Positions 1 through 32,000 of a stretch of DNA of 32,000 bases are shown here, piece by piece. Source of the stretch: Kiritimatiella glycovorans (lineage in GTDB: Bacteria; Verrucomicrobiota; Kiritimatiellia; Kiritimatiellales; Kiritimatiellaceae); NCBI RefSeq assembly GCF_001017655.1, contig NZ_CP010904.1, positions 2,550,001 to 2,582,000 of the forward strand. Direction: 5' to 3'. The notes below the pieces were generated by a model. That model was not told where the DNA came from. It searched no databases and saw nothing but the letters and a program-made list of their open reading frames with translations. Position 1 is the first letter of the stretch; each line of letters opens with the position of its first letter. Position numbers and translations under genes: made by a program.

Positions 1-2
1 CC

Positions 3-1652
3 GCCGCGGCGCCCCGCTATATCGAGTGCCGGCTGACCGAGCTGGCGCGCGCGGAGGTCTTCAACCCGGACCTGACCGAATTTGTGCCGAGTTACGACGG
101 ACGCAAACAGGAACCGGTCACGCTGCCGGCCAAAGTCCCGCTGCTGCTGATGCTCGGCGCGGAGGGCATCGCGGTGGGCCTCTCCACCCGCATTCCGTCG
201 CACAATTTCATCGAGCTGCTCGAGGCCCAGATCGAAATCCTCAACGAGAAGAAATCGTCCCCCGCCGCAATTCGCCTCCTGCCCGATTTTCAGTCGGGCG
301 GCCTGATGGACGCCTCGGAATACGAAAAGGGGCGCGGCAAACTCAAGCTGCGGGCACGCATCGAAAAACGCGGCAAGGGACGTCTGGCGGTCACGGAACT
401 GCCGGCGGGCCAGACCACCGAATCGCTGATCTCCTCCATCGAAGACGGCGTGAAAAAGAAAAAGGTCCCCGTCCGCAGCATCAGCGACTACACCTCGGAG
501 AAGATCGAGGTAGAGCTGGTGCTGAACCAGGGCGCGGACCAGGACCGCGCGATCAAGGCGCTGTACGCGTTCACTCACGCGGAGGTCTCGCTCTCGTGCC
601 GCCCGGTGGTGATCCATCACCGGCGACCGCGCGAAATGGATACGGAGGAGATTCTCCGGGAGAACACGTCCCGCACGCTTGACCTGCTCAAACAGGAACT
701 CGAGCTGCGGCGGCATAAACTGACCGAGGAGATCCACGCCAAAACCCTCGCCCAGATCTTCATCGAAAACCGCCTCTACAAGAAGATCGAGGAGTGCACA
801 ACCTGGGACGCGGTACGCAAGGCGGTGTTCAAGGGGCTCACGCCGTTCCGCGACCGGCTCACGCGCGACGTGACGGACGAGGACGTCGACATGCTGCTGG
901 CGATCCGCATCCGGCGCATCTCGCGGTTCGATATTGAAAAGAACCAGCAGGACATCGAGAAGCTGGCGAAGGAGCTGGCGGAGGTCGAAAAGAACCTCCG
1001 CAACCTCAAGGCCTACGCCGTCCGCTATATCAAGGCCCTGATCAAGAAGTACCGGACCCGCTTCCCCCGCCGTGCGGAGGAGACGACGTTCCAGGAGATC
1101 GAGGTGCGCAAACTTACCTCGCGCGAACTGAAGATCCATCTCGACACGGAAAAGGGGTATCTCGGCAGCCAGGTCAAGGGGGACCCCGTGCTGGAATGTT
1201 CGTCGCTCGACAAACTGATGATTTTCTTCGGCGACGGCCGCTACCGGGTGATGCCGCCTCCGGACACGCTGTTCGTCGACGACCAGCTCTCCTACTGCGG
1301 CAAGTACGATCGCGAGGCCGTCTTCACTGCGGTGTATACCGAGGAGGACAACACGTACGTGAAGCGCTTTGCCGTCGGAGGCGCGATCATGAACCGCGAC
1401 TACCGGTTTGCCCCGGAAGGCGCGAAGGTCATCCTGTTCGAGCCGGGCGAGCCGGACAGGATCTACGTAAAGTACCGCAAACGGAAGAAACAGCGGATCA
1501 ACCAGCAGGCCTTCGATCTGACCGGGCTCGACCGCAAGGGCGCCCGGGCACGCGGCAAGCGGATGACGACCAAACCCGTCGACCGCATCGCCACCGAACC
1601 GGGCCGCTGGTGGAAGACGGACGAGGATTCGCCCGACGGGGTGCTGCTTTAG
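3..1652 (+). CDS. parC: DNA topoisomerase IV subunit A / GyrA-ParC family, 3' portion (5' end lies upstream of the window)
   Basis: The reading frame is open from base 3 (AAAPRYIECRLTELAREVF...), so the GTG at 84 is not the real start. The RY(I/T)E.RL motif is followed by a long C-terminal region (...FFGDGRYRVMP...YVKRFAVGG...) typical of ParC-type A subunits. Stop at 1650-1652. Confidence 0.8.
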   Translation, partial: AAAPRYIECRLTELARAEVFNPDLTEFVPSYDGRKQEPVTLPAKVPLLLMLGAEGIAVGLSTRIPSHNFIELLEAQIEILNEKKSSPAAIRLLPDFQSGGLMDASEYEKGRGKLKLRARIEKRGKGRLAVTELPAGQTTESLISSIEDGVKKKKVPVRSISDYTSEKIEVELVLNQGADQDRAIKALYAFTHAEVSLSCRPVVIHHRRPREMDTEEILRENTSRTLDLLKQELELRRHKLTEEIHAKTLAQIFIENRLYKKIEECTTWDAVRKAVFKGLTPFRDRLTRDVTDEDVDMLLAIRIRRISRFDIEKNQQDIEKLAKELAEVEKNLRNLKAYAVRYIKALIKKYRTRFPRRAEETTFQEIEVRKLTSRELKIHLDTEKGYLGSQVKGDPVLECSSLDKLMIFFGDGRYRVMPPPDTLFVDDQLSYCGKYDREAVFTAVYTEEDNTYVKRFAVGGAIMNRDYRFAPEGAKVILFEPGEPDRIYVKYRKRKKQRINQQAFDLTGLDRKGARARGKRMTTKPVDRIATEPGRWWKTDEDSPDGVLL

Positions 1653-1658
1653 CCGGAG

Positions 1659-2351
1659 CTATTCGTCGCCGCCCAGCAGGCCGGTGCGCACGAGGAAGTA
1701 GAGCAGTGTCATGATCGCCGAGACCGCGGCGGCGAGGTAGGTGAGGAACGCGGCGTTGAGCACCCGCCCCGACTGATCGCGTTCGGAGGGCGAGACGACA
1801 CCGGCGGCCACCATCTGCTGTTTCGCGCGCGCGGTGGCGTCCCATTCGACGGGCAGGGTGATCAGCGAGAACAGCACCGTCACCGCGAACAGGACGATGC
1901 CGATTTTGGCCATCGACATCGCTCCGAAGAAGATGCCGATCAGGATGAAGATATAGGCGGCGTTACTGCTGAGCTGGGTCATCGGCACCATGGCCGTGCG
2001 GAACTGCAGCGGCGCGTAGTGGGCGGCGTGCTGCAGGGCGTGTCCGGCTTCATGACAGGCCACGCCGACGGCGGAGAGCGAGTCGGAATCGGCGACGTCC
2101 GGCGAGAGGTTGAGCGTGCGGTTGGCGGGGTTGTAGTGATCGCTGAGAAAACCGCGCGTGCGGCGTATCTCCACCTGGTTCAGCCCCCGCGCGTCCAGCA
2201 TCCGCCTCGCGGCCTCGGCGCCGGTCATGCCGCTCGAAGACCGAACCCGGCTGTATTTCTTGAACGTGTGCTGCGTCTTGAACTGCGCGAATCCGGCCAG
2301 GGCCAGGGCCGGCAGCAGAAACAGCATGTACAGCGGATCGAAGAAAAACAT
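1659..2351 (-). CDS. Membrane zinc metallopeptidase, YugP / Zn_peptidase_2 family
   Basis: 230 aa with an N-terminal TM segment, an HEAGHALQH zinc-binding motif and two C-terminal TM segments. AAGGGAGGG Shine-Dalgarno about 8 nt upstream of the ATG at 2351. Converges on parC with a 6-bp gap. Confidence 0.85.
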   Translation of the reverse strand: MFFFDPLYMLFLLPALALAGFAQFKTQHTFKKYSRVRSSSGMTGAEAARRMLDARGLNQVEIRRTRGFLSDHYNPANRTLNLSPDVADSDSLSAVGVACHEAGHALQHAAHYAPLQFRTAMVPMTQLSSNAAYIFILIGIFFGAMSMAKIGIVLFAVTVLFSLITLPVEWDATARAKQQMVAAGVVSPSERDQSGRVLNAAFLTYLAAAVSAIMTLLYFLVRTGLLGGDE

Positions 2352-2377
2352 CGTGCACCCTCCCTTTGGTCCGACGC

Positions 2378-2407
2378 ATTAGACCCGTTGCGGGAGGGGG
2401 TGTTCAA
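2378..2407 (-). promoter_or_regulatory. Candidate promoter of the Zn-peptidase gene (TTGAAC-N18-TCTAAT), copy 1 of a shared 31-mer
   Basis: The minus strand reads TTGAACACCCCCTCCCGCAACGGGTCTAATG. It lies in the 77-bp gap after the URO-D-like gene, about 25 nt upstream of the ATG. It is identical at 26 of 31 positions to the sequence upstream of grpE (10965-10995). Confidence 0.45.
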
Positions 2408-2428
2408 GTCAAAGCCGCGCGGCGGGAT

Positions 2429-3577
2429 CTAATACGCCCCTCCGTCCCGCGCAGCCCGGTAGAGGGCCACGATATTCTCCGGCGGGACGCCGCCCTGTAT
2501 ATTATGCACGTTGTTGAAGACGAAGCCGCCGCCGGGCTTGAAGATGTCCACGTTATGGCGGACGTGTTCGTAGACGTCTTCGGAAGAGGCGACGGGCAGC
2601 ACGTGCTGCGAATCACAGGCTCCTCCCCAGAACGTGATGCGGTCGCCCCACTCTCTCTTGAGCTTTTCGGGGTCCATGCCGCGCGCGCTGATCTGGACCG
2701 GGTTGAGCGCCTGGACGCCGTTTTCGATCAGGTCGGGAATGTACTCCCGGCAGTCGCCGCAGGTGTGATACCACAGCTTCGCCGAAGCGTGTTCCCGGAT
2801 GTACCGCGCCACCTTCTGCTGACGCGGCTTCACGATGCTGCGATAGATCTTCGGGTCGAAGAGCGGACCCGACTGGCCGGCCAGGTCGTCGCCGATCATG
2901 ATCACGTCCACCACGTCGCCGACCTCGTCGCAGAACACGCGGAAGAAATCCATCCAGAAGTCACAGACCCGGTCGATCACCGCCTCGCAGAACTCCGGCT
3001 CGGTCATCAGGTCGCAGAACCACTGCTCGAGCCCGCGCAGATACCAGCACGTCTCGTACACCACGCCGGAGATGCCGCTCACCACGGCATACGGGGTCTC
3101 GTTGCGCAGCGTCAGTGCGCGCTCGCGAAGTCCCTCGAACCGGCCCGGGTCGTCGCCTTTCGGGAAAGGATAATCGCGGACGTCGTCGAGGGTGGCCTCC
3201 GCGAGAGGATGATGCGTGATGTCCATGTAACGCGGCGCGTCGTCGGGCATGGACCAGCGCACCCCGAACTCGTCCACGAGATCGTGCCACACCTTGCCGT
3301 CGCGCTCATTGCGTTCGATGGTTCCGTCGAAGTCGGAGGCCGCGCCGGCGGCGATGTAGCGGGTGTCGACCTGAAACTCCTGCAACAGTTCCTCGCAGGG
3401 CCGCGCAAGCTGCTGCACCGGATCCATGATCGTAACCTCGTCGTCGATCCCGAGGTGCTCGATCAGATCGCGGTACGCGTCCTTGTGAATCCCGGTCTGG
3501 TTGCCGCCCAGATCGATCGGCACGCGGTCCGGTTCCTCGTGATTCAGCGCCGTGAGCACCCTCTCTCTCGATGTCAT
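2429..3577 (-). CDS. Uroporphyrinogen decarboxylase (URO-D) family protein (MtaA/CmuA-like fold; substrate unknown)
   Basis: 382 aa. The N-terminus MTSRERVLTALNHEEPDRVPIDLGG and the overall length are typical of URO-D-family proteins. Lies 33 bp downstream of rhaM on the same strand. Confidence 0.75.
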   Translation of the reverse strand: MTSRERVLTALNHEEPDRVPIDLGGNQTGIHKDAYRDLIEHLGIDDEVTIMDPVQQLARPCEELLQEFQVDTRYIAAGAASDFDGTIERNERDGKVWHDLVDEFGVRWSMPDDAPRYMDITHHPLAEATLDDVRDYPFPKGDDPGRFEGLRERALTLRNETPYAVVSGISGVVYETCWYLRGLEQWFCDLMTEPEFCEAVIDRVCDFWMDFFRVFCDEVGDVVDVIMIGDDLAGQSGPLFDPKIYRSIVKPRQQKVARYIREHASAKLWYHTCGDCREYIPDLIENGVQALNPVQISARGMDPEKLKREWGDRITFWGGACDSQHVLPVASSEDVYEHVRHNVDIFKPGGGFVFNNVHNIQGGVPPENIVALYRAARDGGAY

Positions 3578-3610
3578 CCCATCCCCCTCGAGTATGAATT
3601 CCGTCCGTCT

Positions 3611-3925
3611 TCAGTCCATATGAAACATTTCGCGCAGCGGGGTCACGACCGGCGCGTTGTCCGGCTCGGTTTCCATCAGGTCGGCCATCATGTCCCACCA
3701 CTTGCGCACGACCTCCTTCTGCGGGAGATCATCGGCCGTATGATCGTCGGAGAGTTTCTGAAAGGCGAAGAGCGTCAGCGTCTCCTCGTCCAGAAAAATA
3801 CTGTAATCGGAGATCCCGGCCCGCCGGATCTCGGCTTCCAGTTCCGGCCAGATCTCGTCATGGCGCTTCTTGTACTCTGCCTCGCATCCCGGCTTCAGTT
3901 TCATTTTGAAAGCATTGCGCTGCAT
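3611..3925 (-). CDS. rhaM: L-rhamnose mutarotase
   Basis: 104 aa. [37 protein letters not shown]... matches the RhaM family in size and pattern. GAAAGGAG Shine-Dalgarno 7 nt upstream of the ATG. Confidence 0.85.
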
Positions 3926-4017
3926 CTCGTGCTCCTTTCGATGGTTGTGTTATATCTCCCGTATCGCCCGAATGAAATGGACACCATGGCCTGACTTTTG
4001 CACATTCTGACCGGGAC

Positions 4018-4896
4018 ATGAACGCAGAAACCACACCGAATCCGGCGGCTGCTCCGCACGACCGCTTTATGGCGCGTTGGCGCGAAGAACTGGAGCGTTC
4101 CCTCGAACACCTCGCTCCCGCGGAGGACGTCCGCCCCGGACGCCTGCACCGGGCGATGCGCCACGCCCTTTTTCCCGGCGGAAAGCGCCTCCGTCCGATG
4201 CTCTGCCTCGCGGCCGCGGAGCTCTACGGCGAAGTCGGCGGGACCGCGCTCCACGCCGCCTGCGCGCTTGAATTCTTTCACACCTACACGCTGGTGCACG
4301 ACGATCTTCCCTGCATGGACGACGACGATACGCGCCGGGGGCGGCCGACGGTCCATCGCGCCTTTGACCCCGCGCTGGCGGTGCTCGCGGGAGACGCGCT
4401 GCAGACCCTGTCCTTCGAAGTCCTCGCCGGCTGCGCGCCGCAGGACCCCTGCGGACCGGGCCGGCTCGTCGCTGAACTCGCCTCCGCGGGCGGGAGCCGC
4501 GGCGTGGCCGGGGGACAGGCCGGGGATCTGGCCGCCGCGGAGACCCCGCCGGACGCGGAGCAGCTCGACTACATCCACCTGCACAAGACCGCGGCCCTGA
4601 TCCGCGCGGCGGTCCGCATCGGAGCCATGTGCGGAGGGGCCCGTGCCGACGATCTCGAGGCGCTCTCCGAATACGGATGCGAACTCGGACTTGCATTCCA
4701 GATCATAGACGACCTGCTCGACACGAAGCGCGACGGCGAACAGGCGGATTACGTCAAGGTGCACGGAAAGGCGGAGGCGCGCGAGGCCGCCGAGGCCCGC
4801 ACCGCCGCGGCGCTCGCCGCCCTGGGCCGGATCCGTCACCGCGACACCGCCGTCCTGCACTCCTTCGCGGAAGAAATGCTGAAGCGGAACGTCTAG
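4018..4896 (+). CDS. ispA: Polyprenyl diphosphate synthase (FPP/GGPP synthase type)
   Basis: 292 aa. First Asp-rich motif LVHDDLPCMDDDDTRRG and second motif FQIIDDLLD. Confidence 0.9.
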   Translation: MNAETTPNPAAAPHDRFMARWREELERSLEHLAPAEDVRPGRLHRAMRHALFPGGKRLRPMLCLAAAELYGEVGGTALHAACALEFFHTYTLVHDDLPCMDDDDTRRGRPTVHRAFDPALAVLAGDALQTLSFEVLAGCAPQDPCGPGRLVAELASAGGSRGVAGGQAGDLAAAETPPDAEQLDYIHLHKTAALIRAAVRIGAMCGGARADDLEALSEYGCELGLAFQIIDDLLDTKRDGEQADYVKVHGKAEAREAAEARTAAALAALGRIRHRDTAVLHSFAEEMLKRNV

Positions 4897-5284
4897 CGTT
4901 CGGGTCTCAGGTCTCAGCCCTCCCACTCAACCCCTGATCCCCTCTTACTCAGGTTTCAGGTTTCAGCCCTCCCACTCAATATCCAATCCCCTCTTACTCA
5001 GGTTTCAGGTTTCAGCCCTCCCACTCAACCCCTGATCCCCTCTTACTCAGGTTTCAGGTTTCAGCCCTCCCACTCAACCCCTGATCCCCTCTTACTCAGG
5101 TTTCAGGTTTCAGCCCTCCCACTCAACCCCTGATCCCCTCTTACTCAGGTTTCAGGTTTCAGCCCTCCCACTCAACCCCTGATCCCCTCTTACTCAGGTT
5201 TCAGGTTTCAGCCCTCCCACTCAACCCCTGATCCCCTCTTACTCAGGTCTCAGGTTTCAGCCCTCCCACTCAATATCCAATCCC
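4893..5284. repeat. Tandem array of 8 x 49 bp (consensus CTCTTACTCAGGTTTCAGGTTTCAGCCCTCCCACTCAACCCCTGATCCC)
   Basis: Unit starts at 4893, 4942, 4991, 5040, 5089, 5138, 5187 and 5236. Units 3-7 are identical, and units 1, 2 and 8 are variants. The array spans from the ispA stop to 4 nt before the lpxB stop. Confidence 0.95.
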
Positions 5285-5288
5285 CTCT

Positions 5289-6428
5289 TCATCTGCCCAC
5301 GTCCCGGATGATCAGCCGTGCGACGTTTTCTTCGGGCAGCGAGGCGGTGTCGAGCACCGTCCAGATCTCCCTGAAGATCGCGCGCATGGTGCCGCGCAGG
5401 TCGTCATCGTCGAGCAGTCGTTCGACCGCCTCGGACAGTCGGCCGGGGGTGGCCTTTTTCTGGATGAATTCGGGACACACCTCGCGGCCTGCGACCAGGT
5501 TGACGATACCGAGATAGGGCACGCGGATGAGCATCCGGCCGAGCAGGTAATTGAGCCAGTGGGTCTTGTAGACGACGGCGGTCGGGCACTCGAACAGGGC
5601 GCTCTCGAGCGTCGCCGTACCGGACGCCACGAGGGCCGCGTCGGCCTGGCGCAGCACCTCGCGGGTCGAGCCGGCCACGAGTTCGGCGCCGCGCACCGCC
5701 CCTCCCAGCGCGTCCCAGATCTGCTGCGCGGTCTCCTGCTGCCACCGGGGCACGGAGATCAGGAATCCCGTTTCGGGGCGGCGACGGCGGAGCTGCAGCA
5801 CGGTCTGACGAAACACCGGCAGCAGGTAGCGCAGCTCCTGCCGGCGGCTTCCCGGCAGGAGCGCGATTCTTCGCTCGCCGGGCCACGGCATCGGAACCGG
5901 ACGGCTCTGCCGGTGTTCGCAGATCTCCTCGACGAACGGGTGCCCGACGAAATCCACATTCAGGCTCGTTCCGCGAAACACGTCGGGTTCGAAAGGGAAG
6001 ATGACCATCAGCCGGTCGATCGCTTCAGCCATCCGGCCGATACGTCCGCGATTCCAGGCCCAGACCTGGGGGGAGATGTAGTAAAAGACCTTCACGCCGC
6101 GGCGTTTGAGCTGCCGCGCGAGGCGCAGGTTGAAGCCGGGGTAGTCGACCAGCAGGGCGGCCTCCGGCCGGCGGGCCTCGACCTCGTCGAGTACGTGCCG
6201 GAAGACCCGGCGAAAGAAGGAGAGTCGTTCCAGCACCTCCGAGATCCCCAGCACCGCCATGTCGGAGACGTCGTAGAGACACTCCATCCCTTCGGCGCGG
6301 CACGATTCACCGCCGACCCCCCAGAGCGTCCAGTCCGCACCGCGCCGCCGGAGGGCCTTGAGCACCCGTCCGACGTGCATATCGCCCGACTCTTCGCCGG
6401 TCACTACCAGCAGGTTATCCTCGGCCAC
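5289..6428 (-). CDS. lpxB: Lipid-A-disaccharide synthase
   Basis: 379 aa. N-terminal VVTGEESGDMHVGRVLKAL and the hallmark SPQVWAWNRGRI motif. Confidence 0.9.
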   Translation of the reverse strand: MAEDNLLVVTGEESGDMHVGRVLKALRRRGADWTLWGVGGESCRAEGMECLYDVSDMAVLGISEVLERLSFFRRVFRHVLDEVEARRPEAALLVDYPGFNLRLARQLKRRGVKVFYYISPQVWAWNRGRIGRMAEAIDRLMVIFPFEPDVFRGTSLNVDFVGHPFVEEICEHRQSRPVPMPWPGERRIALLPGSRRQELRYLLPVFRQTVLQLRRRRPETGFLISVPRWQQETAQQIWDALGGAVRGAELVAGSTREVLRQADAALVASGTATLESALFECPTAVVYKTHWLNYLLGRMLIRVPYLGIVNLVAGREVCPEFIQKKATPGRLSEAVERLLDDDDLRGTMRAIFREIWTVLDTASLPEENVARLIIRDVGR

Positions 6429-7404
6429 GATCAGGGCTCTCCGTTTGGGCGCGTGACATCTCCGTCCGCTGTCCGCTTTCGATCACCCGCACCGCCAGCT
6501 TCAACGCCTCGTAGGCCTCCTCCCCGCTCACCTGCGGGCGGCCGCGCGCGGCGACGCATGCGGTGAAGGCGCGCAGTTCCCGCGTCAGCTGGTCGCCCTT
6601 TTCGACGGGAACGGACTCGCGCTCGATCCGACCTTCCCCGCGGCGGTAGATCTCGCCTGCCTGCTTCTTATAATCGAGCGAAATATAACTGTCGGACGTA
6701 AAGACACGGATTTTACGCATCTGCTCCGGACTGATGCGGCTCGAGGTGACATTGGCAACGCAACCGTTTTCAAATTCCAGCCGGGCGTTGGAGATGTCCT
6801 CGGTGGGACTCAGCACCGGAACCCCCACGGCGCGCAGATCGGAGAGCGGAGAGCGGACGAGGTGCAGGATGACCTCCAGGTCGTGGATCATCAGGTCGAG
6901 CACCACGCTCACCTCCGTCCCGCGCGGCACGGCGCCCTCGCGCGCGGGGGGATACGGCGCGAGTCGATGGGCTTCGATGAACCGCGGCGGGGTCTCGGCG
7001 AGCTGCTGTTCGAGATATCCGAGCACCGGGTTGAAGCGTTCGATGTGGCCGACCTGCAGCATGACGCCGTGCTGCTGGGAGAGGCGCACGAGTTCCCGGG
7101 CCTCCGAGGTGGAGGCCGCGATCGGCTTCTCCACCAGCACATGGCACCCCTGTTCGATCAGGCGTCCGGCCACCTGCCGGTGAAGGTCCGTGGGCACGGC
7201 CACGCTGACGGCATCGCAGGCCTCCGCCAGCCCGTCCACTCCGTCCAGAACCTGAGTGCCCAGTTTCTCCGCCATGGCCGCGGCCCTTTCGCGGTCGGCG
7301 TCGCAGATTCCGACCAGCTCGGCCTCGTCCATTTCGGAATAGATCCGGGCGTGATGGCGTCCCAGGCTCCCCACACCGATCACACCCACCCGCACCTTAT
7401 CCAT
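6415..7404 (-). CDS. Gfo/Idh/MocA family NAD(P)-dependent oxidoreductase
   Basis: 329 aa. N-terminal Rossmann motif VGVIGVGSLGRHHARIY and an EKP motif (LVEKPIA). Overlaps the lpxB start by 14 nt. Confidence 0.85.
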   Translation of the reverse strand: MDKVRVGVIGVGSLGRHHARIYSEMDEAELVGICDADRERAAAMAEKLGTQVLDGVDGLAEACDAVSVAVPTDLHRQVAGRLIEQGCHVLVEKPIAASTSEARELVRLSQQHGVMLQVGHIERFNPVLGYLEQQLAETPPRFIEAHRLAPYPPAREGAVPRGTEVSVVLDLMIHDLEVILHLVRSPLSDLRAVGVPVLSPTEDISNARLEFENGCVANVTSSRISPEQMRKIRVFTSDSYISLDYKKQAGEIYRRGEGRIERESVPVEKGDQLTRELRAFTACVAARGRPQVSGEEAYEALKLAVRVIESGQRTEMSRAQTESPDRGRG

Positions 7405-7464
7405 GGTCCCTCCCGCATCCGCGATTCAATCCGCATCCCCGTTTCAGACTCCCGCGCCGGAACC

Positions 7465-8307
7465 TCAGCGAACCACGATCGCCAGACCGGCCCTGTCGGC
7501 TTCGGCGCACACTTTTTCCTTCTCCAGCATAATCGCGCGGCCGGCCTCGAGGGCCACCGCCCCGGCCCGTATCCTGCGGAGCACGCGAATGGTCCGCACG
7601 CCGAGCACCGGGATATCGAACCGCATATCGTGGCCCGGCTTGGCGCGTTTGATCATGACCGCGCCCCGCCCGCCCAGTCTGCCCGCGCGCCGGAGCGTAC
7701 GGTTCGTGCCCTCGAACGCCTCGACGGCGAGGATTGTCCCGTCCTTTACGACCACGGTCTGCCCGATGTCCAGCTCGCCGATCCGGCCGGCCGCCTCCCA
7801 TCCCAGCTCGATATCGCGGGCTTCCCGTTCCCCGGGCGCGCGGCGGGTCAGCGTACCCCGCCCGGCGAGGTGCGCTTCCATGTAGCGGGCGGCCGGTTCG
7901 ACCTCGATGCCCGCGGCGCGCAGCTCTTCGACGACCGCACCGAAGATCGTATGGGCGTTCCAGGCCGGGAGCCTTTGAAGCAGCTCGCGGGCCCGGCGGT
8001 CCATGCGCACGCGGAAGAGGTTGCGGGGCGCGATCTGTCCGGCCATCACGGCGCGTTTCACCCCGCTGGACCGGAGGGCTTCCAGCAGGGCTTCCAGTTC
8101 GCCCACGCGCAGCCAGACGGTCTCGTCGGCTGAGCGTTCGATGCGACGCGGCGTCTCTCCCCGGAAGGCCATGACGACGATGCGCGGCACGCCCTGTCTG
8201 CGTGCCGACTCCGCCAGCAGCAACGGATAGGCGCCCCTGCCCGCGATCACGGCCAGCGGAGATTCCTCGGGATGCCCCTCAGCGCTCATGGCCGAACCAT
8301 GCCACAC
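7465..8307 (-). CDS. lpxI: UDP-2,3-diacylglucosamine pyrophosphatase LpxI (DUF1009)
   Basis: LAVIAGRGAYPLLLAE near the N-terminus. The C-terminal block IGELDIGQTVVVKDGTILAVEAFEGTNRTLRRAG...DIPVLGVRTI is as in characterised LpxI. The start is uncertain: GTG at 8307 or ATG at 8289. Confidence 0.85.
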   Translation of the reverse strand: MWHGSAMSAEGHPEESPLAVIAGRGAYPLLLAESARRQGVPRIVVMAFRGETPRRIERSADETVWLRVGELEALLEALRSSGVKRAVMAGQIAPRNLFRVRMDRRARELLQRLPAWNAHTIFGAVVEELRAAGIEVEPAARYMEAHLAGRGTLTRRAPGEREARDIELGWEAAGRIGELDIGQTVVVKDGTILAVEAFEGTNRTLRRAGRLGGRGAVMIKRAKPGHDMRFDIPVLGVRTIRVLRRIRAGAVALEAGRAIMLEKEKVCAEADRAGLAIVVR

Positions 8308-8328
8308 CCGCGGGTGTTATTTGAACTG

Positions 8329-9072
8329 CTAACCGTGAAGGAATTCATAGGCGAGGACGCTGAGACCGAAAAGCGCGGCGGTCTCCGTGCGCAGGATGCG
8401 ATCGCCGAAACAGACCGGGACCGCCCCTGCTTCGATCGCGGCGCGGACTTCCTCGCCGGTGAAATCACCCTCCGGGCCGATCATCAGTCCGACGGACTCC
8501 GGCGCCGGACTCTCGCGCAGGACTTCCCTGAGGGGGCGGCGCTCCTCCTCCAGCGCCCCGATCAGCAGCCGGTCCTCGCCGCGCGCGGATTCGAGCGCCG
8601 ACTCGAATCCCGCCGGCTCGGCGACGTCCGTCAGCCTGCACGCCCCGCACTGTTCCGCCGCGTTGCGCACGATGGTGCGCCAGCGGCCGGTCTTCCGCCG
8701 GCGCTGTTCCGGTTTGAGGCGCGCCACGGAGCGGCGCGCCTCGAAGGGCACGACCCGCGCCGTTCCGAGTTCGACCGCTTTCTGCAGGACGAGTTCCAGG
8801 GCGGCGCCTTTCGGCAGGGCCAGGTAGAGCGTGATGCGCGTGGCGGGCGGCGGCACGGTCCAGCGTTCGCCCACCCGGAGGACCACCGAAGATCCGGAAC
8901 TCTCGATCACTTCCGCCTTCGCGGCGCGGCCCCCGCCGTCGAACACCGTCACCCGTGTGCCCGGTCGAACGCGAAGCACGGTCGACAGATGATGCGCGGC
9001 GCGGTCCGGCAGGGTGCAGCGCTCCTTTTCCCACTCCGCGGGTTCGGCGAAGCAGTGAATACGCATGGGCAC
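8329..9072 (-). CDS. rsmE: 16S rRNA (uracil1498-N3)-methyltransferase
   Basis: 247 aa. PUA-like N-terminus (HHLSTVLRVRPGTRVTVFDG) and the C-terminal SPOUT signature MIGPEGDFTGEE. Starts 2 nt after the dnaJ stop. Confidence 0.85.
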   Translation of the reverse strand: MPMRIHCFAEPAEWEKERCTLPDRAAHHLSTVLRVRPGTRVTVFDGGGRAAKAEVIESSGSSVVLRVGERWTVPPPATRITLYLALPKGAALELVLQKAVELGTARVVPFEARRSVARLKPEQRRRKTGRWRTIVRNAAEQCGACRLTDVAEPAGFESALESARGEDRLLIGALEEERRPLREVLRESPAPESVGLMIGPEGDFTGEEVRAAIEAGAVPVCFGDRILRTETAALFGLSVLAYEFLHG

Positions 9073-9074
9073 GG

Positions 9075-10274
9075 TTACCCCTTTTCGAGTTTGTCTTTAC
9101 GCTCGAAGAAGCGCCGGGCGATCTTCTGCACGCGCCGGGTTTCGGTGAACTGCTGGGGTTTGATCGAATCGCCGAGTTCACGCAGAAGCCGTTCCTGGTC
9201 CTTCCCGGTCTTTTCCGGGATCTCGATGTAGACGCGGACGTGCTGATCGCCGTAGGTGTGCCCGCGCAGGTCCTGGATCCCGCGGTTTTTGAGCCGGAAG
9301 ACCTTGCCGCTCTGCGTACCGGCCGGGATCTTGAGCTTGCCCATGCCGTGAATCGTGGGGACGTCGATCTGCCCTCCGAGGGCCGCCACATGGAACGGTA
9401 CCGGCACGTCGCAATAGATATCCTGTCCGTGCCGGCGGAAGAATTCGTGCTCGCGCACATGGAGAATGATGTACAGGTCGCCCGACCCGCCGCCGTGGGT
9501 CCCGCCCTCGCCCCTTCCGGTCAGCCGCAGCCGCGACCCGGTCTCCACGCCGGCCGGAATATGGAGGTCGACCTGCTTATTCGTCTTCACGCGCCCGGCC
9601 CCGCCGCACTCGCGGCAGGGATTCGAGATCACCTGTCCCGTTCCTCCGCAGGAAGGGCAGGTCTGGCGGAACTGGATCAGTCCGCCGCCCGAGGTCACGA
9701 AACCGCTGCCGCCGCAGGAGGGACACGGCTTGCGCGAGCTGCCCGGCTCGGCGCCCCCGCCCCGGCAGTGCTCGCAGGTATCCATGAGGCTCAGGTTCAG
9801 ATCGCGCCGCGAACCCAGCACGGCTTCCTCAAAATCGATTTCCAGGTCGTACCGGAGGTCGGCGCCCCGCGCGGCCTCCTGTCGACGCCGCCGTCGGCCT
9901 CCGCCGCCGAAGAACTCCTCGAAGATGCCGCCGCCTCCCCCGCCGCCGGTCGCGCCCATGAAGGTGCGCAGGGCCTCTTCGAGATCGATCCCCCCGAAGT
10001 CGAATCCTCCGAAGCCGCCGGCGCCGCCGGGACCGCCGCCCTGCTGGAAGGCGCGGTGACCGAACTGATCGTAGCGGCGTTTCTTCTCCGGATCGCTCAA
10101 CACCTCGTAGGCCTCGGAGACCTCTTTGAATTTCTCTTCCGCCTCATGGTCGCCCGGGTTCTTGTCCGGGTGATACTTTACCGCGAGCTTGCGGTACGCC
10201 TTCTTGATGTCGTCGGCGGAGGCGTTGCGGTCGATGCCGAGGATCTCGTAATAATCTCTTTTGGTCTCAGCCAT
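9075..10274 (-). CDS. dnaJ: Molecular chaperone DnaJ
   Basis: J domain [33 protein letters not shown], a G/F-rich linker and four CxxCxGxG zinc-finger repeats ([32 protein letters not shown]). Confidence 0.95.
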
Positions 10275-10294
10275 GTCGTATCGCGATCGTTCTT

Positions 10295-10906
10295 TTACGG
10301 TTCCTCTTCGGGCTTCTCTTCAGGGGGGCCGCTGGAGACGACCACCTGGGCCGGCCGGATGACGCGGTCGGCGAGCCGGTAGCCGCGCCGCACCTGGTGC
10401 GTGACCTGACCCTCTTCGTGATCCGGCGAGGGCAGGTGGCTCATGGCCTCGTGCACGCCGGGGTCGAACTTTTCTCCTTCGGCGTCGACCGGCTCCACGC
10501 CGAACTTGCGGAGCGTCTGCTGAAACTGATCGTAGACGAGCTGGAACCCTTCGACGACCGCTTCGTCGGACTGGTGATCGCGTGCGGTCTTGAGCCCGAT
10601 CTCAAAATGATCGAGCACGGGGAGCAGCTCCCCGAGCAGGTCCTCGTTCGCCCGGCGAACCATCTCGCCCCGCTCGCGGTTGGTGCGTTTGCGGAAATTC
10701 TCGAAGTCGGCCTGCAGCCGCAGATAGCGGTCGCGCATCTCTTCGGCTTCCTTCTGCTGCGCCCCGGCCGCATCCCCCTGTTCCGCGGCGTCCGCGGCGG
10801 GTTCCCCGGCAGCGGATGCCTGCCCGGCATCCGCGCGCGCCTCTTCCTGCACGGCCTCTTCCGCGTCTTTCTTCTTTTTCGATGAGGTCTTCTTTTTAGC
10901 GGTCAT
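10295..10906 (-). CDS. grpE: Nucleotide exchange factor GrpE
   Basis: 203 aa with [18 protein letters not shown] and a C-terminal beta domain. Lies directly upstream of dnaJ. Confidence 0.95.
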
Positions 10907-10965
10907 AGACTCACTCCGGGCGTTTAAATCCGCGCCGGTTCCCCGGCGGTATCGGCGGACCCGCC

Positions 10966-10995
10966 ATTAGACCGGTTAAGGGAGGGGGGATTCAA
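10966..10995 (-). promoter_or_regulatory. Candidate promoter of grpE-dnaJ (TTGAAT-N18-TCTAAT), copy 2 of the shared 31-mer
   Basis: The minus strand reads TTGAATCCCCCCTCCCTTAACCGGTCTAATG, preceded by an A/T-rich stretch. It lies about 60 nt upstream of the grpE ATG. Confidence 0.45.
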
Positions 10996-11060
10996 TTATT
11001 TTCTGGTTCTTCTGGATTTTTGTCACGAATAACCAAAATCCATTGGTACGGAGAACGCCT

Positions 11061-11100
11061 TTCTTACTCAGGGTTCAGCGCTCACGCTCAGCCTCAGTCC
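11061..11100. repeat. Solo, diverged member of the CTTACTCAGG(T/G)TTCAG repeat family
   Basis: TTCTTACTCAGGGTTCAGCGCTCACGCTCAGCCTCAG abuts and overlaps the PP2C gene stop codon (11094-11096). Confidence 0.55.
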
Positions 11101-12545
11101 ACCCTGAACGCGAGCAGCGTCATGTCGTCGTTCTGGGGGCGATCCCCGACGAACCGGAGTAACCGTTGACGGATATTCTCGAGCAGGGCGTCGGGGCCGT
11201 TCGGACCGGCGGTCTGGACGGCCTCTTCGAGCCGTTCCACACCCCACTCGTTATCCTCGGAATCCATTGCCTCGGTGATGCCGTCGGTGTACGCCGTCAG
11301 CAGATCGCCGGGCTGGAGCTGCTCGCGCACATCGCGGATCGCCGTCTCGAAGATATCGGCGTTGGTCAATCCGATGGCGATGCCGGGTCCGTCGATCCAG
11401 CGGCTCTCGCCGTTGCGGAGCAGGAGCGGCCGCTCGTGGCCCGCGCGTGCGACCACGAGTTCGCGCGTATCGAGGTCCAGCACCATGTAGAGCATGCTCA
11501 CGAACATGTCTTCGGCGAGATCGGCGGTGACCAGGCGATTCAGCTCCGCCAGCGTCTCCGCGGGAGAGAGGTAGAGCGAAGCCTTCGCACGCAGCACGCT
11601 GCGGCAGATGGACATGATCATCGCGCCGCCGATTCCTTTGCCGGAGACATCGGCGATCACGATGCCCAGGTGCCGGTCGTCGATGCGGATGAAGTCGTAG
11701 TAATCGCCCCCGATGACCTGGGCCGGGTGGTTGAAGGCCGCGAGCTTCACGCCGGGTATATCGGGGAGGCGCTGCGGAAGCAGCATGCGCTGGATTTCGT
11801 GGGCGACGTCGAGGTCGCGATCGAGCTGCCGCTTCTGTTCGAGCTGCTCGTTCAGTCCCATGTAGTGCAGGGGGATGGCGATCTGATCCGCGAGCGACTG
11901 CAGCAGATCGAGATCGGCGCGGGTGAAGGCGGCTCCGTCGACGCGATTCGCGAGCACCACCACCCCCACCGTCTTGCGCCCGAAACGCATCGGAACGGCC
12001 ATGAGGGTATGGATACGGAGAAAATCGATCCGGTGCCGGGGCACCCGTTCGTCCAGCTCGGCGTCTTCGAGCAGGATGCTGTGACCCCGGACGGCGACAT
12101 CTCCGACGAGGCCCTCGCCCAGGGCGAACGCATAGGACTGGACGCTCTCCTCGATGCGCCGCGACTTGAGGATCGCCTGCCCCCCCTCCATGCCGTGTTC
12201 ATCGTGGAGCGGGGGAAAAACCCCGGCCTGTGCCCGGGCCTTCAGCAGGTCGCGATCCTCGTCCAGGAGGTAGACGGCCCCGGACCGGGCCTTGCAGGTG
12301 CGCGTGGCGTAGTAGAGCGCCTTATCCATCATCTCCTGGATGTCGTAGCGCTCCGCATCCGAAAACATGTCGCCCATGTCGTGCAGAAATTCGTAGACGG
12401 TGTTCTTGCTCTGCAGCAGTTCGTCGCGCTGGCCGCGCAGGCGGGCGATATGCCGGTAGAGGCGATAGGCGAGAAAGAGCAGAGCGGCGAGCAGAAGCGG
12501 GGAGAACACGCGATAAAACCAGATGGACACAAGTTCCGCGTTCAT
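11094..12545 (-). CDS. Membrane-anchored GAF-domain PP2C (SpoIIE/RsbU-type) serine phosphatase
   Basis: 483 aa: an N-terminal TM segment, a central GAF-like region and a C-terminal PP2C region (GGDYYDF, DVSGKGIGGAMIMS, YTDGITEA). Confidence 0.85.
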   Translation of the reverse strand: MNAELVSIWFYRVFSPLLLAALLFLAYRLYRHIARLRGQRDELLQSKNTVYEFLHDMGDMFSDAERYDIQEMMDKALYYATRTCKARSGAVYLLDEDRDLLKARAQAGVFPPLHDEHGMEGGQAILKSRRIEESVQSYAFALGEGLVGDVAVRGHSILLEDAELDERVPRHRIDFLRIHTLMAVPMRFGRKTVGVVVLANRVDGAAFTRADLDLLQSLADQIAIPLHYMGLNEQLEQKRQLDRDLDVAHEIQRMLLPQRLPDIPGVKLAAFNHPAQVIGGDYYDFIRIDDRHLGIVIADVSGKGIGGAMIMSICRSVLRAKASLYLSPAETLAELNRLVTADLAEDMFVSMLYMVLDLDTRELVVARAGHERPLLLRNGESRWIDGPGIAIGLTNADIFETAIRDVREQLQPGDLLTAYTDGITEAMDSEDNEWGVERLEEAVQTAGPNGPDALLENIRQRLLRFVGDRPQNDDMTLLAFRVD

Positions 12546-12587
12546 TCGCTTTTCCTGTTCGCGTGCCGGCGCCGTACCCTGCGGGGT

Positions 12588-13130
12588 CTATCCGGAATGA
12601 TTCATCCGGTCGAGGTCTTCACTGAGGAATTTTATGACGTTACGGAAGCGGTCGCGGTTCTGCTCGTTCAGCTCGGCCAGCGTGCGGTGCGCGCGCAGCA
12701 TGATCCGGGCCTGTTCCTCGCGGCCTTCGTTGTTGCCGTTGAGATAAATGGGACGTCCCGAATCTATGGAACAGCTCTGCGAAGGAACCTGTTCGGGTTC
12801 GACCAGCTCCAGGACGCGATCGATGCCGAGGGTATGGAGCAGTTCGCGATTCTTCCGGGACAGATTGAAGAGGATGAGGTGGCCCCGGTTCGCCCGGAGC
12901 CGCTGTGAAAGCCCCGCGAGCACACCCATGAACGTGCTGTCCATGCTCACGCAGTGCGAAAAATCGATCAGCACCTGGCGCACGCCTTCTTCACGTACTT
13001 CCTTGTCCACGAAACGCTTGAGGCTTCCGCTCACCTTGAACGTCCCGCGGCCGCGCACCTCGACACACGCCTGGTCGCCCTCCACGCACGCCAGTATCTC
13101 GTCATTTTTTTTCGCGGTTTCGGAATTCAT
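12588..13130 (-). CDS. STAS-domain anti-sigma-factor antagonist-like protein with a C-terminal extension
   Basis: STAS core with the conserved phosphorylatable DS motif (VSMDSTFMGVLAGL), followed by about 75 extra residues. I prefer the internal ATG at 13130 (MNSETAKKND...) over the ORF-track start at 13199, whose extra 23 residues look non-coding. Confidence 0.75.
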   Translation of the reverse strand: MNSETAKKNDEILACVEGDQACVEVRGRGTFKVSGSLKRFVDKEVREEGVRQVLIDFSHCVSMDSTFMGVLAGLSQRLRANRGHLILFNLSRKNRELLHTLGIDRVLELVEPEQVPSQSCSIDSGRPIYLNGNNEGREEQARIMLRAHRTLAELNEQNRDRFRNVIKFLSEDLDRMNHSG

Positions 13131-13284
13131 AAAACGAGCCGTCCGGGCAGGCCTTATCGCCGGGACGCATACTAACAGCATGGCGCGGCGCATCGGCAAC
13201 TAAAAATGTTCGCCGCCCCGTTTTCCCCGGCCGGATCCCCTTCCGCTCACGGGGTCCGGAAGCCGGTCGGGCCGGTACGCGGAC

Positions 13285-13968
13285 TCATGAATTTTCCGGC
13301 CCCAGGATGAGTACGCACTCACCCTTGAGCTTGCGGTCTGCGAGTGCGTCGCGCAGTTCCGCGGCTTCGGCGAGCCGGGTCTCTTCGTAGAGCTTGGTCA
13401 GTTCGCGGGCGAAAAAGACCGTGCGGTGATCGCCGCACACCGCGGCCACGTCCTTGAGAAGCGAGAAGATCCGGTACGGCGATTCGTAGAACACCACCGG
13501 AAGTTCCGTATCCTTCCAGCGTTCCAGCTCGCGCCGGCGCTTCGCGGGCTTGCGCGGCGGGAATCCCGCGAACACGTGTCCGCGGTCGCCGAACCCGCTC
13601 AGGGCCAGGGCCGTGCTCACGGCGGTGGGCCCGGGGATGCAGGTCACGAAGAGGCCCGCCTCCCTGCAGGCGCGGACCACGCGCGCGCCCGGGTCGGAGA
13701 CCGAAGGCATCCCGGAGTCGCTGACCAGCGCCACGGCCTCGCCGTCGTCCCGAATGCGACCCAGCACCGCCTCGACCCTGGAGGCCTCGTTGAACCGGTG
13801 GCAGCTCACGGCGGGGGTCTTCAGCTCAAAGCGTGACAGCAGTTTCCGCACCCGCCGCGTGTCCTCGGCAAAGACCACGTCCGCCGCCCCCAGCACCTCG
13901 CACCCGCGGGGCGAGAAATCGTCCAGATTCCCGATCGGCGTCCCTATAATGTACAGTCCTCTATCCAT
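13285..13968 (-). CDS. rsmI: 16S rRNA (cytidine1402-2'-O)-methyltransferase
   Basis: LYIIGTPIGNLDDFSPRG and SDSGMPSVSDPG signatures. I prefer the ATG at 13968, because the ORF-track extension to 14073 is read through a dispersed repeat. Confidence 0.88.
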   Translation of the reverse strand: MDRGLYIIGTPIGNLDDFSPRGCEVLGAADVVFAEDTRRVRKLLSRFELKTPAVSCHRFNEASRVEAVLGRIRDDGEAVALVSDSGMPSVSDPGARVVRACREAGLFVTCIPGPTAVSTALALSGFGDRGHVFAGFPPRKPAKRRRELERWKDTELPVVFYESPYRIFSLLKDVAAVCGDHRTVFFARELTKLYEETRLAEAAELRDALADRKLKGECVLILGPENS

Positions 13969-14056
13969 TTCCACGGCCTCAGGAGAACATAAAAAAGGGG
14001 CGAGTAAAAGCGCGGCCACGAAAAGGCACAAAAAATGTAGACGGGGGACAAAACCG

Positions 14057-14198
14057 GCCACGAAAGGGCACATAAAGCACAGAAGAGCTATAGGACAGGG
14101 CTACTCAGGAGAGCAGAAGAGGAACAGGGCCGGTCACCTCTGATCCCGTCTCCCGGCATTTCTCCATTTCTTCTGAGTCTTTTGTGCCCTTTCGTGGC
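14057..14198. repeat. Imperfect palindromic cassette d (arms built from the dispersed 20-mer)
   Basis: GCCACGAAAGGGCACA at 14057-14072 versus TGTGCCCTTTCGTGGC at 14183-14198 match 16/16. The arms extend imperfectly to about 30 bp (CAGAAGAG / TCTTCTGAG). Confidence 0.8.
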
Positions 14199-14230
14199 TC
14201 TCTATCTCCTCTGAGCCTTTTGTGCAGCAG

Positions 14231-14362
14231 TTCTCATTATGGCCGCATTCCGACCGCGGACGGCGTGGCAGCCGTCCCTCCCGAGTCGATATCCGACGCC
14301 TTTTTGGGCATTGGGAGGGTCGGGTGCCACCCCGACCGAAAAGGGTGAAGCCATAATGAGAA
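14231..14362. repeat. Imperfect palindromic cassette a with two internal hairpins
   Basis: Arms TTCTCATTATGGC (14231-14243) and GCCATAATGAGAA (14350-14362) match 13/13. Internal hairpins are GGACGGC-GTGGCA-GCCGTCC (14258-14277) and GGTCGGG-TGCCAC-CCCGACC (14318-14337). CCCTCCC (14276-14282) can also pair with GGGAGGG (14313-14319). Confidence 0.85.
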
Positions 14363-14428
14363 TCGCTGCCTTTTGTGAGTTCTTCGTAATTTTTATGGTG
14401 AGCGGCGGCAAGTCCGCTCGCGTCAAAA

Positions 14429-14547
14429 CGTACGCGTACTCGTACTCAGCGAAGCGGTACTCGTACTCGAATTCCTTGAATCGGGGGAGGGGGATCGCGC
14501 CTTCGGCGCTCCGAGTACGAGTACGAGTACGAGTAAGAGTACGAATT
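14429..14547. repeat. Palindromic cassette b built from GTACTC / GAGTAC hexamer runs
   Basis: GTACTCGTACTC occurs at 14437-14448 and 14457-14468. It faces GAGTACGAGTACGAGTACGAGTAAGAGTAC at 14513-14542. A small central hairpin GCGCC-TTCG-GCGC lies at 14497-14509. Confidence 0.8.
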
Positions 14548-14744
14548 ATGTTCACCCCCCCTCAACCAACCTTCATGCTCTTCATGTGAAGGTAGGGACG
14601 GACCTCCGAGCCATCCGCAAAACCGGCGCGCTTAGCCTGTCCGCCGAAGGCATAAAGGGCCGAAGGCGGAGAGATCGCGCCCCACCCGGAAATCGCAAAG
14701 ATGAATGAGAAGAGCACAGGCAAAGAAATGGTGCGTTCTCTCTT

Positions 14745-14844
14745 ACGTTCGTAGTAGGCCCGCAGGTCCGCGCAGCGGACAAGGGCCGTTACGCTCACGC
14801 GCCCGGCCTGCCGAGGGGCAGGCGTGCGGCGCTACTACGAACGT
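14745..14844. repeat. Imperfect palindromic cassette c with two internal hairpins
   Basis: Arms ACGTTCGTAGTAG (14745-14757) and CTACTACGAACGT (14832-14844) match 13/13. Internal hairpins are GTCCGC-GCA-GCGGAC (14766-14780) and CCTGCC-GAGG-GGCAGG (14807-14822). The right arm contains the maf stop codon. Confidence 0.8.
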
Positions 14845-15506
14845 TTGTCGTCTTCCATCCCGCCTCTTCCCCGAACGGCTCCACCACAAAAATCTGCGAA
14901 GAACCCTTTTGTGCCTTTTCGTGGCCCGTCCCTTTTCTGCGCCTCTTCGAGGCCTTCGACGACCTCGCAGAGCGGGAGGCCCACGACGTTGGTATACGAT
15001 CCGCGAATCGCGCGGACCATCGGCGCCGCGCCGCCCTGAATGCCGTACGCCCCCGCCTTGTCCATCGGCTCGCCGGTGCGGACATAGCGCTCGATCTCTG
15101 CCGCCGTCAGGGTTTTGAATTCGACCTCCGTAGACACGGAGAATGTTTGTTCGCGTGCTCCGGCGAGGATACACACGCCCGTGATCACGCGATGGGTGCG
15201 GCCGGAGAGCCGGCGGAGCATCGCCGCGGCCTCCCGCCCGCCGGAGGGCTTGCCGAGGATATCTCCGCGGTGAGCGACCACGGTATCCGCCGCCAGCACG
15301 ACCGCATTCCCTGGAGCCGCGACCGCGCGCGCCTTCTCTGCGGCGAGCCGGAGGGCGTGCGCTTCGGGCCCCTCTCCGGCGAGCGCCGCCTCGTCGATCG
15401 CCGGAACCGCGACCCTGAAGTTCAGGCCGAGCTGTTTGAGCATACGGCGCCGCCGGGGCGAACCGCTCGCGAGCACGAGTTCGAGTTCCGCAAGATGCTC
15501 AGACAT
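14835..15506 (-). CDS. maf: Maf-family nucleoside triphosphate pyrophosphatase
   Basis: LVLASGSPRRRRML and KAGAYGIQGG signatures. I prefer the ATG at 15506 (MSEHLAELELVL...), which overlaps the ROK gene stop by 8 nt. The C-terminal 25-30 residues are read out of repeat sequence. Confidence 0.88.
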   Translation of the reverse strand: MSEHLAELELVLASGSPRRRRMLKQLGLNFRVAVPAIDEAALAGEGPEAHALRLAAEKARAVAAPGNAVVLAADTVVAHRGDILGKPSGGREAAAMLRRLSGRTHRVITGVCILAGAREQTFSVSTEVEFKTLTAAEIERYVRTGEPMDKAGAYGIQGGAAPMVRAIRGSYTNVVGLPLCEVVEGLEEAQKRDGPRKGTKGFFADFCGGAVRGRGGMEDDKRS

Positions 15507-16461
15507 GCTGCGTCCCGGAGAGGCCCGCCAGGGCCACGGCCAGCGCGCCGCGTTCACCCAGCCGGTCGAGGCGGGTGACCTCGAGCCGACACCCGTCGTA
15601 GACGGGCTTCCAGGTATACGCCTTGAGCCTGGCCCGCAGGTCGTCCATCACCAGATCCTCTTCATGCATGGCGATCGTGCCCAGCACGGCGGCGGCCGGG
15701 TTGAAGGCCATCAGGATCGAACCGACGCCCTGGGCCATCCGTTCCATGTACTCGTCCCACCGCTCGAGCGCGTACGGGTCCCGGCGGCGCACGGCCGCGG
15801 AAAACTCGCGCATGGAGATGCGCGCCGGATCCCCGCCCGCCTCTTCGAGGATCAGCGTATCGATATGGCGGTCGACGATCTCCGCGCGCAGCCGGTCGGC
15901 CGTGGCGCGCCCGCCGCAGTAGGCCTCGAAACACCCTTTCAGCCCGCAGGAACAGGGCAGACCGTCGAGTTCCAGCGTGATGTGACCGATCTCTCCGGCG
16001 TTGTCGTTGACTCCCTGCAGGATACGGCCGGAGGAGATGATGCCTCCGCCGATGCCGGTGCTCATGGTCAGGTAGATGAACGGATCGGCTCCCGCGCACG
16101 CGCCGAACATCCACTCCGCCAGCGCCGCGGCGTTGGCGTCGTTGTTCATGTAGACGGGCGCGTCGAAGCGCTCCCTGAGCAGTGAACCGAGGTGCAGCCC
16201 GGACCAGTCCATGTTGGGGCTTGTGAGCATCCGCTGCCCGTGGCAGTCGAGCGGGCCCGGCGCGGAGACGCCGACCGCCTTCAGCCCGTCCGGCGCGTGG
16301 CGGCGGATCAGGGGGTCAATGAGTTCCGTGAGCCTGCGAAGGGTATCCTCGCCGTCCCCGGGGTCGGTCGGCACCCGCACGGCATCCAGAAGCGTGCCCT
16401 GCTCGTCGCCCACCGCGGCCGCTGTTTTGGTCCCGCCAATATCAATGCCTGCAATTGCCAT
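15499..16461 (-). CDS. ROK-family sugar kinase (glucokinase / N-acetylhexosamine kinase type)
   Basis: 320 aa with IAGIDIGGTKTAAAV and the ROK zinc motif CSCGLKGCFEAYCGG. Confidence 0.88.
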   Translation of the reverse strand: MAIAGIDIGGTKTAAAVGDEQGTLLDAVRVPTDPGDGEDTLRRLTELIDPLIRRHAPDGLKAVGVSAPGPLDCHGQRMLTSPNMDWSGLHLGSLLRERFDAPVYMNNDANAAALAEWMFGACAGADPFIYLTMSTGIGGGIISSGRILQGVNDNAGEIGHITLELDGLPCSCGLKGCFEAYCGGRATADRLRAEIVDRHIDTLILEEAGGDPARISMREFSAAVRRRDPYALERWDEYMERMAQGVGSILMAFNPAAAVLGTIAMHEEDLVMDDLRARLKAYTWKPVYDGCRLEVTRLDRLGERGALAVALAGLSGTQHV

Positions 16462-16531
16462 CCCGTCGCCTCCCGTTTTTCATGCTCGAGATCGTCATCC
16501 GTCGTTCTCCATGGTGTTTTTCTTTCCGGAT

Positions 16532-17404
16532 TCATCCGGAACCCAGCAGCAGCACCAGGTTTACTCCGTTAAAGCAGGCGTGCATGACGATCGAGACCCA
16601 GAGCGAGCCCGTGCGCCAGTACCCCAGACAGAACGCCGCCGAAACGAGAAAGAGCGGGACCAGCGTAGGCCCGTGCATATGCAGCAGGGCAAAGGCGGCG
16701 GAGACGGCGGCGATCGCCCAGGGCACGCCCAGATAGCGTGCCGCCGCGGGGAAAGCGATGCCGCGGAAGAAAAGCTCCTCGAAGAGGGGGCCCACGACCA
16801 CGGCGAGCAGAATAAAGTACGCCATCCAGCCCGGGTGTTCCGCGGCGCGGATGATGTGGACGACCGGCTGCAGATTGACCGGCGTTCCCGCGGCGCGGAG
16901 CAGAAACTGGTAGGCGAGGCCGCCGGCCCAGATCAGGGGCATCGCGGCGAGATAGTAGCGCAGGCCGCGCAGGAACACCTTGTCCGGCCGGACGGGCCCC
17001 ATCCCGAAGCACTCCTGCAGCCCCCGCCCGCTCCGGACCATGTAGAGGCCGATCAACAGCAGCCCGGCGCCGTGAAAGCACACGCTCTGCACCAGCACGG
17101 CCGCGGGTTCGGAAAGCCCCCCGCCCCATCGGCCTGCGGCTACGGTGACCATCCAGCCCAGCACGTGACACGCGGCCAGCAGCAGGAGGAGACCGAGGAA
17201 TCCGCGCAGCGGCCAGGCGCGGTTGATCATCCTCCGGTTCATCCAGCGCACGTTCAACCCCGCATGCTTGCGGGTGCGGAGCCAGTACAAGTCGATAAGC
17301 ACCCCCGCCAGCAGGAGGATGCCGAAGACGCACCCCGCCACGACCGGAACACGGGGGCCGGATCCGCTCGCGAGCGCCGTGATCAGAATGGAGTCTTCAA
17401 ACAT
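16532..17404 (-). CDS. CPBP-family (CAAX/Abi) intramembrane metalloprotease
   Basis: Polytopic membrane protein with EELFFRG and FALLHM motifs. I prefer the ATG at 17404, because the ORF-track extension to 17680 would overlap the divergent GGQ gene. Confidence 0.78.
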   Translation of the reverse strand: MFEDSILITALASGSGPRVPVVAGCVFGILLLAGVLIDLYWLRTRKHAGLNVRWMNRRMINRAWPLRGFLGLLLLLAACHVLGWMVTVAAGRWGGGLSEPAAVLVQSVCFHGAGLLLIGLYMVRSGRGLQECFGMGPVRPDKVFLRGLRYYLAAMPLIWAGGLAYQFLLRAAGTPVNLQPVVHIIRAAEHPGWMAYFILLAVVVGPLFEELFFRGIAFPAAARYLGVPWAIAAVSAAFALLHMHGPTLVPLFLVSAAFCLGYWRTGSLWVSIVMHACFNGVNLVLLLGSG

Positions 17405-17431
17405 CGGGCGGTTCGTTATACGTTCATTCCC

Positions 17432-17839
17432 ATGATACGTCCAGCCAAACGGGAAGCCCTGCAGCGGGAGATGACGTCGCTCGGTATCGAGGAGAGCGAC
17501 CTCGAGGAGAGTTTCATTAAAGGCTCCGGAAGCGGAGGGCAGAAAATCAATAAGACCTCCTCGTGCGTGCAGCTTCGCCATATCCCCAGCGGGATCGAAG
17601 TCCGCTGCCAGCGGTCCAGATCGCGCGCCGACAACCGGTATTTCGCGCGCCGCGAACTCTGCCGCAAGATCGAGGAACAACGTAAGGGCGAAAAAAGCGA
17701 GAAACGCAGGGAGATCGAAAAAATACGCCGCGCGAAGCGGCGGCGCTCACGCCGGGCCAAAGAACGGATGCTTCAGAACAAAAAACACCAGGCGGAGAAA
17801 AAGCGGCGGCGGCGTGAGGGAGGTGAGTATTTTGAGTGA
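17432..17839 (+). CDS. Small GGQ-motif peptide chain release factor-like protein (RF-1 domain / ArfB-like peptidyl-tRNA hydrolase)
   Basis: Only the last 135 codons of the 542-aa plus-strand ORF look real. They read GSGSGGQKINKTSSCVQLRHIPSGIEVRCQ followed by a long Lys/Arg-rich tail, with the ATG at 17432. Confidence 0.75.
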   Translation: MIRPAKREALQREMTSLGIEESDLEESFIKGSGSGGQKINKTSSCVQLRHIPSGIEVRCQRSRSRADNRYFARRELCRKIEEQRKGEKSEKRREIEKIRRAKRRRSRRAKERMLQNKKHQAEKKRRRREGGEYFE

Positions 17840-17959
17840 GAGACCTGAGACCTGAAACTTGAGTAAGAGACCCCTTCACTCAGGTCTCCCACTCATTTCT
17901 TACTCAGGTCTCAGGTCTCTTCACTCAGGTTTCAGGTCTCAGGTTTCCCACTCAACTCT
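17834..17959. repeat. Cluster of the CTTACTCAGGTYTCAGG repeat family in inverted and direct orientation; possible bidirectional terminator
   Basis: GAGTGAGAGACCTGAGACCTGAAACTTGAGTAAGAG (17834-17869) is the imperfect reverse complement of TTCTTACTCAGGTCTCAGGTCTCTTCACTC (17898-17926). Further direct partial units run to 17959. The cluster fills the gap between two convergent stop codons. Confidence 0.8.
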
Positions 17960-18946
17960 TCACTCATTCCTCGCCTCCCGCCCCATCAGATCTTCCATCG
18001 CCCGGCGCGGATCTTTGCCTTCGTGCACGATGCGCCGGACTTCCTCCGTGACCGGCATCTCGATGCCCTGGCTTCGGGCGAGGCTGACGGCCGCCCCGCA
18101 GGTCCACACGCCCTCGGCGACCATTTTCATGGCGCCCATGACCTCGGAGAGCTTTTCCCCGCGGCCCAGCCGCTCGCCGACTGCCCGGTTCCGGCTGTGC
18201 CGGCTGGTGCAGGTCACGATCAGATCGCCCATTCCGCTCAACCCGCCGAAGGTCTCGCGACGCGCCCCCAGCGCCTCGCCCAGGCGGGCGATCTCCACCA
18301 GCCCGCGCGTCATCAGCGCCGCCTTGGCGCTGTCGCCGAGTTCCATGCCGTCGTTGATCCCGGCGGCGAGCGCGATCACGTTTTTGAGCGCCCCGCCGTA
18401 TTCCACGCCGGCCGCGTCTTCGCTGGTGTAGAGCCGGAAGCGCCGGTTCATGAAGGCATCGCGGATCGCCCCCACCGCGGCGTGGTCCGCGCCGGCGACC
18501 ACGGCGGCGGCGGGGTAGCCGCGCGCCACCTCCTCCGCGTGCGTGGGACCGGAGAGTGCGGCGACAAAGCGGCCGTCCAGCAGTTCCGCCGCGACCCGGG
18601 TCATTCGGCTGTAGGTCTCCTCATCGAGTCCTTTCGTGGCGCTGACCACGAGGCTGCCCGGGGGAAGGCATTCCCGGAAACGGAGGATCACGTCGCGGTA
18701 ATAGCGCGAGGGTACGACCACCAGGACAAGCCCGGCCTCCGCCGCGGCCTCGCCGGGCGACGACGTCCACCGGATTTCGGGCGGGACGGGAACGCCGGGC
18801 AGGAACGTGACGTTTTCACGCTTCTCGCGGACGGCACGGAGGTTCTCTTCGAACGGTCCCCAGACGGTGACGTCGTGACCGTTGGACGCGAGCGTCATGG
18901 CGAGGGCCGTCCCCCAGCCGCCGTCCCCGATTACGCAGGCCTTCAA
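17960..18946 (-). CDS. gpsA: NAD(P)H-dependent glycerol-3-phosphate dehydrogenase
   Basis: CVIGDGGWGTALA Rossmann motif and full-length similarity in pattern. I prefer the TTG start at 18946 (GGGAGG Shine-Dalgarno 7 nt upstream), which overlaps the plsY TGA in a TTGA junction. The ORF-track start at 19207 would overlap plsY by 265 nt. Confidence 0.88.
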   Translation of the reverse strand: MKACVIGDGGWGTALAMTLASNGHDVTVWGPFEENLRAVREKRENVTFLPGVPVPPEIRWTSSPGEAAAEAGLVLVVVPSRYYRDVILRFRECLPPGSLVVSATKGLDEETYSRMTRVAAELLDGRFVAALSGPTHAEEVARGYPAAAVVAGADHAAVGAIRDAFMNRRFRLYTSEDAAGVEYGGALKNVIALAAGINDGMELGDSAKAALMTRGLVEIARLGEALGARRETFGGLSGMGDLIVTCTSRHSRNRAVGERLGRGEKLSEVMGAMKMVAEGVWTCGAAVSLARSQGIEMPVTEEVRRIVHEGKDPRRAMEDLMGREARNE

Positions 18947-19599
18947 GAGCGGCCTCCCGAATCTTCCGGTCCGGCGGTCCTGTTCCGCAGGCTCCGCCAC
19001 GGGTGAAAGCGGTGTTCCGTCCCGCTGCGCAGCCGGGCGATATTGGATCGATGACGCCACACGGCGAGCGCCGCGAGCAGCGTGAGCAGTACGGGCAGCG
19101 CCGGCCCGCTGCCGGCATACAGGAACCACCCCGCCAGCGCCACCGTCAGGGCCGCGCCGATGGAGGCCAGCGAAACGAAGCCCGAGCCGAAAAACAGGGC
19201 GGTCCATGCGAGCAGTCCGAGCAGCATCGCCGCAGGCGCCGCGCCGAGCAGTACCCCGGCGCTCGTCGCGACCCCCTTGCCGCCGCGCAGCCCGAGAAAC
19301 GGCGAAAAATTATGTCCGAGCACGGCGGCCGCGCCGAAAATGATTCCCCATGCCCCCGACTGGGCAGTCCACAGCGGGAACAGGAACGCGGGCAGAAATC
19401 CCTTCAGCGCATCGAGCAGAAAGGTCAGCACTCCCCACTTCCGTCCCACGGAACGGAACACGTTGGTCGCGCCGGTATTGCCGCTGCCCGCGGCGCGGAG
19501 ATCGACCCCGCGCCGCCGGGCCACCAGCAGACCGAACGGCACGCCGCCGAGCAGATAGGCGGCGATCAGCAGCAGAGCAATCCCCGGCACCGTGGCCAT
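18943..19599 (-). CDS. plsY: Glycerol-3-phosphate acyltransferase PlsY
   Basis: 218 aa polytopic membrane protein with the hallmark GSGNTGATNVFR motif. Confidence 0.9.
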   Translation of the reverse strand: MATVPGIALLLIAAYLLGGVPFGLLVARRRGVDLRAAGSGNTGATNVFRSVGRKWGVLTFLLDALKGFLPAFLFPLWTAQSGAWGIIFGAAAVLGHNFSPFLGLRGGKGVATSAGVLLGAAPAAMLLGLLAWTALFFGSGFVSLASIGAALTVALAGWFLYAGSGPALPVLLTLLAALAVWRHRSNIARLRSGTEHRFHPWRSLRNRTAGPEDSGGRS

Positions 19600-21104
19600 C
19601 AGCCGCCCCCCTCGCCGTCCGTGCGATTCGTGCGCGTTCCGGACTCCCGCTCGCGCCGGTCATCGGCGGCCTTACGAAGCAGGAACTGCAGGGAATCCCG
19701 GACCCCCTGCCTGACCGCCTCCTCGCGATTGGTCGCCTGCGCGGTCTTCTGCACTGTGCGGAGCAACTGTTCTTCCACCGTCTCCGGTTCCGGCTCCGCT
19801 TCCCGGCCCTCCCCTGCCGGCGCTTCGGCTGTGGCGGGCGTCCCCGATCCGTCGGAGGCGGCCTGATCCGGAGACGTATTCGTACGCGCTTCGGATTCTC
19901 CGCCCGCGGACGGTGCCGCATTCGTCTGCTGCCCGGTCTCGACGGTTCGGTTCGTGCCGAGGGCGAGGCCGAGGATACCCTCGAGCACCCCGCGCCCGGA
20001 CCGGTCGGCCAGGTCCTTCGCGTCACCCATCCGATCACCGAGAATGCTTCGCGCGGTGTCGGTCGTAATCTGCCGCAGATTATTTCGCACGAGCCGCTGG
20101 ACCGAGGATTTCCAGTCGACGACCGGCTTGCGCACACTCCCGCGCACGGGCAGGTCGAGCCGGACCTTCGAGAGGTGAAGCGGGGTTCCTCCCGTTAACT
20201 TCCCGCTGAACGACACGTCCGCAAGTTCCAGCCCCAGGGTGGAGCCGGGCTCGAACTCGCCCTCCTGCGCCGCAACCTTCATGGTGACGGTAAAGGGCGC
20301 CGTACTCAGACCGGCCCGGGGCAGCCATCGGTCGATCAACTGGGGACTGAGGTCGGCGATCCGGCCCTCCAGACTGAAGGTCGGTGCGGCGGGATCGACG
20401 AGGGGCTCCACGGTCGCATTGACATTGACCTCGGACACCTTATCGCCGACGCGGAGGTCGCCCATGAGGTAGATCTCGCCGGGGGGCGTTTCCTTCGCCG
20501 GGCGGGTCGAGAGGTTCCGGCCGCGTATCCGGTAATCGAAGGCCAGGGGCGGGAGGTTAGTTCCCGCGCGGTCTTCCAGGGTCACCGCGCCATCCGCTTC
20601 CAGCGTACCCAGCGCCAGCGGCGGGGACGCCGCTCCGACCGATTTCCCGTCCTCCCCTTCCTCTTCCGGGGCCGGCGTGTCCGGCTTCCCTGCCGCCGTC
20701 GCCTGCTGAAGGTCCCGAATGAACTCGACCGCGTTCAGGCGACCCTCCCGGTCGCGGACGAGATTCAGCTGCAGATCCGTGAGGACCACCCGGTGAATGC
20801 GGCGGGTATCATCGCCCAGGAACGAAAACAGTTCGACGGCGGCCTCGGCGTGTTCGACCGTCAGCAGATCGCCGCCGACGAAGGCGGGCGGATTGCGGAC
20901 CGCTACTTCTTCCAGTGTTATGCGCCCGGCCAGCGGGGCGACCGCCGCATGCTCCAGCGAAAGCTCGGCCTGAGTCTTCCGCTGCACCTCGGGCAGCACC
21001 CGGTCGCGCACGGTACCGGTCAAGCCGTATTTCAGGAACAGTACCGCCGCCGCCATTAGCACGATCAGCACCAGCGCGAATATACCGATCAGACGCAAGA
21101 ACAT
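19599..21104 (-). CDS. AsmA-family / DUF748-like envelope protein
   Basis: The ATG at 21104 has a GGAGAGGGG Shine-Dalgarno. There is a single N-terminal TM segment (MFLRLIGIFALVLIVLMAAAVLFL). Repetitive beta-rich body with an AsmA-like N-terminal pattern, and a C-terminal LDLPVRGSVRKPVVDW motif. The stop overlaps the plsY ATG (TGATG). Confidence 0.6.
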   Translation of the reverse strand: MFLRLIGIFALVLIVLMAAAVLFLKYGLTGTVRDRVLPEVQRKTQAELSLEHAAVAPLAGRITLEEVAVRNPPAFVGGDLLTVEHAEAAVELFSFLGDDTRRIHRVVLTDLQLNLVRDREGRLNAVEFIRDLQQATAAGKPDTPAPEEEGEDGKSVGAASPPLALGTLEADGAVTLEDRAGTNLPPLAFDYRIRGRNLSTRPAKETPPGEIYLMGDLRVGDKVSEVNVNATVEPLVDPAAPTFSLEGRIADLSPQLIDRWLPRAGLSTAPFTVTMKVAAQEGEFEPGSTLGLELADVSFSGKLTGGTPLHLSKVRLDLPVRGSVRKPVVDWKSSVQRLVRNNLRQITTDTARSILGDRMGDAKDLADRSGRGVLEGILGLALGTNRTVETGQQTNAAPSAGGESEARTNTSPDQAASDGSGTPATAEAPAGEGREAEPEPETVEEQLLRTVQKTAQATNREEAVRQGVRDSLQFLLRKAADDRRERESGTRTNRTDGEGGG

Positions 21105-21150
21105 CTTCACATTCCCCTCTCCTTCCGGACCCTGATGACATATCACATCC

Positions 21151-21171
21151 GGCTCTCGCGACGCGAGAGCC
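21151..21171. other. Perfect 10+10 palindrome GGCTCTCGCG-A-CGCGAGAGCC in the leader of the AsmA-like operon
   Basis: Read directly from the sequence. Lies about 45 nt upstream of the ATG at 21104. Confidence 0.6.
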
Positions 21172-21355
21172 TTCTTGTCGGGACGTATACCCGGATCGGA
21201 ACCGAGCTTCACCCCAGGGCACAGAGAACGGTTGGACTCGACGGCGGTACTTCGTCCGCTGAAGTGACGGGTTCGAACCAACTTTTCTCTCGCCAGGCCG
21301 CCAAGGTCGCCTTCGACTGTAATGTCAGATCCCGAACCGCCGAATAATTCTTTAC

Positions 21356-21375
21356 TTACTCACTATATTGAGTAA
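21356..21375 (+). promoter_or_regulatory. AT-rich palindrome TTACTCA-CTATAT-TGAGTAA overlapping a TATATT -10-like hexamer
   Basis: 7-bp perfect arms. TATATT at 21364-21369 lies 18 nt upstream of the ATG at 21387. TACTCAC is repeated at 21378-21384. No obvious Shine-Dalgarno. Confidence 0.4.
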
Positions 21376-21386
21376 TTTTACTCACC

Positions 21387-22586
21387 ATGAAGATTAAATA
21401 TAAAAGAGCCTATTTTGACGTCCTGCTGGAAAGGCTGCAGGGTCCGCGCCGTTTCATTCAGATCCTGTTCGGTCCGCGTCAGGTTGGGAAAACGACCCTC
21501 ATCGGCCAGGTCCTTGAGGCGACGGACCGATCGTTCGTTTTTGCCGCAGCCGATGCCGAGGCCCGTGCAGACCGCTTATGGGTGGCCCAGCAATGGGAAC
21601 GGGCTCGGCTGAAGGCGCAACGGCATCCCGACCAGACCATCCTGCTCGTGCTGGATGAAATTCAAAAAATCAGCAACTGGAGCGAAACCGTCAAAAAGAT
21701 GTGGGATGAGGACTCGCGGACCGGTTGCGCCATTCAGCCGGTGTTGCTGGGCTCATCCGCCCTGCTACTCCAGAAGGGAATGTCGGAATCGCTCGCCGGA
21801 CGATTCGAACTGATCCGCGTTCCGCATTGGTCGTATTCAGAAATGCGTTCGGCGTTCGGCATCACGCTGGATCAGTACATCTATTTCGGCGGCTATCCCG
21901 GGCCGGCGGAGCTGCTTTCCGACGAATCGCGCTGGAAGCAATATGTGCGCGATGCGCTCATCGAACCGGCCATCACGAAGGACGTCCTGCTCATGACGCG
22001 CATCGACAAACCCGCCCTGCTTCGCCAACTGTTTCATCTCGGCGCCGTCAACTCCGGAAGGGTGATCTCCTACACCAAACTGCTGGGGCAGCTCCAGGAC
22101 GCCGGAAACACCACTACGCTCGCCCACTATCTGGAACTGCTGGATACCGCGGGGCTGCTCTGCGGACTGCAGAAATTCACGGCAAACACGATCCGTACGC
22201 GCGGATCGAGCCCAAAACTTCAGGTACACAACACGGCCTTAATGTCGGCATTGAATCCGGATCCCTTTGAAACCGTCCGGGAAACCCCCGACCGGTGGGG
22301 ACATTTTTTCGAATCGTCGGTGGGGGCGCATTTAACCCGTATGGCCTTTGAACACGGGCTCGGCCTTTTTTACTGGCGACACGGGAATGATGAAGTCGAC
22401 TTTGTTCTCACCCGCGAAAAGCGGCACCTCGCCATCGAAGTCAAAAGCGGCCGGAAACGAGATGCACTGAACGGGCTGAAAAAGTTTAACGCGCAATTCA
22501 CGCCACACCGGACCCTGGTGATCGGGACCGGCGGAATGCCTGTCCGGGAGTTTTTCGAAACCCCGGCTCACGCCCTGTTCCAATAG
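21387..22586 (+). CDS. AAA+ ATPase with a C-terminal DUF4143 (PD-(D/E)xK-like) domain
   Basis: 399 aa. Walker A GPRQVGKTT and Walker B LLVLDEIQ. The C-terminal DEVDFVL...LAIEVKSGRK resembles a restriction-endonuclease-fold motif. Visibly lower GC than its neighbours. Confidence 0.85.
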   Translation: MKIKYKRAYFDVLLERLQGPRRFIQILFGPRQVGKTTLIGQVLEATDRSFVFAAADAEARADRLWVAQQWERARLKAQRHPDQTILLVLDEIQKISNWSETVKKMWDEDSRTGCAIQPVLLGSSALLLQKGMSESLAGRFELIRVPHWSYSEMRSAFGITLDQYIYFGGYPGPAELLSDESRWKQYVRDALIEPAITKDVLLMTRIDKPALLRQLFHLGAVNSGRVISYTKLLGQLQDAGNTTTLAHYLELLDTAGLLCGLQKFTANTIRTRGSSPKLQVHNTALMSALNPDPFETVRETPDRWGHFFESSVGAHLTRMAFEHGLGLFYWRHGNDEVDFVLTREKRHLAIEVKSGRKRDALNGLKKFNAQFTPHRTLVIGTGGMPVREFFETPAHALFQ

Positions 22587-22688
22587 CCGCTCCTCCTGCG
22601 CGTCCCTGAGCATTCATCGGACTCAGGGCAAAGCGCGTCCTCCGGGCGCACCGGATGCGCCGGCCCCATTAGGGTCACCCCTATTCGA

Positions 22689-22744
22689 GCAACAGCCGCT
22701 CTACGACCTGATCCATTGATCGGGGGTCCCGATTCGGAAGTCAG
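22689..22744. repeat. 56-bp direct repeat, copy A (5' leader plus first codons of a DUF4338 gene)
   Basis: Identical to 23431-23486 except for 2 adjacent bases. On the minus strand it encodes MDQVVERLLLE-stop (22681-22716). Confidence 0.9.
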
Positions 22745-22916
22745 AGAAAGCGGTTCGATTACGTGTATCCGGGTAAGTGTTGCGGTGAAGAATGCGGTTA
22801 AGGGTTCGTGGAAGGGCGCAGTCCACACTTCAGCGGACCCTTCGTCGCCCACTTAACCGCCACCTTTACTCGGATACGCTTAATCGACCCGTCTTAAACG
22901 GCCTGTCACGGCGTGG

Positions 22917-23458
22917 TCACGAACGGGCCGTGAGCATGGAGTAAGCTTTGGAGGGGTCGGCAGCGACGCCCTCAACGAATCCGGTAAGGGTGGAGTGAGC
23001 TTGCTGTTCATTGAAGAAGAACAGCGCCAGATTTCTGAGCATGGCAAGCGATGCCACGATGGCAGGGTTTCGACTGCGGGTCTTGTCTTCGAGCAGACAG
23101 GCATCCTTGCGCCAGGGGTTGCGGCTTTCGATACCCCCCCCAGTGTCCGCGAATGAGTTCAAGCCAGGTTCGGATGCGCCCCACGATCAACCAGCAGTGT
23201 GAAACGCCGATTCTGCACAATCAGCTTCTGACGCAGGGCGCGTTGAGGGCCGCTCCAGCCAATATAGGCGTCGCGATCCTTCAGCCGATAGGCCGCTGAC
23301 CCCCAGAGAAACAAAGCCATCCATTCACCATAGGCCTCCACCAACCGCATGGTATCCCCGCCGGCATGTCCTTCTCCCATGTAGTGGAACTTCCCGGCCA
23401 ATTCCTTGATATGTTCGGCCCGAAAACATTGCAACAGCCGCTCTACGACCTGATCCAT
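22917..23458 (-). pseudogene. Chimeric remnant: DUF4338 N-terminal fragment joined to the C-terminal end of a DDE transposase (ISAs1/IS4-like HW.IE...ED..R motif)
   Basis: 23458-23159 encodes ...HYMGEGHAGGDTMRLV...RDAYIGWSGPQRALRQKLIVQNRRFTLL...HPNLA-stop (DUF4338 pattern). 23165-22917 encodes ELIRGHWGG / IESRNPWRKDACLLEDKTRSRNPAIVASLAMLRNLAL, split between two frames at an 8-C run (23134-23141). Confidence 0.65.
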
Positions 23459-23486
23459 TGATCGGGTATCCCGATTCGGAAGTCAG
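23431..23486. repeat. 56-bp direct repeat, copy B
   Basis: See copy A. The two copies are 742 bp apart. Confidence 0.9.
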
Positions 23487-23540
23487 GAAACAGGCATGCC
23501 AGATGCGCTTCACCGCAGTCTGCATCCCGGGAAACCCCGG

Positions 23541-25541
23541 TCACGGAGCCGGGAGAATCGGCCACGAAATCCGCGTGGCGGATGGGGCAACGAAGATGCT
23601 GTCGATGCCGAAGCCGTCGGACGGGATCGGATAGTTGTCGTAAAACTGGAATTTGATGCGCACCGCGCTCTCGGCGGCGTAGGCGTCGAGGGGGATGTCC
23701 TTCCAGGTGTATTCCGAGGGGCCGTCGTTGAAGCTGAAGAGCTGCTGCCAGGTGGCGCCGTCGTCGGTGGAGATGAAGACCCCGTCCTCGGGATCAGCGT
23801 TGTCGCTGAAATCCTTCCACTGGAACGAGAGCGTCGGCGTGGGAATCGCGGTGAGGTCCAGCGGAGCGGTAATGAGGGCGGCAATCGACTTGATGCTGCC
23901 GTACACCTCGTCGTCGAGCAGCACACCGAACCGGCCGGTTCCGGGATACTCATCGCTCACGCGCACCCGGCCTTCGAGCGTGGTCTCGGTCGTCCATTTT
24001 TGCGGGTCGAGGACTCCGCTTTCGAATCCGTCCTCAAAAATGGCCCCCGAGGTCTTCGCCACCCGGTAGAAGGCGGCGGAGCCGGGCGGGGGCCGGGTAT
24101 CACTGTATTCGGTTTCGTCACCGGCTGCGGCAGGATGGTTTTCGTCCAGAGGCGGCGGGGGGAACCCTTCCGCCAGATTCGTGCTGCGATGGATGTTGAA
24201 AAACTCTCCCGTCGTCGAGGGCCACGCAAAGGAAAAGGCGGCGGGATCGGGATCGGTCACGTGCAGCCGGAAGGTCGACTCGGCGGGCGAGAGGGTGAGG
24301 ACTGCGACCTCCTCCAGCCCCAGATCCGGCAGCAGCACCGCGGCGCTGCCGCCGGTTAAGTCTACGGTCGCCTCGCCGACATACACCGGCTCCAACAGAC
24401 TGCTGCTCCCCGTATCCGGGATTGTTTCGACCTGGATACAAACGGCACCGTTCGCTTCAAACCCCGTGACAGAATCGAGATTGTTCAGGGTGAGGGTAAC
24501 GTCGGCGCGATCCGGCGTGGATCCGAACTCGAAATAGCCGAGCAGCACTTGGGCCGTGCCGGGCGAACCGGCAACCTGTCGGCTGCCGAGGGGAACCACC
24601 CGCTCATCGAGGGTGGTCGATTCCACCCGCCCGGCAACGCCGTCGGCGTAGGACTTGAAGGTCCACCAGACGGCGCGCGGGTCGCCGTTGGGGCCGTTCA
24701 ACAGCCCGCTGATGCTGCCGTTTTCGCAGTCGCTGTTCCAGCACGAGCTGCACGCCCCGTCGGAGCCGCCCTGCTCCGCGTAGTGGAAATATCCCAGCGT
24801 CGAACCCGGCAGGTAGGTGCGGTCATTGCCGACGGTTTCGCCGAGGACAATCTGCCGGATGCCGAGCGAGGCATAGGCCGGATCGTCTTTCCAGTGGGTG
24901 CGGGCATATTCGAGATGGGACTGGATCGACGGGATATCGTCGTCGCGCTCGTTGAGTTCGTGCCATTGCAGCACCTCGACCGTCAAGCCCTCGCCCACGC
25001 AGTAGTCCAGAAAATCCTCGATGTAGGTCGTGTACCAGCGGTGGGCGCTCGGGCCGCTCACTTTTGCGCTGGATCCCAGCTCATTTTTAATCACCGTATG
25101 CGCCCGGCGGTAGGCCTCGTAGTACTGCGCGTCGGTGCCGGGCCAGAACATGCTCAGGTTCGGCTCGTTCCAGACGTCGTAGACCACGTTGGTGCCCCAC
25201 GTCTGCGCCTGGTCCAGCACAAAGGATTCCCACAGCGCCCAGTTCTCGTAGGGCATCAACCCGCCGTTGCGGCGCGGGAAATCATCCAGCCGGACCATGA
25301 CCGTGCACCCCAGATCAAGCATCTTCTGCACACGGCTGTTGTACGACGAAAAATTGCGCGCCCATTCCGTGCCCGAAATCAGCGGCGTATACTTCGCATC
25401 GTCCGCATCGCGGCCCTCCAGGATGCCGCACTGGGACACCACTTCCTGCGGCACGGCGAAATCGACCGTCACGGAGGTTTCCAGATCGGCCCGCAGCGTC
25501 ACTGCACACAATCCGGCCAATACGATATAGGCGGCTTTCAT
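23541..25541 (-). CDS. Secreted clan GH-A (TIM-barrel) glycoside hydrolase with C-terminal beta-sandwich modules
   Basis: Signal peptide MKAAYIVLAGLCAVTLRA. YDVWNEPN acid/base motif and a candidate nucleophile in IVLGETVG. The C-terminal roughly 170 aa (FEDGFESG...LSFQWKDF...STDDGATWQQL...IKFQFYD) looks like a MAM/CBM-type module. The second ATG at 25541 has a GGAGA Shine-Dalgarno; the ORF track starts at 25556. Confidence 0.75.
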   Translation of the reverse strand: MKAAYIVLAGLCAVTLRADLETSVTVDFAVPQEVVSQCGILEGRDADDAKYTPLISGTEWARNFSSYNSRVQKMLDLGCTVMVRLDDFPRRNGGLMPYENWALWESFVLDQAQTWGTNVVYDVWNEPNLSMFWPGTDAQYYEAYRRAHTVIKNELGSSAKVSGPSAHRWYTTYIEDFLDYCVGEGLTVEVLQWHELNERDDDIPSIQSHLEYARTHWKDDPAYASLGIRQIVLGETVGNDRTYLPGSTLGYFHYAEQGGSDGACSSCWNSDCENGSISGLLNGPNGDPRAVWWTFKSYADGVAGRVESTTLDERVVPLGSRQVAGSPGTAQVLLGYFEFGSTPDRADVTLTLNNLDSVTGFEANGAVCIQVETIPDTGSSSLLEPVYVGEATVDLTGGSAAVLLPDLGLEEVAVLTLSPAESTFRLHVTDPDPAAFSFAWPSTTGEFFNIHRSTNLAEGFPPPPLDENHPAAAGDETEYSDTRPPPGSAAFYRVAKTSGAIFEDGFESGVLDPQKWTTETTLEGRVRVSDEYPGTGRFGVLLDDEVYGSIKSIAALITAPLDLTAIPTPTLSFQWKDFSDNADPEDGVFISTDDGATWQQLFSFNDGPSEYTWKDIPLDAYAAESAVRIKFQFYDNYPIPSDGFGIDSIFVAPSATRISWPILPAP

Positions 25542-25552
25542 CGGTTTTCTCC

Positions 25553-26020
25553 TCATAACGGGATGGTAAAATAACGGGATCTATAATTCCGCATGGGTTC
25601 ATCTGAGGCAAGTCCCTCGTGGAGCGATCGTATGCGCACTTGCTCGAAGTCGACCGGCACGCCCTCGGAGAACAGGTACATCTGATCTCCACCGGGATTC
25701 CAGTACCGTTCGATCGGGGTGCGGCGACCGTTGATTTCGTCATCGACGATGTCGCGGCGGCAGAGCAATTCCGGCGGTCACTTCACCCGAGGCCTTTCCC
25801 TCCTGCTGACCCGTCGAGTATCAGGGTGGCGTCCCGCAGGACCCGTTCCGGCTCCAGTGTCTCGACCGTCCGGACGTGGCCGGGAATGGTGTAATCGCCG
25901 GCCGGCAGGGCTTGTCCACTTGCCGCGGCCGCCGGACCACACAAACCGAACGGCCCGAACGGACAGAGGGCCATCAGTATCGTGAATCCGGTCAGAAAAA
26001 GGTTGTTTCGCGGAGTTCAT
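25553..26020 (-). pseudogene. Frame-broken small secreted-protein gene (debris across three frames)
   Basis: ATG at 26020 (MNSAKQPF) runs into a T5 run. The next frame continues as a signal-peptide-like LTGFTILMALCPFGPFGLCGPAAAASGQA...LILDGSAGGKGLG-stop. A third frame gives ...IVDDEINGRRTPIERYWNPGGDQMYLF.... Confidence 0.3.
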
Positions 26021-26135
26021 TCATAAGCGTTTATTAGCGGACATAAGCGGTCGCCAGCTCCGCTGGATTTTGTATTTCACTCTTGCGGTTTCGCCCGTCA
26101 TGATTCGGGCGCGGGTTCGAGCCCGCGTGCCAAGC

Positions 26136-27530
26136 TCACAACAACTCGATGGTATGGTCTCCGGCTGTTAATTCAACGAACGGTGCGGGGGCGGGCTGAA
26201 CGTTGACGCGAACCGCCGAGGCCTGCGGCAAGCGGACGGAGGCGGAGCAACCGTCCGGAACGGTGACGTTCCAGACGATTCGCCCGCCGTCGCGTTTCCA
26301 ATGACTGGAGATTGTTCCGAAGGGCGAACGGTGGTCGGCCCGGGCCCACTCGAGCCCGGGCAGGAAGCAGGGCTGGAGGATAAAGTGCCTGAAGCCGGGC
26401 TGAGCGGGATCGGGCCGGATGCCGCTGAGGCTTTCATGGAACACGGCGGCAAAGCCGCTGTGCATGGGATGATTGAAGGAGTTGCGGCGGTAGCGCTCCC
26501 CTTCCGGCCAGTCGTAGGGCACCTCCGGCCAGGTGGTCAGCCCGTGCTTCTCGGTCAGGAAACGGAGCGAGGGAAATCCGGTCTGCTGCCAGAGGTGGGC
26601 GGTGACGTCCGCCTTGCCGTTGTCGTTGAGAACGGTATACAGCGGGCGGTGGCCGAAAATGCCGGTGGTGTAGCGCCCGTCCGCCTTTTCCATGATCAAG
26701 CGGACGAGGCCGTCCGCCACGCGGGCGCGCCGAGCCTCCGGGTAGAGTCCGAGTTGCAGGGCCATGGCGGTGCCGGTCTGGGTGCCGAAGTGACCGGCCT
26801 GCCGGTTGTGAAAACGGTCGATAAAGGCGGCCTTGATCCTTTCGGCCTCCCGCGCGTATGTCTCCGCCGATCCACTTTTGCCCAGAGCATTGGCCATATC
26901 GCGCATGGCATGGAGGGATTTGTAATAGAGAGCGGTCGAAGTCAAAGCCACCGGGGTATCGATCTCGGAGTTGCTGCCGGGGGGACACCAGTCGCCATAG
27001 CCCTCCTCGATGATGCCCTCCTTCACGGCGTGTTCGCGCAGGAAGGCCATCCAGCCCTCCATCACCGGCCAGTTTTCGCGGACGATCCCGGTGTCTCCGT
27101 AAAAAAGCCAGGCGGTGTGGGGGACGAGGACGGTGGCGGCACCCCAGTCCGGCCGGGCCTGATGGGGCAGCCGTCTGCCGCCCGCCACGTTGGCGGGTGC
27201 CCTCGGGTCGCGGGGCAGGCTGCTCTGCGGGTGCGGGTGTACAATGCCGAGGGTCGTCCGCAGGTCGCGGGCGGCCTTGGGAAAGAATTTGGAGAGATCG
27301 AAGTTGTAGGAGGCCGCCTCGGCCACGGCGTGGAGGTCGCCGGTCCACTGGCATTTCTCGCGATGGGGGCAATCGGTGAGGTAGCCCTGCAGGTTGCCTT
27401 CGATCGTGCGCAGGGAAACTTCGTAGTAATGATTGAGGAGCGGATCGGAGCAGGCGAAGGTGCCGATCCTCGGGACATCGCTGCGCACCAGCCAGCCCGT
27501 GAAATCTCCCGCCTCCGGTTTCCCGCTCAA
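26136..27530 (-). CDS. GH78 alpha-L-rhamnosidase, catalytic (alpha/alpha)6 plus C-terminal domains only (N-terminal half missing; possibly a pseudogene)
   Basis: TDCPHREKCQWTGD matches the GH78 DCP.RE..GWTGD signature, preceded by GTFACSDPLLNHYY. The ORF opens at a TTG immediately after an in-frame TAG (27540-27542). Confidence 0.75.
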   Translation of the reverse strand: MSGKPEAGDFTGWLVRSDVPRIGTFACSDPLLNHYYEVSLRTIEGNLQGYLTDCPHREKCQWTGDLHAVAEAASYNFDLSKFFPKAARDLRTTLGIVHPHPQSSLPRDPRAPANVAGGRRLPHQARPDWGAATVLVPHTAWLFYGDTGIVRENWPVMEGWMAFLREHAVKEGIIEEGYGDWCPPGSNSEIDTPVALTSTALYYKSLHAMRDMANALGKSGSAETYAREAERIKAAFIDRFHNRQAGHFGTQTGTAMALQLGLYPEARRARVADGLVRLIMEKADGRYTTGIFGHRPLYTVLNDNGKADVTAHLWQQTGFPSLRFLTEKHGLTTWPEVPYDWPEGERYRRNSFNHPMHSGFAAVFHESLSGIRPDPAQPGFRHFILQPCFLPGLEWARADHRSPFGTISSHWKRDGGRIVWNVTVPDGCSASVRLPQASAVRVNVQPAPAPFVELTAGDHTIELL

Positions 27531-27667
27531 GCCGGAGATCTAGGCGTAGCGGAAGCCCTGATAGGAAAAACGCGGCTCCCGGTCTGCAGCTCGACCGGCC
27601 CGGCAGTCGCTATGGATGATGCGGCAACGGCACCAAAGGCCATGATACTGACAGCGAATGATTTCAT
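27527..27667 (-). pseudogene. Orphaned signal-peptide mini-ORF upstream of the GH78 remnant
   Basis: ATG at 27667 with an AAGGGA Shine-Dalgarno. It encodes MKSFAVSIMAFGAVAASSIATAGPVELQTG... (46 aa) in a different frame from GH78. Its TGA overlaps the GH78 TTG (TTGA). Confidence 0.4.
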
Positions 27668-27716
27668 TGCGGTTTTCCCTTCGGGCTTGAATGCGGTCCT
27701 TCAGAAAAGCCCCATT

Positions 27717-28343
27717 TCACGGATTGTTTTCTTCTTCTTCGACGTAGCGTTCGTAGTAATCGTGATTTTCGATGATGTCCGCAACCATCTCCGCGAAGAC
27801 CTTGATCGTACGGGAGGGCAGGATAATCTTTTGGCCGTCAGGCAGCTGCATTTCCCAGGAGAGATCCCCCTCTTCCCCGTACGGGGTTTGAACCTCGCGG
27901 AACCGTGTTTCGGGGATGTAGCTCAGGGGCATGACGCAGTAAAACTTCGTGCGGAACGCATAGGCCTCCCTGCTCTCCATCGTGGCCTTAGGGGCCGGGT
28001 CGAGGCCCCTGTGCTCCCGGAAATTATTCTCACCGATAAAATAGATCGCGTAGTTTGAATAGAGCACCGCCCCGGTGCGAAAGCTGTTGCAGCCGATAAC
28101 TTTCTCCCCCGGGCGGAATCCGAGCATCCCGGCCGTCACCTCGTCGGACACCACACGGTCCGCGATTTTCAATTGCTCGCCGGGCATCGTCAGGATCTTG
28201 AAGGCCCGATAGCTCAAGGGCGGGAGCCGGGTCTTGTGCCGCTGAACCTTCTGATTGATGCGCACCATGGTATTGTTCGAATTAGCCATGGCAAAAGCGC
28301 AGCTCGAAACCGCCAACACCGCTATCGTGATCGCTTTTTTCAT
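27717..28343 (-). CDS. Hypothetical lipoprotein (no recognised domain)
   Basis: 208 aa. Signal peptide with a lipobox-like MKKAITIAVLAVSSC and an acidic C-terminus EEEENNP. Starts 13 nt after the stop of the GspK-like gene. Lower GC than its neighbours. Confidence 0.65.
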   Translation of the reverse strand: MKKAITIAVLAVSSCAFAMANSNNTMVRINQKVQRHKTRLPPLSYRAFKILTMPGEQLKIADRVVSDEVTAGMLGFRPGEKVIGCNSFRTGAVLYSNYAIYFIGENNFREHRGLDPAPKATMESREAYAFRTKFYCVMPLSYIPETRFREVQTPYGEEGDLSWEMQLPDGQKIILPSRTIKVFAEMVADIIENHDYYERYVEEEENNP

Positions 28344-28356
28344 CTTGCCCTTCCCG

Positions 28357-30834
28357 TCAGGAATCCAGCCAATGGAAAAACAGAGGCTTCATGCGATTCA
28401 GGCCGTTCTCGTCCACGTGCCCGTCTTCGTCGGTCTTGAGAGGATCCCGCCAGATCACCGCGAGGGCCCACTTTTCACCCAGGATCTCTTCGGACTGGAT
28501 TCCCGGGGTCCCGTTGCGGTCTTCGACTTTCTGCGCTCCGAGCAGGACCGTGAACAGGTTCTGCCGGACGTGGAGAAGATCATAGATCTGGCCTATCAGG
28601 CGGTCGATGGAGTGCTTATTGCGGGCGATACTGTCCGGGGGAAGGGCCTCGATGAGGTCTTCGTAAGAGACGAGACGCAAGGCCTCAAAGGTGTTCGCCG
28701 GGGGCTCCTCCGCCTCCGCGATGCGGTTGATCATTACACGCGCGAGCGCCCTTGCCTCCGCCGCACTGATCGTGTTGGTGCCGAACCGGGGCAGACGCAT
28801 CTCGTCCTGAACCCTATCCGCGCCCCGGTTATAGAAGGCGCTGCCCAGCACCCCTTCCCGACGGGTCAGCAGGCTGACTTTATCATCGGGAACCGCGACG
28901 CCGTTGGTGACCCGGCGATGGTAGCGGCCTTCATCCTCACACAGGCGCAGGTATTCAAAGACCGGCATCGCGCGTTCACCGACCAGCGGCACGGTCTCCC
29001 AGGGGCGATTCACATCATAGGCCGCCCCCCCGAGCCCGGATATGTTTTCAAAACGGGTATAACGGATCTCCCCCGCCCCATTGTCGTTCACTCGACTGCC
29101 GCGCCGCATGGACCAGTGGCCGTCTTTCCCCCCCGCCAGATCGGAGTAGAGCCGGCGCGCCTCTTCGTTCATTGCACCGGGTGACGGCGTATCCACCTCC
29201 CTCCACGATTCATTCCAGAGATGGTTGAATCGGGGATCGACACATTCGTAAAAGGCGCTCTCATCCCCGCTGCCGGGTGATAACACCTCGACGGCGGTGT
29301 CGAGCGTCCCGTTGCGAAACGGAATGGCATCATAAAAAAAATTCTGTATCGCCCCCCCGGTGTCCCGTCGCCAAAGCACATAGGCACACACGATCTCCAG
29401 ACCCGGAAGCTCCGCGGGGGCCTCAGCGAGCGTTTTGGTGTCCGAAACAAAATCCAGGCTTGCGTGATAGAGGCGGGAGGCCTCATCGGGACCGCCGACT
29501 TCGTCGAGATGATGGTACCGGAAATTCTTGTACCCGAAGTCTTTCGAGGTGTCTCCGAAATCCCAGCCCTCCGAATTGTTGACCGGACGCCAGTCCACAT
29601 GAAACTCGGCAGCCCGCCCCCCCATCTCCGCGTAACCCCATTCATCCCTGTCCACGGCCAGATACGGGATGACCATCTCCAGGTCTACCTCGAACTTCAC
29701 CGTGTATTTATCCACCACCCGGGTTACAGTCCGCCGCACGCCGATCTCGTTGAGCATCGGGCTTTCGCTGGAATCCACCTGCGAGAAATAGGCGTAGCGG
29801 TCGGCCAGGGGGCTGTCCGGCGCGCCGTGCGGCCTAATATAGTGAAAGCGGTCCATATACTCCTGCACCGACTCGACTGAATCCGCCACGGAAGTAAGTT
29901 CGTTGCCCTCCGCGACGTAGTCCTCAAGCATCTGCCTGAGCCTGTTCCGGAGTTCCGTCCGCTGGTCATCCCGCCAGACCGAGTACAGGACGTCCCACCC
30001 ATTCCACCGAACGTCCGTATACCAGTTCTTCAGGATCAGGGGCTGAACGTCCACCGAATCCCCATAGGAAAAGGTCTCCTCCGGAAAGTAGGAACAGGTA
30101 AATAAATGGCGTGCGGCCGTATCGAACAGCCCCGCATTAAAGCTGTTCACCTCGCCGAGATTGACCGCCCGCACCCACCGGTCTTCGGCCCTGTCACGGT
30201 TGTAGACGAACGCCTTTTCCAGATCCTCTTCATCCTCGTCCTGACGAAACTCGTCGAGCAGGTCCTTGCTCAGATACAGGTTCTTCCGCTGGACGTCGTT
30301 CGTGCGCTCGTAGCTGAAAATCCGGTTCACGTCGAGAAGCCCTGAATTGTTGATCACCAGGCCGGCCCAGCGTCCGACGACTTCCCCCCCCGCCGTCACG
30401 GAAGTCCATCCCATCCGTTCCGACTGCTCATCCACGGCATCCCACAGATCCGACGGGATCCACTCATCGTAATAAAAGCAATCCGGAATCATGACCCTGT
30501 CCGCACCCGTCCCCGATACGCCCCATACATCGGGGTCCCCGCTCACGAGTCTGAAATCCGGAAAATACTGATCTTCATCGTTCATGAACGTGTCGACGAG
30601 GAACATCGTCCTGCTCGCTGCCGCATCCAGCATCAGGCTCGTCTGCGTCTCATGCAACGCCGCCCTCGAGACCAGCCGTTCCGTCCGCATTGAGATCGCA
30701 AAAGCCACGGCCATAATCATCAACAGCGCCAGAAACCCGAGAACCATTACGAGGGCCACGCCGCTGCGCCCCGCCTCCGTCAGCGCACCCTTTCCTCTAG
30801 CCCCCGGGTTGTGGTCCCAGCTGTTCATGATCAT
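28357..30834 (-). CDS. Large GspK/PilX-like minor pseudopilin-family protein
   Basis: 825 aa. The N-terminal RSGVALVMVLGFLALLMIMAVAFAISMRTERLVSRAAL matches the GspK/PilX_N pattern (G-V-A-L-hydrophobic helix, no Glu5). It also has GLVINNSGLLDVN (compare the GspK D-E-s-G-k-x-N-x-N motif) and a C-terminal RQNLFTVLLGAQ...ALAVIWRD pattern. Confidence 0.6.
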   Translation of the reverse strand: MIMNSWDHNPGARGKGALTEAGRSGVALVMVLGFLALLMIMAVAFAISMRTERLVSRAALHETQTSLMLDAAASRTMFLVDTFMNDEDQYFPDFRLVSGDPDVWGVSGTGADRVMIPDCFYYDEWIPSDLWDAVDEQSERMGWTSVTAGGEVVGRWAGLVINNSGLLDVNRIFSYERTNDVQRKNLYLSKDLLDEFRQDEDEEDLEKAFVYNRDRAEDRWVRAVNLGEVNSFNAGLFDTAARHLFTCSYFPEETFSYGDSVDVQPLILKNWYTDVRWNGWDVLYSVWRDDQRTELRNRLRQMLEDYVAEGNELTSVADSVESVQEYMDRFHYIRPHGAPDSPLADRYAYFSQVDSSESPMLNEIGVRRTVTRVVDKYTVKFEVDLEMVIPYLAVDRDEWGYAEMGGRAAEFHVDWRPVNNSEGWDFGDTSKDFGYKNFRYHHLDEVGGPDEASRLYHASLDFVSDTKTLAEAPAELPGLEIVCAYVLWRRDTGGAIQNFFYDAIPFRNGTLDTAVEVLSPGSGDESAFYECVDPRFNHLWNESWREVDTPSPGAMNEEARRLYSDLAGGKDGHWSMRRGSRVNDNGAGEIRYTRFENISGLGGAAYDVNRPWETVPLVGERAMPVFEYLRLCEDEGRYHRRVTNGVAVPDDKVSLLTRREGVLGSAFYNRGADRVQDEMRLPRFGTNTISAAEARALARVMINRIAEAEEPPANTFEALRLVSYEDLIEALPPDSIARNKHSIDRLIGQIYDLLHVRQNLFTVLLGAQKVEDRNGTPGIQSEEILGEKWALAVIWRDPLKTDEDGHVDENGLNRMKPLFFHWLDS

Positions 30835-30888
30835 GGGTTTTTACGCGCCCTCAGCACCGCCCTTTGGCGACAGGCCCGCGCTGCGGAC

Positions 30889-32000
30889 TCATTGTCTCTT
30901 CCTCTTGCCGTCGAAATTCCATTCGCGCAGCAGCGAGCCGTCATCGTTATGCACCCGAATGGAACGGATACGCGTCGAGCCGTCCGCGCCGGGCGGATCG
31001 ATCCGCAGCGCGGTCAGGGGGCCGGCCTTATCGAACTCGACCCGCACCGGCACCCAGCGGTCGGTGGTGCGGACGGCGGCGACCTCGTAGCTGCCGGGCA
31101 CATAGGGCGCGTGATCCCAGCCGGCGAAGACCATCAGGGCGCCCTGCTCTTCCGCGCGGACTTCCAGCGAGACGGATACCGGTCCGTCGACCTCCGGATC
31201 GATGTTCGTTTCGATCCACGGGTCGCCCGCGGTGGAGTGGATTACCAGCGCGCCGTCCAGGACTTCGAGCCCGACGGTGCGTCCTTTGGACCTCCAGCCG
31301 CCCGCCGCGCGATGACCTTCGGCCTTCGGGCCGGTTGTTTTCCTCGGCTTGCTGCGGTCGCGCCCGACCCCGATCTTCTCCGGCTCGAACTGTTCGGGAT
31401 CGAAGTCGGGGTTCGGTTCGGGCGTTACGGCATCCACCTCCTCGAGATGCCGCTGCATCATGCGATCGAGCAGGGCAACCTTTTCGGGATAGGCTTCGGC
31501 GAGGTTGCGGGTCTCGCCGATGTCCTCGGCGAGATTGTAGAGCCGGTACTCGTGCCCCCCGTCTTCGCCGAAATGGAACGTGCGGATCAGTTTCCAGTTA
31601 TCGTAGTGCACGGTCATCGACGGCGGCAGCCAGTCGGGCACCCTGGGATCGTGGGGGAAATAGCCGAAGATCGGGCCGCGGTCGAACGAACGTCCGCGCA
31701 GCACGGGCGTGAAGTCCACGCCGTCGAACTCGTACCCCTCCGGAAGCGGCATATCGAGCAGACGATGAAGCGTGGGGTAGAAGTCGGTGCTCTGGATCAT
31801 GGCGTCGGTCCGGCTGCCCGGCTCCGTCAGTCCCGGCCAGGCGACGATGCAGGGGACGCGCATCCCGCCGTCGAAGACCGTCGCCTTACCGCCGCGGAGC
31901 GGTTTGTTGCTCGTGGGAGGACGGCCTTCGACCACGTCGTACATGTTCCCGCCGTTGTCCGAGAAAAACACGAACGCGGTCCGGTCGGCGATCCCCCGTT
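30889..32000 (-). CDS. Sulfatase-family (arylsulfatase-like) protein, C-terminal part with an extra roughly 130-aa beta-rich domain (5' end beyond the window)
   Basis: The frame is open to the window edge. FFSDNGG, GGKATVFDGGMRVPCIVAWPG and QSTDFYPTL are typical of the sulfatase C-terminal half. An additional domain (...ALVIHSTAGDPWIETN...ALRIDPPGADGSTRIRSIRV) follows. Confidence 0.85.
   Translation of the reverse strand, partial: RGIADRTAFVFFSDNGGNMYDVVEGRPPTSNKPLRGGKATVFDGGMRVPCIVAWPGLTEPGSRTDAMIQSTDFYPTLHRLLDMPLPEGYEFDGVDFTPVLRGRSFDRGPIFGYFPHDPRVPDWLPPSMTVHYDNWKLIRTFHFGEDGGHEYRLYNLAEDIGETRNLAEAYPEKVALLDRMMQRHLEEVDAVTPEPNPDFDPEQFEPEKIGVGRDRSKPRKTTGPKAEGHRAAGGWRSKGRTVGLEVLDGALVIHSTAGDPWIETNIDPEVDGPVSVSLEVRAEEQGALMVFAGWDHAPYVPGSYEVAAVRTTDRWVPVRVEFDKAGPLTALRIDPPGADGSTRIRSIRVHNDDGSLLREWNFDGKRKRQ

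Follow-up and report, generated by a model that had tools for sequence, protein, structure and literature searches.

The window (i.e. the whole stretch of 32,000 nucleotides of Kiritimatiella glycovorans DNA that was analysed) carries the genes maf and rsmI, which are co-directional, as the first-pass annotation had also described, and both located on the minus strand. The gene rsmI (16S rRNA C1402 2'-O-methyltransferase; 13285-13968, minus strand) lies downstream of the insert discussed here, and its product matches Pfam PF00590, is 100% identical to K. glycovorans RsmI, and has a start (MDRGLYIIG) that aligns with that of the Tichowtungia protein (MDAGLYIVG). The portion of maf with homology to other Maf proteins extends from 14940 to 15557 (minus strand), with 61% identity to Tichowtungia Maf by BLASTP, and this homology stops at ...GLEE, around position 14940. 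What follows in the ORF is a read-through tail of approximately 34 codons of repeat DNA (14835-14939, minus strand), of which the TAG stop codon lies within an arm of cassette c and in which the fourth copy of the outer arm motif (both described below) is read as GPRKGTK; a degenerate GCCAC-like unit (14934-14953, minus strand, 70% to the motif) is furthermore present in the 3' end of maf. The annotated C-terminus of Maf is an insertion artefact. The stretch that had been called gene-free (13969-14834) does lack a coding signal, but the non-genic DNA runs on to ~14940, which gives a true maf-rsmI gap of ~970 bp. The ORFs within the insert had been judged non-coding, and they indeed show no Pfam match and no coding signal. 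That most other gaps in the window are below 100 bp is roughly true as well, although other long, repeat-filled gaps (392, 213, 289 and 555 bp) do exist.

The insert itself measures 913 bp (14014-14926) and is bounded by a perfect 20-nt inverted repeat. When it is removed in silico, the Maf ORF is closed by a TGA located 10 nt ahead of the rsmI ATG. In Tichowtungia aerotolerans, where the gene order (maf-rsmI-STAS-GAF/SpoIIE) is the same as in K. glycovorans, the stop codon of maf and the ATG of rsmI overlap (i.e. a gap of 0 bp), and in a second relative the gap upstream of rsmI is 4 bp. Judged by this sequence comparison, the 913-bp insert is clearly lineage-specific, being absent from the orthologous Tichowtungia junction.

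The repeat at the borders forms an outer hairpin that encloses all of the cassettes. Its left arm, L1 (14014-14035, plus strand, beginning with GGCCACGAAAAGGCACAAAA), is matched 20/20 as an inverted repeat, between 14014-14033 and 14907-14926. The right arm, R1, is split into an inner half (14199-14224), which ends in the first copy of the 9-mer CCTTTTGTG, and an outer half (TTTTGTGCCTTTTCGTGGCC), which together with an overlapping third copy of this 9-mer (14905-14913) occupies 14905-14926 (minus strand). The outer arm motif occurs four times in the 32-kb window, each time in the maf-rsmI gap, where 0 occurrences were expected, and it is the same motif that makes up the arms of cassette d, a complete 144-bp hairpin (14056-14199). 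The core arms of this cassette (14057-14198) match 16/16, extend to 30 nt at 87%, and consist of three tandem units, GCCACGAAAG GGCACATAAA GCACAGAAGA. This motif matches a family of hairpins found across phyla (the GCCAC family, see below), to which cassette d and the outer arms are evidently related. The spacing is 42 nt between L1 and L2 and 38 nt between R2 and R1, and no target-site duplication (TSD) was found around either cassette d or the outer hairpin.

Cassette a (14225-14368) is 144 bp long and has 19-nt TIRs (CAGCAGTTCTCATTATGGC / GCCATAATGAGAATCGCTG), which on each side match the consensus of the CAGCAATTCTCATTATGGC-TIR family at 18 of 19 positions (one mismatch each), and a perfect 9-bp TSD lies on either side of it. 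Its inverted repeat at 14231-14362 (13/13) extends to 20-nt arms at 90%. The cassette has no Pfam match, and no second copy exists within the 32-kb window. A 20-mer of its family was found on at least 120 metagenome contigs with different flanks (~4 expected, by estimate), of which one (L241) carries four copies. Among 58 short TIR pairs (median 134 bp), a perfect 9-bp TSD is present in 27 and a match of at least 7/9 in 43, while the cores differ between subfamilies. As far as sequence can tell, the TIRs, the TSD and the family mark cassette a demonstrably as a MITE of a widespread family. It resembles DDE-transposase-derived MITEs in its IS-matching TIRs, 9-bp TSD, small size, hairpin body and lack of an ORF, as does its family in its many copies with different flanks. 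IS4-type elements likewise make 9-bp duplications.

Autonomous partner elements of 2574-2589 bp (~2.6 kb), bounded by the same TIRs, encode a DruA-like ORF (PF14236, E = 4e-31) and a transposase of ~443 amino acids. The latter is named 'ISNCY family transposase' in the sources (one of which is a Kiritimatiellaeota MAG) and has weak similarity to IS4 and DDE_Tnp_1_assoc, below curated cut-offs. The family of cassette a would be mobilised in trans by this IS, through its 'ISNCY'-type DDE transposase and DruA-like protein. As a partner it differs from those of known DDE-transposase-derived MITEs, being unclassified and carrying a DruA-like/DUF4338 accessory ORF. The four autonomous copies that were examined had no matching TSDs, which may reflect chimeric metagenome assembly. 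Two other candidates for an autonomous copy were rejected, one (L207) because housekeeping genes lay between separate MITEs and the other (L182) because it was decayed. A decayed DruA-like fragment is also present elsewhere in the window, at 23192-23434.

The 9-mer CCTTTTGTG occurs exactly three times in the 32 kb, always in one orientation (0.12 copies expected), and its three copies sit precisely at the borders of cassette a and of a larger element, e. Copy 1 (14216-14224) directly abuts the left TIR of cassette a, copy 2 (14369-14377, plus strand) is at once the right flank of a and the left flank of e, and copy 3 is the one that overlaps the outer half of R1. If a and e are cut out in silico along with the surplus TSD copies, the two halves of the outer hairpin's right arm come together again. 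The inner half of R1 and 14913-14926 then make up one arm of 39 nt, which runs colinear with the right arm of cassette d and is identical to it at 33 of 39 positions (versus 24/39 in the un-excised control), and the end of which is the perfect complement of L1. The cassettes are nested. The first-pass annotation had instead proposed four consecutive cassettes with unrelated arms and two inner stem-loops each, a description that missed the enclosing repeats as well as the relatedness between cassette d and the outer arms. The inverted repeats that it listed (d, a, b and c) and the small hairpins are nevertheless all present where it had placed them.

Element e (14378-14904) is a non-coding stretch of 527 bp with imperfect TIRs of ~30 nt (AGTTCTTCGTAATTTTTATGGTGAGC / GCTCCACCACAAAAATCTGCGAAGAAC), and its ends constitute a second enclosing inverted repeat (~30 nt, 14378-14410 / 14870-14904), which surrounds cassettes b and c. 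The inverted termini match at ~27/36, with CCTTTTGTG on both sides. Besides b and c, e contains small hairpins, which were confirmed at 14400-14419 and 14640-14669. Cassette b (14429-14547) is a hairpin with arms built of GTACTC / GAGTAC hexamers in tandem (seven hexamer-pair matches versus 0.01 expected), with an inner tetraloop hairpin (GCGCC-TTCG-GCGC) at 14497-14510. Cassette c (14745-14844) has a 13-bp closing stem (ACGTTCGTAGTAG, 13/13 arms) and a 5-bp stem around three small GC hairpins, and GTAG is found at both of its outer ends (REP-dimer-like). A 10-mer of this cassette, CGTTCGTAGT, recurs in GTAG-tagged hairpin dimers within some metagenomic MITE cores. No Pfam match was obtained for e, neither e nor b nor c had relatives in 1.36 Mb of fetched loci, and around b and c only 2-nt matches were seen instead of TSDs. 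Scans of viral contigs gave two matches to the TIR of e, which had none of the features of an element (a partner terminus, for example), and six to the GCCAC motif; all but one of these matches are unrelated sequence without the features of the families. The inverted repeats, and for e also the TSD, suggest that e, b and c may have been mobile.

Following these results, the maf-rsmI gap very probably holds a lineage-specific insert of 913 bp that arose from successive small non-autonomous palindromic elements inserted into one another. Ancestrally, maf and rsmI would have been adjacent in one operon, until a GCCAC-family hairpin repeat of ~80 bp came to lie at their junction, with a second member of this family (cassette d) within the loop of the outer hairpin. 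Cassette a and element e (527 bp) would then have entered the right arm of the outer hairpin in turn, both at one 9-bp site (CCTTTTGTG), which would have left rsmI ~0.9 kb from maf, across strongly hairpin-forming sequence. If this sequence is transcribed, it would be expected to form stable stem-loops, with an effect on read-through or on mRNA stability. The order of these events is an inference, and the GCCAC hairpins may be mobile as well. Two independent insertions in the same 9 bp require a strong target preference, and the TSDs across the cassette a family are diverse, with a weak C...G preference, which counts against repeated insertion at one site. The suggestion of a landing site was partly right in this respect, since the same 9-bp target would have been used twice, by elements that lie inside an older hairpin repeat. 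That of a pile-up of MITE/REP-like elements fits well, given that cassette a is recognisable as a MITE, that the insert is absent in Tichowtungia, and that excision restores the split arm. The stretch is, in short, a MITE-like pile-up, i.e. ordinary genomic debris.

The GCCAC family, to which the oldest layer would belong, has a 19-mer core, for which at least 120 loci were counted in genomes of Acidobacteriota, Planctomycetota and Verrucomicrobiota. Its arms consist of tandem GNCACRAAA units of 9-10 nt, and only these arms are conserved, the loops being unrelated between copies. A partner arm is found within 290 nt in 73 of 127 instances (median element ~96 nt), while similar words also occur in head-to-tail arrays that have no partner arm. 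The density of arms in motif-bearing loci is 2.26 per 10 kb, versus 0 in shuffles. Most of the hairpins follow genes (tandem contexts 26, convergent 14, divergent 3), with a median of 17 nt between stop codon and hairpin, and single arms in tandem contexts face either way with respect to transcription, without a bias (8 versus 10). TA is present at 28/64 left and 29/64 right ends, but this dinucleotide is self-complementary, and in many cases the flanks extend the palindrome; the copies in the window are flanked by G/C and not by TA. No TSD was found for hairpins of this family, the flanks often just continuing the palindrome. With no TSD and with unrelated loops, a cut-and-paste MITE mechanism is not shown for them, and another mode of spread or origin is possible. 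In a test for an IS630/Tc1-mariner-type partner, no autonomous element with GCCAC ends was seen. BLASTN of the window against 120 loci with the GCCAC motif gave nothing at E <= 1e-5, and Rfam gave no match on the hairpins in 16 other loci. A sigma-54 promoter was dropped as an explanation for the arms because the spacing does not fit, as were a DnaA box or CIRCE (resemblance only partial) and a Rho rut site (no orientation bias of single arms).

Several of these properties could also be explained if the GCCAC arms (TAGCCACGAAAAGGCACAAAA-RGCACAAA) were not transposon ends at all, but a cross-phylum sequence-specific signal (sites arrayed for a conserved DNA-binding protein, or an uptake-signal-like sequence homogenised by molecular drive). 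This would account for the exact 19-mer across phyla in combination with unrelated loops, for the occurrence of arms singly, as inverted pairs and in arrays, for the lack of both a TSD and a linked transposase, and for the placement just after stop codons, where pairs of the Neisseria DUS and the Haemophilus USS are positioned as well. Such a signal is nonetheless considered improbable. A related question is whether the hairpins have been exapted as terminators, insulators or mRNA-stabilising stem-loops in UTRs that uncouple rsmI from maf, as has happened elsewhere with REP, ERIC and Correia elements. The insert lies exactly at a gene boundary, and the GCCAC hairpins closely follow stop codons and avoid divergent promoter regions, but purifying selection against harmful insertions also produces such a placement after genes. 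Three orthologous Pyrinomonadaceae loci share one arm with 100% conservation, against 80-87% identity in the flanking coding DNA, although these three loci were chosen for carrying the exact GCCAC motif. Single arms have no preferred orientation, and a consensus scan found no intrinsic terminator or sigma-70 pattern, so that exaptation is regarded as unlikely. Alternatively, everything apart from cassette a may have grown in place through local duplication, slippage and palindrome extension, with GTACTC and GNCACRAAA words expanding symmetrically. Short tandem units do indeed make up the arms of b, of d and of the outer hairpin, the two spacings of 42 and 38 nt look like a symmetric duplication, and the GCCAC hairpins have neither TSDs nor a common loop sequence and are accompanied by partnerless head-to-tail word arrays. 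It is, however, hard to see how the same 19-mer would be reached independently in many phyla, the borders of e coincide exactly with the duplicated 9-mer, and excising a and e restores a colinear arm, all of which makes local growth quite unlikely.

The palindromes could also be selected helices, with b, c or e being a structured ncRNA gene or a cis-regulatory RNA of rsmI. Their predicted folds are certainly very stable, with z-scores of -5.0 to -10.2 per cassette on either strand (0/200 shuffles fold as well) and of -14 for the region 13969-14930. In addition, cassette c folds to a neat multi-helix junction, cassette b has the GCGCC-UUCG-GCGC tetraloop hairpin, and the region lies between co-directional genes and is probably transcribed. 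However, folding is without strand asymmetry (z-scores for the two strands of -8 / -10 for a, -6.9 / -5.8 for b and -5.0 / -6.2 for c, and for d -7.5 on the minus and -5.0 on the plus strand), and equally good folding on both strands is what is expected for DNA palindromes. Cassette a is just as 'RNA-like', yet demonstrably a MITE. The covariance models of Rfam 15 gave no match in the window at the gathering threshold, in line with the earlier remark that no named RNA family could be recognised, and relaxing the cut-off to E <= 10 added only plant-miRNA hairpin look-alikes and one sok fragment, all of them sub-threshold. The region is moreover absent from the orthologous junction in relatives, and homologues of b, c and e from which covariation could be read were not found in the fetched loci. 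An RNA is thus highly improbable here, and the structured sRNA that the first-pass annotation had considered finds no support. A group II intron or other large RNA was dropped as well, there being no Rfam match. The same holds for an integron attC / CALIN array: attC sites carry the core sites R''/R' (RYYYAAC ... GTTRRRY) at the ends of the palindrome, whereas inspection showed no core sites and no cassette ending in GTTRRRY.

Returning to the nested insertion of palindromic elements, the locus has counterparts in known systems. In maize, nested transposons show the same pattern of element in element, whose layers can be peeled off by means of target duplications, but here the elements are non-autonomous bacterial ones of ~100-500 bp instead of retrotransposons. 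Correia elements (Neisseria), ERIC/IRU and BOX are imperfect palindromes of 70-150 bp with conserved ends, located in transcribed intergenic DNA and lacking a transposase of their own. Correia elements have TA flanks, as do many GCCAC hairpins (where the TA could belong to the inverted repeat), and BOX elements resemble the GCCAC family in their modular tandem sub-units; in all three, however, the whole element is conserved, while conservation in the GCCAC family is limited to the arms, the loops being unrelated. BIMEs and REP clusters of enterobacteria (Di Nocera et al. 2013, PMC3733652) are likewise mosaics of different palindromic units in one intergenic region, placed for the most part behind genes, where the neighbouring ORFs are tandem or convergent, and occurring either singly or as inverted dimers whose spacers vary. 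The REPs themselves are self-palindromic units of 20-40 bp with a GTAG or CGTC tag (PMC3733652), from which the GCCAC arms differ in that they consist of tandem direct units and are not self-complementary. REPs are usually genus-specific too, whereas the GCCAC motif crosses phyla, and no RAYT gene was seen near GCCAC copies among at least 120 loci. Cassette c alone remains a candidate REP, given the GTAG at its outer ends (as in GTAG-tagged REP dimers; PMC3733652) beside small GC hairpins. Full-text searches of a collection of papers with the motif sequences of both repeat families gave chance matches or nothing, and for MITEs in these phyla or for ISNCY combined with DUF4338 no relevant paper was found beyond PMC3733652.

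The formerly tight maf-rsmI operon junction is now split. Its structured region of 0.9 kb is debris of mobile elements, for which annotation as an RNA gene would be inappropriate. Two repeat families have been exposed in the process, i.e. an abundant MITE with its 'ISNCY' IS and DruA-like gene, and the cross-phylum GNCACRAAA hairpins. Both are surprisingly widespread in environmental bacteria, where they fragment metagenome assemblies and can pass for sRNAs or terminators. As for the genomic surroundings of the second family, no gene family is recurrently linked to the GCCAC arms among at least 120 loci. The neighbours that do recur are ABC transporters, GFO/IDH/MocA oxidoreductases, pseudopilins and TonB-type receptors, and at one locus (L022) two distant copies of the arm lie in successive intergenic spaces of a dap operon.

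In Kiritimatiella glycovorans the gene order is maf, gap, rsmI, with both genes on the minus strand, and the RsmI protein encoded here is 100% identical to that of the species (next best relatives, 60-63%). The order is the same in Tichowtungia aerotolerans (maf-rsmI-STAS-GAF/SpoIIE), where the TAA stop of maf and the ATG of rsmI overlap, and in a second relative the gap upstream of rsmI is 4 bp. Judged from these sequences, the maf-rsmI gap is an insertion (14014-14926). Homology of Maf stops at ...GLEE, near 14940, so that the ORF reads through into repeat DNA for its last ~34 codons (14835-14939). When 14014-14926 is removed in silico, the Maf ORF ends at a TGA 10 nt ahead of the rsmI ATG, which is consistent with, though on its own weakly indicative of, an old operon junction.

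The GC content dips to 0.54-0.59 over 14001-14800, against ~0.65 in the surroundings. All inverted repeats listed by the first-pass annotation are present at the coordinates given there, and the palindromes in the gap, cassettes d (14056-14199), a (14225-14368), b (14429-14547) and c (14745-14844), have folding z-scores between -5.0 and -10.2 (0/200 shuffles as good), far outside chance and with equal strength on both strands; for 13969-14930 as a whole z is -14. The ORFs in the gap have no Pfam matches, and Rfam 15 gives 0 matches at gathering thresholds; at E <= 10, Rfam 15 gave solely matches below threshold, namely plant-miRNA look-alikes for the long hairpins and a single sok fragment. 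No tRNA was found in the window, nor any canonical promoter or intrinsic terminator pattern in the gap region.

The cassettes had been described as four consecutive units, but enclosing inverted repeats show that they are nested. A 20-22-nt motif, GGCCACGAAAAGGCACAAAA(GG), occurs in four copies confined to the gap (0 expected), two of them forward (14014, 14056) and two reverse (14178-14199, 14905-14926). Cassette d has the inner pair as its arms; the outermost two copies match perfectly (20/20) as an inverted repeat around 873 nt, and an imperfect ~30-nt inverted repeat (14378-14410/14870-14904) surrounds b, c and small hairpins; from these two enclosing repeats the nested architecture follows.

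In all 32 kb of the window the 9-mer CCTTTTGTG has exactly three copies (0.12 expected), at 14216, 14369 and 14905, all in the same orientation, and these copies coincide exactly with the borders of cassette a and of the stretch 14378-14904 (element e). Joining 14199-14223 to 14913-14926 yields a 39-nt sequence that is colinear with the right arm of d and identical to it at 33/39 positions, compared to 24/39 for an un-excised control, and the left outer arm is perfectly complementary to the last 20 nt of this rebuilt arm. Borders and rebuilt arm together lead to the conclusion that a and e were each inserted into an older hairpin, within its right arm, with duplication of the same 9 bp both times. 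The loop of this outer hairpin holds cassette d; AAAGGG is common to both d arms and AAAAGG to both outer arms. Of the idea that the gap is a landing site, this much stands: one 9-bp target used twice suggests a preferred site in the hairpin arm.

A metagenome scan with the 20-nt end of cassette a, GCAGCRRTTCTCATTATGGC, returned at least 120 contigs, against ~4 estimated chance matches. Among the contigs listed, 58 short end pairs span 46-400 bp (median 134 bp), of which 27 are flanked by perfect 9-bp target duplications, which are diverse in sequence, and 43 by duplications matching at >= 7/9 positions; one listed contig carries four MITE copies. Longer elements (2574-2589 bp) that share these ends hold two ORFs, one DruA-like (PF14236, E = 4e-31), the other encoding a ~443-aa protein with an RWKIENE...LK signature and weak similarity to IS4 and DDE_Tnp_1_assoc. 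The latter has > 7,900 relatives at E <= 1e-20, and those that are named are 'ISNCY family transposase', one being in a Kiritimatiellaeota MAG. The ends of cassette a in the window are each one base off the family consensus. With matching ends, target duplications, many family copies in metagenomes and an autonomous family member, cassette a thus has every testable feature of a MITE, and on this sequence evidence is one.

In the autonomous copies (L134 378-2958, L244 639-3227, L245 214-2788 and L247 1991-4564 of the fetched loci) the transposase is always paired with the DruA-like ORF (Druantia DruA, PF14236). The transposase family is very abundant and found mostly on ~2.5-3-kb contigs, a size which suggests that this IS family breaks metagenome assemblies. 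One subfamily of the MITEs (L164, L169, L192, L200, L207, L239) has a core with a GTAG-tagged hairpin dimer (..CTGAACTACGAACGCCG..CGGCGTTCGTAGTTCAGGCTTCAGCC..), which looks like a REP-like doublet within a MITE.

Its inverted ends and 9-bp duplication make element e a probable second non-autonomous element. The arms of b, c and e had no match in the 1.36 Mb of fetched loci, and the ends of e had two matches in viral contigs, neither with a partner terminus or other features of an element. The hairpin of cassette b has arms built from GTACTC hexamers in tandem. In cassette c, GTAG stands at each outer end, adjoining small GC-rich hairpins, and the 10-mer CGTTCGTAGT is shared with GTAG-tagged hairpin dimers in some metagenomic MITE cores; a REP-like identity of c is a lead and no more.

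In the best-supported account, small non-autonomous palindromic elements would have been inserted successively at a former operon junction, with a DDE transposase that makes 9-bp duplications acting in trans in at least two of the events. REP, ERIC and Correia elements make it plausible, by analogy, that the insert now has a role in termination, insulation or mRNA stability. The pile-up is a further instance of an already known kind of thing, and the sole part that merits a separate look is the cross-phylum family to which, by their arm sequences, the outer hairpin and cassette d belong (the GCCAC family, separate from that of cassette a).

A scan of species-representative genomes with the 19-mer GCCACGAAARGGCACAWAA gave at least 120 loci against ~17 expected, and in nearly all listed matches the two degenerate positions are A and the sequence continues as RGCACAAA. 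The main hosts among these matches are Acidobacteriota (Pyrinomonadaceae, Blastocatellia), Planctomycetota and Verrucomicrobiota, with a few Abditibacteriota, Geobacter, Chloroflexus, Lentisphaerae and one Kiritimatiellia. The arms consist of 2-4 tandem units of 9-10 nt, and an inverted partner lies <= 290 nt away in 73/127 listed instances (median element ~96 nt), with loops that are unrelated between copies, even inside one genome. Some arms belong to head-to-tail arrays of related 'words', each beginning TTAGCCAC, and single arms have no orientation bias. Many listed loci hold additional copies (2.26 arms per 10 kb, none in shuffles). The hairpins lie a median 17 nt past a stop codon, between tandem (26) or convergent (14) and rarely divergent (3) genes; no co-travelling gene family was found among the loci listed. 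No target duplication was detected at the hairpins; TA flanks many of them, possibly as part of the palindrome itself. Across three orthologous Pyrinomonadaceae loci one arm is invariant, and the remaining spacer differs. Rfam has no model for these hairpins and full-text literature searches for the sequence returned nothing; the nearest literature is a survey of GTAG/CGTC REPs (PMC3733652), in which each unit is palindromic, whereas GCCAC arms individually are not.

At L016 3440-3620, L070, L096 and L119 (Planctomycetota, Acidobacteriota), GCCAC arms adjoin head-to-tail arrays of other 9-11-nt words with the common core CCAC(A/G)(A/G)A (e.g. CCACAGATTA, CCACGAATGAACACGAATTT, CCACGGAGAACACGGAAAC), which points to a superfamily of word-repeat modules. 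Arms can also overlap ORF 3' ends and be translated (..SHEKAQKAQK..), as at L022 4984-5024 and L064 ~514-560, and the Maf tail in the window is likewise arm-encoded (GPRKGTK); repeat DNA may therefore often encode annotated C-termini in these phyla. In the Acidobacteriota contig L107, two matches to Acido-Lenti-1 RNA exceed the gathering score (1425-1469, minus; 1551-1595, plus), inverted to each other amid a cluster of short GC-rich hairpins; these are another hairpin family found in more than one phylum.

Elsewhere in the window, a tandem array of ~8 units of 49 bp (ACTCAGGTTTCAGGTTTCAGCCCTCCCACTCAACCCCTGATCCCCTCTT; 4898-5290) takes up all 392 bp between a convergent pair of genes, an imperfect palindrome of its words (ACTCAGGTYTC) lies at 17832-17955 (33-nt arms, 91% complementary), and a 29-nt fragment with words of this type lies in another intergenic gap (11055-11083). 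Given the common words, K. glycovorans therefore has a word-repeat hairpin family of its own. At 22689-23486, 8 kb from the gap, two direct repeats of 56 nt (96% identical, 742 bp apart) surround decayed sequence with a DruA/DUF4338-like ORF fragment (23192-23434, minus; Pfam E = 5e-5), ~30% identical by tblastn to the DruA-like proteins of the cassette a IS family; this is probably a remnant of a related IS. Adjoining it is a lone plus-strand gene of lower GC (21387-22586; 0.55-0.59) for an AAA_14 + DUF4143 ATPase, and the two look like a small horizontally acquired island.

Follow-up and report, generated by a model that had tools for sequence, protein, structure and literature searches.

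A REP doublet with two different stems inside a Nezha-like MITE of Kiritimatiella glycovorans

Described REP doublets and MITEs, and how the locus compares

The y, z1 and z2 REPs of Escherichia coli 'differ ... but nevertheless retain complementarity', and a BIME joins one y and one z in inverse orientation (PMC3333891). The RAYT enzyme family acts on single-stranded DNA, and E. coli TnpA-REP requires a mismatch in the stem of its REP (PMC3333891). In the REPINs of Pseudomonas fluorescens, compensatory changes across the two sides preserve a long hairpin (Bertels and Rainey 2011, PMC3116915). A further related system is the Nezha MITE/ISNpu3 pair of Nostoc and Anabaena (Zhou, Tran and Xu 2008, as summarised in PMC3184786), which we compare here as far as that summary describes it.

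We analyzed a 144-bp sequence cassette in a window of 32,000 nucleotides of the Kiritimatiella glycovorans genome (NZ_CP010904.1), whose own numbering is used below unless genome positions are given. The cassette combines known kinds of repeat: a REP doublet of the y/z type, headed by GGAG, that is enclosed in a Nezha-like MITE. It shares several traits with the E. coli REP/BIME and TnpA-REP system (Ton-Hoang et al. 2012, PMC3333891; Nunvar et al. 2010, PMC2817692): the palindromes are short, GC-rich and numerous, have a conserved 5' head and are arranged both in tandem and as inverted doublets; REPs lie on either side of the gene for their own Y1/HUH transposase (a REPtron); and, as in the BIMEs, a doublet unites two REP types whose stems vary at some positions while keeping their complementarity. 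It differs from E. coli in that the head is GGAG or TGGAG (GGGAG in the MITE) instead of GTAG, that a perfect 7-bp stem carries a 6-nt loop without the mismatch that TnpA-REP requires, that REPs lie in frame inside the RAYT gene, that the host is a Kiritimatiellales genome, and that the doublet is enclosed by inverted ends of the DDE type. REPINs likewise consist of an inverted REP doublet plus spacer that is repeated as a unit, linked to a RAYT and predicted to form a hairpin. In contrast to REPINs, the differences seen here preserve each local stem and place four mismatches in the long hairpin, and REPINs have neither DDE terminal inverted repeats nor a 9-bp target duplication. The Nezha MITE, which we liken to the cassette by its summarised description and not by its published sequence, is similar in its size of ~130-170 bp, its flanking direct repeats, its very stable predicted fold and its use of the ends of an insertion sequence (IS) absent from the host genome; here, however, the interior is a lineage-specific REP doublet and the host is not a cyanobacterium.

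Our favored reading, to which we assign a probability of about three in four, is that the cassette is a head-to-head REP hetero-doublet with a RAYT partner, riding as a passenger in a DDE-mobilized MITE of the Nezha/ISNpu3 type.

The hairpins, their family and the RAYT gene

The 7-bp stem of hairpin 1 (14258-14277), GGACGGC/GCCGTCC, is perfect and encloses the loop GTGGCA; that of hairpin 2 (14318-14337), GGTCGGG/CCCGACC, is equally perfect and encloses the loop TGCCAC. The 26-nt arms in which they lie (14257-14282 and 14313-14338) form an inverted repeat with 85% complementarity, and all four arm-to-arm mismatches fall in two base pairs of each local 7-bp stem, leaving both stems perfect. The preliminary description of this DNA had reported that the hairpins differ at four stem positions, each change being matched by its pairing partner, and our coordinates and sequences agree with it. 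By a combinatorial estimate, four random arm mismatches would land as two compensated local pairs with a chance of ~21/14950 x 1/9, or ~1.6e-4.

Table 1. Positions in the window of the MITE, its parts and the neighboring genes
Feature	Positions	Strand	Remark
TP_methylase/RsmI-like gene	13285-14073	-	
Left 9-bp target-site duplication	14216-14224	.	CCTTTTGTG
Whole MITE, 144 bp	14225-14368	+	one of 64 genome copies, 92-100% identity
Left terminal inverted repeat, 19 nt	14225-14243	+	
REP hairpin 1	14258-14277	- (canonical REP orientation)	stem variant A/C
Complement (CTCCC) of the GGGAG head of hairpin 1	14278-14282	-	
Central spacer	14283-14312	.	two small weak hairpins; most variable among copies (14300, 14305, 14311)
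GGGAG head of hairpin 2	14313-14317	+	
REP hairpin 2	14318-14337	+ (canonical orientation)	stem variant T/G
Right terminal inverted repeat, 19 nt	14350-14368	-	
Right 9-bp target-site duplication	14369-14377	.	CCTTTTGTG
Maf	14835-15557	-	

Both hairpins follow one family form, a GGAG head and GGWCGGS-loop-SCCGWCC, which in the reverse reading becomes GGWCGGS, the loop GTGGMA and SCCGWCC, followed by CTCC. Around 100 hairpins of the same family lie outside the MITE in this genome, in tandem arrays with periods of 41, 43, 129 and 140 bp. Hairpins of this family flank and interrupt, in frame, a RAYT gene at genome positions 452094-452846 (L081:2094-2846), the hairpins extending across 451.8-453.0 kb. 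Its open reading frame matches NF047646, the NCBIfam model of REP-associated tyrosine transposases, with an E value of 1.4e-18 and 67 bits, a score that falls short of the threshold of 80, the match being split by REP-derived sequence; it also aligns with E. coli TnpA-REP (4ER8) in the HUH and catalytic-Tyr motifs, at an E value of 0.006. The frame stays open through the REP-derived insert between the HUH and Tyr parts. Among 40 relatives belonging to other families of the order, 30 have a homologue of the gene and some have the hairpin itself with its flanks. The same REP accompanies the two closest homologues, either at the gene or within it; in the closest (L084:1501-2079 of G005, from another family of the order) the REP is at the same place. 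The stem variants A/C, T/G and A/G, preceded by a conserved TGGAG head, are found again in other families of this order. From their arrays outside the MITE, their position around the RAYT gene and their recurrence in relatives, we conclude that the hairpins are GGAG-tagged REPs whose family has a REPtron. None of these hairpins was found near the three Pfam Y1_Tnp matches elsewhere in the genome.

Across genomes the head 5' of the hairpin is conserved as (T/C)GGAG, with GGGAG in the MITE, whereas canonical families have GTAG. Relative to most free REPs, those of the MITE carry G for T in both the head and the loop, and may for that reason be poor RAYT substrates. Pairing between the head (TGGA) and the loop (TCCA) was considered as well and found no support, as the MITE variants change both partners without compensation.

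We then asked how well the local stem is supported by covariation. The preliminary description had proposed looking for it among homologous copies of the cassette, which proved uninformative: in their hairpins the 64 MITE copies carry nothing but singleton changes, with no compensated one, and they are too similar to one another for covariation to be testable. The REP family, in contrast, gave strong support for the local 7-bp stem, both in this genome and in relatives. A hairpin pattern with N at all four variable stem positions matched 220 hairpins in this genome, where composition predicts 0.06 and a reversed-pattern control gave 0. Pair 3-18 was Watson-Crick in 217 of the 220 and pair 7-14 in every one, with all four stem combinations represented (counts of 82, 73, 44 and 18). 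At the RAYT loci of relatives, where matches were ascertained solely by the GGAG head, the GG...CC stem base and a 6-nt loop, all five of the five free pairs were complementary in 40 of 54 matches, compared with 1 of 65 in shuffled loci, and the REPs had 20 distinct stems. When 46 of these REPs were aligned, 92.7% of cells were paired versus 61.1% in shuffles, and the covariation score was 0.705 versus 0.146, a value reached in none of 500 shuffles. Each of the five variable pairs has changes on both of its sides, and slid controls gave 31-55%. The local 7-bp stem is thus strongly supported by covariation. A REP sub-family at the RAYT loci of G016 and G006 (L095 and L097) keeps two adjacent G/A-A/G non-Watson-Crick positions in its stems while the neighboring pair covaries, C-G versus G-C, which suggests that tandem G·A mismatches are tolerated there.

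The MITE, its copies and its ends

BLAST against the complete genome (2,949,723 bp, one contig) returned 64 copies of the cassette at 92-100% identity, most of them at 96-100%, and every copy begins and ends with the same 19-nt inverted repeat; in the copy studied here the two ends agree at 17 of 19 positions (14225-14243 versus 14350-14368). The 9-bp target duplication is perfect in 49 copies and has one mismatch in 7 more, and the 49 perfect duplications comprise 43 distinct sequences. Copies are divided 32:32 between the strands. With its inverted ends, fixed 9-bp duplication, small size, lack of coding sequence and many copies, the cassette is a MITE, a non-autonomous DDE transposon. The 144-bp element was not found in the 40 relatives in other families of the same order. 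An empty-site paralogue was sought in the genome as well and none was found, the flanks belonging to other repeat families and the junction being spanned by no copy.

The copy lies between the Maf and TP_methylase/RsmI-like genes, in an 866-bp stretch crowded with repeats of other families. The gene-free stretch is bracketed by a perfect inverted pair of 20 nt (14014-14033 and 14907-14926, 873 bp apart); further copies of its motif are found at 14057-14076 and 14179-14198, and the target duplication of the MITE falls in a partial copy. Directly to the right of the MITE is a palindromic element built of GTACTC/GAGTAC hexamer runs (14378-14600, core 14429-14543), which has over 60 BLAST matches genome-wide and so represents another abundant repeat family. 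A 49-bp tandem repeat array of ~8-10 units (4802-5338), with solo and inverted relatives elsewhere in the window (11055-11083 and 17832-17956), belongs to a family separate from the MITE and the REPs.

We next searched for the source of the MITE ends. With two positions left free, the 19-mer of the ends was found in at least 120 stretches of GTDB representative genomes from many phyla, the hosts including Kiritimatiellia, Victivallales, Verrucomicrobiota, Anaerolineae, Methylococcales, Acetobacteraceae and cyanobacteria. Among these are 37 complete MITEs, 48-321 bp long and unrelated in their interiors. About ten of them have identical 9-bp flanks, and in many others the flanks differ at one or two positions. 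A full-length IS bounded by these ends, 1454 bp in size (L120:6436-7889), codes for a DDE protein of 434 aa that matches IS4 weakly; homologues of this transposase on cyanobacterial plasmids are annotated 'ISNCY family transposase', and the ends of the ISNCY element on Nostoc punctiforme pNPUN02 match at 16 of 19 positions. Judged by these sequence similarities, the MITE ends fit those of a widespread IS4-like "ISNCY" insertion sequence of the Nezha/ISNpu3 type, the last assignment being made by published description. A pair of ends 2.7 kb apart in L134 was rejected as an IS, as it encloses cytochrome and ABC-binding-protein genes.

In the K. glycovorans genome, the MITE ends occur nowhere outside the MITE copies, so no parent IS was seen, and searches with the L120 and Nostoc transposases returned no related transposase (best E value 0.65). 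The MITE has spread to its 64 sites by means of a transposase that the genome seems no longer to encode. A 1492-bp element of the IS256 family was tried as the parent and rejected, its ends being unrelated and its duplications 8 bp long. This element is present in nine copies (for example at genome positions 2841449-2842940 and 1787331-1788975), seven of which contain the MITE at the same internal site, which indicates that the MITE multiplied a second time as a passenger of the IS. At genome positions 2609719-2610576, two oppositely oriented MITE copies flank a 431-bp IS256-family fragment with a further IS fragment beyond, an arrangement that looks like a rearrangement between MITE-bearing IS copies.

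Hetero-doublets, alternative explanations and a proposed route

The compensatory changes did not originate in the cassette itself: both hairpins are pre-existing REP sub-types that are also found in the arrays, at the RAYT locus and in other genomes. The interior of the MITE can be aligned with a 140-bp array unit found at 1.111 Mb, which contains the same A/C and T/G REPs with their heads inward, and the similarity reaches into the bases flanking each hairpin; since the array holds the same pair, the stem differences predate the MITE. In this genome, 10 of 11 kinds of site have inverted REP neighbors that combine A/C with T/G or A/G with T/C, the exception being the RAYT locus, where A/G adjoins A/C. 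Close inverted doublets at RAYT loci in relatives are hetero-doublets in ~15 of 15 cases, each stem being individually perfect, although these counts are not independent events, given that arrays arise by duplication and that this genome has just two pair types.

REP doublets carried by MITEs with these ends are of the GGAG type in this genome and in L131, and of the GTAG type in L118/L135/L163, L143 and L154. Those of L118/L135/L163 form a hetero-doublet with three compensated differences that is present in ~90 copies in genome G041, an unrelated MAG; copies of it in G041, borne by MITEs with the same 19-nt ends, lie, for example, at L224:1460-1580 and L228:1470-1600, some copies having decayed ends. 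A cognate RAYT was sought in that genome, and the MITE-borne GTAG doublet was absent from the four RAYT loci fetched. Homo-doublets occur in the same-end MITEs of other genomes (L131, L151 and L166). It is conceivable, if somewhat short of an even chance, that Nezha/ISNpu3-type MITE shells repeatedly pick up host REP doublets in unrelated phyla, so that a cut-and-paste DDE transposase spreads the substrates of an unrelated single-strand HUH system, that of the RAYT, and that these doublets are usually made of two mutually unpairable stems. If true, the usual union of two such stems in a doublet would imply selection for the separate folding of each REP.

The predicted fold bears on this point. 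The lowest-energy structure predicted for the 144-nt single strand is a single long hairpin interrupted by four 1x1 mismatches (-88.2 kcal/mol as RNA and -45.9 kcal/mol as DNA), and either strand yields such a hairpin, with z values of -10 and -8. Forcing both local hairpins gives -78.8 (RNA) and -37.9 kcal/mol (DNA), so that the long hairpin is predicted to beat the two local ones by 8-9 kcal/mol. Were both REPs of the same variant, the minimum would fall to -108.0 (RNA) and -60.4 kcal/mol (DNA); the stem differences thus remove ~20 (RNA) or 14.5 kcal/mol (DNA) of the advantage of the long hairpin, without reversing it. Because the long hairpin is the minimum-energy fold, separate folding would need kinetics or the help of a protein. 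The proposal that local 7-bp stem-loops, rather than one long hairpin, are the selected unit therefore stands in part: the strong covariation of the family and the weakening of arm-to-arm pairing by ~20 kcal/mol speak for the local stems, whereas the predicted minimum-energy fold stays the long hairpin.

The compensated stems might instead be the product of a mutational mechanism, in which template switching within a quasi-palindrome copies a change in one arm onto the other. Templated quasi-palindrome correction, known from mutagenesis in E. coli and phage T4, makes perfect stems with paired changes in a single step, and the finding that a mere 3 of 220 hairpins are imperfect would be in keeping with it. 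Against this, the GGAG head and a small set of stem variants have been conserved between different families of the order, and 20 distinct stems keep one architecture beside RAYT genes, which argues for long-term maintenance and not merely mutational bias. We regard template switching as an unlikely explanation in its own right; it could nevertheless supply variants for selection or amplification.

Rather less probable still is that the enzyme does not require separate hairpins and that the hetero-stem design avoids a long perfect palindrome, unstable through cruciform cutting or slipped replication. Such a view could account for the nearly invariable hetero-pairing of close inverted doublets and for the penalty that same-variant REPs would incur in deepening the long hairpin (by the ~20 and 14.5 kcal/mol given above). 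Yet several same-end MITEs of other genomes contain homo-stem doublets or a single long perfect palindrome (L131, L151, L166, L164 and L168), and a long stem is already provided by the 19-bp ends of the MITE. At 20 bp, moreover, the arms are far shorter than those known to be strongly unstable. Avoidance of palindromes may contribute to the design.

That the cassette encodes a structured RNA, with local stem-loops, possibly joined by kissing loops, as the selected feature, we consider very improbable: the stems are perfect and belong to a covarying family, complementary six-nucleotide loops can in principle kiss (as in TAR-TAR*-type complexes), and this copy could be co-transcribed with the maf and rsmI-like genes, which point the same way on either side of it, but the whole window has no Rfam match at the gathering threshold, a scan of 13900-14900 revealed no promoter- or terminator-like site, the copies are spread evenly over both strands (32:32) and over 43 distinct duplications, either strand is predicted to fold into one long hairpin, and the same hairpins flank the gene of an enzyme of single-stranded DNA. 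Nothing that we found points to an RNA function for the cassette. The possible loop-loop contact of the preliminary description is correct in that the 6-nt loops are complementary; this complementarity comes with inversion alone, as any inverted pair of one hairpin has complementary loops, and does not speak for a kissing contact.

For a REP hetero-doublet riding in a MITE, we propose the following route. The RAYT encoded at ~452 kb, a REP-associated tyrosine transposase of the HUH/Y1 type, would be the partner of the REP family and, by analogy with E. coli TnpA-REP, would bind the folded hairpin together with its 5' head in single-stranded DNA. A stem under such constraint would need to pair with itself and nothing else, and REP sub-families would therefore come to differ by double, compensated substitutions. 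The A/C and T/G doublet would already have been part of the REP pool of the genome before it became a passenger between the MITE ends, and an IS4-like DDE transposase would then have copied the MITE to 64 sites, leaving the 9-bp target duplications. On the same analogy, pairing within the stems is probably maintained because the RAYT binds the DNA hairpin, and having two different stems would help each REP to fold alone.

REPs and MITEs are usually treated as separate classes of small repeat with unrelated enzymes, whereas here a REP doublet rides in a MITE, and the REP copy number of a genome need not reflect RAYT activity. For annotators, the locus is a warning that 'compensatory changes' in such cassettes stem from DNA-level repeat biology and mark no RNA gene. 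The natural set of stem variants, four in this genome and about twenty in its relatives, with a GGAG instead of a GTAG head, is usable to test what a RAYT reads.
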